Origin: a virus | Lineage: Duplodnaviria; Heunggongvirae; Uroviricota; Caudoviricetes; Straboviridae | Reading direction: 5' to 3' (one strand) | Virus record (IMG/VR): IMGVR_UViG_2974656882_000001 | Coordinates: 64,001 to 128,000 of that record | Length of the DNA stretch: 64,000 nucleotides | Part shown: in pieces, positions 1 to 64,000 of the stretch | Position numbering within the stretch: the stretch's first letter is position 1 | Layout of the letters: every line of letters starts with the position of its first letter | Notes under the pieces: generated by a model | What the model was told of the DNA's origin: nothing | Database searches by the model: none | The model's input: the letters and a program-made list of their open reading frames with translations, nothing else | Translations under genes and position numbers: made by a program

Positions 1-1791
1 ATCTGAATGGTCATAGATGCCAGTACCAGCAGTATCTCGTGTATTTGTGCCATTTTTAACTGGTGCTACACCGCCAGCAGCAACGAGTTTTGCTACGCCT
101 GCAAGATCTGTTCTTGCTCTACGTCCATCCAATTTCTTAGATGTAATAATTCTTGTGTCGTCGGTGTTGCTATCTGTTTCAGCTTGAGTAGCAATTTCAG
201 CAAGACCACGCATAGTTTCGGTGGCTTGTTTTTGATTCAACTTGAGAGGAGTAACTATATCAAAATCATTATAATTAGCGTCGTCGGTATTAAGTTGGTT
301 CTGTGCCCTAGTTGAAATTTTAGCTATACCTTGACGAGTTTCGGTAGCAGTTCTATTTGATAAAGTTTCAGGCGTAATAGCTACTTCTTTAGCTTCGGCG
401 GTTATAACAGATTTATCTAAATTCGCTTGAGCTTGGGTAGCTAATGCAATGACGCCTAATCTTCCACGTGTCGCATCCGATGAAGGGTCTACGCGTTCTA
501 ATGCAGGAATACAGTCGACCATTAGCCACTGCTTAATAGGCCCCATATCAATGTATGCAAACTTAATCACAGGTGGATAATCGCTATTGCCATTATATGA
601 CAAAATGTTGGTATTGACCCAATTGCCATCAGGTGGATAACTCGAACGTTTAGGGAACTGTGTAAGATTTTTATTAGTCAAAATCATATCAGTCCCTTTA
701 GGGACGATATTAACTGTTTGAGCCTTGCGCATATAATTCAATGCAATAGTGATTTGGTCACCAGGTTGCACATTATCAGGCAAAGTCAATTTAATTGTTT
801 GCGCAGTTACGTTATCTTTGCCGACTACTGTGACAGTTTCATTAGGGAACAAATCAGTATCAGTACTAACAGTTCGTAGTCGATCTACTGTATCTGTGTC
901 AAAAAGTACCCAAGTAGATGATGAGCTATTGTAAATAAAATAACCACTTAGTGAACGATAGAATATCTCTTTGTGGATACCTGGAGACATTATGCTTGTA
1001 TTAGAATCAAATGTGTTCAATTCTAGGTGGTAATACGGTACTGAATTTTTATTCATACCTACAAAATGAATAATATCACCATTGTTAGCGAATTTTGGGA
1101 ATGTCAACACAATAGGCGCAAGGCGATCATAATTACGAATAATTGTTTCACCTGATTGGACACGAATTGGACCCCCTGGTACAACTGTGCGAGCCACAGG
1201 TGCCTCGTCACCGTCGAATAATGACCATTGCTTCTTCGTATAAACAAATGTCCACTCAGAAAATGGAATAGTCATACGTTTTTGTGGGATGCTTGCGCCT
1301 TTATCAATAATAGATTCAACAGGGGCAATAACAATAACAGAAGTATACCCGGTCAAGCCGCCAATATCTTTAATAGAAATAGTGTCGCCTTCTTGTGGTG
1401 CTGGGGATGTTGGTAAAGTTAATTCTACGTCTAAACCTGCACGTGTATCAACAGAAATATAATCACCAACTTTTAATTGATACTTGCCAGAATCAAATGG
1501 GTACCATTTAGGGTCGGTACGCAATGGCTTCCAGTAACCTTCAAAGAATGTTCCTGCTGGTTTAGCAATATTTTGTTCGGCCATCCAAAGGCGACCATTA
1601 AATTCTACAATAAATCCTTTCTCATATGCACGAGAAGGATCATATTGTTGGGTTGTGTTTTCTTGGATGAGGTATTCAACGTTTACACCATCAGTCATGA
1701 CAGTTTTGTCAGCTTTTGCTACATTGATTACTTTTTCACCGGCTGCGTCCAACCCGTATGACGCACGGAAACTTGTTTTTACTTCAGACAT
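1..1791 (-). CDS. 34: Long tail fibre proximal subunit gp34, 5' part; runs off the window start
   Basis: ATG at 1791 reads MSEVKTSFRASYGLDAAGEKVINVAKADK, matching the T4 gp34 N-terminus; divergent from rnh as in T4. Confidence 0.93.
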   Translation of the reverse strand, partial: MSEVKTSFRASYGLDAAGEKVINVAKADKTVMTDGVNVEYLIQENTTQQYDPSRAYEKGFIVEFNGRLWMAEQNIAKPAGTFFEGYWKPLRTDPKWYPFDSGKYQLKVGDYISVDTRAGLDVELTLPTSPAPQEGDTISIKDIGGLTGYTSVIVIAPVESIIDKGASIPQKRMTIPFSEWTFVYTKKQWSLFDGDEAPVARTVVPGGPIRVQSGETIIRNYDRLAPIVLTFPKFANNGDIIHFVGMNKNSVPYYHLELNTFDSNTSIMSPGIHKEIFYRSLSGYFIYNSSSSTWVLFDTDTVDRLRTVSTDTDLFPNETVTVVGKDNVTAQTIKLTLPDNVQPGDQITIALNYMRKAQTVNIVPKGTDMILTNKNLTQFPKRSSYPPDGNWVNTNILSYNGNSDYPPVIKFAYIDMGPIKQWLMVDCIPALERVDPSSDATRGRLGVIALATQAQANLDKSVITAEAKEVAITPETLSNRTATETRQGIAKISTRAQNQLNTDDANYNDFDIVTPLKLNQKQATETMRGLAEIATQAETDSNTDDTRIITSKKLDGRRARTDLAGVAKLVAAGGVAPVKNGTNTRDTAGTGIYDHSD

Positions 1792-1818
1792 GCGATTTCC
1801 TTTGATTATCTTATCATA

Positions 1819-1826
1819 TATTTATT
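1819..1826 (-). promoter_or_regulatory. Late promoter variant (AATAAATA) for gene 34
   Basis: One mismatch to TATAAATA, about 27 nt upstream of the gene 34 ATG. Confidence 0.5.
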
Positions 1827-1882
1827 AAAAGCCGAGTATTGGTTCTTATGATTATTTATTAATCACATTAGTGTAAAGCATA

Positions 1883-1912
1883 GTTTACAACTGTATTTTT
1901 TGATGTTATAAT
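1883..1912 (+). promoter_or_regulatory. T4-type early promoter
   Basis: GTTTACA, 17-nt spacer, TATAAT. Confidence 0.8.
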
Positions 1913-1958
1913 GGTTCTACGGTTCACCGCTCTAAATTTATCTATTTGGTCGGAGAAG
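1903..1958 (+). repeat. 56-bp direct repeat, copy 1; candidate replication origin element
   Basis: ATGTTATAATGGTTCTACGGTTCACCGCTCTAAATTTATCTATTTGGTCGGAGAAG, identical to 33816-33871. Confidence 0.95.
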
Positions 1959-1993
1959 TATAGCTGCTGCGCAGTGTTTCTGAATAATCAGAT

Positions 1994-2018
1994 TGCTTCA
2001 TTATATTTTGTTTACAAT
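1994..2018 (+). promoter_or_regulatory. MotA-box middle promoter for rnh
   Basis: TGCTTCA, 12 nt, TACAAT. Confidence 0.7.
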
Positions 2019-2046
2019 ATTTCTATCATTTAAGAAGGATAATAGT

Positions 2047-3117
2047 ATGAGTTTAGACCACTTTTTTGAACCAGAAAAGCCTGGTGCACTACTTATCGAT
2101 TTGTCACAAATCGCTTTAGCAACTGTTGCAGTTACACATGAACCCGGTATGAAATTCACTACCGATATTGTTCGTCAACTTGTACTCTCAACAATTAAAC
2201 ATAATGCATTAAAATTTAAAGCTGATGGCTATGAAAAAGTCATTATTACAATTGATAATGCACGTTATGGTTATTGGCGACGTCAAGAAGAAGATTATTA
2301 TAAACGCAACCGTGCAATTGCACGTGCTGAAGCACAAGAATCTGATTCATTTGATTGGGAAGGCTATTTTGAAGCTCTTGGAATTGTTATTCAAGAATTA
2401 AAGGATAATATGCCTTGGATTATTATCGATGTCCGTCATTGTGAAGCCGATGATTGTATTGCAGTGCTATCTAAATATTTATCACTTAACGGCTATAAGG
2501 TTCGTGTTATTTCATCTGATGGTGACTTTACACAACTTCATAAAATTGAAGATTTAGATCAATATTCACCAGTTCAGAAAAAATTTGTAAAAGTCAAAAC
2601 TGGCTCGCCACAAGAAGATTGTCTAACTAAAGTTTTAAAAGGCGATCGCAAAGACTGTGTTGCATCGATTAAAGTTCGTGGTGACTTCTGGTTAACATAT
2701 GACCAAGACACTGAACGCACGCCAGCTACATCTGCAGATTTTGTTAAATCTCTTGTTGGCAAATCGGATGATGAAGTGTATAATGCATTTATGGCTGAAA
2801 TTTCTAAAAAGGCATCAAGCAAAAAAGTAGGTGTTGAAAATTGCCATAAACTGCTAAAATTACAAGGCATTGATGTTGATCAATCTCCTGAATTATATAC
2901 CGACACTACAGTTATGGCAACAAAAATCGCAGACTTGTGGATGCATCGTTTCAAACGCAATCGTGTATTAATTGACTTTGATTATATTCGTGATGATATT
3001 CGTGAATCAATTATTGATGCATATAAATCATACACACCTGCTCCACGCGGCAAAACATATTCATATATGGTCAAAAACAAGTTAACCAAACTTCTTAAAG
3101 ATCTCAATTGCATTTGA
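2047..3117 (+). CDS. rnh: RNase H / 5' nuclease, FEN1-like
   Basis: LLIDLSQIA, EADDCIA, SSDGDFTQLHK and VLIDFDYI motifs; ATG 2047 follows AAGGA; synteny 34-rnh-dsbA. Confidence 0.95.
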   Translation: MSLDHFFEPEKPGALLIDLSQIALATVAVTHEPGMKFTTDIVRQLVLSTIKHNALKFKADGYEKVIITIDNARYGYWRRQEEDYYKRNRAIARAEAQESDSFDWEGYFEALGIVIQELKDNMPWIIIDVRHCEADDCIAVLSKYLSLNGYKVRVISSDGDFTQLHKIEDLDQYSPVQKKFVKVKTGSPQEDCLTKVLKGDRKDCVASIKVRGDFWLTYDQDTERTPATSADFVKSLVGKSDDEVYNAFMAEISKKASSKKVGVENCHKLLKLQGIDVDQSPELYTDTTVMATKIADLWMHRFKRNRVLIDFDYIRDDIRESIIDAYKSYTPAPRGKTYSYMVKNKLTKLLKDLNCI

Positions 3118-3124
3118 GGTACAT

Positions 3125-3355
3125 ATGAAAAAGTTTATTAAACGATTATTATCAGGACTTGCTTGGTGGGTCCTGGAAGACGAAATTCGAGATAAATGGA
3201 TTTAGCGTGGTTATTTCAATGACTACACTAAATGGATGTCTCGAGATTTTCCTGTAATGGAAGATATGTATGAACATTTTAAAGATGTGCCATACGGCGG
3301 CCCAATTAACAATTGCAAACGTCGTCAAGAACTTGAAGAAAAATATAAAGTTTAG
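3125..3355 (+). pseudogene. 76-codon ORF interrupted by an in-frame TAG at 3203-3205
   Basis: GAGGT SD then MKKFIKRLLSGLAWWVLEDEIRDKWI*RGYFNDYTKWMSRDF...EEKYKV*; fills the rnh-dsbA gap exactly. Confidence 0.55.
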
Positions 3356-3380
3356 TGCTTTATATTTTCTGTGTTAAAAT
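3356..3380 (+). promoter_or_regulatory. MotA-box middle promoter for dsbA
   Basis: TGCTTTA, 12 nt, TAAAAT. Confidence 0.75.
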
Positions 3381-3413
3381 ATACTCATACCAAATACATA
3401 AGAGGTAATTGAA

Positions 3414-3680
3414 ATGGCTAAAGAGAAAGTTGAATTTAATCCAGCCCTTCACGGTGAACAACTAGAACATTGCATCAAGCAGTGCTCAGATCACAAAGCA
3501 ATTATCGAAGGCGCAAATGAAGCAATTCGTGAAATTCGCAAAACTGCATGTGAAGAGCTCGGTGTATCTGGTAAAGATTTTAACCAAATGCTTCGAATCT
3601 TCCATAAAGACGAACGCGAAAAACTCGAAACCGAAAATGAAGAACTATTAGAGAAGTATGATGCAGTCTTTAGAAAATAA
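3414..3680 (+). CDS. dsbA: dsDNA-binding protein DsbA
   Basis: 88 aa, GAGGT SD, MAKEKVEF N-terminus; T4 synteny. Confidence 0.88.
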   Translation: MAKEKVEFNPALHGEQLEHCIKQCSDHKAIIEGANEAIREIRKTACEELGVSGKDFNQMLRIFHKDEREKLETENEELLEKYDAVFRK

Positions 3681-3957
3681 TCTTATGGAAGTCCTGCAGC
3701 AGAAAACTGCTGCAGCATATGACAAACAAACTACTTCTGCTGAAATTACTGCACTTGTCAACACCGAAGGCCTTAGTTATTTAGAAGCAGTGTCATGGTG
3801 GATGGAAGAACGAAGCATCCCTGAAAATCAGTTTGCCAAGTATATTCCTGAAACTATTATCGAACAGCTCAAGTCCGAGGCCCTAGATGACAACCTTTTG
3901 AAGCCTTCAATGGCAAAACAAAACAAGTATTCTACATTGGATTTTATGTATGGTTAA
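3658..3957 (+). CDS. 33: Late transcription coactivator gp33
   Basis: SYLEAVSWWMEE and IPETIIEQLKSEALDDNLLKPS resemble gp33; between dsbA and 59. Confidence 0.9.
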   Translation: MMQSLENNLMEVLQQKTAAAYDKQTTSAEITALVNTEGLSYLEAVSWWMEERSIPENQFAKYIPETIIEQLKSEALDDNLLKPSMAKQNKYSTLDFMYG

Positions 3958-4600
3958 ATTGTTATTGCCGCCAAACAATAACATTCGTATTGATGCAAAA
4001 AGTGTATATAACTTATACCTTCAGCTGAAAAACCATTTCAACGGCAGACGTTGTGTAATTAAATCTGATTGGCGAATGAAAGTCTCTGATGATTCATTCG
4101 CCAAACGTAAAGATAAATTCTTTTTCCAGAAGTTGTCTGAAAAATTTACTTTGAAGGAATTATGCTTGATCTTCATTAGTAACTTAGTGGCAAACCAAGA
4201 CGCATGGATTGGTGAGATCAGTGATTCTGATGCAGTAAATTTTTACAAAACGTATCTTGCTAGGTTACGAATTGTTACTGCCAGGTATGAAGACGATGTG
4301 AAGAACATTTACTATTTTTCAAAAAAAGTAAATATCAAGTCGCTTAATGATATTTTTGTTTATAATGAATCTATCAAATCTTCGTATATCTTTAAACTCC
4401 TTCAAAGTGGAATAATTTCATTTGAAACATTTATTATGCTTGATAGCTTCCTCAATATAATTGAGGAACATGATAAACATGACAATATTATTTGGTCCTC
4501 ATATTCAGTTCGCCTTAAGGCATATCGCAAACTTTTTACTGTAGATTCTGATAAATGTAAGTCAAAATTTATCAGTAGCATAAAAGCTGCAAAATTCTGA
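3950..4600 (+). CDS. 59: Helicase loader gp59
   Basis: MVKLLLPPNNN...KSVYNLYLQLKNHFNG; 216 aa. Confidence 0.93.
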   Translation: MVKLLLPPNNNIRIDAKSVYNLYLQLKNHFNGRRCVIKSDWRMKVSDDSFAKRKDKFFFQKLSEKFTLKELCLIFISNLVANQDAWIGEISDSDAVNFYKTYLARLRIVTARYEDDVKNIYYFSKKVNIKSLNDIFVYNESIKSSYIFKLLQSGIISFETFIMLDSFLNIIEEHDKHDNIIWSSYSVRLKAYRKLFTVDSDKCKSKFISSIKAAKF

Positions 4601-4601
4601 G

Positions 4602-4647
4602 TATAAATAAAAATATCAATTTGCTTAAATCATTTTGGTATTAAATT
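4602..4647 (+). promoter_or_regulatory. Tandem late and MotA-type middle promoters for gene 32
   Basis: TATAAATA at 4602-4609; TGCTTAA, 13 nt, TAAATT at 4622-4647. Confidence 0.65.
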
Positions 4648-4652
4648 AATCT

Positions 4653-4707
4653 CTCTTATATTTTAGGTGTACAATTTATAAGAGTTTAATAAACACGGTA
4701 CATCACC
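4653..4707 (+). promoter_or_regulatory. Candidate gene 32 translational operator pseudoknot
   Basis: Stem CTCTTATA 4653-60 / TATAAGAG 4677-84; loop TGTAC 4668-72 can pair with GTACA 4698-4702. Confidence 0.5.
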
Positions 4708-4735
4708 AACTGTTAAAAACTTAAAGGATAATATT

Positions 4736-5647
4736 ATGTTTCAACGCAAAGACCCAGCTCAATTAGCCGCTCACCTTCAAGAACTTAAAGGTGGTTCAAG
4801 TTTCAATGAAGCTGATGGTAAAGAATGGAAATTGACGCTCGATACTGCTGGTAATGGCTCCGCTGTTATTCGTTTTCTTCCAGGCAAAACTCCAGATTCT
4901 ATGCCATTTGTTAAATTGATTAACCATGGCTTTAAAATTGGATCAAAATGGTATATCGAAAATTGTACATCTACACATGGCAAATTCGATGAATGCCCAG
5001 TTTGTAAACATATTAGCGAAAACGATCTGTATAATACAGACAACGCAATGTATGGTAAACTTAAACGTAAATCTTCTTTCTGGGCTAACATCTTAGTTGT
5101 TAAAGATCCGGCTCACCCAGAAAATGATGGCAAAGTATTTAAATATCGTTTCGGTCAAAAAATCATGGATAAAATTAACTCTATGGTTGAAGTCGATACA
5201 GATATCGGTGAAGTTCCAGTCGATGTTACATGCCCATTCGATGGTGCAAACTTCATCATGAAAGTGAAAAAAGTTTCAGGTTTCAGCAACTATGATGATT
5301 GCAAATTCCAGAAACAATCAAAAATTCCTAATATTGACGATCCGGCGTTCCAAGCAAAATTAATTGAAGATATGTTTGATATTGATTCAATTATTGCAAA
5401 AGACAAGTTCAACAGTTATGAAAAGAACTTAGAATCGTTTAATCGTGTTATGGGTACAGCAGCTCTTGGTGGAGCAGCTGCAGAAGCATCAAAAAATGCA
5501 GAAGCAGTAGCAAATGAATTGGAAGATTTTGAAAAACAAATGTCACAATTCACAGCAGAACCTACATCAGTTACCCCTGATCCAGTTCAATCAGCTGAAC
5601 CTGTTAAAGAAGATCCAGAATTAAATGACTTATTAAATGGCCTTTAA
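4736..5647 (+). CDS. 32: Single-stranded DNA-binding protein gp32
   Basis: GNGSAVIRFLP, Zn motif NCTSTHG..ECPVC, acidic tail ending LNDLLNGL. Confidence 0.97.
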   Translation: MFQRKDPAQLAAHLQELKGGSSFNEADGKEWKLTLDTAGNGSAVIRFLPGKTPDSMPFVKLINHGFKIGSKWYIENCTSTHGKFDECPVCKHISENDLYNTDNAMYGKLKRKSSFWANILVVKDPAHPENDGKVFKYRFGQKIMDKINSMVEVDTDIGEVPVDVTCPFDGANFIMKVKKVSGFSNYDDCKFQKQSKIPNIDDPAFQAKLIEDMFDIDSIIAKDKFNSYEKNLESFNRVMGTAALGGAAAEASKNAEAVANELEDFEKQMSQFTAEPTSVTPDPVQSAEPVKEDPELNDLLNGL

Positions 5648-5663
5648 TTCAAACAAATAAATT

Positions 5664-5687
5664 AAGAGAGCTTCGGCTCTCTTTTTT
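5664..5687 (+). terminator. Intrinsic terminator, UUCG loop
   Basis: AAGAGAGC-TTCG-GCTCTCTT followed by T run. Confidence 0.9.
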
Positions 5688-5698
5688 GTTGCACGCTA

Positions 5699-5727
5699 TT
5701 TACGCATCAAAGGTTTTTGTATATAAT
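5699..5727 (+). promoter_or_regulatory. Early promoter
   Basis: TTTACG, 17 nt, TATAAT. Confidence 0.75.
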
Positions 5728-5755
5728 AGGATCTATACTCAAAAGCGAGAAAACT

Positions 5756-6265
5756 ATGCTTATTCAAATAACAGGTTTAAAAGTTCTCAGAGACGTCCTA
5801 CGTAACAATGAATTAATTGTCCGTGATTTTAACGTAGATTTATCATACCTTAATAATGATAATCAGTGGGAGGGCTTATTTTGGTTTGTACAGCGTCTAG
5901 ACTCTAATAGCAACTTTTATAAAGTTGAATCTCATATGATTTTAACTAAAGCTATATTTTTGATGAGTGTGTATGATGTAGCTATTGGGTTTGATCGTGA
6001 CAACCAATCTGTTGTATTGAATATGTCAGATGATAATACATACTTTATCAAATGGCATCGCCCGGAAGATTTACTACGAATCCTTTGGGTAGTTTTAGAG
6101 ATGTCATCATTTAGTCCAGAAAAATCATATGCTTATGAAGATTTTCGCCAAGCTACTAGATTGATAACTGATCATTTAGATGAATACCATGATCCACGAG
6201 ACACTTGGGTACGAATTTTAAAATTATCTTCAGAGTATTTTGGAGGCTTTGATGCGCTTGTATAG
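5756..6265 (+). CDS. Hypothetical protein, 169 aa
   Basis: First ATG after the early promoter; overlaps the next ORF; no recognised motif. Confidence 0.7.
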   Translation: MLIQITGLKVLRDVLRNNELIVRDFNVDLSYLNNDNQWEGLFWFVQRLDSNSNFYKVESHMILTKAIFLMSVYDVAIGFDRDNQSVVLNMSDDNTYFIKWHRPEDLLRILWVVLEMSSFSPEKSYAYEDFRQATRLITDHLDEYHDPRDTWVRILKLSSEYFGGFDALV

Positions 6266-6659
6266 GCTGATGTGTAAGGAAGAATTTGACGCGGTTTCGG
6301 AGGAATTCCCTTTGGCGTGGCGTGGAAACTTCAAATGGTTCACGGACAATTTAGATTTCTTAAAACGTGTTGCAGATGGCATGTTTAATAATTCTAAGTT
6401 TGCTCCAGGGAGATATGATTATCTAGTAGTATATGACGTTGTAGCATATGATAGGACGTTAAATGATTTGTGGGCATTTAGTAGAGTGTCAAATCATGAG
6501 TTGATGCTTCGACGTTCTAAACAGCCTTTGCATGTCATACAGGTTGCAGCGAAATTTGAGGTCGAAAATTTATTAAAAGATTTTGATAAATTAGTTTACA
6601 ATGAACTTCAAACATGTTATAATAGTTTTAACAACTTGAATATGAAGGAATTATCATGA
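6252..6659 (+). CDS. Hypothetical protein, 135 aa
   Basis: GGAGG SD at 6242; coupled to neighbours. Confidence 0.7.
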   Translation: MRLYRLMCKEEFDAVSEEFPLAWRGNFKWFTDNLDFLKRVADGMFNNSKFAPGRYDYLVVYDVVAYDRTLNDLWAFSRVSNHELMLRRSKQPLHVIQVAAKFEVENLLKDFDKLVYNELQTCYNSFNNLNMKELS

Positions 6660-7012
6660 ACGAACATGAAAAAGCTATTAGTGACGCAATTGCATCAATG
6701 CGCCCTACAGTACTTCCGACAGTTAAAGATGAATTGTACAAAGACTGTGTTAAATGGTTCGAAGAATTCCAATTAGCACTTAATCATGGTAGAATTCGCA
6801 AATTTATCTTGTTGAATCTAGTGCCTAAGTCATTGAAGGTCCTATGGAGTATTAAAATGTTCCCTAAAATCAAAGGACATGATTTTAACAAAAAATATTC
6901 ATGTAAGTACACAACATGTGAATTTAGTGATAATTATGCTAAAGTAACTGTGCACAAACGTGGATCAAATTTAGTACCATGCCATGTCCATCTATCTAGG
7001 AAGTTCCTCTAA
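6656..7012 (+). CDS. Hypothetical protein, 118 aa
   Basis: AAGGA SD; ATGA overlap with upstream ORF. Confidence 0.7.
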   Translation: MNEHEKAISDAIASMRPTVLPTVKDELYKDCVKWFEEFQLALNHGRIRKFILLNLVPKSLKVLWSIKMFPKIKGHDFNKKYSCKYTTCEFSDNYAKVTVHKRGSNLVPCHVHLSRKFL

Positions 7013-7290
7013 TGATTGAAGTCGGAAACGTTTATGAAATTACACAAGAATGGCTTGATGAGCCATTAAATGCAAAAATATCTTTGCGTATGCCTGAGTT
7101 TAAACTCGGCGCAAAGTTCAAGGTAATTGAAACTGAATCTATCATTGGCAATAGCCCGGATGCAATCTCTATTCTCAATATGGATACAAATGAATATCAT
7201 GAAATTGAAGATTGTCCTATTGCAGATTTAGTATGGAGTTTCTTTAGTGCAGCTGAAGAACGTAAAGGCTTTATCAAATTAGTTAACTAA
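7012..7290 (+). CDS. Hypothetical protein, 92 aa
   Basis: TAATG coupling; position equivalent to T4 frd.x genes. Confidence 0.7.
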   Translation: MIEVGNVYEITQEWLDEPLNAKISLRMPEFKLGAKFKVIETESIIGNSPDAISILNMDTNEYHEIEDCPIADLVWSFFSAAEERKGFIKLVN

Positions 7291-7296
7291 GGAATA

Positions 7297-7842
7297 ATGA
7301 TGATTCAACTTGTATTTGCTCATGCTAAAACTGAATTTGGCTCACATGACGGAATGCCGTGGCCGCGAATTAGCCAAGATTTCAAGAATTTTAAAGCTCG
7401 AACTTCTGGTACAATATTAGTAATGGGCTCTAAAACATTTATGTCTTTGCCTGCTCCACTCGAAGATCGCAAACATATTGTTATTGCTGACAAAGCACGC
7501 CCTACGCCAAAATGCAAAAATGGCTCTTGGGCTGATGAATATATTGACCTGTCTGAATTAGATTCATATTTGCAGCATTGGAAGAAAAATGGATACTATT
7601 CTGTTATTGGCGGTGCTGACCTTTTAAAGCAAGCATTGCCATATGCAGCTAAAATCATACATACTGAAATTTCGTATGATCGTATGGAAGGCACAGAAGT
7701 TACTCAACATTTAGATCAAGAGTTTCTAAATGACGTATGGTACTTTGGCGAAAAGGTTGAGCGCCATTGGTACAAGATTGACCAAACAACCTCTATTACT
7801 GAAAATGTATTAATTAACTCGGAGAACGTTCATGTCTATTAA
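7297..7842 (+). CDS. frd: Dihydrofolate reductase
   Basis: GMPWPRISQDFKNFKART..VMGSKTFMSLP and SVIGGADLL. Confidence 0.95.
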   Translation: MMIQLVFAHAKTEFGSHDGMPWPRISQDFKNFKARTSGTILVMGSKTFMSLPAPLEDRKHIVIADKARPTPKCKNGSWADEYIDLSELDSYLQHWKKNGYYSVIGGADLLKQALPYAAKIIHTEISYDRMEGTEVTQHLDQEFLNDVWYFGEKVERHWYKIDQTTSITENVLINSENVHVY

Positions 7843-8077
7843 ATTATCAAAAATTGTTACTGTAGTCGATATCAAACGCCGCACTACTGCAAAATTCTTT
7901 AATTCTGTTCGTAAAGGCGATCAGATTCGTATTGAGCACAATGCCGGTAATCACCCATATAAATCGACTTCACCTCGATACACTGTAACAAACATGTCGA
8001 CGATGGAGCAACTTACAATCAATAATGCTTCTTTACTCAATGGATTAGACGTTTTTAATTTTCTAGAGAGCGCTTAA
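7832..8077 (+). CDS. Hypothetical basic protein, 81 aa
   Basis: GGAG SD; overlaps frd end. Confidence 0.65.
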   Translation: MSIKLSKIVTVVDIKRRTTAKFFNSVRKGDQIRIEHNAGNHPYKSTSPRYTVTNMSTMEQLTINNASLLNGLDVFNFLESA

Positions 8078-8096
8078 GCGCTCTTTGGTATATAAT
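8067..8096 (+). promoter_or_regulatory. Terminator-like palindrome overlapping a middle promoter for td
   Basis: AGAGCGC-TTAA-GCGCTCT-TT; CGCTTAA, 13 nt, TATAAT. Confidence 0.55.
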
Positions 8097-8122
8097 AGTC
8101 GTATATAGTTTAGGAGCAAAAT

Positions 8123-9073
8123 ATGAAAGCGTACCATGATTTATTGCAAAAAATTCTTGATGAAGGTGAAGAAGTTACCAATGAGCGCACAGGCGTAGGT
8201 ACACTTTCAATATTCGCCGAACAAATTAAGTTTGACTTACGTGAAGGCTTTCCGGCAGTTACGACTAAAAAGCTTGCATTCAAATCGATGATCGCTGAAT
8301 TATTATGGTTCATCCGCGGTTCATCAAATTTATATGATCTTCGTGCATTGACCCACGGTGAAGAGCATCGATTTAATGATGAAAAGAAAACAATTTGGGA
8401 TGACAATTACAATGTTCAAGGCAAAGAACTTGGCTATTCTAATGGATATTGCGGATTAGTGTATGGTACTCAATGGCGTAACTTTGGGCCAACCGGTGTC
8501 AATGTTGAAGAAGATTTCGGCGGGACATATTATCATGATGTTCCTGGTGTAGATCAGCTTGCCGAGATGATCAAAGAAGCAAAAGCCAATCCTGGCTCAC
8601 GACGCCTAATTGTCGAGGCATGGAACCCACAATTAATTTGGGAGCATAAAACTCTACCTGGTTATGAGTCACACTATGAAATCCAAAAGCCTATTTTGCC
8701 GCCGTGTCATACTGGGTTCCAAATTAATATTTCTGGTGAATTTATTGATATGATTTGGCAACAACGCAGTGTAGATACATTCTTAGGGCTGCCATTTAAT
8801 ATTGCATCTTATGCTGCATTGTTGAGAATTTTCGGACAGATTCTTGACAAAACACCACGTTATTTAACCGGGCAACTTGGTGATGTGCATATTTACAAAA
8901 ATCATATCGAGCAAGTCAAAGAGCAATTGACACGTGAAGAATATGATTTGCCTATTCTTACAATTAATCCAAATCTTAAGACACTTGAAGATTTTGAAAA
9001 AGCTGTAGTAGGTGATTTCACTCTAATTGGATACAAACATCATGAAGCAATCAAAGCTCAAATGGCTGCTTAA
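8123..9073 (+). CDS. td: Thymidylate synthase, intronless
   Basis: ERTGVGT, LPPCH, QRSVDTFLGLPFNIASY, GDVHIYKNH; continuous ORF across the T4 intron site. Confidence 0.97.
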   Translation: MKAYHDLLQKILDEGEEVTNERTGVGTLSIFAEQIKFDLREGFPAVTTKKLAFKSMIAELLWFIRGSSNLYDLRALTHGEEHRFNDEKKTIWDDNYNVQGKELGYSNGYCGLVYGTQWRNFGPTGVNVEEDFGGTYYHDVPGVDQLAEMIKEAKANPGSRRLIVEAWNPQLIWEHKTLPGYESHYEIQKPILPPCHTGFQINISGEFIDMIWQQRSVDTFLGLPFNIASYAALLRIFGQILDKTPRYLTGQLGDVHIYKNHIEQVKEQLTREEYDLPILTINPNLKTLEDFEKAVVGDFTLIGYKHHEAIKAQMAA

Positions 9074-9086
9074 AGTTTTATTTGCA

Positions 9087-9251
9087 ATGACGGAATTCTG
9101 GTTCTTCGGAATTCCTATTGCAGGTGGATTTGCTGCATTGGTATACATCGCTACCTCTGACCAAACTTCTGCATTATTTACATTCTGTTGGGCGGCATTT
9201 ATATATTTCTTGCTTGACTTTTCCGATACAAAGGAAAAGATTCAAAAATGA
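9087..9251 (+). CDS. Small two-TM membrane protein, 54 aa
   Basis: MTEFWFFGIPIAGGFAALVYIAT...LFTFCWAAFIYFLLDF; weak SD. Confidence 0.5.
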   Translation: MTEFWFFGIPIAGGFAALVYIATSDQTSALFTFCWAAFIYFLLDFSDTKEKIQK

Positions 9252-9254
9252 TTT

Positions 9255-9989
9255 CTATATAAATTTGAATTCAGGAAATTTATCGCTATTACATCTAGAT
9301 CTTACCACAGAGATACTAAGATCTAGTTTTTCTGCAGCCTCTCTGCAACAGCTATAGTGAATTCCATAAATTGACACAGGTTTTCTATTTCCTGGGTCTT
9401 TGCCTTTATGTATTTTTGATAGTTTTTGTTTAAACTCATCTGAATGATCTTTACCGTAAAACGGGTTGCGTGTACCGACCATATTACGTCTTAACTGGCC
9501 TTTGCTCATGTTTTCACGTATTACTTGCGCTTTATCCAAGGAGTATACCTCTTCCAGTTTTTTACCTTTAAGGCAATTAGGGCGTCCAAATTTCGACTTG
9601 CGTTCGTCGGGACTTAACTTACAATTATTTGTGTGAATTGATTTAGCAATTTTAGCTAAAATTTTCTCTTTATTTGGGTGAGCAGATAGTGTGTCACCAA
9701 ATGATGCATCGGCAATATTATATCCATTTAGCTTACTGTTCATTTCAGAAATCCAGAAATTTTCTCGTTCTATGATTAAATCTTTAGAATATTCAAGCTC
9801 TTCAAGTATAGATGGAATAAATACCTTTTTGCCGTACTTATTATATGAACGTTGCAGTTTTATACTTGAATGAGTACCATTTTCCAAGTCTTTGAAATGA
9901 CGCGCCCATCTTTTGCTAAAGTCTTTAGCACTACCGACATAGCATTTATTTGTAATAATGTTGGTGATTTTGTAGATTCCAGAAGCCAT
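9255..9989 (-). mobile_element. Free-standing GIY-YIG homing endonuclease, I-TevI homolog, 244 aa
   Basis: SGIYKI..YVGSAKDFSKRWARHFKDLENGTHSSIKLQRSYNK..IIERENFWI..GYNIADASFGD matches recalled I-TevI; NUMOD3 and HTH C-terminus. Confidence 0.93.
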
Positions 9990-10015
9990 AATAGGTTATC
10001 CATTCAATTATATGC

Positions 10016-10023
10016 TATTTATA
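10016..10023 (-). promoter_or_regulatory. Late promoter for the GIY-YIG gene
   Basis: Perfect TATAAATA on the - strand, 26 nt upstream of the ATG. Confidence 0.8.
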
Positions 10024-10071
10024 TAATAGTATTACAATATACACATACAGTTTCAACGAGGAAATCAGTTA

Positions 10072-12483
10072 GTGAAAGTTATTAAGTCAAGTGGTATTGC
10101 ACAAGAATTCGATTCATCTAAAATTATTCAAGTTTTAGAATGGTCCTGTGAAAGTACCCAAATCAACCCGTATGAATTATTTGAACGGTGCCGTCCATTT
10201 TTTAAAGATGGTATGTCGACGACAGAAATTCAACGTGCTATTGTAAAGGTTGCAGCAGATTCTATTAGTGCAGAAGAATCTGATTACCAATATGTTGCAT
10301 CTAACCTGGCATTGTTTGGACTTCGTAAAGATGTCTTTGGACAATTTGATCCACCTAAATTATTTGATCATGTTAAAAGTGGTGTCGAGCAAGGAGTATA
10401 TGATCCTGAATTGCTCACAAAATGGACAGCTGACGATTATGAAATTTTAGAAAGTATTCTTGATCATGACCGTGATTTTAATTTTACGTATGCAGGTGCA
10501 ATGCAAGTAAAAGATAAGTATCTTGTAAAAGATCGATCTTCTGGTAAAATTTACGAAACGCCACAATTTATGTTCATGCTTATTGGCATGTGTTTGCATC
10601 AAGATGAGCCTCAATCTCTTCGTTTCAAATATGTAAAAGATTTTTATGATGCAGCGTCATTAAAACAAATTTCTTTGCCGACACCAATTCTTGCAGGTGT
10701 TCGTACACCGACACGCCAATTTAGTTCATGTGTATTAATTGAATCCGGAGATAGCCTAGACTCAATTACAGAAAGTACATCAGCTATTGTCAAATATGTT
10801 TCTAAACGTGCTGGCATTGGTATTGCTGGCGGTGCAATTCGTGCTGAAGGTTCTAAGATTGGACCAGGCGAAGTCAAGCATACCGGTGTAACTCCATTCT
10901 GGAAACTTAAAAATGCTGCTGTTCACTCATGTTCACAAGGTGGCATTCGTAAAGGTTCTGCTACTTGCTATTGGCCAATTTGGCACCTTGAATGCGAGAA
11001 CTTGATGGTCCTCAAAAACAATAAGGGTATTGAAGAAAACCGTATCCGTCACATGGACTATGGCATTCAAATTAATAATCTTATGATTGAGCGTTATTTG
11101 AATAACGACTATGTTACGTTGTTTAGCCCAGATGTATTAGACGGCAAATTATATGATGCATATTTCAGAGATGAAGATCTATTCCGCGAACTATATGAAA
11201 ATTTAGAAAAAGATTCTAATGTTCGTAAAAAACGTATTAAAGCAGCGGAATTGTTCATGGGGCTCTTCATGACTGAACGAGCAAACACTGCTCGTTTATA
11301 TCCATCTCATGTTGACAACACAAACAATTACGGTCCTTGGATTCGTCAAATTGCACCTGTAAAAATGTCTAATCTGTGCGCAGAAATTGCTTTACACACT
11401 GTTGCATTAGGTACATACAAGGATCAACGTATTGCAGTTGCATCTGGAGACATTGTTAAGTTCATCGAAACATATGGAACCAACCAAGTTGTGCTGCCTA
11501 CAAATTCTGAGCTGTTCAAACGAGTAGATCCAGATTATGAATCGTCTAAAGGTGAAATTGCATTCAATATTCAAGAGGACCTTGGTGAAATCGCTCTTTG
11601 TACTTTAAGTGCATGGGTCCTTGATAATTTCGACTGGAAAAATCAAGAAGAAGTCAACCGCATTGGCATGGTAATGGTACGTGCACTTGATAACTTATTA
11701 GATTATCAAGACTATCCTCATAAAAATGCATTGAAGGCAAAAGAATATCGTTCTTTAGGCATTGGTGTTACAAACTTTGCAGCATGGTTAGCTTCAAATG
11801 CATGTTCATATGAAGACGGCAATGAAATTACTCATGAGTTATTTGAACGTCTTCAATACGCACTAATCAAAGCCTCTATTGATTTAGCCAAAGAGAAAGG
11901 CCCTTCCCCACAATTATGGAAGACCAAATATGGGCGTGGTGAATTACCTATTGATTGGTATTGCAAAAATGTCGATGAATTAGTAGCGCCAAATTATGTT
12001 TTAGACTGGGAAGGCCTACGTATTGACCTTAAAGAATTTGGTATGCGTAACGTAACGTTATCTGCTCAGATGCCTTGTGAGTCTTCAAGTCAAGTGTCTA
12101 ATTCTACCAATGGCATTGAAAAACCTCTTAAACCTGTTTCATATAAGCAGTCTAAAGATGGTTCATTTAACCAAGTAGTTCCAAACTATGAAGCCAATCA
12201 GCTGTTCTATGACTTCGCATGGGAATCTGCAGCTCGGGATGGCAACAAAGGTTACTTAACACAAATGGCTATTGAGCAAAAATGGACAGATCAAGCGATT
12301 TCGATCAATACATATTACGTGCCTGTTAGTTATGAAAACGGTAAAGTTCCTATGTCACAAATGATGGATGATATGTTATTCTGTTTCTATTACGGAAACA
12401 AAAACATGTATTATCACAACACAGACGATGGCTCTGGTGCAGATGATTCGAATTCTGCCGATTGTGATGCATGCAAACTCTAA
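10072..12483 (+). CDS. nrdA: Class Ia ribonucleotide reductase alpha subunit
   Basis: GAGG SD plus GTG; ATP cone; QFSSCV, SNLCAE, ALCTLS, C-terminal CDACKL. Confidence 0.97.
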   Translation: MKVIKSSGIAQEFDSSKIIQVLEWSCESTQINPYELFERCRPFFKDGMSTTEIQRAIVKVAADSISAEESDYQYVASNLALFGLRKDVFGQFDPPKLFDHVKSGVEQGVYDPELLTKWTADDYEILESILDHDRDFNFTYAGAMQVKDKYLVKDRSSGKIYETPQFMFMLIGMCLHQDEPQSLRFKYVKDFYDAASLKQISLPTPILAGVRTPTRQFSSCVLIESGDSLDSITESTSAIVKYVSKRAGIGIAGGAIRAEGSKIGPGEVKHTGVTPFWKLKNAAVHSCSQGGIRKGSATCYWPIWHLECENLMVLKNNKGIEENRIRHMDYGIQINNLMIERYLNNDYVTLFSPDVLDGKLYDAYFRDEDLFRELYENLEKDSNVRKKRIKAAELFMGLFMTERANTARLYPSHVDNTNNYGPWIRQIAPVKMSNLCAEIALHTVALGTYKDQRIAVASGDIVKFIETYGTNQVVLPTNSELFKRVDPDYESSKGEIAFNIQEDLGEIALCTLSAWVLDNFDWKNQEEVNRIGMVMVRALDNLLDYQDYPHKNALKAKEYRSLGIGVTNFAAWLASNACSYEDGNEITHELFERLQYALIKASIDLAKEKGPSPQLWKTKYGRGELPIDWYCKNVDELVAPNYVLDWEGLRIDLKEFGMRNVTLSAQMPCESSSQVSNSTNGIEKPLKPVSYKQSKDGSFNQVVPNYEANQLFYDFAWESAARDGNKGYLTQMAIEQKWTDQAISINTYYVPVSYENGKVPMSQMMDDMLFCFYYGNKNMYYHNTDDGSGADDSNSADCDACKL

Positions 12484-12503
12484 TTTGTGGTAAAATATTA
12501 ACC

Positions 12504-12523
12504 TGGGCCTCGTAAGAGGTCCA
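12504..12523 (+). terminator. nrdA-nrdB intergenic hairpin
   Basis: TGGGCCTC-GTAA-GAGGTCCA; no T tail, so terminator function is uncertain. Confidence 0.4.
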
Positions 12524-12543
12524 CATATTCAAGGAATTTTTAA

Positions 12544-13695
12544 ATGAGCAATACTGTTTTTAATCAATTAGCAAATCATATGCTTCAGCCGATGTTCTTT
12601 GGTGAGGACACTGGCGTAGCACGCTACGAAGAAGTTAAACATGAAAAATTTGAAGAGCTAACAACAAAGCAACTCTCGTTTTTCTGGCGTCCTGAAGAGG
12701 TAAATCTAACCACCGACAAAGCCCAATTTGATAAACTCTGGGAGTCCGGCAGAGGTTACCTGCAAGAAATCTTTACAAACAATTTAGGTTATCAAATCCT
12801 TATGGATTCGGTACAAGGAAGAGCACCTGCGATTGTTTTAGCATCAATATGTTCTGATGTTGCATTAGAAACATGGATTATGACATGGACATTCAGTGAA
12901 ACAATTCACTCTCGTTCATATACTCATATTATTCGTAATTTGTACTCTGATCCTTCTAAAATCTTTGACGGTGTTGTTGCTAATAAAGAAATTATGGCTC
13001 GTGCTACAGCAATTTGTGAACGATATGACAAATTACACGAATTAGTAATTTTATATCAAGCTGACAAAATTCGTGATCAAGTACGCCCAGGCCAGTTACG
13101 TGAAGTTAAGAAAGCATTATACATGTGTCTTCATGCAATCAATGCTCTTGAAGCTATTCGGTTTTATGTTTCATTCATCTCAACTTGGAACTTCTTTGAA
13201 AACATGAAAATCATGGAAGGTAACATGAAAATCATGCAATTCATTGCACGAGATGAGAACTTGCACCACCAAGGTACACGTTATATTCTTCAACAAATGA
13301 ATAAAGGCATCGATGGTACAGAATGGCGCGAAATTGCGCTTGAATGTAAAGATGACGCAGAACAGTTATTCATTGAAGTTCGCAATCAAGAACGTGCTTG
13401 GGCTTCATATGTTTATCGTAATGGGTGCCCAGATGGCTTAACCGTTGAATTAGTTTGGGATTTCATTGACTACCAATTAGTGCCGGCGATGAATAATGTA
13501 GGACTAACTTGTCCTATCGAACGCCCTAAACGTCACCCTCTGCCTTGGGTAAACAAATACTTAATGGCATCGTCTGTCCAAGTTGCAAAACAAGAGGCAG
13601 AATTAAGTTCTTACTTAATTTCACAAATTGACAATGATGTTGATGATAATATTATTGCACAATTTAGAGAGAAATATTTACCTAAGCGTAAGTAA
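12544..13695 (+). CDS. nrdB: Ribonucleotide reductase beta subunit, intronless
   Basis: FFWRPEEV, SETIHSRSY, ALEAIRFYVSF, ARDENLH. Confidence 0.97.
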   Translation: MSNTVFNQLANHMLQPMFFGEDTGVARYEEVKHEKFEELTTKQLSFFWRPEEVNLTTDKAQFDKLWESGRGYLQEIFTNNLGYQILMDSVQGRAPAIVLASICSDVALETWIMTWTFSETIHSRSYTHIIRNLYSDPSKIFDGVVANKEIMARATAICERYDKLHELVILYQADKIRDQVRPGQLREVKKALYMCLHAINALEAIRFYVSFISTWNFFENMKIMEGNMKIMQFIARDENLHHQGTRYILQQMNKGIDGTEWREIALECKDDAEQLFIEVRNQERAWASYVYRNGCPDGLTVELVWDFIDYQLVPAMNNVGLTCPIERPKRHPLPWVNKYLMASSVQVAKQEAELSSYLISQIDNDVDDNIIAQFREKYLPKRK

Positions 13696-13698
13696 TCC

Positions 13699-13783
13699 TA
13701 GTTACAAAAATATTAATAGATTTGTAACTATGGCACTCTAAGTTATTGATATTTGAAGTAATTTTCTAGAGTGCCACTTCAAA
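13699..13783. other. Two adjacent 10-bp inverted repeats with possible pseudoknot
   Basis: TAGTTACAAA/TTTGTAACTA; TGGCACTCTA/TAGAGTGCCA; loop TTTGAAGT pairs with ACTTCAAA 13776-83. Confidence 0.6.
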
Positions 13784-13787
13784 AAGT

Positions 13788-13795
13788 TATAAATA
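13788..13795 (+). promoter_or_regulatory. Late promoter with no downstream CDS before the terminator
   Basis: Perfect TATAAATA. Confidence 0.75.
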
Positions 13796-13796
13796 A

Positions 13797-13895
13797 CAAC
13801 GTTATTTGTTATTACGTTGGTTATCTGGTCCGGGAACCGGACCAGTCTGCTGCAGATGCATTTGATTATAAGGAGCTTAGTGCTCCTTTCTTTTT
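13797..13895 (+). ncRNA. Candidate ~100-nt late small RNA
   Basis: Bounded by late promoter and terminator; hairpins CAACGT/ACGTTG and CTGGTCCGG-GAA-CCGGACCAG; no SD-led ORF. Confidence 0.55.
13870..13895 (+). terminator. Intrinsic terminator
   Basis: AAGGAGC-TTAGT-GCTCCTT-TCTTTTT. Confidence 0.8.
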
Positions 13896-13937
13896 GATTA
13901 AAGAAAATAGAAACGTGGCTTTGCCACTACACAACAG

Positions 13938-13963
13938 TGCTTTTTATTTTCTAATAGTATAAT
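13938..13963 (+). promoter_or_regulatory. Middle promoter for rnlA
   Basis: TGCTTTT, 13 nt, TATAAT. Confidence 0.6.
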
Positions 13964-13987
13964 GGCACTATAAACTAGGAGATTACC

Positions 13988-15136
13988 ATGGACAAACTTT
14001 TCAAAAATCTAATGGCGTTAGTTGATCCAGAAGATTTCTCAAAATTCTTTTATAAAGACTTCGTTACGCCAATGGGCACTTCAGTGCGAATCTTTTCATA
14101 TAACTATGCATCATACACCGATTGGCTAAACGAAGATGCACTAGAAGCACGTGGCATCATGTTTGAAATGGACGGTGAGACTCCGGTTCGTATTATGTCA
14201 CGCCCAATGGAAAAATTCTTTAACTTAGATGAAACACCATTTACACAAAATCTTGATTTATCTAAAATTGCATATGGCATGGTAAAGGAAGACGGATCAT
14301 TAGTATCAACATACACTGATCACGGATATCTACGTACTAAATCAAAGGCATCAATTTTCTCTACACAAGCAATTGAAGCACAAATGTTATTGTCTAATAT
14401 TGACCATGTCGATTTGCATGATCGCTGTCTCGAACTTGCCAATGAAGGGTATACTTGTAATTTTGAATATGTTTCACCGGGCAATCGTATTGTAATTGCT
14501 TACCCTAAACGAGCGTTAGTACTACTAAACGTACGCAATAATGAAACAGGCAAATATGTCCCATATTCAGAATTGAAACGTGATCCTGTGCTTCGCAAAT
14601 ATTTAGTAGAAGGCTTCCCACTAGCCGAAGGTTCGGATCGTGCTGCAATGGTTGAAGAAATTCGTGCTTCTGAAAATATTGAAGGCTATGTGTTCGTAAT
14701 GGAAGACGGACTCACATTTAAATTGAAGACTGCATGGTATTCAAATCTTCATCGTGTTAAAGATACAATCAATAACGATAAAGACTTATTTGGTGTAATT
14801 GTAGCCGGCGGTTCAGATGATTTGAAATCATTATTTGAAGATGACTACTCGCGATCAAAAATCGAAGCATATGAAAAAATATTCTTTGATTATTTGCGAG
14901 ACTCTTTAAAGGAATTATTAGCGTATCATAAAGAATTTGCAGGTTCTGATCGTAAAACATTTGCAATTAATTCGCAAGCAAAATTCCAGGCGCTTGGGAA
15001 GCCAGAATTATTTGGAATTTCTATGGCAAACTTCAGTGGCACAATGTCACAAGACGATTTAGTCAAAGAAATTAATAAAGTCTTTATGAAAAATACCGAT
15101 CGATATAAACTCAGCGAGTTTTCTACGGAGTCATAA
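13988..15136 (+). CDS. rnlA: RNA ligase 1
   Basis: LEARGIMFE, RPMEKFFNL, adenylation motif KEDGSL, IEGYV..FKLKT. Confidence 0.95.
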   Translation: MDKLFKNLMALVDPEDFSKFFYKDFVTPMGTSVRIFSYNYASYTDWLNEDALEARGIMFEMDGETPVRIMSRPMEKFFNLDETPFTQNLDLSKIAYGMVKEDGSLVSTYTDHGYLRTKSKASIFSTQAIEAQMLLSNIDHVDLHDRCLELANEGYTCNFEYVSPGNRIVIAYPKRALVLLNVRNNETGKYVPYSELKRDPVLRKYLVEGFPLAEGSDRAAMVEEIRASENIEGYVFVMEDGLTFKLKTAWYSNLHRVKDTINNDKDLFGVIVAGGSDDLKSLFEDDYSRSKIEAYEKIFFDYLRDSLKELLAYHKEFAGSDRKTFAINSQAKFQALGKPELFGISMANFSGTMSQDDLVKEINKVFMKNTDRYKLSEFSTES

Positions 15137-15372
15137 TGATTGGCATAGTAATACTACTCATTGTTTTATTAGGTGCTCTATTTCGTAGAAATCGCCAACA
15201 AGCTAGGGCGATTTCTAAATTGAAATATGATGTGTTCTGCGGGAAGCTTAAATTTTATCGAGCTAAAAATGAGTTAAATCGCATCAAAAACCCTTTGCCG
15301 GATTTGTCATCTCTTAAGAAATTAGAGTTCATAGGATTTGATAAAATCGCATTAAATTTTTTCAATAGGTAG
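15136..15372 (+). CDS. Small protein with N-terminal TM and basic tail, 78 aa
   Basis: MIGIVILLIVLLGALFRRNR; GGAG SD; TAATG coupling. Confidence 0.65.
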   Translation: MIGIVILLIVLLGALFRRNRQQARAISKLKYDVFCGKLKFYRAKNELNRIKNPLPDLSSLKKLEFIGFDKIALNFFNR

Positions 15373-15414
15373 TTTACTTTTGATAAGACTATTGATATAA
15401 TGGTCTTATCAAAA
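15372..15414 (+). promoter_or_regulatory. Early promoter for alc with a 12-bp inverted repeat around the -10 box
   Basis: GTTTACT, 17 nt, TATAAT; arms TTTTGATAAGAC 15378-89 and GTCTTATCAAAA 15403-14. Confidence 0.75.
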
Positions 15415-15438
15415 ATATTGTAGAATGAGGAAATTAAT

Positions 15439-15924
15439 ATGAAACACACCGTACATACATTAACTGAAGATGTCTTAGTTGAAATGTTTGGTGATTCCAA
15501 GGATTGGTGTAGTGTTTTTAAAGACGGCAAACGCGTTGGATATTTTGCTGATCTTCGCAAAGAAGTGTTAAAACGACAAACTCTTGCAGATAAAAAGGAA
15601 CGTAAAAAATTCCATGACAGTTTAATGCTTAATGACAATATTAGTGAAACAAAACGCTTCTTAGAATCTCGTTTGAAAAACGCACATGTTTTCATCAATG
15701 AAACTCAGCCTAATGTACATTTAAATGGATCAAAATTTTACATTATTTGCGGAGCAACTCCTAAAATTCGCATGGGTGTAACTCACAAAGAATTAGACTT
15801 TGATCAAATTGTTCAACTAGCCGAACGTGAGGCTCGCCAATCGTCTTCTAAGCGTCATGCATTATTTAGTAACCTTGATCTTGAAGAAGCTGCACAATTG
15901 ATCGAATTACTAGCAGGTAAATAA
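15439..15924 (+). CDS. alc: Alc, host transcription shut-off factor
   Basis: SVFKDGKRVGY and VFINETQPNVHLNG match recalled T4 Alc; synteny after rnlA. Confidence 0.88.
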   Translation: MKHTVHTLTEDVLVEMFGDSKDWCSVFKDGKRVGYFADLRKEVLKRQTLADKKERKKFHDSLMLNDNISETKRFLESRLKNAHVFINETQPNVHLNGSKFYIICGATPKIRMGVTHKELDFDQIVQLAEREARQSSSKRHALFSNLDLEEAAQLIELLAGK

Positions 15925-15925
15925 C

Positions 15926-16105
15926 ATGTATGTATTACTTTTGACTATTACTACATTTGGTTGGTTCACTGATGATAAGACTACTCTTACTATTGATGGA
16001 TTCAAGAGCCAACAGATTTGCCAAATAGCAGGCGAACAATTTAAAGATGAACATACAAAGAAATTTGTATCTAAAGCCACTTATACCTGTGTGAGAAAAT
16101 CATGA
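15926..16105 (+). CDS. Hypothetical protein, 59 aa; below the ORF-track cutoff
   Basis: MYVLLLTITTFGWFTDDKTTLTIDGFKSQQICQIAG...TYTCVRKS; AGGT SD; ATGA overlap with next ORF. Confidence 0.6.
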   Translation: MYVLLLTITTFGWFTDDKTTLTIDGFKSQQICQIAGEQFKDEHTKKFVSKATYTCVRKS

Positions 16106-16422
16106 AAGTAAATCAAGTACTACGCACATATCAAGGATTCTGGAATCCTGTGAACAATCATTCAGTTGTAAGTGAAGATTATTCTGCGCTATATAAATTA
16201 TGTGATGCAGCAGCATACAACGGGCGCTCATATTTAATTCTACGGCAATCTGAATTACCAATGTACATGTTTGGTGATGTAGAGACTTTAGTTACATTTA
16301 CACAAACTGAACAGGAAATCTGTGACTTTAGACGACGTTTATTGATTAACATGTTTTCTAATAATGGCTTCAAAATTGCAGTCGATGATGAATACAAACA
16401 ACTTAAAATATGGTGGGTGTAA
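16102..16422 (+). CDS. Hypothetical protein, 106 aa
   Basis: Coupled ORF in the alc-pseT interval. Confidence 0.7.
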   Translation: MKVNQVLRTYQGFWNPVNNHSVVSEDYSALYKLCDAAAYNGRSYLILRQSELPMYMFGDVETLVTFTQTEQEICDFRRRLLINMFSNNGFKIAVDDEYKQLKIWWV

Positions 16423-16724
16423 TGATTACTGCGGAAGAACGTGCTAAACTAACAAAAGATGCACAAACCTCTATTAAACTAGAACTAACTAAATTGACTA
16501 AACTTGTACTTGAAGAAATTGATAAGTCGATTACTCATCGCACTGAAAAAGGCGAATGGCATGTACGAGTCAATGCAATAATTATTGCACGAAATATCAT
16601 CGAGCTTCATCGCTCAGCTCTGACCCCAAATGAAGTGCAAAATTCAGTAATTGCCGCACTTCGTGAAATCGGATATGATGCATACATAACTCAAGCCCTT
16701 TTACACATTGAATGGAGCCGATAA
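16422..16724 (+). CDS. Hypothetical protein, 100 aa
   Basis: TAATG coupling on both sides. Confidence 0.7.
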   Translation: MITAEERAKLTKDAQTSIKLELTKLTKLVLEEIDKSITHRTEKGEWHVRVNAIIIARNIIELHRSALTPNEVQNSVIAALREIGYDAYITQALLHIEWSR

Positions 16725-17644
16725 TGGACAAGAAAGTAGTTTTAACTGTAGGCGCGCCTGGTTCTGGCAAATCAACTTGGGCCTTAGAACAAGTTGAAAA
16801 GTCTCGAAAGGGTAATAAAACTATCACATTAACGCGTGATGATATGCGAGCACTATTATTTGGTGGTAAATACAAATACTCACGTGAAAATGAAGCACTA
16901 GTAACTCAATCCTTAATGCACACTTTAAAACTTGCGTTAGCAGACAAAGTTACAGATCGCATTATTATCGCAGATACAAACCTAAATGAATCAACACGCA
17001 AGACAATCTATAATTTCTTGATTAAAGAACAAGAGCACCATGACGGCAAAATTACATATGAAGAAAAACCATTTGATGAATCATGGGTAGAACTCGAAAA
17101 ACGTAACTTGACTCGTGGGAACAAAGCAGTTCCAAAACCAGTACTTCGTGACATGTATTTACGAATGCAAAAGTACTTAGGAAAGCATCGCCAATATGTG
17201 CCAAATCCTGAATTACCAAAGGCCGTCATTTTTGATCTTGATGGCACATTAGCTAATAATGATCATCGTGATGCATTTGCATACTGGAAACTCGATAAAG
17301 ATACTCCAGTAGAATTCGTGGTTAATATTCTTAAAATGTACAAACAAAACGGCTATAAAATTCTCTGTGTATCTGGGCGTAATGCTGGTACTAAAGATGA
17401 TAATCTAAAGTATTATAACATGACGGCAGATTGGTTGTCGTATAATGCAATCCCATGGGACAACTTGTACATGCGAGCTCACGATGATCGTCGCAAAGAT
17501 GATATTACTAAGGAAGAAATCTTCTGGACTCATATTGCGGACAACTATAATGTTGAATGCGCTTTTGACGACCGCGATCGCGTCATTGAACTTTGGCGAC
17601 GAATTGGTGTAAATGCAGCTCAAGTGCAATTCGGGGAGTTTTGA
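16724..17644 (+). CDS. pseT: Polynucleotide 5'-kinase / 3'-phosphatase
   Basis: GAPGSGKST P-loop; IFDLDGT HAD motif; AFDDRDRV. Confidence 0.95.
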   Translation: MDKKVVLTVGAPGSGKSTWALEQVEKSRKGNKTITLTRDDMRALLFGGKYKYSRENEALVTQSLMHTLKLALADKVTDRIIIADTNLNESTRKTIYNFLIKEQEHHDGKITYEEKPFDESWVELEKRNLTRGNKAVPKPVLRDMYLRMQKYLGKHRQYVPNPELPKAVIFDLDGTLANNDHRDAFAYWKLDKDTPVEFVVNILKMYKQNGYKILCVSGRNAGTKDDNLKYYNMTADWLSYNAIPWDNLYMRAHDDRRKDDITKEEIFWTHIADNYNVECAFDDRDRVIELWRRIGVNAAQVQFGEF

Positions 17645-17645
17645 T

Positions 17646-18176
17646 ATGCGTTATGCAGCATGTATACTTATTGAAAATAATGGAAAATTCCTTGCGGTTA
17701 GTCGCAAGGATGACCTAACAGATTTTGGATTGCCTGGCGGCAAAATCGACTTAGGCGAAACAATTGTTGAAGGTGCAAAACGTGAATGCCTTGAAGAGAC
17801 TGGCATCTGGCCTACAGTTCTTGACTTAAGTGATCCATATGTTGCAATTGATGGCGATTTCGAAGTTAGCACATTTCATGCAATTCCATCAAGCATGAAA
17901 GAACCTTACCAGCCTTTAGCTGAATCTGAAACAGGTTTAGTAGAATGGGTTACTGCTGATAAGCTAATGGAAGGCACATTTGGCAAATATAATCGCGATG
18001 CTTTAATTCATTTCGGGTATATTAAAAAATATCAAATTTGGTATACTCATGACACTAAACTAAAATATCCACCACAAGATGAATTTTATGCAACTTCAGC
18101 AGTTGAAGCAATCAAGAAATTTCTTGTAGCTTCTGCTGGACAATATTACGTACACCACGTTGAGGAAATACAATGA
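17646..18176 (+). CDS. Nudix hydrolase
   Basis: Nudix box GGKIDLGETIVEGAKRECLEETG; GGAG SD. Confidence 0.88.
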   Translation: MRYAACILIENNGKFLAVSRKDDLTDFGLPGGKIDLGETIVEGAKRECLEETGIWPTVLDLSDPYVAIDGDFEVSTFHAIPSSMKEPYQPLAESETGLVEWVTADKLMEGTFGKYNRDALIHFGYIKKYQIWYTHDTKLKYPPQDEFYATSAVEAIKKFLVASAGQYYVHHVEEIQ

Positions 18177-18487
18177 ACCTTTATCAAAAAATCAAAGACA
18201 TTCATGTTATGCATAACGCTATTATGCCAAAGGAAGAGGCAAGCAAAATTGAAGTGTTGCTTGAAGAAGACGGGCGATGTAAAAAATATATGCAAGAACA
18301 TAATTGTAATGCATTTTTATTTGTGACACCAGGTTTTTCTTTCGGTGGACGAATCTTTTTTGATCGCGATGAACGATTTGCACCTGGTGATGTAGTTCGA
18401 ACTTCATTAGTAAAATCAATTGATAGTATTGATGGCGAATTTAGCGTAGTACAAACTCGCAATACTCGATACATTTGTTTAGGCTAA
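18173..18487 (+). CDS. Hypothetical protein, 104 aa
   Basis: GAGGA SD; ATGA overlap. Confidence 0.7.
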   Translation: MNLYQKIKDIHVMHNAIMPKEEASKIEVLLEEDGRCKKYMQEHNCNAFLFVTPGFSFGGRIFFDRDERFAPGDVVRTSLVKSIDSIDGEFSVVQTRNTRYICLG

Positions 18488-18489
18488 AC

Positions 18490-18515
18490 TGCTATAGGGA
18501 TATTTGAAATATAAT
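18490..18515 (+). promoter_or_regulatory. Middle promoter for cd
   Basis: TGCTATA, 13 nt, TATAAT. Confidence 0.5.
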
Positions 18516-18538
18516 AACCTTATACTCGAGGTAATGAT

Positions 18539-19090
18539 ATGAAAGCTACTACGTTTATGCAAATCGCTTATTTAGTTTCACAAGAATCTAAATGTGTATC
18601 TTGGAAAGTTGGTGCAGTTATTGCCAAAAATGGACGTATTATTTCAACTGGATATAACGGCTCACCTGCCGGAGGAGTAAATTGCTGTGATCATGCCGAA
18701 CAAGAAGGATGGACAACTAACCGATACAATCCGGTCCCTCCACACAACAACACAGTCTTACTTAAAAGTGAATGTCGTGTCTCGCACAGCACCTGGTCTG
18801 CAATTAATGAGATTCATGCAGAACTTAATGCAATCTTATACGCAGCAAAAAATGGAACGTCAATTGACGGTGCGACAATGTACGTCACTCTTAGCCCGTG
18901 TCCTGATTGCGCAAAAGCTATTGCCAACAGTGGCATTAAACAACTGGTCTACTCAGAGACATATGATCGCAACATCGAAGGTTGGGAAAAAATACTCGAA
19001 GCTGCAGGAATTAAAGTCTTTCAAATCAACAAGCAAGCGTTAAAGAATCTTGATTGGACAAATATCATAAATTACGGAGGTTTACAATGA
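18539..19090 (+). CDS. cd: dCMP deaminase
   Basis: SKCVSWKVGAVI, EIHAELNAI, SPCPDCAKAI. Confidence 0.96.
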   Translation: MKATTFMQIAYLVSQESKCVSWKVGAVIAKNGRIISTGYNGSPAGGVNCCDHAEQEGWTTNRYNPVPPHNNTVLLKSECRVSHSTWSAINEIHAELNAILYAAKNGTSIDGATMYVTLSPCPDCAKAIANSGIKQLVYSETYDRNIEGWEKILEAAGIKVFQINKQALKNLDWTNIINYGGLQ

Positions 19091-19428
19091 GTTTAAATTT
19101 GACCCAACTTGGGTACAGAAAACTTCACTCTCACGTTGCAACAGTATTACATAGTGGAACACATCAAATCGTTTTTCAAAAGAAAAATGGTGACATCAGA
19201 GTTATTCAAGGTACTCTTGATCCAGGAGTATTAGCTCAAAAACTCGGTGATGCATTTGATGAAACTTCTGTTCGGGTTATTGATGAAAGTGTAAAAACAT
19301 CTTTGCCTGTCTATGACGTTGAATTAAATGATTGGCGTTCATTCTCTCTTGATAACGTAATCGGTATTGATGGTATAAATATCAATACATTATTAAAACA
19401 TGCTCAAATTAATCTTGAAGAGGAATAA
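19087..19428 (+). CDS. 31.1: T4 gp31.1-like SH3-fold protein
   Basis: VFQKKNGDIR..GT and PVYDVELNDWRSFSLD; GGAGG SD. Confidence 0.8.
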   Translation: MSLNLTQLGYRKLHSHVATVLHSGTHQIVFQKKNGDIRVIQGTLDPGVLAQKLGDAFDETSVRVIDESVKTSLPVYDVELNDWRSFSLDNVIGIDGININTLLKHAQINLEEE

Positions 19429-19430
19429 AA

Positions 19431-19757
19431 ATGTCTCAACATAAAATCGTTGCATTAGGTTCACATGTAATTCTTAAAGCTGTTGCAAAATCTGCTGGCG
19501 CTACAGAAAAAACTGCATCTGGGATTCTATTGCCTCCTAAAAAGGAAAGTGAAATCCCTAATATGTGTGAAATCTTTGCAATTGGGCCTACAGTTCCATT
19601 TGGTTTATTTGAAATTGGCGACAAGACTCCATTCCCGCTAGGTGAAAAATTAAATGTTCCACATCCGGATGTAGTTGCAGGTATTTGTGAAGCTAAAGAT
19701 CGAGATGATAAATTTATCACTACACATTTTTCAAATATTGCTTGTGTATACAAATAA
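19431..19757 (+). CDS. 31: Co-chaperonin gp31, GroES analog
   Basis: TASGILL mobile loop, IGPTVP, NVPHP, C-terminal ACVYK. Confidence 0.92.
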   Translation: MSQHKIVALGSHVILKAVAKSAGATEKTASGILLPPKKESEIPNMCEIFAIGPTVPFGLFEIGDKTPFPLGEKLNVPHPDVVAGICEAKDRDDKFITTHFSNIACVYK

Positions 19758-19768
19758 CAATAGTAATT

Positions 19769-19786
19769 AAGGCGCTTCGGCGCCTT
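19769..19786 (+). terminator. UUCG hairpin after gene 31
   Basis: AAGGCGC-TTCG-GCGCCTT. Confidence 0.7.
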
Positions 19787-19787
19787 G

Positions 19788-19829
19788 TCTCGTTTATAAA
19801 TATTTTCATACTACAACTTATAAACGAGA
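19788..19829 (+). promoter_or_regulatory. Late promoter inside a 12-bp inverted repeat that covers the rIII SD
   Basis: TCTCGTTTATAA 19788-99 / TTATAAACGAGA 19818-29; TATAAATA at 19795-19802. Confidence 0.7.
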
Positions 19830-19835
19830 AATAGA

Positions 19836-20078
19836 ATGGACATTCAAAATATCTTAGCAATACAACGCGAAGCTTGGAATAGAGGTCATGAAAATTATGG
19901 CACTGAGCTTGACATTTTAGGTGCAGCCAAAGTAATTTTAGATCGATTTAAACATTTAAATCCGGCACAAAAACGGTTATTTGACTCGATTGAATCTATT
20001 GATGCAGTTAAATTTGCAAAGCCTTTGTGTTCTCGTGCAAATAAAGAAGTTCGCCGTTTAGTGGTAACACTTAAATGA
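19836..20078 (+). CDS. rIII: Lysis inhibition accessory protein rIII
   Basis: QREAWNRGHENYG..FKHLNPAQ..KFAKPL..VVTLK matches recalled T4 rIII. Confidence 0.93.
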   Translation: MDIQNILAIQREAWNRGHENYGTELDILGAAKVILDRFKHLNPAQKRLFDSIESIDAVKFAKPLCSRANKEVRRLVVTLK

Positions 20079-20395
20079 AATTATTTAGCTCAATATATGA
20101 AGATGCTCGCGATGCTGGTTATCCTCACGAGTTATATACTCCAAGACCATTAGGCGCCAAAGATTTAAATTTTGTTAAAATTAATTCAAATCGTGCGCCT
20201 GGTCAAACTGCTCTCAAATATGACGGAACAGAACTTATAGGAAGTTGTGTTTTGCAAAATACCGATAGAATTTTTCAGTATTCACACATAGAAAGTGAAG
20301 AAAATGAATATCATATTGAATCCGTCGAAATGTACAGAAATCTCTGGAACTCGATCCATATTCCTCTACAAAGCACTAAATTTATAGGAAATTAA
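20075..20395 (+). CDS. Hypothetical protein, 106 aa, weak capsid-targeting-like N-terminus
   Basis: MKLFSSIYE|D; ATGA overlap with rIII. Confidence 0.65.
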   Translation: MKLFSSIYEDARDAGYPHELYTPRPLGAKDLNFVKINSNRAPGQTALKYDGTELIGSCVLQNTDRIFQYSHIESEENEYHIESVEMYRNLWNSIHIPLQSTKFIGN

Positions 20396-20396
20396 A

Positions 20397-20636
20397 ATGA
20401 AATCTTTTAAACAAGTATTATCGGAATCTACCCAACTTGATGAAGCAACGGCTCTTACCGCAAAAAGCACAAATCTTCGTAAACAAATCGAATTATTTTT
20501 GCGAGATGTAAGCGCAGAACAAAAAACCGTAAAAACACCTAACGAAAAACGTGTATACACTGAAATTGGCGTAATGGTGTCTCATATGTTAGCCAAACTT
20601 CAAGAAATTGATAATAAAATTCATATGGATCTATAA
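20397..20636 (+). CDS. Candidate internal head protein A, 79 aa
   Basis: MKSFKQVLSE|STQLDE|AT resembles T4 IP targeting peptides with (I/L)xE cleavage sites; AGGA SD. Confidence 0.7.
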   Translation: MKSFKQVLSESTQLDEATALTAKSTNLRKQIELFLRDVSAEQKTVKTPNEKRVYTEIGVMVSHMLAKLQEIDNKIHMDL

Positions 20637-20637
20637 A

Positions 20638-20976
20638 ATGAAAGCATTTTCTCAATTTGCAAGAGAAGTAAACTTTCCTTTGACAGAAAGCATAGACAAA
20701 AAATTTTATGTGTTAATAACACGTGTAGGAAAGGATGGTATTACACGTGTCCAGCATAGAGACGAGTGGTTTACTGCAGCGCAGTTAGCTAGATTTAAAC
20801 GCAACCTTGAATCTGATGGCTATGAAAAAAGTAACAATTCCTCTATTACTGTAAAAGGATATGATAATTTTGCTAAATGGTACAAAGATGCCATTGCAGC
20901 AAAAGCTAACAAACAAATGAGTTGGGCTCACGATATTAAAATTCCGAGTTCCGAATCATATTTTGTACCGTATTAA
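20638..20976 (+). CDS. Candidate internal head protein B, 112 aa
   Basis: MKAFSQFAREVNFPLTE|S; ATG 1 nt after the upstream stop. Confidence 0.65.
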   Translation: MKAFSQFAREVNFPLTESIDKKFYVLITRVGKDGITRVQHRDEWFTAAQLARFKRNLESDGYEKSNNSSITVKGYDNFAKWYKDAIAAKANKQMSWAHDIKIPSSESYFVPY

Positions 20977-20979
20977 AAT

Positions 20980-21004
20980 AAATGGGCTCAATTGAGCCCA
21001 TTTT
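20980..21004 (+). terminator. Intrinsic terminator
   Basis: AAATGGGCTCA-AT-TGAGCCCATTTT. Confidence 0.8.
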
Positions 21005-21007
21005 GCT

Positions 21008-21037
21008 GTTTACATCTTGTCAAATTTGTGGTATAAT
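21008..21037 (+). promoter_or_regulatory. Early promoter for 30.3
   Basis: GTTTACA, 17 nt, TATAAT. Confidence 0.8.
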
Positions 21038-21069
21038 ATTCACATATCATTAATACTTAGGCACATGGT

Positions 21070-21561
21070 ATGGATGTAATAGACATATATTTTAGGCATG
21101 CAGGACCAGCCGGTCAGCTAAGCAATTTAACTAAAAATCCATTCATAATGGATAAGATCTTCTTTGGCTCCACTGAAGGCTTTTTACAAGGGCTTCGAGA
21201 AAAGAATCCAGAAATCCAGAAAGAAATTTTTGCATTAGATGGCGTCAAAGCTAAAAAGTCAGGTGCTATTCGCCCTATCAAAAACCAAACACTTTATTGG
21301 CAAGGCCGCCCATTTGATAGACATTCAGAATTTTACCAAGAATTGTTGCATCGCATGTATATGAATTGCTTTGTGCAAAATGAAAAATACCAAAAGGCAT
21401 TATATGAAACTCTTGGTAAAAAATTAATTCATAGCATAGGCAAATCCGATCCATTTGATACTATTCTTACTGAACAAGAATTTATTGGAAACCTTGATAG
21501 AATTCGCACTAAATATTCTCGTTATCTGGAATTAAAATACGGCTATAACCCTTTAACCTAA
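21070..21561 (+). CDS. 30.3: gp30.3-like NADAR-family protein
   Basis: LSNL..FIMD..STEGFLQG, TLYWQG, HSIGKSDPFDTILTEQEF; synteny before 30.2. Confidence 0.85.
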   Translation: MDVIDIYFRHAGPAGQLSNLTKNPFIMDKIFFGSTEGFLQGLREKNPEIQKEIFALDGVKAKKSGAIRPIKNQTLYWQGRPFDRHSEFYQELLHRMYMNCFVQNEKYQKALYETLGKKLIHSIGKSDPFDTILTEQEFIGNLDRIRTKYSRYLELKYGYNPLT

Positions 21562-21574
21562 TAAGGAAAATGAA

Positions 21575-22237
21575 ATGAAATTTGCTCGTAATGATGGCGC
21601 ACGCCCTGTAGTTGCAATCGATGTTGATGGTGTATGTGTTAAATGGCAATCTGGGCTACCTTACTTCATGGCAAAACATGCGATACCAACAGAAAAAGCT
21701 CTTGAATGTATTTTAACTGAAGAATTCATGTCGCCATCACAATTATTTGGCTGTGATCCTTCTATTGCAAAAACATTTGTTGAAGACTATAATAAATCAA
21801 ACTTTATTAAATATCTTGCACCATATGATGATGCGCTTGAAATGATCAATACGATGAAAGAACACTGGGATTTTGTAGCAGTTACTGCTTTAGGTACAGA
21901 CAAAGAAACTGTAATGAATAGATTATTCAACCTTAACGCATTATTTCCTGGCGCATTCAAAGACATTTTTGTATGTGATTTTGGTGAAAGTAAAGACAAA
22001 GTACTAGAGCGAGTAAGACAGAAACATCAAAATATTGTAATGTTTATTGACGATTTAGGATCAAATATTGAATCCGCCGCACGTGTACTGCCTGATATCC
22101 CGCGTTATTATATTCAACGTGGACCTCGTCCAGTAGTAAATGTACCGCATTTTGTTGCTAAGGATCTAAATGAAGTTCGGTTACATTATTTAGCAAAATT
22201 ATTGCCATCTTATGTTAACATTATCGACGAAGTATGA
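21575..22237 (+). CDS. 30.2: gp30.2-like HAD-family protein
   Basis: AIDVDGVCVKWQSGLPYF and MFIDDL. Confidence 0.85.
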   Translation: MKFARNDGARPVVAIDVDGVCVKWQSGLPYFMAKHAIPTEKALECILTEEFMSPSQLFGCDPSIAKTFVEDYNKSNFIKYLAPYDDALEMINTMKEHWDFVAVTALGTDKETVMNRLFNLNALFPGAFKDIFVCDFGESKDKVLERVRQKHQNIVMFIDDLGSNIESAARVLPDIPRYYIQRGPRPVVNVPHFVAKDLNEVRLHYLAKLLPSYVNIIDEV

Positions 22238-22243
22238 TATAAT
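22215..22243 (+). promoter_or_regulatory. Sigma70-like promoter for DNA ligase
   Basis: TTAACA, 17 nt, TATAAT, with TGn extension. Confidence 0.55.
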
Positions 22244-22266
22244 AGACTCATAAACTGGAGTATAGT

Positions 22267-23760
22267 ATGAATATTTTAGACATTTTAAATTCAATTGCTG
22301 CAACTGATTCTACAAACGAAAAGCTGGCAATACTAAAAGCAAATGCTGAAAATGAAACACTCAAAACTGTGTATCGTATGGCATACCATCCACGCCTTCA
22401 ATATGGCATCAAAAAAATTCCTGAATTTGATAATGCCACAAAACTTGTAAATGTTGAAATTGAATCTGTTCTTGAATTCCTTGAACGTGATTTAGCTACA
22501 CGAGTTTTTACTGGTAATACTGCAATTCAAGCATTATCACAGAAATTATCTGCACTTCAACCGTGGGATTCGGAAGTTATTCGTCGAGTTATTAAACGTG
22601 ATCTTGAATGCGGAGCATCAGCAACTCTAGCCAATAAAGTTTGGAAGGGTTTAATTCCATCTCAACCTCAAATGCTTGCTTCTTCAATGAGTGAAAAAGC
22701 ATTAAGCTTTATCAAATTCCCTGCATTAGCTCAACTTAAAGCTGATGGTGCTCGATGCTTTGCTGAAATTCGTGGTGAATCAATTGCAGATGTAAAATTC
22801 TTGAGTCGTGCAGGTAACGAATATCAAGGTCTTGATAATTTAGCTCGAGAATTAATTGCAGCAACACGTGAATATCGTGCAGCAAATGGTCCATGTATGG
22901 TAGATGGCGAATTAGTTGCAGTTAGTCGTCCAGTAAAAAATAAAGTTTCAGTAGATGAAATGTTTTCTGCACCAATTGAAATTGATGAATCTCATAAAGC
23001 CGATCAAAAAAATGTAGTACTTCGTTCTGAATCAAATGGGCTAGCAAATAAATCACTTAAAGGTACAATTTCAGCTCAAGAAGCTAATGCAATGAGTTTC
23101 CAAGTTTGGGATTTAGTTCCACTTGATGTGATTTATGACGGCAAAACTAGTCTTCGATATGAAAACCGTTTTGAACAACTACAAGCATTATTCAAACATT
23201 CTGATCGTGTATTAGTAATCGAATCTACTGTAGTTAACAATCTTGATGAAGCTCGAGCAATCTACAAAAAATATGTTGAACAAGGACTCGAAGGTATTAT
23301 TCTTAAAAATACCGATGGCCTTTGGGAAAATAAACGTTCTAAAAACCAAGTTAAATTTAAAGAAGAAATCATGGTGGATTTACGTATTGTTGCAGTTCAA
23401 GAACATAGTAAAGATCCAACAAAACTCGGTGCAGTATTCTTGCGTTCAGATGATAATTTAATTCGAGTTAAATGTGGTTCTGGATTCACTGATACAAATG
23501 CAGTTAAAGTTAAAGGCGAATGGGTTCCTATTCCATTTGAAGAGTTAGATGAACTAAATCGTTCTAAACTTTGGTTAACACAAGATGAACTTATTGGTAC
23601 AGTCGTCGAAATCAAATGTAATGGTTGGATTGCCGCTGAAGGACGTACCGAATATGTTTCATTATTCCTGCCAGTAATCGAACGTCTACGTCATGACAAA
23701 AACGAGACAAATTCATTGGCTGATTTATTCCCTGAAGCATTAAATGTAATTGAGGCATAA
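22267..23760 (+). CDS. 30: ATP-dependent DNA ligase gp30
   Basis: QLKADGARC, VDGEL, LEGIILKN, WENKRSKNQVKFK. Confidence 0.97.
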   Translation: MNILDILNSIAATDSTNEKLAILKANAENETLKTVYRMAYHPRLQYGIKKIPEFDNATKLVNVEIESVLEFLERDLATRVFTGNTAIQALSQKLSALQPWDSEVIRRVIKRDLECGASATLANKVWKGLIPSQPQMLASSMSEKALSFIKFPALAQLKADGARCFAEIRGESIADVKFLSRAGNEYQGLDNLARELIAATREYRAANGPCMVDGELVAVSRPVKNKVSVDEMFSAPIEIDESHKADQKNVVLRSESNGLANKSLKGTISAQEANAMSFQVWDLVPLDVIYDGKTSLRYENRFEQLQALFKHSDRVLVIESTVVNNLDEARAIYKKYVEQGLEGIILKNTDGLWENKRSKNQVKFKEEIMVDLRIVAVQEHSKDPTKLGAVFLRSDDNLIRVKCGSGFTDTNAVKVKGEWVPIPFEELDELNRSKLWLTQDELIGTVVEIKCNGWIAAEGRTEYVSLFLPVIERLRHDKNETNSLADLFPEALNVIEA

Positions 23761-23761
23761 T

Positions 23762-23944
23762 ATGTACAAAGTTCTTTTAGAAATCCATAGCAAAAGAGGC
23801 CCATCGCAAAATGTTGCTATATCATCATCTGCGGTTGTACTTGAATTCGATAGTACTTTCGCTCGTGACAGGTTTCTCGAAAACTTGATAGAGCATGAAA
23901 ACGTTAATGGTATTGAAGTCAATAGAATTGCACGTACATTATAA
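23762..23944 (+). CDS. Hypothetical protein, 60 aa
   Basis: GAGG SD at 23752; ends just before a terminator. Confidence 0.6.
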   Translation: MYKVLLEIHSKRGPSQNVAISSSAVVLEFDSTFARDRFLENLIEHENVNGIEVNRIARTL

Positions 23945-23945
23945 C

Positions 23946-23972
23946 AAAAAAGGAGCCAAATGGCTCCTTTTT
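23946..23972. terminator. Bidirectional terminator, gene 30 block versus alt
   Basis: A6-GGAGCCA-AA-TGGCTCC-T5. Confidence 0.85.
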
Positions 23973-23978
23973 GCGGTT

Positions 23979-26060
23979 TTAATCCAAGAACTTGTCAGGA
24001 AGTCCTTTAAGATTAATTAACGATAATAAAATTTCTGTAGCTTCGACTGAATTCGGAACAACTGCTTCATTCAGTTCTACATCATTTGTATAGAAATTTG
24101 CAAATGATGGTGAAATCTTTTCTAATTTCCCTTCAGATAAGAATAAATCGCCGTCATACAAATCTTCACTCTCATCAATTTGATCAGGTCCAACTACTAC
24201 TGTTTCCATAAGTATTGTATTGTCAACATATTCATCAGCAGTTTCACCGACAATCTTATTGATTTTTAATATTGTCCCACGAGGCAAAATGACTTCACAT
24301 TCATTAGGATATGAAGAAACCGCACCTGGCACAATGACATTAATTTTATCAGCACCTTTAATTACCAACGCAATTGATGCAGTCATACTAGTGTCACCAA
24401 CATCACCAGAAGCAATAATATTGCGTTGAGAATCCGTAAATGCAGTAGATTTTACTAAATCAGCAGAAGTGAAGGTAGTTTGGTCTTGTGCAGTAGGTTC
24501 AATGTTTGCAGTTGCATTTGCAAAGGCACCATAAATTACCGGATAAAGTGAAGTAGAAACAAAATTACGGAAATACAACGTTTTGTTGTCCATAATTGAT
24601 TTAAGCTGTCCAATAGCAACACGTTGCCCACGATACAAAATTGTGCCTTTTTCTAATGTTGTACCATTTGCAAATGCAGAATCTAACATATCAATTTTAG
24701 GCATTTCACCGTCTGATTCGCTGCGTCCTAGCAAGAATCCATTCATATCTGAATAGCTAAACCCTGTATATGCAACAATGGCATCAATTTGCTCTTTAGA
24801 ATACTGTCGAATAATATCTCTTTCTGCAGTTTTAGACGTATATGCTTCACGCATTTTGCTACCGATAGGACCTGAAAGAAGAGCAGAGATGATGCCTCTA
24901 ACAAACATGATTCTAGAATGTTTATCAATTGCGCCAAACTCTGTTGCAGAGATAAATTCAGAAATTTTTACCATCATTGATTGTAAATCTTTGATATTTG
25001 ATTCTGCAACAATATTGCCAATGCCTTTAATAACATTTGCAGTAATGACTTTACCTTCAGCCGATGACGAACTATGTCCAAGCATTTCTTTGATATTAGA
25101 CGTGATCATATCACGAACGTGTGTTATATGTTTTGCCGAAGTGAAATTTTCATCCCATGTTCTATGGTCATACTGTTTTAAGTAAGATCCTACTTCACTT
25201 AGATCAGCTTTACTAATCAATTGCTGAATTTCAGTTTTATTTCCTGTTGCTGCATAAACAGAATGTGTATTGTCATATTTTAGAACATCTGGGTCAACCT
25301 TACCGTGAGTTTTAAATTGTGAAGATGAATACATTGCAGCCATAGCTTCACGTCGGCTAATTTTTGATTTAGTAATAACCGATTGTGTAGTAATTTTACT
25401 TACAGCTGTCGAAATTGCTTGAGCTACAGCTTCAGCCTTAGAAGTTTCTTTACCTGTCTCGTTGTCAACATATACTTCGCCAACTTTAGTGTCCACACGT
25501 TTAAATCGTTCTTGATCAATTTTCCCGCCAGGGATATCAGTCAATTCGATATTTTTCTTATATGCTACTACATATGAATATTTTGCTGAATAACTAGCTA
25601 ATTCTGAAAGTACAGAAAATTTACTTTTTCCGCGAATTTGAATCAAACGTTCCATAATTCGACGAACACTTTTCTCTTGTCCTGCCATTTTCTTTGCAGG
25701 AAATCTGAACATAACTGTTTGTACCATCGGCACATTGATTGCATGATAAACTGCATCAAAAATGCTCACAAGAGTTTTGAGTGGATTTGCGCCAAGGCCG
25801 CCTTTGAGTTCGCTTAAGTTACCTTTATCGTTGAGTGTCATAATAAATGCGACAACGTTTTTGTCAGTTGGCAACAAATTGCGCAAAGTATCGCCATTTT
25901 CCTTTTGTCCCATCAAACGGACAACTAGGTTGCTGATCCCTTCGCCTTTGAGCAGAAACATTTGTGGAGTTTTTGCCTTTGGCATAAGATCAATAACGTC
26001 ATAAGTATCTTCACTTTCAAACGCTTCATTTAATTGTGATTCGGTTAACATATCTAACAT
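23979..26060 (-). CDS. alt: Alt, virion-packaged ADP-ribosyltransferase
   Basis: 693 aa; R-S-E motifs LYRGQ, FVSTS, ECEVILPRG; follows gene 54. Confidence 0.92.
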   Translation of the reverse strand: MLDMLTESQLNEAFESEDTYDVIDLMPKAKTPQMFLLKGEGISNLVVRLMGQKENGDTLRNLLPTDKNVVAFIMTLNDKGNLSELKGGLGANPLKTLVSIFDAVYHAINVPMVQTVMFRFPAKKMAGQEKSVRRIMERLIQIRGKSKFSVLSELASYSAKYSYVVAYKKNIELTDIPGGKIDQERFKRVDTKVGEVYVDNETGKETSKAEAVAQAISTAVSKITTQSVITKSKISRREAMAAMYSSSQFKTHGKVDPDVLKYDNTHSVYAATGNKTEIQQLISKADLSEVGSYLKQYDHRTWDENFTSAKHITHVRDMITSNIKEMLGHSSSSAEGKVITANVIKGIGNIVAESNIKDLQSMMVKISEFISATEFGAIDKHSRIMFVRGIISALLSGPIGSKMREAYTSKTAERDIIRQYSKEQIDAIVAYTGFSYSDMNGFLLGRSESDGEMPKIDMLDSAFANGTTLEKGTILYRGQRVAIGQLKSIMDNKTLYFRNFVSTSLYPVIYGAFANATANIEPTAQDQTTFTSADLVKSTAFTDSQRNIIASGDVGDTSMTASIALVIKGADKINVIVPGAVSSYPNECEVILPRGTILKINKIVGETADEYVDNTILMETVVVGPDQIDESEDLYDGDLFLSEGKLEKISPSFANFYTNDVELNEAVVPNSVEATEILLSLINLKGLPDKFLD

Positions 26061-26082
26061 AAGTATCTCCTAATGATTGTAT

Positions 26083-26961
26083 TTATGCCAATCTTGATGT
26101 AAAGTTCATATTTGTATCCAATTGAGTTTTTTGCAAGCCTATTGCTGAATTTTCCATCCATTCTTTTGCGGCATTCAGACTAATTGCACCGACTTGCATA
26201 GTTCTATATGCATAAGTTACATCAAATGTAGTTATTTGGTTATTATCTTCATACGATAACTGTGGACCACCTACTACCATAGGGATACATCCAGTAAACA
26301 TATATGCAGTGTGTGGATATCCGTCACGCCCGTGCAAATTGATTTGAATGTCAGCTTCTACATCAATTGGTAACCCACGAAGCCCAGTAATAGGATCTTC
26401 TACTGCATTAACCCAATCTATCATGGCACGATAGTTTGCAGACTTTGAATCCATTCTAAATGTAATTACAAGTGGCTCAAAGTCTCGGCCTGTGATTTTT
26501 ACACTTGGAGCATTATGCTGGCGATCCATTTCATAATTTAGATGATTGTCAGGTATTTTACACGATTGAACTAATAAGCCTGATGTAGGAAAGGCCATAT
26601 CAAAATATTCGAGTAAATATGTACCTACATTAAGTTCACCTAAAAGTGACTGAACTACACGATTTGTCATCGCACCCATAAGTACTTTAGATACACCTGC
26701 CTTTCGAATGACCTTTTGTGTCCCGATAGTTATGATTGAAGTGATAGCATTTTGTATATTTTCATTGGTGATTCCTAGTGCATCTAACGTAGAAGCAATA
26801 CTATCGTCTCTTCGGTTTGCAATCTGTCCAAGATACTGTTGCGACTTAGATGAAGGTCTAGTCGCAAAATGCATAGAGAACATGTTGGTCCGCTGGAAAT
26901 CATGATTTGCAATTTGACTATTAAACTCGTCTAATGTCAATGCAATAGCAGTATTTTTCAT
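26083..26961 (-). CDS. 54: Baseplate-tail tube initiator gp54
   Basis: DFQRTNMFS, P..SYE.NNQITTFDVTYAYR. Confidence 0.92.
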   Translation of the reverse strand: MKNTAIALTLDEFNSQIANHDFQRTNMFSMHFATRPSSKSQQYLGQIANRRDDSIASTLDALGITNENIQNAITSIITIGTQKVIRKAGVSKVLMGAMTNRVVQSLLGELNVGTYLLEYFDMAFPTSGLLVQSCKIPDNHLNYEMDRQHNAPSVKITGRDFEPLVITFRMDSKSANYRAMIDWVNAVEDPITGLRGLPIDVEADIQINLHGRDGYPHTAYMFTGCIPMVVGGPQLSYEDNNQITTFDVTYAYRTMQVGAISLNAAKEWMENSAIGLQKTQLDTNMNFTSRLA

Positions 26962-28049
26962 AGAACATCTTCTCCATAAATTGATGCACGGTTTTGAGTT
27001 AAGATTTCCCTGAAGGTAACTTCAAGAATGAATGTAGATGGCATATTTGGTGCAATCGATAGACCATTGAAATTCCCATCAGGGGCTTTATCAAAACGAA
27101 TACTCGATATTTGAGCCGGGCCAAATATATCTGCGATGCCGTCATACTTTGATTGAGTGCCAAAGTTTTGTATAAACCATACTGTAGGATTTGATACAAC
27201 AATCACGTTTGACAAAAACGAAGTAACCGATTCCATAAAGGTTTTCTGAGTCTTTGCTCCAACTTCTTCATTTACTTTATTGATAATTGTAGTTTTGTAC
27301 CAATCATCAATTCGTTTTTTGACGTCTTTTGCAAATTGAGAATTTCCAGTAATACCATATGAGAAAAAGTTAAAAATCTCATATATTTTAAGAATTTGTG
27401 TCAAATCCTCTGGTGTACGTGGAGTAAATTCCCAGGTGTATGTTTTTGTTCTGTTTTCTGCACCGGCATACATAGAACGTGCTGTATTATAAATTTGCTC
27501 GCCACTGTCAGCCATAATACCTTGTGTGACGGATTCAATAGCCCCAAATACGGCAGTAGATGCCATGTTCGACAGAATGCCTGTAATTGAACCATTGCCA
27601 CGTGTAACAAGCGATTCTCCTACATCATTAAACTTATGATTAGTCATATCTGAGTCGCTTTTTGAACGTGGCAACAATAAGTTTGCTACAGGTTTTTTTG
27701 CTAAATCTGATTCGGTTGATGTGGATCCACCACGGACACTCATTACTGCCGTGCTAATCTTTTCAATAGTTTTACTAATGTTATATTGTTTCTGCATAGC
27801 AGTACGCATATCTCGTAAGTTTGGTGTTACTCGTGAAGAATACTCGTATGCGGTAAACAATAATCCATTTTGATACAGTTGATCGAATTCTCTAGAATCC
27901 CCAGTGCTATCATATCCAGAAGAACGTTCAGCAGGATATTGTGCGGTTAATGTTTTTACTTGAGTCTCTTTAGACTTTTGGCTTTGGCCGGCCGAAATGA
28001 TCGACCCAGCCTTTGCCAAAAAATTAGTATCTAATTCTTTAAAATTCAT
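26958..28049 (-). CDS. 48: Baseplate tail tube cap gp48
   Basis: AQYPAERSSG, LLPRSKSD, FGPAQI..IRFDK; 363 aa. Confidence 0.92.
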   Translation of the reverse strand: MNFKELDTNFLAKAGSIISAGQSQKSKETQVKTLTAQYPAERSSGYDSTGDSREFDQLYQNGLLFTAYEYSSRVTPNLRDMRTAMQKQYNISKTIEKISTAVMSVRGGSTSTESDLAKKPVANLLLPRSKSDSDMTNHKFNDVGESLVTRGNGSITGILSNMASTAVFGAIESVTQGIMADSGEQIYNTARSMYAGAENRTKTYTWEFTPRTPEDLTQILKIYEIFNFFSYGITGNSQFAKDVKKRIDDWYKTTIINKVNEEVGAKTQKTFMESVTSFLSNVIVVSNPTVWFIQNFGTQSKYDGIADIFGPAQISSIRFDKAPDGNFNGLSIAPNMPSTFILEVTFREILTQNRASIYGEDVL

Positions 28050-28058
28050 TTTAGTACC

Positions 28059-29765
28059 TTAATTGACGCCTGTAGCTCTAAATACGCCTGGAGCTCTAGT
28101 TCCAGTTATTGGAGTTTGGACGTTATAACTCTTATTGGTTTTAACAATGTTTGTTTGAACATTAGCAGTAGATGTTGAAGCTTTGGTTTGTGCTGCAGCC
28201 TTTTGAGCTTCTGCAACTTTAATGTTCTGGACAAGTTGAGTATCTTTAGTATTAGCAGATTTATCAGGTTTAACTGCAGTATTTGTGCTAGACTTCATTT
28301 TATAATTATCTAATTGTGACTGCAATTCAGCTTTGACACTTGGGACTAGCGCTAATCCTGGACTATTAATATACTGTTGTGCTTCTTTCTTGTATTTATC
28401 GGCTTCTGCAACTTGTTTTGCGTCATTTGGATTGACGTTATCTGCAATATTTTTAAATCTTGCTATAGATTCTCTTGCTTCATTTGATGCCGCAATTGCC
28501 TTTATCTGATCTTCATGGCTTAAACCTCTACGAGCCGCTTGATCTTTCTTTTCTGCTTGGATTTGCGAATACTCATCCTTTGAAATTAAACCTAAGCTTT
28601 TTCTCCAAGAGTCTGGTAAAAATGATGTCTTACCACGTTGAGTAGGAGTGAGCCCATCCGATTTTTCACGTCTGAGTTGCTCTTCGGCTAGTTTTCTCTG
28701 ATTTTCAGGAGACAATCTATTATTTGTCATGTTTTGGTAATTTTGCAAGCCTTCAGCTTCAATAGCTTTTGCTGCTTTAGAGAACCCTAATTTATCCAAA
28801 ATAGTTGAGATTAATTTTGTAATTACTCTATCAAGTATTCCACTAAGTGTCTTGATTCCATCTATGAACGCAGTGCCTATTGCTGAAGCTAATGCAGGCC
28901 AATCGCCGGATTCCCATGCATTTCTAATGCCGGTCAAATCGCCTTTCATGCCTTCAAATGAATCTTTCATGTCAGAGAAATATGATGACCATTCTTTAAA
29001 CCCGTCCCACCATTTCGAAAAAGTTTCTGTCCACTCTTCGAATTTTTTCATGATTTTGTCGCCCCAGACCTGCCATGCAATTTTTAGCAAGTCGATACCA
29101 AGAATTATCGCAGCAATAGCTAGAGCAATCTTAGCCGCACCTACGGCTTGAGATACCGTAAATTTAAATAGCATCCCAGAAATTTTATCCGCGATACTTG
29201 TAGACTTTTTAAATCCTTCTACTATTGCACCCTTGACCGAACTTATAGCGTTTACTACTAATGCAGGCCCAGCATTAGGTGCACCATCTACTTTAGGGCC
29301 ACCTGATAATAAATCTTCTGATGGTTTTTTCTCTTTTGGAGCAATTTCAATAGGCGCAGGTGCAACTTGTTCTTTGGCTTCAGGCTTTAATTTATTTGCT
29401 AACACCTCTGATGTTGAATCTGCATTTGCAATAGGAGCGTCAGCTACAGGTATGGATGCTTCATATTTCTGCTTAAGACGATCACTTAGTATGCTAAGTT
29501 TTGATGAAATTTCAACAGCTGAATTAGCTATTTCTTGTAGTTGTTGAGTTTGATAATCCTGAAGCCCTAATGATAGTTTTGATACTTCTACTTGAGCTGA
29601 AGTATTATTTTCAATTCCTGAAATACTCGCGCTATCAATTGCCTCTGGTTCAGGCACTGTATCAAAATTCTCATCATTTGCCGGAGCGTCTTCAGAAGGC
29701 TTAGGAGCTCGTCTGAGACTGGTTTGCTCAGACGGAAGTTTATTTTGAGAAAACGTATTATTCAC
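28059..29765 (-). CDS. 29: Tape measure / hub protein gp29
   Basis: MLFKFTVSQA; hydrophobic central segment; C-terminal TPITGTRAPGVF. Confidence 0.88.
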   Translation of the reverse strand: MNNTFSQNKLPSEQTSLRRAPKPSEDAPANDENFDTVPEPEAIDSASISGIENNTSAQVEVSKLSLGLQDYQTQQLQEIANSAVEISSKLSILSDRLKQKYEASIPVADAPIANADSTSEVLANKLKPEAKEQVAPAPIEIAPKEKKPSEDLLSGGPKVDGAPNAGPALVVNAISSVKGAIVEGFKKSTSIADKISGMLFKFTVSQAVGAAKIALAIAAIILGIDLLKIAWQVWGDKIMKKFEEWTETFSKWWDGFKEWSSYFSDMKDSFEGMKGDLTGIRNAWESGDWPALASAIGTAFIDGIKTLSGILDRVITKLISTILDKLGFSKAAKAIEAEGLQNYQNMTNNRLSPENQRKLAEEQLRREKSDGLTPTQRGKTSFLPDSWRKSLGLISKDEYSQIQAEKKDQAARRGLSHEDQIKAIAASNEARESIARFKNIADNVNPNDAKQVAEADKYKKEAQQYINSPGLALVPSVKAELQSQLDNYKMKSSTNTAVKPDKSANTKDTQLVQNIKVAEAQKAAAQTKASTSTANVQTNIVKTNKSYNVQTPITGTRAPGVFRATGVN

Positions 29766-30309
29766 TTAATAGCTCCACTATTTTATACAATCCCTTTATT
29801 TCAGTACCATTAGGGCCCCTTATTGCGACTGTATTTGTTATCATTTCTCCCCATCTATGCACAAACGCCGGCATTTGCATAAAATCCGGAGTATCAATTT
29901 TCTTGCCCTTGTGCTTCACACTTACACAACATTGATTTAGAAGAATATCTAATGGCCCTTTAAGCAATTCAAACGATGGCGATCTAAATTTAAATTCATA
30001 CTCACCATAAGAAAACTTTAATTGTTGGCAAATATAAACATCATCAAGCTTATATACAAATCCATCTTTTTCAACAGATTGTTTTAATCTGCCATTGTAC
30101 TCTAATAGATGAAGTGTTAATATATCTCGTTCAGCTAAAGACAAATTAGGCTGAATATAATTTAATAACACTTTCATAGTTTCTTCATGGTTTGAAGCGT
30201 CTTTTATGAGCATTCTATGTTTTAGTCCAAGCTTAGGTACTTTTATTTGCTTACCATTAACTTCAATAACTTTAGTTTTTGGAACTAAATCTAATTTAAT
30301 ATTTCCCAT
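29758..30309 (-). CDS. 28: Baseplate hub distal subunit gp28
   Basis: KVPKLGLKH and PDFMQMPAFVHRW. Confidence 0.88.
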   Translation of the reverse strand: MGNIKLDLVPKTKVIEVNGKQIKVPKLGLKHRMLIKDASNHEETMKVLLNYIQPNLSLAERDILTLHLLEYNGRLKQSVEKDGFVYKLDDVYICQQLKFSYGEYEFKFRSPSFELLKGPLDILLNQCCVSVKHKGKKIDTPDFMQMPAFVHRWGEMITNTVAIRGPNGTEIKGLYKIVELLSE

Positions 30310-30311
30310 TT

Positions 30312-31895
30312 TTATCCTCCTGCACTATACCCATAGCGTGCTCTATATACTGTATATGTTAAATTATCACTTCTATTTGGCTGAACTCCTGATTGGATAA
30401 AATCAGAGACCCATTGTGTACCTGTGAAAATACAAACATGCCCATATTTCTGTCCAAGGCGTGTATTTGTTCTTTGGAAAACTGCGATATCGCCTTTCTT
30501 TACATTTTTTACGTTTTGACCGACTGCAATCCACCCCATTTGGACTAGACGCGGTGGCATTTCATTTGCATTCCCTAGGCCACCAGCAAAGAAATTTTCA
30601 AGTTGTGCAGCTTGGAGTGCTTTACGAACATATAACGCACATTCACCTGTGGATTTACGCCCTTGTGCGTTCTTTGTGACAACTTCGGCGAGTTTATCTA
30701 AATCCCATTGTGCACCTTTCTTGTCGGCAGATGCTTCAGGCTGAACGGTGTCTGAAGGAGGTGTAATTGTCTCAATTTCATTTTTTATTTTTTCGATATT
30801 TACTGGAACTAAATCCTTCCCGTTTGTAAAAACATAAAGATGAGTTTCAGATGAGTTGTTTGTAATAACATGAACTACTTCATCGATGTAGAATTCAGTT
30901 TTAAATTGTCCCTTCTTGTCACCGAATATGATTTTTTGGAGCGGCGTCAAAGTAAAATCACCAACAACCTTACATGTTGCATATCCATCATATTGAGCCA
31001 TTGTTAGCAATCGAAATGCTTCTTCATATCCATTACGGTATGTCATTTCCGAATATCCGCCTGAACGAGATACAACAACAGAATTAGTTCCTTCACCGAT
31101 TGAAATTCGTTGAATTTCTTTATCGTTAAATGAATGACTATACACTGTAACATTTTCTAATGGATTTCTGACATTTCTGTTAGTTTTAGCTAGCCATGTA
31201 AAGTCATAAGCCAATTGCTCTTTCATGTTTGCTATATACGCACCAATTTGTGCTGGATCACCGACTACCATGACTCTTGGCTTCTGATCAATCATGAATT
31301 TGTAATCAGAAATATTAATGCCTGTGAAATCTTCCCATACAAATGGATGAGTTTCAGATTCAACAGAAAGGCCAACTTCTCTTACATATTCGAAATAATC
31401 GGTAATCGTGCTTACCCAAGCCACTCGAGGAACATATACGTTAAGACCTTTAACTTTAGGCGCAAGCTGTGCTTTATTGTTATAAATCGATTTTATCATT
31501 GTCTCAATAGATTCAGTAGCATTAGCAAAAAATGCTCGACTAAATTTAACATCTTCGACAACATGCAATGGTCTTAAATTAAATGCAAGTATATTGTCTC
31601 CCTTTTCATCAACTGATACTGCAGTATCGTTGCAGCCATAGATACGTGTAATAACATCTTTGGAATTTGCATTTGATAGCGATATTTGAATTATTTGTTC
31701 ACCATTGAGTTTAGCATGCAAATTCTTGGAGTCATAAAACTGGAGAACTCCTTCATTGATACCATATAACCCATCTCTTAATGTGAGAGTAGTAAATGTG
31801 GCAGCTAATTCAATAAATCTATTTTCTTTCCAAGCATCATAATCTTCATATAGTTTTATGCTTACGTTAGGATACCCGGGTTTTTGCATTGTCAT
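30312..31895 (-). CDS. 27: Baseplate hub gp27 with C-terminal CHAP/NlpC-P60-like hydrolase, 527 aa
   Basis: QKPGYPNVSIKLY and SEMTYRNGYEEA match gp27; extra ~135 aa with GECALYVRKAL, GDIAVF, GHVCIF, QWVSDF. Confidence 0.9.
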   Translation of the reverse strand: MTMQKPGYPNVSIKLYEDYDAWKENRFIELAATFTTLTLRDGLYGINEGVLQFYDSKNLHAKLNGEQIIQISLSNANSKDVITRIYGCNDTAVSVDEKGDNILAFNLRPLHVVEDVKFSRAFFANATESIETMIKSIYNNKAQLAPKVKGLNVYVPRVAWVSTITDYFEYVREVGLSVESETHPFVWEDFTGINISDYKFMIDQKPRVMVVGDPAQIGAYIANMKEQLAYDFTWLAKTNRNVRNPLENVTVYSHSFNDKEIQRISIGEGTNSVVVSRSGGYSEMTYRNGYEEAFRLLTMAQYDGYATCKVVGDFTLTPLQKIIFGDKKGQFKTEFYIDEVVHVITNNSSETHLYVFTNGKDLVPVNIEKIKNEIETITPPSDTVQPEASADKKGAQWDLDKLAEVVTKNAQGRKSTGECALYVRKALQAAQLENFFAGGLGNANEMPPRLVQMGWIAVGQNVKNVKKGDIAVFQRTNTRLGQKYGHVCIFTGTQWVSDFIQSGVQPNRSDNLTYTVYRARYGYSAGG

Positions 31896-32647
31896 TGTTT
31901 ACTATCCTTTTCTATCATTGAAAGAGCAATACTTCTTTCAGCCGGCAGCATATTCATTATAGAATTCCAATCATAATTATTTTTGATCAAAATGTTGTTG
32001 ATCTCATAAAACGGAAATACTTCATCTGGATTTATTAAAAGTCTAAAAATCGATGCCAAGTCGTCAAATACTATAACATGCTTTTCACAACACGATATAT
32101 TCATTTCAAAGTGCAATGGCTTCAGCTTTTTGACGATATGCTCAAACTTTTCAAAATCTAACATCTCGATAATAGTGTCTTGAGTGTCAGTATCTAAGTC
32201 TTCCCATTTGTACTCTTCGCCGTTATATTTTACATTGTCTATATTTTCAAGAACAAGCTTTGCATTGTCAGAATAAACTTTGTCCGGAAATTTGAACTCT
32301 AATTCTGTAGTATCATCTAATTTAACTAAAGGCGCAACTAATTCATCTTGAGATAAATTAAATAATCGTTTTTGTGTTTTGCCGCAAGTCGGACACTCGA
32401 AAATAATAGGAACTTTAGTTTTGCCAACAGACCCAGTAAACACATTTAGAAATAAGTATTGTTGCCAGGATTTTGGATATTCACCGAAATAATCTTCAGC
32501 TAACTCGTTAACTATTTCTAATTGTTCTGATGCATCTTTTGTCATCATATCATTTCGAACTAATAAGAAATCTCTATAGTCAGCTACGTTAAACGGCTTG
32601 AATCGATGAATGCCATCAGGCAATCTACATCTGATAATATTAGCCAT
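31892..32647 (-). CDS. 51: Baseplate hub assembly protein gp51
   Basis: MANIIRCRLPDGIHRFKPFNVADYRDFLLVRND. Confidence 0.92.
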   Translation of the reverse strand: MANIIRCRLPDGIHRFKPFNVADYRDFLLVRNDMMTKDASEQLEIVNELAEDYFGEYPKSWQQYLFLNVFTGSVGKTKVPIIFECPTCGKTQKRLFNLSQDELVAPLVKLDDTTELEFKFPDKVYSDNAKLVLENIDNVKYNGEEYKWEDLDTDTQDTIIEMLDFEKFEHIVKKLKPLHFEMNISCCEKHVIVFDDLASIFRLLINPDEVFPFYEINNILIKNNYDWNSIMNMLPAERSIALSMIEKDSKQ

Positions 32648-32670
32648 ATAAGCCTCCTTTTTATTAAAAA

Positions 32671-32682
32671 TATTTATAAATA
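32671..32682. promoter_or_regulatory. Overlapping divergent late promoters for 51 and 26
   Basis: TATTTATAAATA contains TATAAATA on both strands. Confidence 0.8.
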
Positions 32683-32712
32683 CCTTTAATAAAACTTTTG
32701 TAGGCTAAAAAC

Positions 32713-33357
32713 ATGTTTGAAAAAACTTTTGATGTTAAATTAAACGGCCAACTTGTCAAATGTAAATCATACACGCTACACGACTACACTAAACTAATTA
32801 TTTCTAAGGATTCTCCGACATCTGATGCAATGAAATCTGTTTACACGGAAATAATTAATAAGTGTACTGGCTTAACAAACCTTCCTAAACATGATGCAGA
32901 ATTGGTTCTCATAAATCTTATTGCAAATTCTGAACATTTTGGTGAAGTCAAACAAGATTATGTCTGTGAGTGCGGACATACGCAACCAGTCAATTTAGAT
33001 GTGTCTAAAGTACAAATTGATTATGGCGAATCATCATTGGAAAAATTATACCCATTTAAAAAGTTTAAACTGGCATTTAAATGGCCTGAACTATGGGATG
33101 ACGATGACATTCCTACAATGATTGCAAAGTCTATAGAATCAATTTACGTTGGCAATGAGAAAATTTTGATTGAAGACTTAAATGAATTAGAAATTGAAGA
33201 CTTGTACAATGCAATAACAGAAGATGATATTAATTATATCAAAAAATTCTTATTAGCTCCTATGCCGGTTTTAGTAGTGCCAATAACTTGCGCACAATGC
33301 GGCAAGGCTCATGTACATGTTATTAAAGGCTTCAAAGAATTTGTCGAGATTTTATAA
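32713..33357 (+). CDS. 26: Baseplate hub subunit gp26
   Basis: CxC and CxxC motifs; synteny 51-26-25. Confidence 0.85.
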   Translation: MFEKTFDVKLNGQLVKCKSYTLHDYTKLIISKDSPTSDAMKSVYTEIINKCTGLTNLPKHDAELVLINLIANSEHFGEVKQDYVCECGHTQPVNLDVSKVQIDYGESSLEKLYPFKKFKLAFKWPELWDDDDIPTMIAKSIESIYVGNEKILIEDLNELEIEDLYNAITEDDINYIKKFLLAPMPVLVVPITCAQCGKAHVHVIKGFKEFVEIL

Positions 33358-33755
33358 TGCAAAATATTAATGACCTCTACACGGATATTTCTCCTGAACT
33401 TACTCGTGCGTGGAATATGGATGTCGCAGCGTCTGTAGGAGCAAGAGCAGTTAAAAACTCCTTATTAGGAATTATTACTACACCCAAAGGCTCTCGCCCA
33501 TTTGACCCAGAATTTGGATGTGACATCGGCAATGCTCTTTTTGAAAATATGTCGCCATTGACTGTCAACACGGTAGAAAAAAGCATAACATCAGCTATTA
33601 GAACTTATGAACCACGTATAGTTAGACTCAATGTTATGGTGCAAGCACAATATGATAATAACGCAATAATTGTTACTGTTACATTTAGTATATTAGATAA
33701 CCCTGATACCCTAGAACAAATTAAAATACAGTTAAGTGGAGATAGATCGCAGTGA
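33357..33755 (+). CDS. 25: Baseplate wedge / sheath initiator gp25
   Basis: GSRPFDPEFGC..LFE and AIRTYEPRI. Confidence 0.95.
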   Translation: MQNINDLYTDISPELTRAWNMDVAASVGARAVKNSLLGIITTPKGSRPFDPEFGCDIGNALFENMSPLTVNTVEKSITSAIRTYEPRIVRLNVMVQAQYDNNAIIVTVTFSILDNPDTLEQIKIQLSGDRSQ

Positions 33756-33794
33756 TTAAAATTTAATCATATAAATCGCCTTATTTATAAGCAT

Positions 33795-33825
33795 AAAATG
33801 CTTTACGAAATTTGTATGTTATAAT
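33795..33825 (+). promoter_or_regulatory. MotA-box-like promoter at the T4 PuvsY position
   Basis: AAAATGCTTTA, 14 nt, TATAAT; spacer one nt longer than consensus. Confidence 0.55.
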
Positions 33826-33871
33826 GGTTCTACGGTTCACCGCTCTAAATTTATCTATTTGGTCGGAGAAG
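33816..33871 (+). repeat. 56-bp direct repeat, copy 2
   Basis: Identical to 1903-1958. Confidence 0.95.
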
Positions 33872-33905
33872 ATAGAGTTTCTGATGATTTAGATGTATTA
33901 GAGTC

Positions 33906-33913
33906 TATAAATA
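33906..33913 (+). promoter_or_regulatory. Late promoter
   Basis: TATAAATA 27 nt upstream of uvsY.-2. Confidence 0.7.
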
Positions 33914-33940
33914 TATCTAATACGATATTGGAGAATAATA

Positions 33941-34108
33941 ATGGAAACACGTATTTGTTCGGTATGTAAGATGCCGATTGATGAAGCATTGGTAGTTGAG
34001 ACTGATCAAGGACCTGTCCATCCTGGACACTGCTTGCAGCATATTCAGGACTTGCCTGTTTTAGAATCTAACGATGACATTTTATTAGAAACAGAGCTAT
34101 TGCTATGA
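33941..34108 (+). CDS. uvsY.-2: UvsY.-2 homolog, 55 aa; not in the ORF track
   Basis: METRICSVCKMPIDEALVVETDQGPVHPGHC...LLETELLL; GGAG SD. Confidence 0.88.
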   Translation: METRICSVCKMPIDEALVVETDQGPVHPGHCLQHIQDLPVLESNDDILLETELLL

Positions 34109-34272
34109 AATTAGTAAAATTAATTGGAAAGATCTTTAAAATTGGAAAACCTGTGCTAACAGCACAGCAAAATGAGGTTATTAAAAAATGTGGTTGCCCT
34201 TGTCATGAACAAGGTGTTTACATATCGCATTTTGTGCCTTGTTGCAAGTACACTGATAAAAAGCTAAAATAA
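34105..34272 (+). CDS. Small cationic Cys/His-rich protein, 55 aa; not in the ORF track
   Basis: MKLVKLIGKIFKIGK...CGCPCHEQG...HFVPCC; ATGA overlap with uvsY.-2. Confidence 0.6.
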   Translation: MKLVKLIGKIFKIGKPVLTAQQNEVIKKCGCPCHEQGVYISHFVPCCKYTDKKLK

Positions 34273-34276
34273 ATCG

Positions 34277-34315
34277 CAAAGGACTATTTACTATGGTCCT
34301 TTTGTGGTATATAAT
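34277..34315 (+). promoter_or_regulatory. Terminator hairpin overlapping an early promoter
   Basis: CAAAGGAC...GTCCTTTTG around TTTACT, 17 nt, TATAAT. Confidence 0.7.
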
Positions 34316-34347
34316 GCTTCTATCTTAAGCAATATGAGTAAAATATC

Positions 34348-34665
34348 ATGGCTAAAGTATCATCTTTTCGTCCAGAACAAGTTACACTAACATGCGACGA
34401 ACCAACAGTACGCAACTTATCTGAACGCTGGGTAGTCCAATTCATTGGCGCGCCTGGATTAGAGTTTGCTACAATGGGTGATAACGTTACATTGACAAAC
34501 GTCCACTATGTTTGCCCATATCGTAAATTTTCATGGGGTTGGGGAATTGATCCGTGGAAAACACGTTTACTTGTTAAGGATTTTGACTTTGAACGTGGCA
34601 TAGTCACTGTAGATGGTGTCACTAAAGAGTTAGAATTCTATGTTGATGAAAAGGAGTACAAATAA
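34348..34665 (+). CDS. Hypothetical protein, 105 aa
   Basis: First ORF after the early promoter. Confidence 0.7.
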   Translation: MAKVSSFRPEQVTLTCDEPTVRNLSERWVVQFIGAPGLEFATMGDNVTLTNVHYVCPYRKFSWGWGIDPWKTRLLVKDFDFERGIVTVDGVTKELEFYVDEKEYK

Positions 34666-34937
34666 TGATTACTATACCTACAACTGCAATGACTATTAAT
34701 ACAAATCACGGCATACTTAAACTTGAAGTACATAACTGGTGCCAAGAAATTACTTTGCGTAATAAAGCAGGAAAATGTTTAGCATTTTCTGATGGTACAA
34801 AGGAGTCAATGATTAAATTATTGGCATATTTTGATGAGGAAGATCATGATAAAATTTGTTCAGTCATCTTTAGTTTAGGTGACGACGAGCTATGTGGCAA
34901 AATTCTAACATTCTGGAGCAAACCTTATGAAATTTGA
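34665..34937 (+). CDS. Hypothetical protein, 90 aa
   Basis: AAGGAG SD; TAATG coupling. Confidence 0.7.
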   Translation: MITIPTTAMTINTNHGILKLEVHNWCQEITLRNKAGKCLAFSDGTKESMIKLLAYFDEEDHDKICSVIFSLGDDELCGKILTFWSKPYEI

Positions 34938-35196
34938 TATGCCTACCGATGACCAATTTGAAGAACTTGCTGATATGTTAGATGGCATGGAAGAAACTTG
35001 GGGCAATACTCTAGTGAAGTCGCTTGAGGCTATGGATCTCAATCCAGATTTAAAACATTCAGTTAATTTTACTGATTTGTTAGAAGACCATATCTTTCAT
35101 TGCGAAGAATGTGATTGTTGGAAACGTGTTGAGGTTCGTGTATATAATCCTATTGCAGAACGTAAAATGTGTGAAGACTGCGACGAAAATTACTAA
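34927..35196 (+). CDS. Acidic protein with C-terminal zinc finger, 89 aa
   Basis: GGAG SD; CEEC...CEDC. Confidence 0.7.
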   Translation: MKFDMPTDDQFEELADMLDGMEETWGNTLVKSLEAMDLNPDLKHSVNFTDLLEDHIFHCEECDCWKRVEVRVYNPIAERKMCEDCDENY

Positions 35197-35202
35197 ACCA
35201 CA

Positions 35203-35222
35203 ATGGGACCATTAGGTCCCAT
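35203..35222. terminator. Hairpin between convergent units
   Basis: ATGGGACC-ATTA-GGTCCCAT. Confidence 0.65.
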
Positions 35223-36003
35223 CTTGTTTAAAAAAGTTAGCACACATTTTACCGAGGTGTCCTTCTGGTATGCCTTTAGCCGTAGCGATCTTTCTTAAAG
35301 ATGCTACTTTAGGTTTATCATGGGCGTACCATATTTCTCGTATCTGGTCTTCATACTCCCAAATAGGGTACCTTTGTTTAAATGTCCGTTTCCAATTTTC
35401 ACTATGCGACTCAGACCTAAATGATTTCTTGACACCTTTATTGGCTTTGCCAGCATTAGAACAAGTCTTAAAGTCTCCTGCTTTAACCGGGACAAACCCT
35501 GATAATTTCATACTATTTGAACGCTTAAAATTACTTTCAGGTGTTTGCTTGGACCCGGTATTTTTAGCCCACGCTTTCTCTAGAGCTTTACGTTTAGCAT
35601 CAGTATACCCTACCAAGCTCATCGCTCGTTTGTGTATATTTTTGCGTTCAGGTGTCCAAATATAAGAGCCAAATGTATTTCCCTTCATTTGTTCCTTTCG
35701 TTGTTTTGAAAACTCACTTCGTATTGCTGCCAAGCCTCGTGACGATTTATATAAAGGGCGCCCCATATGCATTGCCATGGCGGCTCGTACTAATTTCCCG
35801 CCATGAATTTTAGCAAGCAAAAGATGCGCGATGATATGCTCTCTGGTGGTAAGATTAACTAAATTCGTAGTATCATTAGTGCCGCCAATGCATTTAGGCA
35901 TGATGTGATGCGTTTCTAATTCTCCAGGAGCAGCTTTAGATTTGACGCTAGCACGATTTAGCGCATTATTAATAAGTTCATCGTATATTCTTTTGTAATT
36001 CAT
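35212..36003 (-). mobile_element. Free-standing HNH homing endonuclease, MobE-like, 263 aa
   Basis: MNYKRIYDELI..ETHHIMPKCIGGTND..NLVNLTTREHIIAHLLL; ATGA overlap with uvsW. Confidence 0.88.
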
Positions 36004-37514
36004 GAGCGGTTATTCTCTAAAAAGTAAACGTCTTTCATAATATAGTCAAACTGCTCGATAGCATACCGTTCAACACGGTCTATACCGTGTCTCAACAAAT
36101 AATTAACATTTTTACGTTGTTTTGCTCCGTCTCGTTCGACAGTAATAGACATATCATCAATTAGATCCCAAATCTGTGCAACCTTTTTGCTAGAATGTTT
36201 TCGCAAAACACGCCCGATCGTCTGCAGGACTATAACCTTTGATTTTACTCCGTGTGCCAAAATTACATGATGCAGATTTCTAACGGAAATGCCTGTAGAG
36301 AATACTCCATAGGATGCGATGATTATTACACCTGTGTGTTCTTCGGCCATTTTCTTTAAATATGTCCGTTCATCTGAACTAACTTCACCTGAAACATAAT
36401 ACACATGTTCATGACCACTAGATTTTATGCTGTCATAGATCGCTTTACCATGCTCAATATTTTTGAACATAACAAAAACGTTCTCTTCTCTCTTTGCGAG
36501 ACGTAACGATAAATTTGAAATCCATTGAGTTCGTTTAGGCAAAGCTGTAATGAACTTTATTTCTGTTGCATAATCATGTTTAGCCATTGCATTTGAAACA
36601 GTTTCAGGGTATTTCAAGAACAATGCGTTAATTCTGAGTTGTGAAACTTGTCCATCATCCATCAGGTCTTTAGTTTTGACTGGGCTATAGATTTCACCAA
36701 ATAACCCAATATACTGCATTAGATTGGCTTTGCCGTCACGAAGTGAACCAGATAACCCGATTTTATATTCACAATAACATAGTTTATTAATGATTGCAGA
36801 GATCGATTTACCAATAGCTAAATGCATTTCATCGCATAACAACATGTCGAATTGGTTAAACCATTCTTTAGGTTTTTTGATAGCTGATTGCCATGTTGCA
36901 ATAACGACACGTTCATGTTTTTGTTTATGTCCAGAACGAACTTCTGCAATTTCTGATGCTTCAAATAATCGATAATCAACAAAATCATCTTTCATCTGAG
37001 TCACAAGAGAAGTTGTTGGCACTAAAATGAGAACAGATTTATCTGAACGTTGTAATACATACTTTGTTAACAACGCTTGAATTAGCGATTTACCTGCAGA
37101 TGTGGGCAAATTAAGAATTCTGCGTTTGTTGACCAAGGCTTCGTAGACTGCATCAAGTTGATACCAGTATGGAAAAATTTCTGTTGACCCTGAATAATAT
37201 TTCATTGAACTAATCCAATGGTCAAATTCTGATCTAAGCATATTATTTTTATGTGAAACGTCCGACTGTATCGAAATTGACAACATATTGTTTTGTGCAA
37301 ATTTGACAACTTGATTTATCAGCCCAAACGGCAATAGTCCATCAGTATCCATCAACTTCAATTTCCCATCCCACATGCCATAAACATATTTTGGAGAAAA
37401 TTGGTATCCATCTACAAAGAAAGAAAAATATTCTCGTAATTCTCTAAAAATTGATTGTTGGGCACTGATCTTGACGTGGCTATAATCGTAAAAACTTACA
37501 TTAATGTCACTCAT
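36000..37514 (-). CDS. uvsW: SF2 helicase UvsW
   Basis: LPTSAGKS, DEMH, SGSLRDG, QTIGRVLRK. Confidence 0.96.
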   Translation of the reverse strand: MSDINVSFYDYSHVKISAQQSIFRELREYFSFFVDGYQFSPKYVYGMWDGKLKLMDTDGLLPFGLINQVVKFAQNNMLSISIQSDVSHKNNMLRSEFDHWISSMKYYSGSTEIFPYWYQLDAVYEALVNKRRILNLPTSAGKSLIQALLTKYVLQRSDKSVLILVPTTSLVTQMKDDFVDYRLFEASEIAEVRSGHKQKHERVVIATWQSAIKKPKEWFNQFDMLLCDEMHLAIGKSISAIINKLCYCEYKIGLSGSLRDGKANLMQYIGLFGEIYSPVKTKDLMDDGQVSQLRINALFLKYPETVSNAMAKHDYATEIKFITALPKRTQWISNLSLRLAKREENVFVMFKNIEHGKAIYDSIKSSGHEHVYYVSGEVSSDERTYLKKMAEEHTGVIIIASYGVFSTGISVRNLHHVILAHGVKSKVIVLQTIGRVLRKHSSKKVAQIWDLIDDMSITVERDGAKQRKNVNYLLRHGIDRVERYAIEQFDYIMKDVYFLENNRS

Positions 37515-37542
37515 GATTCTTACCTAAGCAATTGTATAAAGT

Positions 37543-37565
37543 TATTTATACGAAAGTATAAATAA
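37543..37565. promoter_or_regulatory. Divergent late promoters for uvsW and inh
   Basis: TATTTATA 37543-50 and TATAAATA 37558-65. Confidence 0.8.
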
Positions 37566-37598
37566 AATAAATCATATTCCCATATTGGAGAAATTAAC

Positions 37599-38297
37599 AT
37601 GTTAGATCATGAATATATTAAAGAACTTCAAGAAATTTCACTTGAAGACAAACGCCTTGCAAAAGAAAAATTAGCAGAATATGCAGAAACGTTCGGCATT
37701 AAGATTAAGAAAACAAAGTCGTTTGATTCAATTGTTAATGACATTAAAGCTGGGCTAGCTGAATTGGCTGGTGAACCTTTGCCCGACCAAAATGAAGGAT
37801 TGACAATTAGTGATTTAATCACGGCAGCAGACTCAAATGACGGTAAAGTTGTTTTTGAGGAAGTAAAAGAGCAAGCTCAAAAATTATTAGTTGATAGTCC
37901 TGTAGTTGAAGATTTCAAAATTTTAGATATTCGAACTGAAACTGATGAACTTGGTGAAAAACTTGTTGCAGACGTAGTAATCAAACCGTTAGCACCTGTC
38001 CAAGAAATAAAGTTTACTACAGAAATTGTAGGTGAAGTTTATGAACCTGAGCCTTTTGCACTTCCTGAAGGCTTTAGTCCTGCATTTACTTTGATTGGAC
38101 CTGCGCCTGGCTATTACACGCTGTCATGGTGGATCTATGAATGGATTAGAGATACACCAAATTGGAAAACAGAAATTCACCGGTTTCAGCACGCTTCTGC
38201 CCATAACACATTATATACATTATTGTATTATATCGAGAAGAATGGATCTGTTTTGATTCGTGAAACACGTAATTCTAGTTTTATAACATTGGAATAA
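37599..38297 (+). CDS. inh: Inhibitor of prohead protease
   Basis: KEKLAEYAETFGIKIKKTKSFD; C-terminal LIRETRNSSF. Confidence 0.9.
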   Translation: MLDHEYIKELQEISLEDKRLAKEKLAEYAETFGIKIKKTKSFDSIVNDIKAGLAELAGEPLPDQNEGLTISDLITAADSNDGKVVFEEVKEQAQKLLVDSPVVEDFKILDIRTETDELGEKLVADVVIKPLAPVQEIKFTTEIVGEVYEPEPFALPEGFSPAFTLIGPAPGYYTLSWWIYEWIRDTPNWKTEIHRFQHASAHNTLYTLLYYIEKNGSVLIRETRNSSFITLE

Positions 38298-38300
38298 AAT

Positions 38301-39386
38301 ATGGCAACAACCTTACAAATTGCACCAGTTAATCCTTCTGTAGAAAAAGGTAAAACTCAAAAGTTTACAGCAACTGTTAGTGGAGCCCCGGAAGGTTCCA
38401 CTATTGAGTATAAATGGGAAGTTGATGGTGTTGCTCAAGCGTCGACTACAAATACTTTAGATTATGTAACTACCAAAGTTGGAACAAATGTAATTAAAGT
38501 TACATCGACTACTAAAGTCCAAGATGTTGAAGATGATGTTCAAACAGCAACAACTAATTTGACTGTTAACAAAATTACTCAGACTACAACTGGTTCTATT
38601 GCTACATCGAAACCTACTATTAATTTTGGTGAATCTTATACAGCAACAGCAACTGTTGCAGGTCAACCAACTGGCGCAACAATTACATATCTTTGGTCTG
38701 ATGGTTCTACTACAGCAACTACAACTAAGACTCCAACTGCACCAGGAACAATAAAACTTACATGTAAGATTACGGTCAAAGCAACTGATTATACAGATAA
38801 GATTATTGATTCAAATGAGTTGACAATTACGGTTAATAAAACTGCAATGTCTGGTGTCAATTTTAACGTGTTGGCGGATAGTTCTGATGTTAAAGTTGGT
38901 GATGTTTATTCTGTTGATGCTATTGCCTCAGGCGGTCCAGCTGGTGTTACTTATGCTTATGCTTGGAATACTGGAGAGACAACAGCAAAAATTGATGTAA
39001 CAGCTTCAAGCGTTGGTACAGTTAACCATGAATGTACATTAACTGCAACCCATGCAAATTATTTGCCGTTCACTGTTAAGAAAAGTACATCGGTTAATGT
39101 TTTAGAAAAAGAAATCGTTATACCTGAAGATAAACGTCAATATGTTCATCCTCTTCCACATCGTAATTCTGCATATATTTGGGCTGGTTGGTGGGTAATG
39201 GATGAAATTGAAAGGATTACAAAGGCCGGCGGCAATTGGAAACAACCTCCAGAAGATAATCTATACTACTATCATTTATTGACTTTAGCTAAAATGATCA
39301 AAGATTTCCCGGAAGTGGATGTCCAAGAATCTAGACATGGGCGTATTGTTCATCGTTCTGCATTAGATGCCGGAATCATATATTAA
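38301..39386 (+). CDS. hoc: Head outer capsid protein Hoc with Ig-like domains
   Basis: Thr-rich Ig repeats; C-domain HPLPHRNSAYIWAGWWV..DVQESRHG. Confidence 0.92.
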   Translation: MATTLQIAPVNPSVEKGKTQKFTATVSGAPEGSTIEYKWEVDGVAQASTTNTLDYVTTKVGTNVIKVTSTTKVQDVEDDVQTATTNLTVNKITQTTTGSIATSKPTINFGESYTATATVAGQPTGATITYLWSDGSTTATTTKTPTAPGTIKLTCKITVKATDYTDKIIDSNELTITVNKTAMSGVNFNVLADSSDVKVGDVYSVDAIASGGPAGVTYAYAWNTGETTAKIDVTASSVGTVNHECTLTATHANYLPFTVKKSTSVNVLEKEIVIPEDKRQYVHPLPHRNSAYIWAGWWVMDEIERITKAGGNWKQPPEDNLYYYHLLTLAKMIKDFPEVDVQESRHGRIVHRSALDAGIIY

Positions 39387-39389
39387 AAC

Positions 39390-39416
39390 AAAAAGGGAGC
39401 CATTTGGCTCCCTTTT
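39390..39416. terminator. Bidirectional terminator, hoc versus 24
   Basis: A5-GGGAGCCA-T-TGGCTCCC-T4. Confidence 0.85.
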
Positions 39417-39444
39417 GTATGTGTAATTTTATATTCAGTAAATG

Positions 39445-40716
39445 TTATTTTAATTTTGGCAATTTGACACCGAGAATGATCGACATATCACTTTGACCTG
39501 CGAAGTTATCTAAATTTGTAGAATCAACAACTTTTGCCTGTGCATCAGTGAGACCAACTGTATAAGGATTCACTGACAATGCGTAGCGAATAAGTAACAT
39601 GATTTTTGGCTGCAAACTATTCGGATCATTAATGACCTTGTATGCACCGACATGGTCAGTTGGATCAGAACCTTCAGCGCGTCCTTCAACATATGGAGCG
39701 TAAAATAATGACCCAACATTTTCTTGTTCGCCAAATGATGATTTTACACCAACAATAATGTAATCTACTGGGCTGTTGTTATCTGAATATAGTGCAAGAC
39801 CATTTTTAAGGACACCCATCGATGCATCAGGTGCTTCATCTGTATTTGCTTTAACCCATCCAGACGAACACAATAGAGCTGCAACACGAGCAGAAGCAAG
39901 TACAAATGTAGCGCTATACGCAGTAGTTTTTTGAATATTTGCATTCATTTCACATACATAGCGGTATAAATTACGAGCTTGATCAACTGAACTTCCTAAT
40001 GCAGATAAATCTAAGATAGCTTTTTCTGCACCATCAATTTTGAATCTACGTGAAACTGTAATCAATGACTGCATGATGTCTTTGTTAATTTCTTCTGCCA
40101 TTTGTGTAGCCAATAGATCTTCTAACAATTCAGCAGTATCAAAACCTGCGGCTTCTAAATCTTGTGCAAGCTCAACTGTCAATTCAGTTTTTAACTTACG
40201 AGACTTGACATCAGCCTGCCAACGATTGATCTCAAACCGAGAATCAGAAATTGATGAATCTTCTGCTTCAAATTTTGATGTTTCTGCTGCTTCAGATGCG
40301 AGTCTAATTGTCGATAGAATGACTGCTTCTGCAATAATGTCATCTAATTCTGTTTCAGTAATGCCTGCAAATGGATCGTCAACTAGTACTTTGTATACAA
40401 TATTATTGTGCTTAAATTCGGTGCCTTTTAATGGAGTCATACCAACGGTTGCTTCTACCATAGATGCACGTTCTTTTTCTCCGTAAGCACCGCCATAGGT
40501 TGCGCCAGTAACGAATGTTAATTCTTTATTTGGATTAAGGTATTTTACACCAAATAGAGCGGCGATAGGCTTATCAGTGTATTGAGTTGCAACTAAGTCA
40601 TGATAGACTAAATTTGTTGTAGCTCGTGTTAGTCCTAATAATGCTGGCTTGTCAATTAAGCTATCAACAGATTGAACAGATTCAATCATAAGCTTATCAA
40701 TATGTTTTTGATTCAT
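39445..40716 (-). CDS. 24: Capsid vertex protein gp24
   Basis: LLGLTRATT..DLVATQ; SRKLKTELTVELAQDLEA. Confidence 0.93.
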   Translation of the reverse strand: MNQKHIDKLMIESVQSVDSLIDKPALLGLTRATTNLVYHDLVATQYTDKPIAALFGVKYLNPNKELTFVTGATYGGAYGEKERASMVEATVGMTPLKGTEFKHNNIVYKVLVDDPFAGITETELDDIIAEAVILSTIRLASEAAETSKFEAEDSSISDSRFEINRWQADVKSRKLKTELTVELAQDLEAAGFDTAELLEDLLATQMAEEINKDIMQSLITVSRRFKIDGAEKAILDLSALGSSVDQARNLYRYVCEMNANIQKTTAYSATFVLASARVAALLCSSGWVKANTDEAPDASMGVLKNGLALYSDNNSPVDYIIVGVKSSFGEQENVGSLFYAPYVEGRAEGSDPTDHVGAYKVINDPNSLQPKIMLLIRYALSVNPYTVGLTDAQAKVVDSTNLDNFAGQSDMSIILGVKLPKLK

Positions 40717-40757
40717 GGCTATTCTCTTTGTTATATTGAGTATTTATTTCGGTGAAT

Positions 40758-40779
40758 AAAAAAGGGACCGAAGTCCCTT
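40758..40779 (-). terminator. UUCG terminator after gene 23
   Basis: AAGGGAC-TTCG-GTCCCTTTTT on the - strand. Confidence 0.85.
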
Positions 40780-40804
40780 AATATTTTCCAAGAATGGAAA
40801 GGGA

Positions 40805-42385
40805 TTAAATCCCTTTCACATATACCTTTCTAAAGTAGCCATTTTTACCAGCTGAATTTTCGATAGTTGGCATACCATTGCTGATACGACGATTACCTGC
40901 AGGAGCTTGAGCTACTGTGTCTGCAAATGGGTTGATACCAACTGCATAACGAGTTTTGAAGCCCATCACTGGTTGGAAGTTTTTCGGGTCAGAACCACGT
41001 AATGGAGTCAATGGAACATATGGGCTGTAGTAAATACCAGCATCTAATTCGCTTGAACCTTTAAAACCAACTGTGAAGTAGTCTTGACGTGCATATTGGT
41101 CAATATATACGCGGTAACGACCACCAAGTACACCAGCAAATGTTGCTTTAGTAGTGTCATAGTTCATGCCAGAAGCAAGACCTTGAGCGGCAGGGCTAAC
41201 ACGTTCATCAACTTGAGCAAGAGCCATTACAACGTTACGAGAAGCAATAATGAAGTTACCAATACCACGGCCAGTTTGACGAGCAATTTCTGAAGCTTCT
41301 TTGTCAATTTGGATTAACAATGCTTTGTAAGCTTCACCAGCCCAACGTGCACCTTTAACATCAATCGGATCTTGGAAGTCAAATACACCTGCTTTAGAGC
41401 CATTTGTTTGAGTAAAGCCAGTTTTACCAATTTGTGCTGAGAAATTGATCCAATCAACAATTTCACGGTTGATTTCAAGCATAATTTCTGTAGCAAGGAT
41501 ACCTGCTAATTCAGCGTCAGCGTCCATACCGTGAACAGCTTTCAAATCTTGTGCAAGTTCAATTGAGTATTGAGCTTTTAATTGACGAGATTTAACTTCA
41601 ACTGATTGTTTGTCGATACGGAAGCCCATTTCATTCCAAGGGTTATTTTGTGACCCATTGAAACCTTCTTGAAGTTCAGCAACCGAAGTAGCCATACCTT
41701 CACCAATTTCGGCAACTGTACCTGCTTCCATTAGTTTTTTAACTTCGATGTCTAACAATTCAGGAGTCGTTGCAGCTGCATCAACTGTTACTGCTTTAAC
41801 TGCTTGAATGTATACACGGCCGGTATCAGCAAAGTCATGACGACGAATGTCACCGATTGCAAGTACATCACCTGCTGCAGCAACTGGGAATGCTTCAGCA
41901 GCGCCTTGACCTGAATGCATTGTATCCGGAGATAGCATTGGGTGGAAAGCTTCTTTAGCACCAGCAGCTAATGGATCTTTACCATATACTGAGCGTAACG
42001 AGAAGATTTGGCCTGTAGGACCGTTTAAAGGCTGTACACCACAAATATCAAATGCGATTAAGTTAGGAATTGCACGACGTACCATACCCATTACAGCAGG
42101 CCCAATTTGAGTTACAGCACCTGATGTTTGACCAGCAGCGATATTTGTTGCATCGTAACCATGGTCACCACCAATTTCTGCTTCAGTCAAGAACCCAGAG
42201 AATGCTTTAACGATTTCAGGATCACGATATTCTGTGCCAGTAAGGAAATCTTGCTCTTGGTTTTCAAAGATCTTTGCCATTACTACGTGGCGGCTTTCGT
42301 CAATTACCGGAAGGCCTTCAGCTGTGAGGAAATCTCCCCAAGTTTCTAGTAATTGTTCTTTAGTTTTTTGTTTGAATTGAGACAT
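40805..42385 (-). CDS. 23: Major capsid protein gp23
   Basis: FLTE|AEIGGDHGYD cleavage site; MVRRAIPNLIAFDICGVQP; GAGIYY/PYVPL region. Confidence 0.98.
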   Translation of the reverse strand: MSQFKQKTKEQLLETWGDFLTAEGLPVIDESRHVVMAKIFENQEQDFLTGTEYRDPEIVKAFSGFLTEAEIGGDHGYDATNIAAGQTSGAVTQIGPAVMGMVRRAIPNLIAFDICGVQPLNGPTGQIFSLRSVYGKDPLAAGAKEAFHPMLSPDTMHSGQGAAEAFPVAAAGDVLAIGDIRRHDFADTGRVYIQAVKAVTVDAAATTPELLDIEVKKLMEAGTVAEIGEGMATSVAELQEGFNGSQNNPWNEMGFRIDKQSVEVKSRQLKAQYSIELAQDLKAVHGMDADAELAGILATEIMLEINREIVDWINFSAQIGKTGFTQTNGSKAGVFDFQDPIDVKGARWAGEAYKALLIQIDKEASEIARQTGRGIGNFIIASRNVVMALAQVDERVSPAAQGLASGMNYDTTKATFAGVLGGRYRVYIDQYARQDYFTVGFKGSSELDAGIYYSPYVPLTPLRGSDPKNFQPVMGFKTRYAVGINPFADTVAQAPAGNRRISNGMPTIENSAGKNGYFRKVYVKGI

Positions 42386-42411
42386 GTTTTATTACCTTTG
42401 TGGAAATTTTA

Positions 42412-43239
42412 TTAGAAGCGTTTTGCAGCTGCTACATAAGAGTTGATTTTTGCATTTGGTGCAGGTTCTTCGGCTGTGTGTTCTTCAGCAATGTAATTCA
42501 AACCAGATGCATCATTGTTAGTATTATTTATTTCGGGTTCTGAACGTCCTTCAACGCTTTCAACAATCGGAGCAGGAGTCTTAGTAGCAGTAGCCATTTC
42601 AACAATAGCGGCTAATTTACTTTCGAATGTATCGCCATATTCAAGACCTTCGATTAGGCTATGAACTTTTTCTTTTTGGCTTTCAGTCAATTCGCTAGTA
42701 GCTTCATTTACTGCAACTTCACGTTTTAATGATTTTAATTCATCTTGTGTTTCGGTCAAAGCAGTAAACAACTTAGAATTTTCTTCTTTGTGTTCTTGAA
42801 GTTCTTCTTCCATTTCAGTAACAACGTCAACAGATTCTTCAGGAAGTACAACGTTATGTTCTACAACTAGTGATTTAAGGCCTTCGAACATTGATTCGAA
42901 TAGGTCGGCTTTAATACCACGACTAACTTCAAGTTTGTTTTCAGCTAACCATTCTTTTGCTGTATGTTCAAACAATTTGTCAGCGGCTTCAACTAGTTTT
43001 GTTTCAACTGCTTTAACTTGTGCTTCAACTTCTTCGTTAACACGTTCATCAGCCTTTTCAGCAATGGCTAAGATGTGAGATTCAGCTAGCGCAGAAGCAT
43101 TCTTTTTAACGGCTGTTTCGAATACAGTTTTAAAATTCTGTTGCATTTCTTCAGAAAGTTCTACTGATTCAAAAATACCGTCTAATTCTACAGAAACTTC
43201 AATTTCTTGAGCTTCCTTGAGTAATTGATCTTTCAGCAT
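42412..43239 (-). CDS. 22: Prohead core scaffold gp22
   Basis: MLKDQLLKEAQ; acidic coiled coil. Confidence 0.92.
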   Translation of the reverse strand: MLKDQLLKEAQEIEVSVELDGIFESVELSEEMQQNFKTVFETAVKKNASALAESHILAIAEKADERVNEEVEAQVKAVETKLVEAADKLFEHTAKEWLAENKLEVSRGIKADLFESMFEGLKSLVVEHNVVLPEESVDVVTEMEEELQEHKEENSKLFTALTETQDELKSLKREVAVNEATSELTESQKEKVHSLIEGLEYGDTFESKLAAIVEMATATKTPAPIVESVEGRSEPEINNTNNDASGLNYIAEEHTAEEPAPNAKINSYVAAAKRF

Positions 43240-43268
43240 TTTGATTTCCTGTTTTAATATAATTTTAT

Positions 43269-43916
43269 TTATAACGCACTCAAGTTACTAATTAATTTCT
43301 TGAATGCTGAATCAGCGTTCTGATTTGTTGCTACAGTTGCATCCTCATTTACGCTTTCAGTAATTTCCATCGGTTTTACCCATGCATCTGGCGCACTAGG
43401 GCCCCAAACAACATCAACACCTACTGTTAGACGGAATCCTTCTTGGACGATATTATATCCACGTCCAGAATCTTTGACATTACCAAGTCCTCGACTTGAT
43501 ACTCCAGGCTTCCAACCTGATCTGATGAGTGCTGCCAATTTATCTCCGGCTCCATTGTCGCCTTCAATAATTCTAGCGCGTCCCATCACATTTTTGCCTT
43601 TCCACCACATATCTTCGATAATAATAGCGGCCTGCATTGGGTCGACATTTGCTCTTGGCGGATGATTTAATTCGCCTAATGCCTGGTTTGTATTGACCTG
43701 TTCTTTAATATACTTATCGACGGCCTTTTCAAGAACAGCCTTAGGATAGTATCTTCTATTTCTGTTGACAACATCTGCCTGAAGAAATATACCTTCAATA
43801 TACAAACCTGGCGGCAATCCTTTGCCTAAAGACTCGTCCAGCTGATTAGTTAAAACATCTGTAACTTCTGCTGCCTGGCCCCAATGCTCAATTAACAATT
43901 GAGGTTCATTAGTCAT
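43269..43916 (-). CDS. 21: Prohead protease gp21
   Basis: [35 protein letters not shown]. Confidence 0.96.
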
Positions 43917-44341
43917 GGTTTAAGTCCATACATACTCTTGCGTTTAGCACGAGCTTTTTTAATTTTCTTTTGAGCTCGAATCTGACCGGAAGGATTCGCT
44001 TTTTTTGTTTTTACTGCCTTGCGAGCAATACGACGGCGTTCAGATTTTGATAGCCCAGTAGTTTGATACGCATTACGTTCACGTGTTTTGCGATCTTTAG
44101 TTTTTGTGAGTTCGCCTTTTGCACTTACATGTTTTACCATGAATTCATTTAAAGGTACATCTTCTACAAGAGAGCCAATTGCAACTGCAAGTTCCGGCTC
44201 TGTTTTACCTAAATTTTCAACAATTTTAACAATTTCGTCTTTCTCAAAAAGTTTTGAGAACTGTTCATATTGTTTTGTTGCTTCAGGAAGGAGATTTGAA
44301 ACATCATCAAAAACTAATTCGTTTTCAACAATAATCAACAT
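43913..44341 (-). CDS. 68: Prohead core protein gp68
   Basis: [23 protein letters not shown]. Confidence 0.93.
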
Positions 44342-44556
44342 TAGTCGTCCTCATCTGGCTCAGGATTGTCATCGCCTTCATCTTCATCGTCTTCATCATC
44401 AAGGGCAGCTTCTTCGCCTTCAATCATGACAGATTTAGCAATTTGTAGTTTTTCTTCTTGTAAGACTTTTCCAACTTTTGTTGCCATAGCTTCATTAAAG
44501 CAACGCTTAAATTTTACTAGGTCGTTGGAAGCAATGGCTTGAATAATATCGTCCAT
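44341..44556 (-). CDS. 67: Prohead core protein gp67
   Basis: AIASNDLV..F; acidic tail; between 20 and 68. Confidence 0.88.
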
Positions 44557-46109
44557 TATAATTCCTCGTCTGGTGGGTTATATACTTTATCTTTAAGCTC
44601 TTTGTCAATAATTTTACGCTCAGCCGCAATTTCTTCATCAGTCATATGCAAGAATTGTTTCATTGCAGTTTGATTAGAAATATATTTGCCAACATAAGGT
44701 TCAACTAAATTAAGTGCATTGACACGTCGTTCCATAATTTCCATTTCTTTCATTTCAGTGAAATAGGAATTTTTGTGGAATACAACTTTAATATTATTTA
44801 TTTCGTTCTCCCACTCGTCTTCGCTAATAATGCGTTTTAAAAGCAAATTACTTTTGAGTGGATTAAGGAAAATTTCTTCAAATTTATGTTGAAGTTCCAT
44901 AATGAACTTATCAAATCTAAGCTCATCACGTGATATGGCTGTGCTCATATCAAACACATTTTGAGACTGTTCATCAGGTATTCGAGATAATGGTACCCGA
45001 AGTGCCATGTACAGTGCTTTACGGAAGTATAAAATGTCATCCATTTCATTCATACCAGACATGCCTGGCAATGTATCAACTTCAGTAACTGCTTTACCAT
45101 CACGACGTTGTAGCCAATAGTCCTCGGTGAGGGCCATCATATTCGCCTGATTTTTAATTTTTCCTGTAGATGCATCATATGAAATTCTATTTCGATGAGA
45201 ATTCATAATGTGTTGCATATGTTGTGCTGCTTTGCGAGCCGGCATGTTACCTGTATCGATATAAAAAACACGACGATCAGGCGCGCGAGTAAGACGATAA
45301 ATCATCATTGCATCTTCAAGCAATTTCAGCTGGTTGGCTGGTTTAACTGCTCTATGCAAATAGCCGATAATGTTTTTGCCACAGCAATCCACAAGCCCTG
45401 AATGAGCATAAACCATTGCAGAATACGGGATTCTAACTTTAGAACCTGCGGCAAATTGTCTACCATTGCAGTTGTATGTGTCATTTTGCGTGTCATAAAT
45501 GAAATATTCTTTATAACCTTTTACTACTTTGACCCCTTTTTCCGTAACAGTTTCAATTTCACGTATAAACTGAACTTGACGTGGATCTAAACGTCTTAAC
45601 TCTATGATGCCATCCTTTGGGCGAGCCGGATTAATAATCTTATGATAAAATATACGTGAATCTACATACCAACGTCTAAAATGATCAGAACCTTTACGTT
45701 GGAAATTAAGCATATTGAGAATTTCTGAAAATTCTTCAAATATTTTTTCACGAATATTAGGCGAAAATTTTGTTTGTTCTAAATCAAGAGATACTACATC
45801 ATAGCCATCTTCATACACGATTGCATCTGAAACAATTTCTTGTACGGCATTATCGACCTCATAGTTATTAAGCATGCTTCGATAAGTGTTAATCAATTCC
45901 TTTGTCGAAGTAACATTAGGGTCCTGATTACCGTATAATTGTCTAAATACACCATTGTATGATGCGTCAGATGATTCAATCTCTGTAGCGCCATCATCAA
46001 ATTTTGGAGCGGTGATAGACTCTGCTTTATCGTTAATAATCTGATCGTATTCTGTGGTGTCAACTTTTTGCCAAAAAGCGAACATTTTCAAATCGTTCAC
46101 ATCTTGCAT
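44556..46109 (-). CDS. 20: Portal protein gp20
   Basis: [39 protein letters not shown]. Confidence 0.97.
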
Positions 46110-46170
46110 AAATCCTCCTACAGAGTGGTTCCGATTGATATAAAGTTATTTATACCAATCGGATTTTCAC

Positions 46171-46662
46171 TTATAGCCAATAATCTAATGCAAATGTAGT
46201 TTCAAATGTTTCTACTTCTGAGTTTGTATCCCAGTCAAGTTGCACTTCACCTACAATAGTAGGCCACAGACCATAAATGGTATGCTCCTTTGTAATGGTT
46301 TTGCCATCACGTCCAAATTGGCGAATAATTGCCGTCTTTTTGTAATCGGCAGGTGTTGCACCGCTAATTTCTGCACCTTGTCCATGACATAGATTTTGCC
46401 AATCAAGGATGGCCTGGCGAGTTTCATGCTTGTCATCTGAATAAATCGTTACCGACCAGTCATCAAATGTTCTATCACCGGCAACGTGCAATTTTCTATT
46501 TTGGAAGCCGACTGCAATTTTATCTACGTTTGCAGGAGGCATTGCTGCTGCTTTACATTTAAAGCTAAAATTCTTGCCTAAGAAAGGAATTTCAACTTCA
46601 AATAAGTTAGGGCGTGCAAAGTCACCAGATTCAAATGCTCTGAGTAAATCTGTAAGTTCCAT
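46171..46662 (-). CDS. 19: Tail tube protein gp19
   Basis: 163 aa; SGDFARPNLFEV, AGDRTFDDW. Confidence 0.96.
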   Translation of the reverse strand: MELTDLLRAFESGDFARPNLFEVEIPFLGKNFSFKCKAAAMPPANVDKIAVGFQNRKLHVAGDRTFDDWSVTIYSDDKHETRQAILDWQNLCHGQGAEISGATPADYKKTAIIRQFGRDGKTITKEHTIYGLWPTIVGEVQLDWDTNSEVETFETTFALDYWL

Positions 46663-46671
46663 TATATTTCC

Positions 46672-47256
46672 TTAAATTATTTTGTCTCTTTTTGCATTAT
46701 TTTCTTCCCAAGGGATAAACCTTAGGTTGTCAATATGCCCAATTATTTCTGGAGAGATATTATTGTCAAATCCGTATTGGATAGGAATGATATGATCTAA
46801 TTGATATGCGCCTTCTACCCCACACAATCCGCGAGGTTTATCTGAATTTTCAAGTGTACTTAAATCAAATCGTGCAGTAACCTTATTGCACTCATTTACA
46901 TACTTTCGTTTTTCAGATTTATTAGGATTCCATCTAGGGTGTTTTTCACCTTGCATTGAAGGGATGGTGTAACCGCCGCCCGCACCGTGTTTGTTTCCAA
47001 GCAAACTTAGATGTTTTCTACAAGGATAACAAATGTCGGTGTCTCGACAGACCCGTTGTGTGTATATTTCAGAGCATCTATCACATTTACATGAGACTCT
47101 AACATTAGAGCCCGGTTTTAAATGCTCAATTTTAACATCAATGATTTGCGGATTTGCATTACGACGTTCAAGTTTCTTCAACTTGTACCCAAGTTCAGAA
47201 AAATATTTGAAATTGCTTGCAACAATTTTAACTTTAACAGTTTTATCAATAATCAT
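46672..47256 (-). mobile_element. Free-standing endonuclease, N-terminal Zn finger and C-terminal HNH, 194 aa
   Basis: CKCDRC..CYPC; YQLDHIIP..NLRFIPWEENNAK; inserted between 18 and 19. Confidence 0.8.
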
Positions 47257-47271
47257 CTCTATCTCAATATT

Positions 47272-47301
47272 GGCTCTCTATATTTTTATTTATAGAGAGC
47301 C
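47272..47301 (-). promoter_or_regulatory. 11-bp inverted repeat containing a late promoter
   Basis: GGCTCTCTATA / TATAGAGAGCC; TATAAATA on the - strand at 47287-94. Confidence 0.75.
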
Positions 47302-47307
47302 ATAAGA

Positions 47308-49284
47308 TTATTGTTGTTTGCCAATCAATTCATCAAAATCTGCAGATGTAGCAGTAGCTACAAAATTCAATTGAATAAAATTTATCGACCGCGCCGGTTT
47401 GATGTAGAATGTTGCAACAAATTCATTTCGATCAATAACCGCCGGTGTGTTATTAGTCTCATTACAAACTACTCGGAAATCATATACACCGCCTAAAGAT
47501 CGAATGCCTGAAAGATATTGCGAAGTTTCCATGCGGAATGCACTACGTGTGAATGCATCATTAATTTCAAACAAACGGAATTTAGAAGCATCACCAATAT
47601 TCTTTTTAAGCATATTGAATAAACGACGAACGTTTACTCGGTCAAACGGTGAAGGAACTTTTGTTGCAGTTTTGTCACCAAACAACACGAATCCGTCTCC
47701 GCCATTTGCACCAATAACTGGATTGATTGCATCTTGATACATACGGTCGCGTTGTGCTTTACGAGGTTCGATAGCCAACTTAACAACATTCAACAATTGA
47801 CCACGTTGATAGCCTGCTGGAGACATCCACGGTTGAGAAATATCATCAGTACGAGCACATAATCCAGCGATATCACCGGCTAATGGCACCCAGCGGTTAA
47901 CATCATTGTATTTGTCATATTGATATTTGTAGTTGCCATCAATAAATGCATATGTTGAACTGATGTTCATGTTTGCAGTGTCATATTCGCCAGTACCTTC
48001 ACGCCATGCAATAAGATTATCTACTGCGCGAGTTGGACCAACGTCTACAATTGTTTCACGAGGCGGAGAAATAAGCACTAAGCAGTCACGACGTTCATCT
48101 GCCAATGACACTACATGTTTTTGTACAGTAGAAGCGATTTCAGGGGATTCACCTGCGCATGATCCGGCAATCATTAGGTTGACATGAAGTGCTTCAGCGT
48201 CAGCAAATTTATCCCATGCAAGCATTAAATCTCCAGCGGTTACTGCTTCATTTGCAGAAAGACCACCATTAAGTTTAATGATACCTGAGAAGCCTGTAGG
48301 AAATCCAGTAGAAGTTGCAAAGATATAATTGCTTGAGCCACGAGCAAAATAATCGTCAAGGAAAATATTGCTTCCGTAGATGTCTTTGTCACCTTGTTTT
48401 GTAGAAAGAATATAATTTTCTACGACTTCTCCGTTACGTCTTACAATGAAAGCGTACTGGTCATCAGTTTGCGGACCATACCCAAATACACCTTTAGCAA
48501 CAGATACTCGAGTACCGCCTGAAGGATATACATTTAAAATTGGTGAGCCTTTGTCGTAATCAGCTTTAGAAACAATTTCAATTTCAAGTTGATCACCAGT
48601 TTCACCTGGGTATAAAGCAACTACACCAGGCATACCATATTTTTTCAACGACTCTTGGAATGATGTTGATGTCATGCGAGGTACAGCATTGTCTGGATCA
48701 GTGAGAATGATACCAGAGTCAGTTTCAATTGATCCTAGATTGATTGCACCTTGTATACCTGTCACCGAAGTTACTTCAGTAACCCATGCATCACTAAGTG
48801 CAGGATATTGACCGATTGATTTTGCATACGCGATAATTTTTTCTGTAGGAATAAAAATTCCAGTAATTTTACCATCTGCATCTACTTTAGTTACTCGCCC
48901 ATCAGATTCAATTGTAGTAGATGTATACTTAACAGTAATTTTGTCCCCGACTTTATAGTTGTTACCAGCAGAGGAAATTGTGAATTTAACGTTGCCTGCA
49001 ATAGGACTCGAGTTTTTAGCCACAGCTTCATTAACTGCTCGTACAACTCGCAGGTCATTACCATACTGTAAGAAATTCGCAGCAGACATAAAATATTCTG
49101 ATGTGAGGTTGTTAGGGCGACCAAATAAATCTACTAATTCTACTTCATTTGTAACTTGAATTACTTGATATGCAGGCCCCCATTGGAACTTGCCAGCCAT
49201 TGCAGCACGTCCAGTGGCATTTTGTACTACTGTACTTTGTGTGGTATTCTCTTTTAGTTCAATACCAGGTGATAATAAAGCCAT
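47308..49284 (-). CDS. 18: Tail sheath protein gp18
   Basis: MALLSPGIELKE; WVPLAGDIAGLCARTD; 658 aa. Confidence 0.97.
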   Translation of the reverse strand: MALLSPGIELKENTTQSTVVQNATGRAAMAGKFQWGPAYQVIQVTNEVELVDLFGRPNNLTSEYFMSAANFLQYGNDLRVVRAVNEAVAKNSSPIAGNVKFTISSAGNNYKVGDKITVKYTSTTIESDGRVTKVDADGKITGIFIPTEKIIAYAKSIGQYPALSDAWVTEVTSVTGIQGAINLGSIETDSGIILTDPDNAVPRMTSTSFQESLKKYGMPGVVALYPGETGDQLEIEIVSKADYDKGSPILNVYPSGGTRVSVAKGVFGYGPQTDDQYAFIVRRNGEVVENYILSTKQGDKDIYGSNIFLDDYFARGSSNYIFATSTGFPTGFSGIIKLNGGLSANEAVTAGDLMLAWDKFADAEALHVNLMIAGSCAGESPEIASTVQKHVVSLADERRDCLVLISPPRETIVDVGPTRAVDNLIAWREGTGEYDTANMNISSTYAFIDGNYKYQYDKYNDVNRWVPLAGDIAGLCARTDDISQPWMSPAGYQRGQLLNVVKLAIEPRKAQRDRMYQDAINPVIGANGGDGFVLFGDKTATKVPSPFDRVNVRRLFNMLKKNIGDASKFRLFEINDAFTRSAFRMETSQYLSGIRSLGGVYDFRVVCNETNNTPAVIDRNEFVATFYIKPARSINFIQLNFVATATSADFDELIGKQQ

Positions 49285-49312
49285 TTTGACTCCTGTTTAT
49301 TTTATTTTTCAA

Positions 49313-51556
<2,244 letters not shown>

Positions 51557-51560
<4 letters not shown>

Positions 51561-52042
51561 TGTTCATCTACCACTTGCATATTACGGGTTCTAGTTTCAA
51601 ATCCATCGCCAAATTTGTCCATCATATCTGTTGGACCACCGACGAAGACATGTGCATTTTCAATGTTGACATTGGCCCTTTCTTCGCCTTTGCCAGCAGT
51701 TGTAGTCTCGTTTGTAATATCCTTCATCTCTTTGTGAAGTTTAAGGATTTTTTCGTTGGTTGTAGTCATTTGCCCCATAAGTGTAGCAAAAACTTCCATA
51801 TGTCTTGGGCTGTCTGCATTTTTTGCAGTTTCTAAGAATATTTTTGCTGCGTCCATTAACATTTGTTGCTGGAAGTGCATATTTTTTCTTACAATAGAAT
51901 AATCAGTTTCTAGATCAGGAGTCCGGTTAGTCGGATTGCTTATTACTTCTTCAAGTTCCAAGGGCTTATAAACTACTAACTCTTCTCCTTCCATTCCAGG
52001 CAAATCAGTACAATCCATGATTTGCGCCATGATGTCTTGCAT
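51557..52042 (-). CDS. 16: Terminase small subunit gp16
   Basis: [33 protein letters not shown]; GGAG SD before ATG 52042. Confidence 0.94.
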
Positions 52043-52866
52043 TAATTTCTCCTTATATGGGGCTCTTCTGGTGCAGTAGGAATAGGTATACCAACTGATT
52101 GTCCTTGAGCAAACTCGCCATCCCAATTGTCTTTTGTTGCATCAATAGGTCTAATTTGAGTGTCCACTGATTCAAATACACCGTCATGTGTTAGAGTCTT
52201 TTCATTGGCAAACAAATCTAAATAGATCGTTTTAATTTCACCTTTTATTTCTGCTACAGGTGGATATAACCATCCATTGACCTCAAAGATAAAATCTGTT
52301 TGAAGGCGTCGTCGAGTAGTTTTATCTGTGTCAATTTGATTATCAAATGATAATGACTGGAGCACAACTCGGATATTTCTGTCAAATGTGATGTCATTTC
52401 CAAATAGTTCTTTCATTTGAGTTGAAAAATGCGGTTGGAAATATGGCCAAATTTGTTCAATTATTTGGAACATGTCATCTTGATGACGAGTGTATATGCC
52501 GAGTTCAAAAATAAATTTAACTGGGACTGGGTTATATTGAGATACTAAATTTGGAGCCTTTGCCGGCGTTTTAACTGTTCTGTTAGTAACGCTTGTTTTA
52601 TACTGCCCGTTGTAAAGTATATCAACTAAATTTAAACACATTCTAGGCAAAATAGTTTCTACTTTTGCTACAGGTCCATTATTGTTAACAGAAGTCACTG
52701 TATCTAATTTTTCTATGAATCGTTCCTTTGACGAAAACGTAATAGGAACTTTGATCAAGTCAATCTTGTCATTATCTCGTTGTCTCATGACTTGAACGTG
52801 GGAAAATAAATCTCCCATCAAGACGCAGTAGCGCCTAATAGACGAGTTGTACCAATAACCAAAAAT
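52042..52866 (-). CDS. 15: Tail terminator gp15, probable ATT start
   Basis: (I)[12 protein letters not shown] matches T4 MFGYFYNSSFRRY; TAAGGAG SD 7 nt before ATT. Confidence 0.88.
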
Positions 52867-52917
52867 TTTGATTCTCCTTATTCCGTGAGAGGGCAATGCC
52901 CTCTATGATAAATGTAT

Positions 52918-53688
52918 TTATGAGTCCATAAAATCGTCAAAAGGCGTTCCGTCTCCCATAATCCCTTTGTTGTTTATGACAACATAAGGTTCTATGATTT
53001 CTTTACCTTCATTATTGATTTCATCCGATTCTATATACTGGTCAGTCTTAATATCATGAATGCCATTAAGCGCATGAATAGGATCTAAATCAAGCTCACT
53101 AAATTCGGGGATGTTGATGCCTTCATTAACCTGTAGGACAGGTTTGATCTCTTCTCCGGAATAAACAAATTTCTGTGCAGTAATCCGACGCATTGCATTA
53201 GAGCCTACCTGATAAAATGGAGTGTATGGCTCAACCCATGTAATTTCAAACAATGATTTGTCCATTGCAAAATAGAACAAATCGCCTTCTTTAGGCTCTG
53301 CACCATTGACTTGATGTTTGAATAAATTTGGATTGACAGTTATTGTAACTTCATCATTAACGGTCATACCAAATTTGCTGAAGAATGTATTGCTTCCTGA
53401 ATATCCTTCAAATGAATCCAAGTATGCCGCAAATTTCCAAGCTTTGTTGAATTTTCTTGATGGGTCTTCACCAAATAGTTCATCTTTATTGACAAATTCT
53501 GATGGCAAATAGTAGCACTCAACTCCTCGCATTTGAATGCTTTCTGCAACAAGTACGTCTTGGAGAGTTTGTGTATTTTCATGATGATAGAAATTTACAT
53601 ATGGGTTAAGTACTTCAGACGTATTTGTTTTATCATATCCTGTACCGTCTTCTAGCTTAGCAAACAAGCTACTATCGAATGTAGTCAT
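52918..53688 (-). CDS. 14: Neck protein gp14
   Basis: [30 protein letters not shown]. Confidence 0.94.
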
Positions 53689-53691
53689 ATC

Positions 53692-54609
53692 TTACCCCAT
53701 TAAAATTCCAGGTGGAGCTGCTAATAAATCTAATTCGTCACGTAAGCGTTCTTTTTCTATTCGTGATTCTTCGATAAGACGCAATCCATCTACTGTGGTA
53801 CCACCAGCTAATTGCATGCCTTGGTGCTTGGCTAAAATTTGGCCATTGAGTTCTTTGACTAATGCCGTTGCATAATCTTTTACCCAGCGATTATTAAATG
53901 CACCTTGTTTGACACCTGCATTTTCACCTGCTCTATATCCCGCAACTCGTCGATTTGCATTATTATATGTTTCAGATAATGTCCACGGGTCTTGTTCAGG
54001 TTGAGCATATGCATATCCTGCATATGTGCCAACGGATGGACCTGTGTCAACAAATGATTTTGTCCATACTTCAAGGAACATAAAATCGCCCTTTTTAAAA
54101 TTTCCGGATAATTTCAATTGCCCGGTGTCATCATTAAACCAATAGTCTGGCACAGGATTAAGCATATTCTGAAGTATTGTCCAGTATTGCATAACCGATG
54201 TGTAGTAACTAAGATTTGCGCCATATGCATTTGGACCAAATGATTGTGCAGAAGAACATCCGTTTACACCAGCTAATCCTAGAATAAAGTCAGTTACCCA
54301 TGGATAAGTAGCAGAACCATCCATTGTTAATAATGCACCAGTATTGCCTCTAATGACTTGTGTTATAGCAAAAATATTTTCATTTGATAAATCAAAAACT
54401 CCATTTTTGTATTGTTCATCATCTCCTACATAAACCCACATAAAGGTTTTGTTCAGTCCGTTGTAATGATACTCGCCATATAACTCTAATGCTCGTTGAA
54501 TACAGTGCATTATCTGCTGTTCTGTTACTTCTATTTTAATAATTGGTGCACCTAAACGCATCAAAATGTGATCTTTAAGTTGTTTAGGTGTTTTAGGTTC
54601 TGTAAACAT
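53692..54609 (-). CDS. 13: Neck protein gp13
   Basis: [35 protein letters not shown]; GAGGT SD before ATG 54609. Confidence 0.94.
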
Positions 54610-54619
54610 GTAATACCTC

Positions 54620-54637
54620 AAAAGGCCCGAAGGCCTT
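54620..54637 (-). terminator. UUCG terminator after wac
   Basis: AAGGCC-TTCG-GGCCTTTT on the - strand. Confidence 0.75.
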
Positions 54638-54641
54638 ATTT

Positions 54642-56519
54642 TTATTTAGAATTTATTTGGCCAACAACAAGGTTAACAAATCTTTGTGAGCCAGCATTTG
54701 TAAATCCAGATGCAGTTAAAAATAACGCAGAGTTCTTATGATAAAGACCAAATTCGTTATTAGTATCTATAACAGGAATCCCGAACATTTTAGCGACTTC
54801 ACTAATAGCTATAGAGTAGTCATCTAATGTATGTGATTCAGTGTTAGCCTCTGGATACTTGACTCCATCAGTAAATAATGTAGATCTATATCCATTAGTA
54901 ACAAATACACGGGTTTTTGATGTTGCAGTCAAGATTTTATCAAAAAGTTTGAATACTTCATTATAGAATGACACTGATCCGCTATATTCACTTGATGCAT
55001 CAGCTTTAGAACCTAATGGCGTGTTGAACGCATAGTCCCATGTGCCAATATTGACTAATACAACATCTGACTTAATCGCATCGGCAAAATCGTTTTGTTG
55101 TGAAATATTAGCAATACCATTTGGAGATTTAACAGATTTTGCAAGAGTCATATTGAGCATAGATGATATTGTGATGTCATTTGCATCTACTGTAGCATCA
55201 GATAAACTAGAGTATTTCAGTCCGTTATATTTCATCCTATCATATAAACCTTTGATTGCAACATTTGCATCATTAAGGCCTGTATAAACGCCTTTAGTTG
55301 CACTGACGACGCCAGCTTTATCTACAGGATCGGTTGCAGTAGAATCACCATATAATGATTTGTCGTGCTTACTTGAATCTGCGACAAGTCCTGTAGTTGT
55401 ATTGCCTACAACTAATTGTAAATCTTGGACAGCACTGGCAGTACCAGACGAGTTGTCTTCTAGAATATTCAGACGCCCTAGGACACTTGTAGAATTTGCA
55501 TTATCAACCCCTATTGTATCTCGCAAAAAGATATTTGCTTGAACTAATCCAGTAGTTGGATCATTTACTGCCTTATCTAAATTTGTGACTTTGAGATCAA
55601 TTGCATCAACCCTATCGGCAATACCTGTACCTTGTACAAACACCGCAGTATTAAGAGCTTCGATTTTGGCGTCAACACCATTTGCACCGGAAATATGATT
55701 GCTAAGTGTGAGTATATCTCTTGAGTTTGTGTCTACGGCATCAATGATTTTGCCCGGACCTCCTATCGAAAGTTCAATCTTATCTAGGCGAGCATCTGTA
55801 TCTACTTCGTTGCTCTCGATTCTATCAAGGCGTTCATAAACCGTTGTTGACCCTGGAGACGAGCCTAGTTCTGTTCTAATGTTGAGAACCTTAGTTTCTA
55901 ATTCATCAAAATTGGCAGAGTCTAATGATTCTTCAATTTGTTGAATCTTATCACGATTTTGTACAGCTTGTGCCAAAACCGCGCTTATTCTAGAAATTAG
56001 GCCAGATTCAGGGTTATTAGGAGCTGAGTTACCGTTAATATCAAATTCTGCTTCATTACCTACAACCGTCTTTATGAAATGCAAATTTTCAAATACAGAC
56101 ATCGTTCCATCTTCTAATGGATTACGACTTCCTACTAAATCACTTAACGATGTTAAATTTGTAGTGGTCTCTTGTACTTCATTATTTAACGTATTAATAA
56201 TTGTGTCAATAGTTTTAATGTCGTCGCTATTTTTATTTACTTGAGTAATTAAATCTGCATTGCCGACATCAGCTAAAATCGCTTTAATTTTCTCGATATC
56301 TTCTGTGTGGAGGCTATATAAAGCACCAATGTCATCAATAATACCACAAATTACTGTGATGTTTTCTTGAAGCTCTTTGTCGACTTTATTCAAATTGCCT
56401 TCACTACCGAATCGAGTTTTAGCGCCCTCTAGCAATTCGCCGTCTTTAATCCAAGAAAGGCGAGATTGCCCTTCTTGTGGAATCCCATCTATAAATGGGA
56501 GTTTATTGATACTATTCAT
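54642..56519 (-). CDS. wac: Fibritin with C-terminal SGNH-like domain, 625 aa
   Basis: [23 protein letters not shown]-terminus; segmented coiled coil; no foldon; [18 protein letters not shown]. Confidence 0.88.
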
Positions 56520-58045
56520 TAAGCCACCTTAATAATATAATTTACTGACATGTTCCATGGTCTAGATTCTCCGCCTATCAAATCTTTACTATTCACTGTA
56601 GTGTATGATGTTCTAATTGCAGCGTCTTCAATTTCTCGTCCATTATTACTGAATGGATAATAGTTATCCCAATCTTCTCCGCCGTTAGAACCAAATTTTC
56701 CTGCCAATGTAGTTCTTCCCCAAGGCCAACGTGATCCACCAGTATACGCTTCACCAAATGGAGTCACGTGTTGGTGTTCACGGATCTGTTGAGGTTGCAC
56801 TTCGCCGACACCAGCTCCAAATGCGTTATTCCCTAATTTTGGCTTGCCAAATTCATCAGTACCAGTAGCATTTTGAATATCTTTGCCGACACCTGCTCCT
56901 CGAACAAATAATCCACGCATATCAGGGCGATAGAATACGTCACCAGAGCCACCAAATCTATATCCAATTACTGCAAATAGATCCGGACGTGCTGCTCTTG
57001 ACTCTGCACCACCGTCACAGATTGCCCATAGGCCTCCAGCAGGCGCTGTAGTTCCTAACCACATTTGTACTGATCCGATAGGAATAGAATCTCTAACAAA
57101 TTGTTCAGATGAAACAGGTGATGACTTATATTTTAGTGTGCCGGTGAAATTCACTTCACCTGTCACAGTTTGAACACCTGTAGAAATAGTACTTAGAACT
57201 TTGGCAGTTGAACTTAAAACTAGCCCCGGCCCAATTGCGCCAGGAGTATCTGTTAATTTAACAGTACCATAATTTGATGCATTAGCATTATACGTTTTGA
57301 AGCCTTTTGCGGAAATGTATAATGAATCGTCCGTACCAACATTAGCTTGAGCAAGAGTAGCCGCTTGAACCATACCCCTAGTTGTCAGACTCCCTGTTAT
57401 ACGTTGCAAAGTATACGGAGAGACCGCGTACCCATCACGCAATGTACCTGCTTGGGCTTGTCCAATAGTTGCTAATTGTACAAGTCCTGGTGCAGTTTCT
57501 GTTGCTGTAGTAGGCTGCGGAATATTAGCAGTTGCAGCTGCAATGGCTTGTTTTACCTTAAGTGGAGTCATTGCTGTAGAATCATCTACACCGGCTTGAG
57601 CAGCTTGTTGTGTAGATAATTTTATAACGCCATAGGCAGTTTCAGAAGAGAATTTCTTCCACCATTGATCTAATGTGTATTTTAAACTTGCCGGGTTTAT
57701 TGCTTTATTTATTGTTAATGTACCTGTATTGGCCTCATCATTTGTTGCCAATGTTACTAGACCTTTAACAGTAGTAGTAGCATCAGGAAATTTGAGACGC
57801 TCACTCAATGTATAAGGTGTAACAACCTTTTTATTGTCTGTGCCAGCGAGAACTTCATCGCGAGTAGCCAATGTGACCACACCAGATTGTGTGGTCGTGG
57901 CATATGCAGTAGGTGATGTCAGTTTGAGTGCAGATTGGACATCTTTTACTGTTGATGGGAAATTTGTCCCAACAGGGTCGAATGATATATACTTTGCATC
58001 ATCTGCAATATGTTTATATGTATTGTTTAACGGTGTAAATGCCAT
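56519..58045 (-). CDS. 12: Short tail fibre gp12
   Basis: NNTYKHIADDA, beta-repeats, collar PDMRGLFVRG, C-terminal SRPWNMSVNYIIKV. Confidence 0.93.
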   Translation of the reverse strand: MAFTPLNNTYKHIADDAKYISFDPVGTNFPSTVKDVQSALKLTSPTAYATTTQSGVVTLATRDEVLAGTDNKKVVTPYTLSERLKFPDATTTVKGLVTLATNDEANTGTLTINKAINPASLKYTLDQWWKKFSSETAYGVIKLSTQQAAQAGVDDSTAMTPLKVKQAIAAATANIPQPTTATETAPGLVQLATIGQAQAGTLRDGYAVSPYTLQRITGSLTTRGMVQAATLAQANVGTDDSLYISAKGFKTYNANASNYGTVKLTDTPGAIGPGLVLSSTAKVLSTISTGVQTVTGEVNFTGTLKYKSSPVSSEQFVRDSIPIGSVQMWLGTTAPAGGLWAICDGGAESRAARPDLFAVIGYRFGGSGDVFYRPDMRGLFVRGAGVGKDIQNATGTDEFGKPKLGNNAFGAGVGEVQPQQIREHQHVTPFGEAYTGGSRWPWGRTTLAGKFGSNGGEDWDNYYPFSNNGREIEDAAIRTSYTTVNSKDLIGGESRPWNMSVNYIIKVA

Positions 58046-58704
58046 TAGCTTACTCTCTTATAGTAATATAACACTGAATCGCCAGTAGCACCGTCCAATT
58101 TAATTGTCTGTGTTCCGAGGCGCGACCAAACTCCATACCCTGTTCGAGCGGGTGTAAGTACTGTCTGTGTAATGCGTATACCACATTCAACAAATTCCTC
58201 AATAACATGCTTTTGGCAATCATTGTAAACTATTTGTAAGATGTCGTTTGACGCACCGAAATTGACTCGATTTATAACAAGTTTATTAGCCATTGCGATT
58301 TGAAGCTCTCTAAGGACTTTAGCAGCGACCATTTCACCCGTTTCACCGACTAGTACAGTTACGGCAAATCCTAAAAAGTTAAATTGGACTGGATCATTAG
58401 TACTTTTGCCTGGATAAGATACAATTCCTGCGAATTTGAACTCATCTTGTTGAGGACGACCTCCCGGCGCAATACCGTCATCTGTTATAATGACGGTATT
58501 AAGTGGAAGTTCATACAATGAAGCTACATCGTCAATTGCAGCTTGAACGTTAGGGTACGTAACACCTTTTGCAGTACTTCTAATTGTTGGCGATCCGACG
58601 GGCTGATTGTTACCTACTAAAATACTACCTTCTTGAACATCAAATTCATGATGAGTAGCATCTCTTGAGGTGTTATGTGTTAATGATAAATTTTTGCTAT
58701 CCAT
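58045..58704 (-). CDS. 11: Baseplate wedge pin gp11
   Basis: 219 aa from ATG 58704; GVTYPNVQAAIDD, GYGVW..LG. Confidence 0.9.
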   Translation of the reverse strand: MDSKNLSLTHNTSRDATHHEFDVQEGSILVGNNQPVGSPTIRSTAKGVTYPNVQAAIDDVASLYELPLNTVIITDDGIAPGGRPQQDEFKFAGIVSYPGKSTNDPVQFNFLGFAVTVLVGETGEMVAAKVLRELQIAMANKLVINRVNFGASNDILQIVYNDCQKHVIEEFVECGIRITQTVLTPARTGYGVWSRLGTQTIKLDGATGDSVLYYYKRVS

Positions 58705-60521
58705 TATGCAATCCTCATCCAACGATATACTGTGATATATGGATCTAATGTTTCAATAGGTTTAGGCGGCGCATGTGAAATATTTGTCGTTGCTTTCTCT
58801 TGACGATACTTATGATATGCAGGACCACTATCGTCTGGATCAAATTGACAACCACCGATTACAACAGAACCATCATTATCCGCAACTAATACTTCTTTAT
58901 CTGTAGCGGTTGCAGGAAGGTTATCATTGTCAATTGACACGGTTCTCGAACCACCGGTACCACCAGCAGTGTGCGTAGGCTGCCCGTTGATGTCCAAGTC
59001 ATTATTATTTAATCCAAATTGGGTATCTTGAATATCATCATTCCAACCGACTAAAACTTTAGCCATACCCCAGAGCTTCCAAACACCAAAGCCCATGTAA
59101 GTAACAGGATTTGCTTTGTTTATTGCATTTTCATAAATGGTGCCAATTGGATACAATAAATCAAACATATCACCAGGGACTTGGATACGAACTGATTTGG
59201 GAGCTTCTGGTTCAACATTTGGGAGAACAGGATTTGAGTAGTCTGTAACTCGAACTGCATTAGTAATATCATACTCACCGCCACGAGCTATATACATATC
59301 ATCTGTAATAACAGTGATATCGTCAATTTCCATTGTTGTGCCAATATTATTATTGTACCATTTTATTGTGAGAATGTCGCCATGCTCAAATTTTCTTCCA
59401 AATTCAATACTTGTGATTGCGCCGTTGTCATTAACACTAATTGTATAATCTTTATGAGATTGAGTCCAATTACCACCCATAAGTTGGCAATCTGTTAAAT
59501 TATTGGCATCTGCGCCTTCACAATACATCATTGGAAGACCTGCACGCCCGGCCATATTTAAAATAACACCATTCAAATAAACTTCAAGTGTTTCAGTATT
59601 GATAAGACCGCTATTACTATTAAAGACATAGCCCATTTGCTCTACTGTAATAGATGTCAAAGAACTTAAATCTGTTACCAGTCTAGCACCAGGAGCAGTT
59701 TCTTCATTTGTTAATTTACTATCAAGTAAAGATAAATCTAAACGATTATATGTTGATCTAAATTGCGCAATACCATCAAGGTAGGTAACAACCATGAGTG
59801 AATCGCCTTTGGCTGCAGGTACTCTAAGTCTAATGCTTCTTGCGTCTAAAGGAACAAGTTGCCCTGCAGCTGCACCTGGTGACCCATAATCGGAATCTGC
59901 GCTAAAGTCATCACCGTAATACAATAGGTTACCTCGAAGATAAACATGAGTATTGACTAAATTATAATCACTGTTGCCAAAGATATTAATAAAGTCTGTT
60001 TGTCCTTCAGTACATAAAAATTCCTTTTTCATCACAGTGGCGATGTCGCCATTTGAAATTTTATTAAGGAGTTTATTAGGAAGGTATTCCCAGCGGTTTG
60101 GACGACAATACACAAGTTCAAGGTCAGTTAAATTTGTAGTGAATACTCTTGCACCACCACCTTTAAGTGTGTCGCCACTAGCAGGCTCAATTGTAACAGA
60201 GTTTGCTTGCCATGTCGAAAATGTATCTCGAATTCGAATTACTTTGTTGTAGTCCGCAGGTGTACCTTTAGGCAATTTTATAACAGCACGAGATGTACCA
60301 GTATCAACTGCGTAAGATTTTCCGAACACTGCATTTAACGTGTTATTTGGTAATTTATGAGCTTCGATAGTCTGCCAAGCTCCAGCAGGGTGAAGATTTT
60401 TACCATCGCCTAATTGATCGTAGGTTTCAGTAAAGTTATTATTAATCTTTATTCCACCTTCTCTCAAATAGTCTCCAGTGCCATCATCAACCATTTGTCC
60501 GATATTTACTAATTCTTTCAT
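58704..60521 (-). CDS. 10: Baseplate wedge gp10
   Basis: VDDGTGDYLREGGIKIN; ITVYRWMRIA. Confidence 0.95.
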   Translation of the reverse strand: MKELVNIGQMVDDGTGDYLREGGIKINNNFTETYDQLGDGKNLHPAGAWQTIEAHKLPNNTLNAVFGKSYAVDTGTSRAVIKLPKGTPADYNKVIRIRDTFSTWQANSVTIEPASGDTLKGGGARVFTTNLTDLELVYCRPNRWEYLPNKLLNKISNGDIATVMKKEFLCTEGQTDFINIFGNSDYNLVNTHVYLRGNLLYYGDDFSADSDYGSPGAAAGQLVPLDARSIRLRVPAAKGDSLMVVTYLDGIAQFRSTYNRLDLSLLDSKLTNEETAPGARLVTDLSSLTSITVEQMGYVFNSNSGLINTETLEVYLNGVILNMAGRAGLPMMYCEGADANNLTDCQLMGGNWTQSHKDYTISVNDNGAITSIEFGRKFEHGDILTIKWYNNNIGTTMEIDDITVITDDMYIARGGEYDITNAVRVTDYSNPVLPNVEPEAPKSVRIQVPGDMFDLLYPIGTIYENAINKANPVTYMGFGVWKLWGMAKVLVGWNDDIQDTQFGLNNNDLDINGQPTHTAGGTGGSRTVSIDNDNLPATATDKEVLVADNDGSVVIGGCQFDPDDSGPAYHKYRQEKATTNISHAPPKPIETLDPYITVYRWMRIA

Positions 60522-61387
60522 TATGCTGACCCGAGTCTTTGCGTCGCTATGCTCTTGATTGCAATACGCATGTTATTCACTTTAGTAGTTACTGTACAAT
60601 TAAGTATGCCAGTAGATGATATATCGTATTTAATATCTACAATTTCATCTTCTTCAGACTTATTGCCTATTCTAATAACACCAAATTCAGTATGATGTAC
60701 ATTTCTAAGATATCTGTCAATAAGTAAATTAACTTCGGATTGTCTAGAAATTTCACCATTAGAAGTCTGAGCAGTAATTAACAACTTCAATGAGTTATAT
60801 TCACTAAAGTGTGCAATAGGGATGACAGTAGGTGCGGTAGTTGTCACAGCTTTAGTTATTTGGATAGGAGTTTCAAATGACCCGAACATAGATCGAATAG
60901 AATAATTCCAAATTGGCACGTTGTTGGAAAAGCCAATGCACCAGCAATCGACCATGCAATAAGGCTGAGTGATCTTAAGACTGCCTTGGACTCCTACAAA
61001 CGAGCCATCGATGACTTGAATATCAATAGGTTGCGTAACTGAGCAACTTCCATTGGAATTAATGAATTTTACACATTCGCCTATTTTTCCTTTAGGCAAA
61101 ATAGGGTTAGCTCCACCGGTAGGATTTGTATCAATATCCCACATTGAACCTAGAGTTAGTGCTGTACGTAAGTCTAGCCCCGATACCTTTTGATAATACC
61201 CAGTCGCATGAATCGTCTGGTTGCCTACTTGTGTACCAGCATTAAACATTCGCTGATCGCCAAACTGGTTGTAAATTGCAGTAAAGTTACTATTGATCTT
61301 TTCTCCACCGTCAAAAAGAATATCTCCAGTAGATGCATTACCAATTTCGCCAACATCAATTTCCATTTTAGGTTGTTGTATGAACAT
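60521..61387 (-). CDS. 9: Baseplate tail fibre socket gp9
   Basis: 288 aa; DVGEIGNASTGDILFDGGEKIN. Confidence 0.95.
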   Translation of the reverse strand: MFIQQPKMEIDVGEIGNASTGDILFDGGEKINSNFTAIYNQFGDQRMFNAGTQVGNQTIHATGYYQKVSGLDLRTALTLGSMWDIDTNPTGGANPILPKGKIGECVKFINSNGSCSVTQPIDIQVIDGSFVGVQGSLKITQPYCMVDCWCIGFSNNVPIWNYSIRSMFGSFETPIQITKAVTTTAPTVIPIAHFSEYNSLKLLITAQTSNGEISRQSEVNLLIDRYLRNVHHTEFGVIRIGNKSEEDEIVDIKYDISSTGILNCTVTTKVNNMRIAIKSIATQRLGSA

Positions 61388-61446
61388 ACGTAATCCTCTT
61401 ATAATTTTAATATTTATACAACTTTGGGACCGTTCGGTCCCAAATG

Positions 61447-62451
61447 TTAAAATTCAAAAAATATGCTGACTTCTTCCGTCTGGTCGAGTGCTCGAATAAT
61501 AGGTTGTCGATTCTCGATATAGACCATTTCACCTGAATGTCTAAACAGCCCAGTTTTGCCATAATAGTTTTTTGTTGCCTTTTTATTAGGCTCAGTAGGG
61601 TCAGTTTTTGCTTCAATTGGATTCATGATCATAGAAATCTGCCTAAATCCTTTATTTCCTAAGATAGATGCCTCTGGGAAATATACTGAATCAAGATACG
61701 CCTTAAATCTCATAATAACTGCTTTGATTCTGAACAATAGCCCATAATCATCTTGTTGCCAAGTCAAATTATTTTGATAGCCCCAGCGTTTTGGATCAGC
61801 TGCGATTTCGTCTGGCCATGGAACTACAATATACTCGTTTGTACATCTATTAATTGAAACATCAGGCGGAATCTCATATAGGTATTCCCATAAGTATCCA
61901 TCACCGGTATCAACCAAACCTTCAGTATCACCTCGTCCTGTAGGCGGAAAGAAGCTTTCTACGCCAGAAGTCCATTTGCCGCCAAGTTTTAGACATTCAT
62001 CCTTGTTAGTAATAGAGCTTATAGAACATGTCCCATCATCAGGAACATCGACCACTTTATATACCATCCAGCCTTCAGCAGATGGAGCTCTGTTATTAGG
62101 CATAGTGTTTGTTACAACAATATCGCCAATATGAAATGTTAGAGGATTAGGATAACGTATATCACCCCAATCTTTACGTGGCACGACTGCATCTAGATAA
62201 GATTGCTGTACTTTTACTGCACCTAAAATATTTGTCCATACATCAGTAACGCCGGCAGGACTATCGACCGGATAAGGCGGAGCAAATCCAGGCTCATTTT
62301 CTGAAGGAGACCAGGGCGTATCACGCCCAAAGGTCAAATAAATCGTATTGTCATTTGCGGAATCGCCAATAGATTTATAAAAATTTAACATTTTTTCCGT
62401 ACGAAATTTTGATGTTATTATCGCACGGTAAACCATAGAACTATCATTCAT
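61447..62451 (-). CDS. 8: Baseplate wedge gp8
   Basis: 334 aa; MNDSSMVYRAIITSKFRTEKM. Confidence 0.96.
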   Translation of the reverse strand: MNDSSMVYRAIITSKFRTEKMLNFYKSIGDSANDNTIYLTFGRDTPWSPSENEPGFAPPYPVDSPAGVTDVWTNILGAVKVQQSYLDAVVPRKDWGDIRYPNPLTFHIGDIVVTNTMPNNRAPSAEGWMVYKVVDVPDDGTCSISSITNKDECLKLGGKWTSGVESFFPPTGRGDTEGLVDTGDGYLWEYLYEIPPDVSINRCTNEYIVVPWPDEIAADPKRWGYQNNLTWQQDDYGLLFRIKAVIMRFKAYLDSVYFPEASILGNKGFRQISMIMNPIEAKTDPTEPNKKATKNYYGKTGLFRHSGEMVYIENRQPIIRALDQTEEVSIFFEF

Positions 62452-64000
62452 TTACTTGCACCTGTGTAGGGAATTCTGGGTCACGTGGATTGCCTATATT
62501 GTCTTTAAGGCGTTCATCTACTAGATTTCTAAACCTAGAAAATGTAACAGCAGATTGATCGAATAATGGGCTCATAGGGCGTCTCAATTGCATAGCATTA
62601 AATCCATAGAACTTTCCAGGATTTTTTGCAAGATAGTCTGCTTGTTGTTGTGCAGTCAGCACATACTCCTGGCCTTTATTCGGGTGATCGAGATAAATTG
62701 GTTCACCAGTAACTGGGTCTCTGTCAATTTTGCCGGTAGGACCAAGTTTTGCAACTCTGTCAGGCCACATTGTCGGAATACCAGAATCCCATCTATATAC
62801 TTTTAATTTATTTATCACAGTTTCAGTATGCTTCATACTAAGTCCTGAATTGATAAACATTGTAATCAGTGTAATACCGATAAAGCCAAAACCTACTGGA
62901 TGTACAAATCGTAGAACGTCATCACGGTAACGAGATGATGGCAAAGCAGATTTGATTTTCATGACATAATATGCTCTTCCTCTATTGATATATTCAATAG
63001 TGTTAGATGTCATATCCTTGCCACGAACGCCTTGAACAATCATACCTTTAAAATTAGTTCGTTCAGATAAAATTTCCTGCCCAGCGATAAATCGCCCTAA
63101 TAAGTTATGAATTGTTAATTTCCATTGCAATTTACCTTTAGCGTAGTGACGCTCAATATATGTAACATTGGAACGCCCGGTAGCGGTGTAAACAGTACGC
63201 CCGGCTAAATCCTCGCTAATGTTGTCTGACTCAACAATGATGTCATATTCAAGACCATTAAGTGACTCGATGTCGACTTCAACGTCTTCATTATACAAAA
63301 CTTTAAACAGAAATTTATATGATGCTTCGATGCCTTTAGTAGAATAAAAGTCATTTTTACGAGTTTCAAATAAACGAGCTACCATATCACGTTTATCTCT
63401 ATTCAGATAAATGTTTCGCTTATAGATCTCCGACCACATATACTCCCAAGAATGTTTCTCTTTAGGATACTTATCTCGGATGAGATTAACTAAGTTGTTA
63501 TACGGCGTTCCGTATCCATCTGAAATGTATTGAATGTAGTACTCACAGAATTTTTCAAAGTTTGAATCTTGCATTAAGTAACTATCTGGAATCATTCGAG
63601 TCAAAAATGGTCTTAAATCAGGGTTATTGTAACCACCTTCATCATCAGGAGTCCATGGATCTTCACGTGTCTGATTCTGCATGTATGCTTTAAGAAATAC
63701 GTTAGTAGGTTTCCAAACTATTCTGACGTTATCTTTGACGCGATAATTGAATTCAAAATAGCCTATTAATTCGCCAGATTGTTTAAAGAAAATAACACCA
63801 TTTGAATATTGTGTAAAATTTTTAAATTCAATATTAGGGAAAATGACAGTACAATCCCCTGTGTGCCATACCTCTTTCATAAATCTACTAGGCGATGTTG
63901 CCGGGAATGGATCAATAGCATACTCATGCTGAATATCTGAATACACCATTACAACTTTGTTAGAGTTATTAACCCAACATCTTGTACCAGAATTAGTACA
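62444..64000 (-). CDS. 7: Baseplate wedge gp7, 3' part; start lies beyond the window
   Basis: Frame open to 64000; PDLRPFL, KGIEASYKFLFK, VHPVGFGF, NPRDP. Confidence 0.93.
   Translation of the reverse strand, partial: CTNSGTRCWVNNSNKVVMVYSDIQHEYAIDPFPATSPSRFMKEVWHTGDCTVIFPNIEFKNFTQYSNGVIFFKQSGELIGYFEFNYRVKDNVRIVWKPTNVFLKAYMQNQTREDPWTPDDEGGYNNPDLRPFLTRMIPDSYLMQDSNFEKFCEYYIQYISDGYGTPYNNLVNLIRDKYPKEKHSWEYMWSEIYKRNIYLNRDKRDMVARLFETRKNDFYSTKGIEASYKFLFKVLYNEDVEVDIESLNGLEYDIIVESDNISEDLAGRTVYTATGRSNVTYIERHYAKGKLQWKLTIHNLLGRFIAGQEILSERTNFKGMIVQGVRGKDMTSNTIEYINRGRAYYVMKIKSALPSSRYRDDVLRFVHPVGFGFIGITLITMFINSGLSMKHTETVINKLKVYRWDSGIPTMWPDRVAKLGPTGKIDRDPVTGEPIYLDHPNKGQEYVLTAQQQADYLAKNPGKFYGFNAMQLRRPMSPLFDQSAVTFSRFRNLVDERLKDNIGNPRDPEFPTQVQVNE

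Follow-up and report, generated by a model that had tools for sequence, protein, structure and literature searches.

Five fixed copies of a promoter-bearing repeat in Acinetobacter T4-like phages: candidate transcript-primed replication origins

Why does a T4-like phage carry one and the same promoter-bearing sequence beside genes 34 and 25, two genes at which T4 has replication origins? The window, as we call the whole 64,000-nt stretch of DNA analysed here, comprises bases 64001-128000 of a 168,223-bp virus record that shows 100% identity, in the part that was compared, to Acinetobacter phage AB-Navy71 (Hadassahvirus, Straboviridae). Sequence comparison within the window finds two segments identical at 56 of 56 nt (copies 1 and 2 in Table 1), with TATAAT lying 4 nt inside each block; the match stretches to 61 nt at 97% (1898-1958 versus 33811-33871), and no other repeat within the window is comparable to this pair. 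A preliminary description of this DNA proposed that the phage uses one shared primer-RNA or origin cassette fired from two classes of promoter, and that both copies lie at T4 origin loci. The idea of a shared cassette is compatible with all the findings and is strengthened by the presence of five near-equidistant, fixed copies, by the two that lack a gene, and by the resemblance to the T4 oriF promoter, but the hairpin proposed along with it is not conserved, and the origin role is one that we infer.

The origins of T4 share no local motif, and what sets their position is unclear (PMC3016281). Both oriF and oriG need a middle promoter and an AT-rich unwinding element, and R-loop formation at oriF is reported to need no specific sequence, its unwinding element being replaceable; work on plasmid replication is described for these two origins only, and oriC is located near rI.-1 (PMC3016281). 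The T4 record places oriF, the ori(uvsY) of the preliminary description, directly after gene 25, exactly where that description had it. Its placement of ori(34) at 34/rnh needs correcting, since in the T4 record oriG, with its promoter P34i, lies about 2.1 kb inside gene 34, reading toward rnh. Judged by these positions, copy 2 is orthologous to oriF, whereas copy 1 lies about 2 kb from oriG and is only roughly syntenic with it, and c5, one of the copies outside the window, has no T4 counterpart.

Five copies at fixed loci

The whole genome holds five copies of the repeat, three of them exact, one with a 1-nt insertion and one (c5) about 85% identical and spanning the start of the record; the earlier statement that the sequence occurs exactly twice is thus true only inside the window. 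Matches come from about 50 records of Hadassahvirus and Lazarusvirus, and almost all of these have five places. Two records with six places were checked, and the excess traces in one to an assembly gap filled with N and in the other to weak matches with the promoter only. Seven genomes from two genera, checked in detail, agree in the five loci and in how the copies are oriented relative to one another, and the order of the copies is likewise retained in the five further genomes in which they were located. A search of IMG/VR for distant carriers of the invariant 21-mer found only one further genome, of the same clade. The wider search that the preliminary description had called for gives five fixed sites in nearly all genomes, two of them without a gene, and not the many scattered copies before ordinary genes that a generic leader would give.

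Table 1. Features of the window, the five cassettes and the sequences compared with them (window coordinates unless a record is named; G000, the whole 168,223-bp genome)
Feature	Coordinates	Strand	Basis and remarks
Gene 34 (long tail fibre proximal subunit), 5' part	1..1791	-	ORF and AB-Navy71 annotation; divergent from copy 1
AT-rich imperfect palindrome TGATTATTTATTAATCA	1849..1865	.	Alignments; ~45 nt 5' of copy 1 -10
Copy 1 promoter	1884..1912	+	Sigma70-type -35 TTTACA (1884-1889), spacer 17 nt, extended -10 TGTTATAAT (1904-1912; TATAAT 1907-1912)
Copy 1 (c1), exact 56-nt block	1903..1958	+	Gap between divergent genes 34 and rnh; predicted start A1919; cross-genus invariant core 1913-1935
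Copy 1 variable leader	1959..2046	+	GC hairpin word CTGC-TGC-GCAG (1964-1974), then AT-rich to rnh start
rnh (RNase H)	2047..3117	+	ORF and AB-Navy71 annotation; first gene 3' of copy 1
Gene 25 (baseplate wedge)	33357..33755	+	Copy 2 directly 3', like T4 oriF/PuvsY
AT-rich palindrome TGATTAAAATTTAATCA	33753..33769	.	Overlaps gene 25 stop; late-promoter-like TATAAAT next (33770-33776)
Copy 2 promoter	33799..33825	+	MotA-type box TGCTTTA (33799-33805), spacer 14 nt, TGnTATAAT (TATAAT 33820-33825)
Copy 2 (c2), exact 56-nt block	33816..33871	+	Directly after gene 25, before UvsY.-2 (DUF2685) homologue; predicted start ~33832
Copy 2 AT-rich leader	33872..33940	+	Contains TTTAGATGTAT (33888-33898); candidate unwinding or iteron-like zone
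UvsY.-2 homologue (DUF2685)	33941..34108	+	First gene 3' of copy 2
c3			Gene 3/gene 2 gap; opposite to these late genes
c4			Immediately 5' of Srd homologue (phrog_1400, E = 8e-53), ~2 kb from dda; opposite to flanking early genes
c5	G000 ~168,150-168,223 joined to 1-10; Lazarus L029 ~1480-1520		Inside insert splitting DNA polymerase gene; coordinates given are those of its stem-loop region
MotA homologue	G000 53,736-54,200	+	34% identity to T4 MotA residues 49-205, E = 8e-21 (tblastn)
T4 oriA	16,763		T4 record annotation
T4 oriE	79,355		T4 record annotation
T4 oriF	115,321		T4 record annotation; after gene 25
T4 oriG	152,947		T4 record annotation
T4 site 1			oriF/PuvsY
T4 site 2	NC_000866 11,885-11,908 (L051:2860-2920)	+	modA/srd gap, 5' of srd; opposite to flanking genes
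T4 site 3	NC_000866 75,988-76,011 (L052:2465-2530)	+	Gene 3/gene 2 gap; opposite to flanking genes
Phage 133 module	NC_015250 110,278-110,388	-	
Phage 133 module	NC_015250 73,243-73,344	+	
Phage 133 module, partial copy	NC_015250 73,127	+	

Three of the copies are leaders of real genes: c1 of rnh (128 nt before the gene), c2 of uvsY.-2 (109 nt) and c5, at a similar length, of an ORF in the polymerase insert. No ORF follows c3 or c4, which end at intrinsic terminators about 130 nt from the start, and uvsY itself is absent from the site of copy 2 after gene 25. In AB-Navy71 (OL770260 46,775-51,232) an insert of about 1.6 kb, with five small ORFs and c5, interrupts the gene for DNA polymerase, and the record annotates this split as an intron. 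The five repeats seem to cause breaks or confusion in the assembly of these phages: the virus record begins inside c5, 2 nt before TATAAT, and the assembly OZ075066 (AB-Navy-v2) contains a run of N with a duplicated c3.

The gaps between the five copies measure 36.2, 29.7, 31.9, 38.3 and 32.1 kb. For five uniform random points on a circle, a minimum gap at least this large has P = 1.9e-4, and with placement limited to the 39 intergenic gaps that measure 100 bp or more the same test gives P = 6.5e-5; Lazarus phages have similar gaps, and the even spacing is a single inherited arrangement across all the genomes, not a set of independent cases. The cumulative GC skew has strand-switch minima at c1, c2 and c3, and c4 and c5 lie within the early block. 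The T4 origins are split by skew in the same manner, oriE, oriF and oriG against oriA and oriC (PMC3016281).

Anatomy and conservation of the cassette

Each cassette covers about 130-190 bp and consists of a palindrome, a promoter, an invariant initial transcribed block, a mosaic of GC hairpins and AT-rich TAGATGT-like repeats. According to the alignments, a version of the palindrome TGATyAAAwTTTrATCA precedes all five copies, about 45-60 nt before the -10, and its region is the least stable upstream 40-mer zone (98th to 99.9th percentile). In Hadassahvirus a late-promoter-like TATAAAT(A/C) (window 33770-33777) is found about 45 nt 5' of the cassette -10 at c2 and c4; it is not kept in Lazarus-type phages. 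The two promoter classes reported for the window copies, TTTACA-17 nt-TGnTATAAT in copy 1 versus TGCTTTA-14 nt-TGnTATAAT in copy 2, are borne out genome-wide: as read from the sequence only, four of the five promoters combine the MotA box TGCTTTA with TGnTATAAT and the 34/rnh copy alone has TTTACA-17-TGnTATAAT, an early-type -35 that recurs at the 34/rnh locus of Lazarus-type phages. The genome encodes a MotA homologue (Table 1) but gives no match to the Pfam model of the MotA N-terminal activation domain, so that the activation half of the protein may be divergent.

At some copies the MotA box forms the 3' half of a stem-loop. The stem-loop of c5 is perfect (CGTAAAGCA-N6-TGCTTTACG) and with its T-run looks like the terminator of the upstream gene; since its 3' half is the MotA box of the cassette, terminator and middle promoter would overlap there.

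The extended -10 is followed by a GG-bearing discriminator, GGTTCT, and then by the predicted start A, which was assigned on the model of PuvsY, whose mapped start (T4 115371) lies seven nt past the -10. Next comes the invariant block, ACCGGTTCACCGCTCTAA. The -10 and about 24 nt after it, a stretch that takes in the discriminator and the first part of the transcript, are the same in almost all copies examined from both genera, save for a 1-nt deletion variant and two point changes, although identity in the flanking genes is only about 80%. Beyond it, ~20 nt are specific to the genus and common to the copies within a genome, and the 1-nt deletion is found in three copies of this genome and in one of phage Minot. 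Because the genus-specific substitutions and the deletion are common to copies within a genome, the copies evolve in concert.

Farther downstream, GCTGC(TGC)GCAG occurs in four of the five cassettes (the word has only nine matches genome-wide, counting both strands), GGCGC-NNN-GCGCC keeps its stem with a varying loop, and GCGCCGAAA and CTGAATATT also recur in the mosaic. There are one or two TAGATGT-like words per cassette and a 19-nt tandem duplication in one Lazarus copy, and no regular array. The least stable 40-mers near the promoters lie at +48 to +133 (97th to 99.9th genome percentile), for c1 at +94 (99.8th) and for c2 at +69 (99.9th), and also at -77 to -60, in a genome whose intergenic DNA is AT-rich in general; the transcript from +1 to about +45 is not AT-rich, nor are the GC hairpins in three copies. 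The AT-rich DNA said to follow each copy comes directly after copy 2, but in copy 1 the GC hairpin word comes first.

A conserved transcript start could belong to co-regulated short RNAs or leaders with a non-replicative job, the 5' block being an RNA element or operator to which some factor of phage or host binds; transcript stability, timing, translation and promoter shut-off are possible roles, and the gene-less units could then be small RNAs of ~130 nt. Such an explanation accommodates both the two discrete promoter-to-terminator units without an ORF and the three copies that lead real genes, it is in keeping with the GGCGC-NNN-GCGCC stems, and a recognition element predicts a strictly conserved transcript start, which the T4 R-loop model does not require. 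The structural tests go the other way. A search of the leaders against Rfam returned 0 matches at E up to 1, ruling out a known RNA family, and the whole-leader fold z-scores (0.16, -2.2, -2.2, 0.27 and 0.21) are mostly near zero, no better than shuffles for three of the five copies. The only shared hairpin, the CCG..CUAAAU pairing that had been suggested from the window, is able to fold but shows 0 compensatory pairs; of its nine pairs, two do not hold in most sequences, pairs are broken in the Lazarus type, and the fifth copy lacks the hairpin, which excludes it as a functional core. With an Rfam negative, shuffle-level folds and no covariation, a conserved structured RNA is not supported. 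Indels, block swaps and tandem duplications, moreover, set the downstream parts of the copies apart, comparison across lineages showed no complementary target or motif in common, and the near-equal spacing is left without a reason. We regard short RNAs of this kind, the main rival to an origin role, as rather unlikely.

Concerted evolution could also be the whole story, with gene conversion alone keeping a repeated promoter module uniform, or with a mobile or shuffling cassette of the PeSL type that is merely a strong promoter or a substrate for inversion between copies in opposite orientation. PeSLs are reportedly promoter-early stem-loop cassettes of RB49/phi1-type phages, said to have been described by Arbiol and colleagues in 2010. 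The likeness lies in near-identical promoter-bearing repeats in a T4-like genome, some with a stem-loop overlapping the -35 region, as at the MotA box of some copies here; the spread of variants such as the 1-nt deletion and the arrangement of copies in inverted pairs would also fit. Other repeat families of 50-97 nt and 76-88% identity exist in the genome (G000 22.8-32.6 kb, 41.1 kb, 138.1 kb, 149.5 kb and 167.5 kb); they are distinct from the five-copy family, are probably PeSL-like promoter cassettes, and count in favour of this explanation as lower-identity cassettes of early regions. PeSLs, however, are many, in hyperplastic early regions before variable small ORFs, whereas the five cassettes occupy fixed loci that include late-gene regions (two copies are within or next to late blocks and two lack an ORF), do not border on variable small ORFs, are mostly of middle and not early type (four of five promoters), and have their conserved part 3' of the -10. 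The same loci and orientations in every genome checked from two genera, the five places in nearly all of ~50 records, and a block invariant across ~20% genome divergence are likewise hard to reconcile with a mobile or merely converted element. A generic-leader or PeSL reading was therefore rejected as the main explanation, given the fixed five loci across relatives and the distinctness of the other cassette families.

Sibling promoters in T4 and antisense pairs in other lineages

A search of T4 with its own oriF region uncovered two sibling promoters. The pattern TATAATG(A/G)(A/G)TCTAAGTCC..CCA matches exactly three T4 sites, and the reversed-pattern control matches 0; the three sites (Table 1) match the loci and orientations of c2, c4 and c3. 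Each has a MotA box 12-13 nt upstream, a consensus box at both siblings, where the T4 consensus for the spacing to the -10 is 12 +/- 1 nt (PMC2988021). The siblings share with PuvsY/oriF the -10, the discriminator and about 15-20 transcribed bases, and neither is included in the table of ~58 T4 middle promoters (PMC2988021). P34i appears, by eye, weakly similar to the family. The oriA (P56/69) and oriE promoters were also considered as members and show no convincing resemblance. Neither T4 look-alike is annotated as an origin; oriA and oriE are assigned to other promoters, 3-5 kb from the look-alikes.

The region after gene 25 was then compared with the gene 3/2 gap in the 26 IMG/VR T4-like contigs (19 non-redundant) that have both loci. 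In six sequence-distinct lineages the two match, on the antisense strand only, with z from 6.9 to 65 (phage 133, 65; Lazarus type, 51; a 166-kb lineage, 51; probable CC31/PG7 type, 13; T4 type, 8; another, 6.9), and same-strand scores are at background. About ten IMG/VR lineages gave no match between these loci, and the post-gene-25 region of a Klebsiella Jiaodavirus has no second copy. Paired sites both carry a MotA-like box, TATAAT and a GGnTyT discriminator, and the lineages checked further (phage 133, CC31/PG7 type and the 166-kb lineage) have two clear copies. In Acinetobacter phage 133, which belongs to another genus, a different-looking module of ~110 nt is found after gene 25, in the gene 25/uvsY gap, and antisense in the gene 3/2 gap; its 5' 62 nt and 3' 26 nt are identical around a divergent middle, and in the gene 3/2 gap its promoter part is tandemly duplicated. 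The family thus drifts between lineages and stays matched within a genome, which makes the five-copy cassette an expanded form of an old promoter family. The occurrence in T4, phage 133, Karamvirus and others of matched promoters at the same two or three loci further weakens the case for conversion or mobility as the sole cause, as does a shared tract that in some lineages is only ~20 nt long, too short for efficient conversion, and we consider that explanation improbable. The T4 sibling promoters and the cross-lineage antisense pairing are new results here; the part of the literature that we covered contained no description of the T4 siblings or of the repeat.

The cassettes as candidate origins, and known systems compared

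Our preferred reading is that the five cassettes are transcript-primed replication origins, to which, from the sequence evidence, we would give roughly an even chance. It is drawn from the orthology of copy 2 with a proven origin promoter (oriF), the gene-less copies, the fixed copy number, the near-equal spacing, and the T4 parallels in skew and transcription pattern. Host RNA polymerase, acting with MotA/AsiA at four of the sites, would make a short transcript that would remain hybridised as an R-loop in or beside easily melted DNA; the RNA would be trimmed and would then prime leading-strand synthesis, and the displaced strand would load the helicase-primase. Against the cassettes being origins stand the start of the transcript, which is not AT-rich, the 14-nt MotA spacing in promoters that are otherwise of T4 origin type by sequence (12 +/- 1 in T4), the lack of a T4 counterpart for c5, and the fact that the T4 siblings are not known origins.

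Since R-loop formation in T4 is reported to need no specific sequence, the T4 model alone does not explain why the transcribed block is so strictly conserved. Blocks identical within a genome and different between genera imply sequence recognition, by a protein or a polymerase complex, or gene conversion, or both, and the invariant block itself suggests a sequence-specific recognition of the open complex, the nascent RNA or the displaced strand, which if true would be a new feature of the T4-type class of origin. More tentatively, as a possibility that we hold with some doubt, origin promoters in T4-like phages may form a small family in which the discriminator and the initial transcribed bases are matched within a genome and drift between lineages; its core pair would be the site that follows gene 25 and the one lying antisense in the gene 3/2 gap, to which T4 would add the srd site and the Acinetobacter phages would bring the number to five. 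Should this hold, origin firing would need sequence-specific recognition of the transcript start or open complex, and T4 would have two unrecognised initiation sites, near 11.9 kb and 76.0 kb, which may underlie the mapped oriA and oriE activities.

If the cassettes are origins, they offer a sequence signature for finding origins in T4-like phages, a reason for the spacing of origins and a defined element to mutate, which bears on the engineering and understanding of therapeutic Acinetobacter phages in the clade, AB-Navy71 among them; otherwise, the conservation of a gene-less RNA family at set positions of T4-like genomes still needs explaining.

Among known systems, the primers of ColE1 (RNA II) and of the mitochondrial light-strand promoter resemble the proposed mechanism in that an RNA made from a promoter, with defined requirements of sequence or structure, would stay paired with the DNA and serve as the primer for synthesis; the systems are not homologous, the short RNA here has no supported structure, and the comparison is one of analogy only. 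T4 oriE has an early-promoter transcript antisense to the late gene 5, 12-nt iterons, and the proteins RepEA and RepEB. Similarly, c3 would be transcribed antisense to late genes (gene 2), at a distance of about 2-3 kb from gene 5, TAGATGT short direct repeats lie downstream, and one cassette has an early-type promoter. However, c3 lies in the gene 3/2 gap with a MotA-type promoter, the T4 oriE promoter sequence is not in the family, and the one or two short repeats here are unlike the regular iteron array of oriE or of plasmid R6K gamma.

The closest parallels are with oriF and oriG. Copy 2, directly after gene 25 and reading away from it, has a MotA box and an extended -10 like oriF/PuvsY, and in its discriminator and initial bases it looks like the T4 family (TATAATGGnTCTA); copy 1, coming from the side of gene 34, is directed toward rnh, as is oriG [ori(34), P34i]; and in both phages easily melted DNA is near and the transcript of the origin, here a candidate one, can double as the mRNA of the next gene. 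The differences are that copy 1 lies in the 34/rnh gap with an early-type -35, not inside gene 34, that the MotA spacing is longer, that GC hairpins and terminators follow some copies, and that the cassettes are candidate origins. Whereas the T4 origins are without a common local motif (PMC3016281), the five sites described here share at least 56 nt.

What the first reader, a model, noticed from the sequence alone, without database searches (positions are those of the whole stretch)
13788..13895. Self-contained late small-RNA gene between nrdB and rnlA
Seen: perfect late promoter, about 100 nt with no SD-led ORF, a hairpin, an unusually GC-rich 9-bp stem (CTGGTCCGG-GAA-CCGGACCAG) in an AT-rich genome, then a strong intrinsic terminator. 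rnlA has its own middle promoter downstream, so this unit does not serve it. Established: T4 has denA here; its known stable non-tRNA species (rnaC, rnaD) lie in the tRNA cluster. Inference: an undescribed late ncRNA, possibly a protein decoy, antisense regulator or packaged RNA.
Basis: partly seen in the sequence, partly recalled or inferred. Interest (0 to 1): 0.75.

Follow-up and report, generated by a model that had tools for sequence, protein, structure and literature searches.

The report
Conserved late small-RNA unit, Acinetobacter phages
Between two early genes of this T4-like Acinetobacter phage lies a real, conserved unit with no gene in it (late promoter, GC-rich hairpin, terminator) that most likely makes a ~95-base non-coding RNA of unknown job, an RNA type not yet characterised in T4-type phages.

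Summary
At 13788-13896 there is an exact TATAAATA, about 95 nt without a conserved ORF, a perfect 9-bp GC-rich hairpin and a canonical terminator.

- **Spread:** five Twarogvirinae lineages carry it (Hadassahvirus, which includes the window, Lazarusvirus, the AB1I1M-1 group, Acj9 and Acj61). Acj61 has a second copy upstream of gene 47, fenced by terminators on both sides. ZZ1, Ac42 and phage 133 lack it.
- **What is conserved:** only the promoter plus the first ~46 transcribed nt. That stretch is a U-rich arm with GUUAU repeats followed by the GC stem. It is 93% identical between genera, against 58-68% for flanking non-coding DNA.
- **The stem:** it covaries, with four double changes in Acj9. 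Its 2-3-nt loop flips to its exact reverse complement again and again between close relatives, so only the stem matters.
- **Databases:** no Rfam family matches. No RNA-seq data could be found.

My best reading (about 0.45) is an autonomous late non-coding RNA that acts through its 5' module. The main rival (about 0.25) is a lambda-PR'/tR'-like or put-like leader that governs late read-through into rnlA or gene 47. The function is not shown.

First readers of this scan noted the same spacer on at least six other phage genomes; no follow-up was listed for any of them.

The parts
13788..13795 (+). T4-type late promoter box TATAAATA. The predicted start is near 13801.
   Evidence: Exact match. 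In three genomes, 56 of 88 TATAAATA sites are followed within 80 nt by an SD-led ORF, against roughly 10-20% for most one-base variants. Variants at position 1 are also enriched, for example AATAAATA at 18 of 39. The box is kept in all six copies; Acj9 has AATAAATA.
13778..13846 (+). Conserved core module: promoter plus the first ~46 transcribed nt.
   Evidence: Covariance model R1 matches 13776-13854 at 87 bits and nowhere else in the window. The core is 93% identical to Lazarusvirus AC4, against 58-68% for flanking non-coding DNA and 79-87% for nrdB and rnlA. The two Acj61 copies are near-identical only over this part.
13801..13896 (+). Predicted primary late transcript, about 95 nt, non-coding.
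   Evidence: Inferred from the promoter geometry and the terminator. No ORF or peptide is conserved among the lineages.
13801..13824 (+). U-rich 5' arm with GUUAU at +1, +8 and +20.
   Evidence: GTTAT occurs 5 times in 13742-13824, against a background of 99 per 64 kb. No 75-nt span outside this spacer holds more than 2. Positions +1 to +10 are nearly invariant across lineages.
13825..13845 (+). Perfect 9-bp GC-rich hairpin with loop GAA.
   Evidence: Covariation: Acj9 has TCCGACCGG/CCGGTCGGA, four double changes. AB1I1M-1 has one double change and one mismatch. The loop flips to its exact reverse complement within each lineage.
13847..13869 (+). Variable spacer between the hairpin and the terminator.
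   Evidence: 68% identity to AC4. Its length runs from about 24 to about 90 nt among lineages.
13870..13896 (+). Intrinsic terminator T1, probably shared with the nrdA-nrdB operon.
   Evidence: Found by the terminator scan and annotated as a terminator in phage Maestro. Ac42 and ZZ1 have a similar terminator directly after the upstream gene, without the module.
13699..13730 (+). Context: 10-bp hairpin just after the nrdB stop codon, with no U tail.
   Evidence: Kept in four lineages, with compensatory changes at its base. Acj61 keeps only half of it.
13732..13775 (+). Context: second upstream hairpin, GGCACTCTA/TAGAGTGCC.
   Evidence: Seen in the sequence. Each lineage has some hairpin here, but with a different sequence. 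It is the subject of another first-reader note.
13915..13927 (-). Terminator-like hairpin on the minus strand, back to back with T1.
   Evidence: Found by the terminator scan. The 13896-13927 stretch is 94% identical to AC4.
13958..13963 (+). TATAAT -10 box of rnlA's own promoter, downstream of T1.
   Evidence: Read from the sequence. A TGCTTT lies upstream. The promoter class is not verified.

Best explanation
This is an autonomous late transcription unit. The phage late sigma factor (gp55-type) starts at TATAAATA, the RNA begins near 13801 and it ends at the intrinsic terminator near 13896. That gives a non-coding RNA of about 95 nt.

The functional part is the first ~46 nt. It consists of a single-stranded, U-rich arm carrying two or three GUUAU motifs, followed by a 9-bp GC hairpin. 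The hairpin is a sequence-independent clamp and may become the 3' end after trimming. The loop of the hairpin does not matter.

The RNA most likely acts in trans through the 5' arm, in one of two ways:
- It titrates an RNA-binding protein. The arm contains UUGUUAU, the core of the T4 RegA SELEX site, and the phage encodes RegA.
- It pairs with a host RNA.

Shown here: the anatomy, the conservation, the covariation, the absence of coding, and the use of this promoter motif in these phages. Inferred: transcription itself, the RNA ends, and any action in trans.
For: - **Conservation:** promoter, stem and a terminator are present in all six copies from five lineages.
- **Second Acj61 copy:** it lies between the terminator of a-gt.4 and a further terminator ahead of gene 47's promoter, so it is insulated on both sides.
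- **Extent of the duplication:** the two Acj61 copies are near-identical (about 62 of 65 positions by my count) only from the promoter to the end of the GC stem. Their 3' parts differ.
- **Purifying selection:** the core is more conserved than the neighbouring genes.
- **Stem:** it covaries.
- **Loop:** its length (2-3 nt) and its orientation vary freely. That fits a hairpin, not a duplex site for a protein dimer.
- **Promoter motif:** TATAAATA marks late-type gene starts in these genomes.
- **Position:** the module sits upstream of an ancestral strong terminator. That is a poor place for a promoter meant only to drive rnlA.
- **Coding:** no ORF is conserved.
- **Motif cluster:** the GUUAU cluster is highly non-random.
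- **RegA:** the SELEX sequence is given in PMC3014915. regA is present in the window's own genome.
Against: - No transcript data exist for any of these phages.
- No conserved phage target was found for the 5' arm in three genomes.
- RegA also occurs in T4-type phages in general, so the link to RegA is weak.
- Sequence conservation runs from -25 through the promoter and, more weakly, to about -90. A plain sRNA gene does not explain that.
- A hairpin that overlaps the promoter (CAACGT/ACGTTG; ACTTCGT/ACGAAGT in Acj61) shows compensatory changes, yet it would lie partly outside the late RNA.
- Template switching in a palindrome could in part maintain the stem's complementarity without selection on the RNA.
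Confidence: 0.45

Rival explanations
1. The unit is a promoter-proximal leader that controls late read-through. It would resemble lambda PR'-6S RNA-tR' with Q, or the HK022 put RNA. Polymerase starting at the late promoter would be modified, by the nascent GC hairpin or by a factor bound to the conserved -25 to +10 DNA. It would then pass the terminator and express rnlA late (and genes 47/46 in Acj61). The short RNA would be a by-product.
For: - Both Acj61 copies sit upstream of a terminator followed by a same-strand gene.
- Conservation covers the promoter flanks and the start region, not only the RNA.
- RnlA has a late role in T4 as the tail-fibre attachment catalyst, as annotated.
- In ZZ1, rnlA has no promoter of its own and must be reached by reading through the nrdB terminator. 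Read-through at this locus is therefore normal.
Against: - No antitermination is known for T4-type late transcription (my own knowledge).
- Only one conserved RNA stem exists, whereas put has two.
- The loop sequence of the stem is irrelevant.
- T4 rnlA has no late promoter of its own; the only TATAAATA nearby is the one ahead of I-TevIII.
- No alternative pairing with the terminator arm was seen.
Confidence: 0.25
2. The element works at the DNA level. It would be a structure-prone palindrome plus GTTAT iterons that serves as a protein-binding, replication or recombination site, or as a mobile regulatory cassette. The TATAAATA would be part of the site.
For: - GTTAT repeats, and the GTTAT-AA-ATAAC palindrome across the promoter.
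- Loop flip-flop shows that the DNA hairpin forms during replication.
- The module is duplicated to a second locus in Acj61.
- It is present or absent among related genera.
Against: - The stem arms covary rather than keep a fixed sequence, and the spacing between the half-sites varies. Both argue against a duplex site for a protein dimer.
- Each copy has a terminator after it.
- There are one or two copies per genome, unlike PeSL-type cassettes.
- No terminal repeats or target duplications were seen.
Confidence: 0.15
3. The structures are 3'-UTR stability or processing elements of the nrdA-nrdB mRNA, and the TATAAATA is incidental.
For: - No terminator lies between the nrdB stop codon and T1, so the nrdB mRNA should contain the whole spacer.
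- The hairpin directly after the stop codon is conserved and covaries.
Against: - The second Acj61 copy follows a terminator and is not in the nrdB 3' UTR.
- The promoter box is kept in every copy.
- ZZ1 and Ac42 do without the module.
Confidence: 0.1
4. The unit encodes a small protein: either the 63-aa ORF at 13771-13962 that some GenBank records annotate, or a short peptide.
For: - The ORF is annotated as a hypothetical protein in AB-Navy71 and other records.
- AB1I1M-1 has an SD-like sequence ahead of a 31-codon frame.
Against: - The 63-aa frame starts upstream of the promoter, has no SD, runs through the terminator and is broken by indels in Lazarusvirus.
- The short frames differ in every lineage.
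Confidence: 0.03

Closest known systems
Lambda PR'-6S RNA-tR' late leader (Q antitermination)
   Same: A late promoter is followed by a short stretch with no ORF and a strong terminator, ahead of same-strand genes. A short terminated RNA would be made by default.
   Different: No Q-like factor or binding site is known here. The sigma factor is of the gp55 type. The downstream genes have their own promoters. The resemblance is recalled from my own knowledge and was not tested.
HK022 put RNAs (putL, putR)
   Same: A conserved structure in the nascent RNA lies just after a promoter and before a terminator. One phage (Acj61) carries two copies.
   Different: put has two stem-loops with specific features. 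Here only one stem is conserved, and its loop is free to vary. Antitermination was not tested.
T4 RNA C and RNA D (stable small RNAs)
   Same: They are small non-coding RNAs of unknown role in a T4-type phage (PMC3014915).
   Different: They come from the tRNA-cluster transcript by processing, not from their own late promoter. There is no sequence match (Rfam scan).
PeSL cassettes of T4-type phages (PMC2839356, PMC4122927)
   Same: They are a conserved promoter-plus-stem-loop module in intergenic DNA that can occur at more than one locus.
   Different: PeSLs pair a terminator stem-loop with an early promoter. They occur many times in hyperplastic regions and flank variable ORFs. This module has a late promoter, one or two copies, and no cargo gene.
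sRNAs embedded in a 3' UTR with their own promoter (DapZ or MicL type)
   Same: The promoter lies downstream of a coding gene, the terminator is shared with that mRNA, and a single-stranded conserved 5' region precedes the hairpins.
   Different: Those are bacterial, Hfq-dependent, and have mapped targets. No conserved target was found here.
Minute hairpin-loop inversions in chloroplast non-coding DNA
   Same: The loop between short perfect inverted repeats is repeatedly inverted among close relatives while the stem stays intact.
   Different: That is a mutational pattern, not a function. Here it is seen in phage genomes, including between named lab variants. The chloroplast parallel is from my own knowledge.

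Membership tests
T4-type late promoter (gp55-dependent) | TATAAATA box at about -10, with no -35 element needed | tested here: met
   Exact box at 13788-13795. Kept in all six copies; Acj9 has AATAAATA.
T4-type late promoter (gp55-dependent) | The motif is actually used upstream of genes in this phage group | tested here: met
   56 of 88 TATAAATA sites, and 18 of 39 AATAAATA sites, are followed within 80 nt by an SD-led ORF. Most other one-base variants reach about 10-20%. gp55 is annotated in Acj61.
T4-type late promoter (gp55-dependent) | Late-timed initiation about 6 nt downstream of the box | not testable with these tools
   No RNA run was available.
Intrinsic (Rho-independent) terminator | GC-containing stem followed directly by a U tract | tested here: met
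   7-bp stem with 4 GC pairs, 5-nt loop, then TCTTTTTG. Annotated as a terminator in Maestro. Every other copy also has a terminator-like hairpin; the U tract is weak in the Acj61 rnlA copy.
Any Rfam 15 RNA family | Score at or above the family's gathering threshold | tested here: not met
   The best hits score 10-19 bits against thresholds of 37-382, with E-values of 0.14 or more.
PeSL mobile regulatory cassette | Terminator stem-loop joined to an early promoter, in many copies flanking variable ORFs | tested here: not met
   The promoter is late. Covariance-model searches find one copy per genome and two in Acj61. There is no cargo ORF.
Base-pairing trans-acting sRNA | Single-stranded conserved seed plus a terminator hairpin | tested here: met
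   The 5' arm is largely unpaired and positions +1 to +10 are conserved.
Base-pairing trans-acting sRNA | A conserved complementary target | tested here: inconclusive
   No shared top target among the start regions of three phage genomes. No exact seed complement outside the element itself. Host transcripts were not searched.
Protein-titrating RNA (CsrB or 6S style) | Repeated short binding motif or a mimic structure | tested here: inconclusive
   GUUAU occurs 2-3 times in the arm and the cluster is significant. UUGUUAU equals the core of the T4 RegA SELEX site, and regA is present.
HK022 put-like antiterminator RNA | Two conserved stem-loops in the nascent RNA directly after the promoter | tested here: not met
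   The consensus fold recovers only the GC stem. The promoter-overlapping hairpin would be only partly transcribed.
Small protein gene | SD-led ORF kept in frame among relatives | tested here: not met
   Indels break the 63-aa frame. The short frames differ in every lineage.

The most novel reading that the evidence does not exclude
This would be the first family of late-expressed, functional non-coding RNAs in T4-type phages. A ~46-nt module, made of a GUUAU-repeat arm clamped by a loop-indifferent GC hairpin, would act in one of two ways. It could act in trans by titrating an RNA-binding protein such as RegA or a host factor. Or it could act in cis as a previously unknown antitermination device for gp55-dependent late transcription.
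Probability: 0.3. Interest if true: 0.75.

Novelty: new variant of a known kind. Interest (0 to 1): 0.6.

Why it matters
**The gap in T4 biology.** T4 is among the best-studied gene-regulation systems. [quoted passage not shown] It suggests that relatives' genomes might supply candidates (PMC3014915).

**Why this candidate is usable.** It is concrete, conserved and easy to mutate. It has clear boundaries. It has natural knock-outs (ZZ1, Ac42) and a natural duplicate (Acj61). It has built-in compensatory variants.

**Practical relevance.**
- It sits in phages used against multidrug-resistant Acinetobacter baumannii.
- GenBank records disagree on this interval: some annotate a spurious 63-aa protein, and others annotate nothing between nrdB and rnlA.

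**A by-product.** The loop flip-flop is a clean natural example of palindrome-driven micro-inversion in phage DNA.

Tried and rejected
- **Rfam scan at a permissive E-value:** only chance-level hits.
- **Metagenome pattern scan:** one hit in unrelated AT-rich DNA with no GC stem, a chance match.
- **Genome-contig scan for the stem:** 113 hits; the 80 rows shown are mostly GC-rich bacteria and none is an Acinetobacter. This gives no sign of host mimicry.
- **Viral-contig pattern scan:** only the known Acj9, Acj61 and Kimel genomes.
- **RNA evidence:** no RNA holder was listed.
- **DNA runs laid to look for loop heteroplasmy:** the one raw-read run did not contain the phage. Contigs of three other runs show only the GAA orientation. 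Uninformative.
- **Literature:** no transcriptome of a Twarogvirinae phage was found.
- **Covariance-model and RNAalifold alignments:** both place the Acj9 3' arm one column off, so undercount its covariation. I read the arms directly instead.
- **Long-range pairing of the 5' arm with the spacer:** seen in single folds but not conserved.
- **A long hairpin pairing the upstream GTTATTGAT box with the promoter region:** plausible in four lineages but absent in Acj61, so I did not pursue it.
- **Target searches:** no conserved target.
- **Pfam MotA search, meant to confirm a 'middle' promoter:** no match, but no positive control either.
- **CRISPR-repeat, tRNA anticodon-stem or CsrA-site mimicry of the stem:** considered and dropped. 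The arms covary and the loop is not conserved.

Full report
**Where we are.** The window is part of a 168-kb T4-like Acinetobacter phage of the genus Hadassahvirus. It is essentially identical to AB-Navy71, Maestro and Bhz15. nrdB ends at 13695 and rnlA starts at 13988. T4 has denA between these two genes. Here there are 292 non-coding bases instead.

**The observation.**
- An exact TATAAATA lies at 13788-13795.
- No SD-led ORF follows it.
- A small hairpin lies at 13797-13819.
- A perfect 9-bp stem with loop GAA lies at 13825-13845.
- A canonical terminator lies at 13870-13896.
- The stretch folds far better than shuffles, z = -4.4.
- The GC stem is the most GC-rich perfect 9-bp hairpin of a 36.7%-GC window. 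Markov shuffles yield 0.03 comparable hairpins.
- Other TATAAATA sites in the window are typically followed within 30-60 nt by an SD and a start codon. This one is not.

**Is TATAAATA a late promoter here?** I tested this on the window's genome, Acj61 and Acj9.
- 56 of 88 TATAAATA sites have an SD-led ORF starting within 80 nt.
- First-position variants such as AATAAATA are also enriched (18 of 39).
- Most other one-base variants lie near 10-20%.

So the motif behaves as a promoter in these genomes, and the AATAAATA form in Acj9 is compatible with that. With T4 geometry the RNA would begin near 13801. Most of the 5' arm of the first small hairpin would then lie outside the late RNA.

**Conservation.** The unit occurs in about 60 phage records. 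They fall into five lineages: Hadassahvirus, Lazarusvirus, the AB1I1M-1 group, Acj9 (Acajnonavirus) and Acj61 (Lasallevirus).
- A covariance model of the core finds exactly one copy per genome, except in Acj61, which has two.
- The second Acj61 copy lies between the terminator of a-gt.4 and a further terminator and promoter ahead of gene 47.
- The model finds nothing in ZZ1, Ac42 or phage 133, nor in five non-Acinetobacter T4-like genomes.
- In ZZ1 and Ac42 the upstream gene is followed directly by a terminator much like T1, with or without a promoter for rnlA.

The module is therefore an accessory insertion between a stop codon and an ancestral terminator.

**What is under selection.**
- Between the window and Lazarusvirus AC4 the core (13778-13846) is 93% identical. 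Flanking non-coding DNA is 58-68% identical and nrdB and rnlA are 79-87%.
- The two Acj61 copies are near-identical only from the promoter to the end of the GC stem. Their spacers and terminators are unrelated.
- Every copy is nevertheless followed by a terminator-like hairpin of its own sequence.
- The stem covaries. Acj9 has TCCGACCGG/CCGGTCGGA against CTGGTCCGG/CCGGACCAG, which is four double changes with all nine pairs kept. AB1I1M-1 has one double change and one mismatch.
- The automatic alignments shift the Acj9 3' arm by one column, so they undercount this covariation.

**A new detail: the loop flips.** Within each lineage the loop variants are exact reverse complements of each other.

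| Lineage | Loop and number of records | Flipped loop and number of records |
|---|---|---|
| Hadassahvirus | GAA, 7 | TTC, seen in PhT2 and Minot |
| Lazarusvirus | GGA, 29 | TCC, 4 |
| Lazarusvirus | GA, 4 | TC, 2 |
| Acj61 (two copies) | one orientation | its reverse complement |

- Even records named as variants of one phage differ. PhT2 has TTC and PhT2-v2 has GAA.
- This is the signature of template switching in a palindrome.
- Three things follow. The loop sequence and its length (2-3 nt) are neutral. The stem is what is kept. A duplex site for a protein dimer is unlikely, because the spacing of the half-sites varies.
- The same mechanism could help keep the arms complementary, which tempers the covariation argument a little.

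**The 5' arm.**
- GTTAT occurs five times in 13742-13824, against 99 in 64 kb. No 75-nt span outside this spacer has more than two.
- In the predicted RNA, GUUAU stands at +1, +8 and +20. Acj9 and Acj61 keep two or three such motifs.
- The arm contains UUGUUAU, the core of the T4 RegA SELEX consensus (PMC3014915).
- The phage encodes RegA.
- This is a lead, not evidence of binding.

**Not coding.**
- The 63-aa ORF annotated in some records starts upstream of the promoter and runs through the terminator. It is broken by four single-base indels in Lazarusvirus.
- The short frames inside the RNA differ in every lineage.

**Not a known RNA.**
- No Rfam family comes near its threshold.
- PeSL cassettes differ: they have an early promoter, many copies and cargo ORFs.

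**Mechanism.** I rank an autonomous late non-coding RNA first (about 0.45).
- The unit carries its own terminator even where the upstream gene already has one.
- The module sits upstream of a strong ancestral terminator, not after it.
- The conserved part has the shape of an sRNA: a single-stranded arm plus a clamp.

The main rival (about 0.25) is a leader that governs late read-through into rnlA or gene 47, in the manner of lambda PR'/tR' or HK022 put.
- In its favour, conservation extends over the promoter flanks and the start region, and both Acj61 copies precede same-strand genes.
- Against it, only one RNA stem is conserved, and T4 rnlA has no late promoter of its own.

A DNA-level role (about 0.15) and a pure nrdB 3'-UTR role (about 0.1) are less likely, for the reasons given under the rival explanations.

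**What failed.**
- Searches for a conserved phage target of the arm were negative.
- No RNA data were available, and the laid DNA runs were uninformative.
- First readers of this scan had noted the same spacer on at least six other phage genomes; no follow-up was listed for any of them.

**Verdict.** This is a real, conserved, non-coding late unit that is not in the databases. Its expression and function are untested. It is moderately to clearly interesting for T4-type phage biology.

Noticed in passing
window 13825-13845; L183, L184, L185, L186, L187; L026 and L029: The 2-3-nt loop of the GC hairpin is inverted to its exact reverse complement in close relatives: GAA/TTC, GGA/TCC, GA/TC, and the two Acj61 copies. 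This also holds between records named as variants of one phage. It is a micro-inversion hotspot.
   Followed up: yes
L026 6411-6541 (minus strand); Acj61 record about 60169-60246: Acj61 carries a second copy of the module between a-gt.4 and gene 47. It has the same promoter-to-stem core but an unrelated spacer and terminator.
   Followed up: yes
window 13699-13730: The hairpin directly after the nrdB stop codon has no U tail. It is kept in four lineages, with compensatory changes at its base (TAG/CTA, CGG/CCG, CTG/CAG). It may be an mRNA 3' stabiliser or a processing signal.
   Followed up: partly
window 13896-13927: The stretch after T1, including a GTGGC-TTT-GCCAC hairpin, reads as a terminator on the minus strand. 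It is 94% identical to Lazarusvirus, more conserved than the flanking genes. Nothing obvious on the minus strand needs terminating here.
   Followed up: no
window 13771-13962: Several GenBank records (AB-Navy71, Bhz15, BRC001, PhT2-v2) annotate a hypothetical protein in this interval (shown as 63 aa at these coordinates for AB-Navy71). The ORF has no SD, spans a terminator and is not conserved. It is probably a false gene call.
   Followed up: yes
window 37542-37565: Two TATAAATA boxes face away from each other inside a perfect inverted repeat (TTATTTATA-CGAAAG-TATAAATAA). Each is followed by an SD-led gene. This is a compact divergent late promoter pair.
   Followed up: no
window 4602 and 33789 (minus strand): Further exact TATAAATA boxes with no SD-led ORF within 80 nt. 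They are possible orphan late promoters, or chance sites inside genes.
   Followed up: no
L047 (ZZ1), about 1460-1500 of the reverse complement: In ZZ1 only a terminator, about 40 nt in all, separates nrdB from rnlA, and no promoter is present. rnlA there must be expressed by terminator read-through.
   Followed up: partly

Follow-up and report, generated by a model that had tools for sequence, protein, structure and literature searches.

The tube tip of bacteriophage T4 bears a complex of gp5.4, gp5 and gp27 that is forced through the outer membrane, with the gp5 lysozyme digesting the wall locally; gp27 itself reaches the periplasm and the inner membrane, and it tolerates C-terminal tags (PMC11054660). 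T4 gp27 (391 aa; PDB 1K28, 5IV5) lacks an enzymatic domain, and the gp5 lysozyme is the sole muralytic activity of the complex. A differently equipped hub is found in Staphylococcus phage 812/K (Kayvirus), in which gp27-like channel domains I-IV are followed by a C-terminal CHAP “cleaver” (PMC13433997; PDB 9EUF). Zymograms show that the cleaver (Cys699-His759-Glu777) is active, and a lid, the weld protein, covers its active site (PMC13433997). In evolved VgrG proteins, gp27-like and gp5-like regions share one chain, and the effector is placed after the beta-helix. [quoted passage not shown] The enzymes of its family cut mDAP-D-Ala cross-links (PMC3695027); the catalytic residues of Tae3 are C23/H81 (PMC11796386), and it has also been described as possessing a Cys-His-Ser triad (PMC10318531).

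The locus considered here lies in a window of 64,000 nucleotides, which spans positions 64001-128000 of a complete phage record of 168,223 bp. The region shares 99% identity with Acinetobacter phage vB_AbaM_PhT2 and its relatives, which are T4-type myoviruses of the Straboviridae/Twarogvirinae. With a probability of roughly 0.75, we interpret its gene 27 as coding for a trimeric T4-type hub that is joined by a disordered tether of ~25 residues to a peptidoglycan peptidase of the Tae3/CHAP lineage, which would thus be present in three copies per virion beside the gp5 lysozyme.

Like the 812/K hub, this protein combines a gp27-type hub with a C-terminal papain-fold peptidoglycan peptidase of the Cys/His type (predicted here) in one polypeptide. 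The two nevertheless differ in several respects. The 812 hub serves a phage of a Gram-positive host and is 808 aa long (the cleaver construct ends at 808; the modeled chain, 9euf_E, has 722 residues), whereas the Acinetobacter fusion belongs to a T4-type phage that infects a Gram-negative host and has 527 aa. In the former, a saposin-like clamp domain is added and the triad is Cys-His-Glu; the latter has a Tae3-lineage domain and no clamp, since only the ~25-residue disordered linker lies between its core and the module. Finally, the partner spike of the 812 hub carries a teichoic-acid-degrading domain, whereas the partner gp5 in the Acinetobacter phages carries a lysozyme. The Acinetobacter fusion is an independent instance, an analogous design rather than an ortholog.

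The likeness to Tae3 is of a different kind: its catalytic Cys and His and its WxSDF motif have aligned counterparts in the module, and Tae3 is likewise delivered into the Gram-negative periplasm by a contractile device. Tae3, however, is a free protein, while the phage module is fused to a structural one. We found no T6SS context in the 168-kb phage genome and no immunity gene beside gene 27, which is flanked by genes 51 and 28; hence, the module is a homolog of the Tae3 catalytic domain and not a T6SS effector. The comparison with evolved VgrGs drawn in an earlier interpretation made from the DNA alone (hereafter, the sequence-only reading) is only a loose one. The extra domain here directly follows gp27 itself, and gp5 is encoded by a separate gene, so the fusion is not an evolved VgrG; the truer precedent is the 812/K hub.

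Gene 27, its neighbors, and the linker

Gene 27 lies in a run of genes whose products could be assigned by Pfam and PHROG matches as follows:

31892..32647, minus strand: gene 51, hub assembly catalyst (PF12322 T4_baseplate, E 8e-57; phrog_150 / phrog_634)
30312..31895, minus strand: gene 27, the 527-aa gp27-peptidase fusion (ORF translation; PF09097, PF09096 and CHAP; phrog_1135 baseplate hub, E 7e-181)
30312-30314, minus strand: stop codon of gene 27
29758..30309, minus strand: gene 28, distal hub subunit (PF11110, E 9e-37)
28059..29765, minus strand: gene 29, tape measure / hub (PF25671 T4_Tape_measure, E 1e-49; phrog_1283)
26958..28049, minus strand: gene 48, tail tube cap (PF11091, E 4e-133)

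The order 51-27-28-29-48 is the canonical T4 one, and it is likewise annotated in phages 133, Ac42, Acj61, Acj9, ZZ1, and Lazarus; genes 26 and 25 lie upstream of the gene 27 cluster and are divergent. At the junctions, the stop of gene 51 overlaps the start of gene 27, and the final gp27 codons make the Shine-Dalgarno sequence GGAGGA of gene 28 (GGAGGATAAAAATG). The sequence-only reading had posited a 527-aa gp27 with a hydrolase appended after its normal end and had named a missed stop among the facts that would undo it. The reading frame has the proposed length and position, and the same open frame recurs in ~70 independent Acinetobacter phage records and in 34 protein clusters, so that it is neither a sequencing artifact nor a product of a missed stop. 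Within the protein, the following parts can be distinguished:

30795..31886, minus strand: gp27 hub core, residues 4-367, four channel-forming domains (PF09097, PF09096, 1K28_D)
30714..30794, minus strand: linker, residues 368-394, EKIKNEIETITPPSDTVQPEASADKKG (pLDDT <50, low identity)
30315..30713, minus strand: predicted Tae3-like / CHAP papain-fold peptidoglycan peptidase module, residues 395-527, 133 aa (CHAP, 4HZ9_A, AF2, Foldseek, dN/dS)
30639..30641, minus strand: codon of Cys419, predicted nucleophile (aligns with Tae3 Cys23)
30438..30440, minus strand: codon of His486, predicted general base (aligns with Tae3 His81)
30393..30407, minus strand: Ser497-Asp498-Phe-Ile-Gln501 (WVSDFxQ motif), candidate third catalytic and oxyanion/orienting residues (conservation, Tae3 alignment)

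The core is identified as gp27 by profile searches, with residues 4-198 matching PF09097 over its whole length (E 2e-76, 256.8 bits against a cut-off of 27, profile 1-196/196) and residues 201-373 doing the same for PF09096 (E 6e-70, 235.1 bits against a cut-off of 25, profile 1-173/173). Residues 3-381 align with residues 4-383 of T4 gp27 (E 1e-149), whose previously quoted length of 391 aa is indeed that of PDB 1K28 chain D. A trimer of the fusion protein amounts to 1,581 residues. In a full-length AF2 model built with 34 fusion homologs, the core is mostly confident and residues ~395-527 are confident, while linker residues 368-385 have pLDDT values of <50. This pattern of a low-pLDDT stretch between a confident core and a confident module points to two folded units on a flexible tether. 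The P/T/S-rich linker described previously (TITPPSDTVQPEASADKKG, residues 376-394) is present, though at 42% P/T/S it is only moderately rich in these residues. Relative to phages 133 and Ac42, the linker shows just 19-37% identity, with indels, and its dN/dS rises to ~1 among distant phage pairs, making it the sole freely varying part of the fusion protein. As modeled, it is a disordered tether of ~25 residues. A check of the ATG codons found none that lies in frame within or just after the linker and could give a free module.

Such a disordered and fast-evolving linker would also suit a module that is active but acts outside the mature injection device, being either released by cleavage of the linker as the particle assembles or used as a late auxiliary lysin. 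Cleavage of T4 gp5 after assembly offers a precedent within the same complex (PMC11054660). We consider this improbable nonetheless: the fusion protein lacks both a signal peptide and a membrane segment, and before lysis the module could therefore gain access to the wall solely via the virion. The genome, moreover, encodes a separate T4 e-type endolysin, and in other phages the same module is embedded within tail proteins. Hence, we favor a tethered peptidase that would remain uncleaved in the virion, occupy a site in the baseplate, and perhaps be masked there until the tail is triggered.

Fold, predicted active site, and selection of the module

The module, of ~15 kDa, was earlier assigned to the CHAP/NlpC-P60 hydrolases, with a Cys/His catalytic pair, on the strength of short motifs. 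All of these are present, namely, GECALYVRKAL (417-427), GDIAVF (468-473), GHVCIF (485-490), and QWVSDFIQ (494-501); the codons given for the Cys (30639-30641, Cys419) and the His (30438-30440, His486) are exact, and the span noted, 30315-30710, corresponds to residues 396-527 (132 aa). Profile matches to CHAP are marginal: PF05257, whose cut-off is 26 bits, scores 28.3 bits with the module alone (E 2.6e-6) and 25.1 bits, below this cut-off, in the full-length protein. The match of the module to the Tae4 Pfam family is weak. A phmmer search of the PDB with the module recovers a single significant match, 4HZ9_A, i.e., Tae3 of R. pickettii (E 3e-7), to which the module is ~30% identical.

An AF2 model of the module alone, built from a 57-sequence alignment, reaches a pLDDT of 94.4 and a pTM of 0.90. 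Its predicted fold is of the papain-like alpha+beta type, and its best Foldseek match is 4hz9_A (TM 0.84 normalized to the target, rmsd 2.3 A), with the phage 812 hub, 9euf_E, also among the matches. Both sequence and structure searches thus indicate that the homology to Tae3 is specific over other Tae and CHAP families. In the AF2 models, C419 opens a helix (419-430) and H486 opens a strand (486-490). The WVSDF of the module aligns with WISDF of Tae3, placing S497 opposite the Ser of the latter. Across the gp27 fusions, C419, H486, S497, D498, and Q501 do not vary in any of the 34 clusters; in a wider family of 57 members, the Cys, the Gly-His, the Asp (D498), and the Gln (Q501) are likewise invariant and the Ser (S497) is nearly so.

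In pairwise comparisons of seven phages, with synonymous sites not saturated, the dN/dS of the module is 0.06-0.19 versus 0.03-0.18 for the gp27 core. The module is under purifying selection at the same level as the structural core. Taken with the Pfam, PDB, AF2, and Foldseek matches, the conservation supports the earlier assignment as to gp27, the papain-like fold, and the Cys/His pair, and the module is apparently an active papain-fold cysteine peptidase of the Tae3/CHAP type.

Papain-fold domains can, however, lose their activity, as in the inactive NlpC/P60 or CHAP domains of RipD and the 812 weld “clip.” The module might by analogy be noncatalytic or mainly peptidoglycan binding and serve as an anchor that holds the tube tip on the sacculus. 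Inactive domains of the RipD and “clip” type are without the catalytic residues, whereas all five of the above positions are retained throughout the fusion clusters, and we accordingly regard an anchoring role as quite improbable. The hub-borne peptidase that we prefer would instead be catalytically active.

Relatives and provenance of the module

Searched exhaustively, a set of 1.84 billion representatives yielded 883 homologs of the module at E <= 0.001. CHAP is matched at E <= 0.001 by 52 of 101 homologs. The homologs are found fused to SLT, GH19, Phage_lysozyme2, VgrG3-type muramidase, pesticin-type lysozyme, LysM, SH3, and PG_binding_1 domains, and nine of them are fused to a T4SS pilin. 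To judge from these architectures, the domain context of the family is overwhelmingly cell wall related. This bears on whether the module could act on protein, for instance, as a protease or amidase that processes a hub or tape-measure component in assembly or cuts a host envelope protein. The module adjoins gp29 and gp5, and T4 gp5 undergoes proteolytic processing. In addition, the papain-like fold serves many protease activities (PMC10318531). Against this, the close structural and sequence relatives of the module are all cell wall hydrolases, and the homologs are joined almost exclusively to cell wall-binding or glycan-cutting domains. A protein substrate therefore strikes us as very improbable, and a peptidoglycan substrate remains our preferred reading.

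The fusion to gp27 is encountered in ~70 phage records and in 34 protein clusters at 90% identity, and all named carriers are Acinetobacter phages, including 133, Ac42, Acj61, Acj9, and ZZ1. A survey of gp27 lengths, listed earlier as a check, yields a bimodal distribution, with 86 clusters of 343-406 aa and 34 long-form clusters of 518-534 aa. In a tree of the gp27 core, the 34 long forms group as one clade (SH-aLRT 100) that branches from within the plain gp27s, and none of the 34 clusters in this clade has lost the module. As the tree is midpoint rooted only, this agrees with a single acquisition that was not followed by loss in the sampled clusters. The fusion has not gone unrecorded: GenBank notes of ~2010 for phages 133, Ac42, and Acj9 read “fused to (conserved) Acinetobacter hypothetical protein,” and precomputed Pfam tags place CHAP on some members. 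The searchable literature yielded neither a description of the fused domain in T4-like phages of Acinetobacter nor enzymatic, proteomic, or structural data for any of the fusion phages; virion proteomics for fHyAci03 or DLP1/2 were likewise not found.

The nearest relatives outside gp27 share 45-56% identity with the module and lie internally in giant tail or virion proteins (1,000-2,900 aa) of jumbo phages. One of these proteins, which also carries a VgrG3-type muramidase, is encoded on a 281-kb contig, where only two small ORFs separate it from a gp26/51-type gene upstream. A second, a tail-fiber-like protein of 2,862 aa with a GH19 domain, adjoins a phiKZ-type prohead protease. In Campylobacter T4-like phages, the module (~35% identity) is found inside a 1,159-aa protein directly upstream of the tube cap gene, i.e., in the gp29 slot, as exemplified by CPT_0185 of CP220 (phrog_38472). 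Thus, like the Acinetobacter module, these closest relatives occur in hub or tape-measure neighborhoods and are paired with a glycosidase (VgrG3-type muramidase or GH19), but they are internal to huge polypeptides, whereas the Acinetobacter module is C-terminal on gp27.

On the bacterial side, a tblastn search of a plasmid collection returned a chromosomal Acinetobacter baumannii homolog of 169 aa and 34% identity that sits beside dusA in a housekeeping context, with no T6SS or prophage genes near it. Two pattern scans of 185,579 species genomes, an insensitive method whose outcome is weak evidence, gave only a mis-binned phage contig as a bacterial carrier. A recent capture from the host is not favored, as the A. 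baumannii homolog is more distant than the giant phage proteins. The sequence-only reading had raised the possibility of an origin from a bacterial amidase or effector, which the distances likewise do not favor: the giant proteins of phages are closer to the module than either Tae3 (~30%) or the A. baumannii protein. On these identities, the module looks like a recurrent phage tail-lysin cassette rather than a recently captured bacterial effector.

A probable second wall-cutting activity beside gp5

The gp5 protein of the same phage (595 aa) is encoded outside the window, at G000:C1:132234-134021, and has an OB fold (E 3e-41) and a lysozyme domain. It aligns with T4 gp5 at E 5e-160 and is orthologous to the latter, with OB fold, lysozyme, and beta-helix. 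It keeps Glu182, Asp191, and Thr197, which we take to be equivalent to E11/D20/T26 of T4 lysozyme. With the lysozyme intact, its catalytic Glu/Asp/Thr included, the gp27 module appears to be an added activity and not a replacement. For the same reason, a second muralytic activity on a trimeric hub, as proposed in the sequence-only reading, is the best reading of the sequence evidence. We also considered whether a second enzyme might escape a Spackle-type inhibitor of the gp5 lysozyme; such a bypass found no support, as no Spackle homolog was found in the genome with T4 Sp and phrog_1586 as queries, although sequence-unrelated analogs are possible.

Combining these observations with what is known of T4, we propose the following course of events. 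Contraction of the sheath would drive gp5-gp27 at the tube tip through the outer membrane into the periplasm, where the gp5 lysozyme would cut the glycan strands. The three tethered gp27 modules would travel with the hub and cut peptide stems or cross-links. The likeliest bond may be the mDAP-D-Ala 4-3 cross-link, by analogy with Tae3, a specificity that can be only weakly inferred because the identity to Tae3 is only ~30%. The two enzymes would then jointly open the sacculus locally for the tube. The pairing of a muramidase with an endopeptidase is common in tail lysins.

A more tentative and rather unlikely extension is that the endopeptidase on the hub represents an adaptation to hosts whose walls withstand muramidases of the lysozyme type. 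Acinetobacter and Campylobacter are both listed as producers of O-acetylated peptidoglycan, and Escherichia coli is not (PMC6783866). The link to O-acetylation is a two-point correlation only, between Acinetobacter, with the module on gp27, and Campylobacter, with the module in the gp29-slot protein. If it were to hold, the peptidase, being indifferent to MurNAc O-acetylation, would be the enzyme truly responsible for the passage of the tube, with the gp5 lysozyme redundant in part. The efficiency of infection would then depend, among other things, on how the wall is modified.

The design of a hub fused to an enzyme is already known, and the sequences have been public since ~2010, so the conceptual gain is small. 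The feature is nevertheless real and conserved, and its sequence predicts a hub-borne peptidoglycan peptidase that is probably active. In the T4-type phages of one host genus, the hub protein would thus bear, as a permanent addition, a second wall-cutting enzyme whose chemistry differs from that of gp5. The hubs of Kayviruses, with their Gram-positive hosts, have independently arrived at the same solution, and the Acinetobacter domain is homologous to a T6SS toxin. Coming from phages that have already found use against A. baumannii, the 133-aa module is also a compact candidate for an endopeptidase of Gram-negative peptidoglycan. More generally, the fusion offers a testable entry into why certain hosts demand more than the gp5 lysozyme.

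Junction with gene 28 and the lysozyme inhibitor

At window 30309-30320, the final codons of gp27, GGA GGA TAA, constitute the Shine-Dalgarno sequence of gene 28, the ATG of which starts 5 nt after that sequence. Because the GGA GGA codons serve in both capacities, the C-terminal Gly-Gly of the peptidase module is constrained by translational coupling. In T4, Spackle (Sp) is a periplasmic inhibitor of the gp5 lysozyme; no homologue of it (phrog_1586) was detected in the whole phage genome.

Tail proteins carrying the module in other phages

A gp27-peptidase fusion with 78% identity is encoded on the 167,038-bp contig CAVJPU010000002.1, from the species-genome collection. The title of this record is "bacterium isolate ... 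cleanbin_000012"; in all likelihood, the genome of a T4-like phage was wrongly binned as a bacterium. Elsewhere, the module is embedded in much larger proteins:

L004:10001-14467, 1,488-aa protein in which the module is paired with a VgrG3-type muramidase (PF21277), 281-kb metagenomic contig ERZ28622509
L005:10001-18589, 2,862-aa protein with the module near its C-terminus, 37.5-kb contig SRR23126128
L007:3769-7248, CPT_0185 of Campylobacter phage CP220, 1,159 aa, with an internal Tae3-like module (about 35% identity)

The first belongs to a cluster whose representative (P0003) shows 56% identity in the module, and a T4 gp26/gp51-type baseplate gene lies just upstream of it on this jumbo-phage contig, with two small ORFs intervening; no gp27 Pfam match was seen among its listed neighbor genes. 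The second displays a tail-fiber-like N-terminus (phrog_3201) and a GH19 domain in addition to the module, and a phiKZ-type prohead protease (PF20034) is encoded a few genes away. CPT_0185 is annotated as a "hypothetical phage membrane protein," and its family, phrog_38472, is labeled "endolysin" in PHROGs; it occupies the gp29 (tape measure/hub) slot, with a gp48-like tube cap gene directly downstream, and module proteins of this type occur in 15 Campylobacter phage records.

Chromosomal, plasmid and pilin-associated homologues

A stand-alone version is found in Acinetobacter baumannii:

L015:8803-9312, 169-aa homologue (34% identity), strain VB31459, CP035931.1

It retains the Cys, the His and the Ser-Asp pair of the module, is flanked by dusA and a LysR regulator, and, as annotated, has no obvious signal peptide. 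A second copy lies elsewhere in CP035931.1. The "Acinetobacter hypothetical protein" to which the 2010 GenBank notes refer probably corresponds to the 169-aa protein. Further homologues, described as "CHAP domain-containing," are encoded on Psychrobacter plasmids. Moreover, a T4SS pilin domain (PF18895) is present in 9 of the 101 homologues (150-1,000 aa) in alignment A2, two of these nine also matching TrbC/VirB2; hence, the CHAP sub-lineage of the module has been joined to conjugation/T4SS pilins too.
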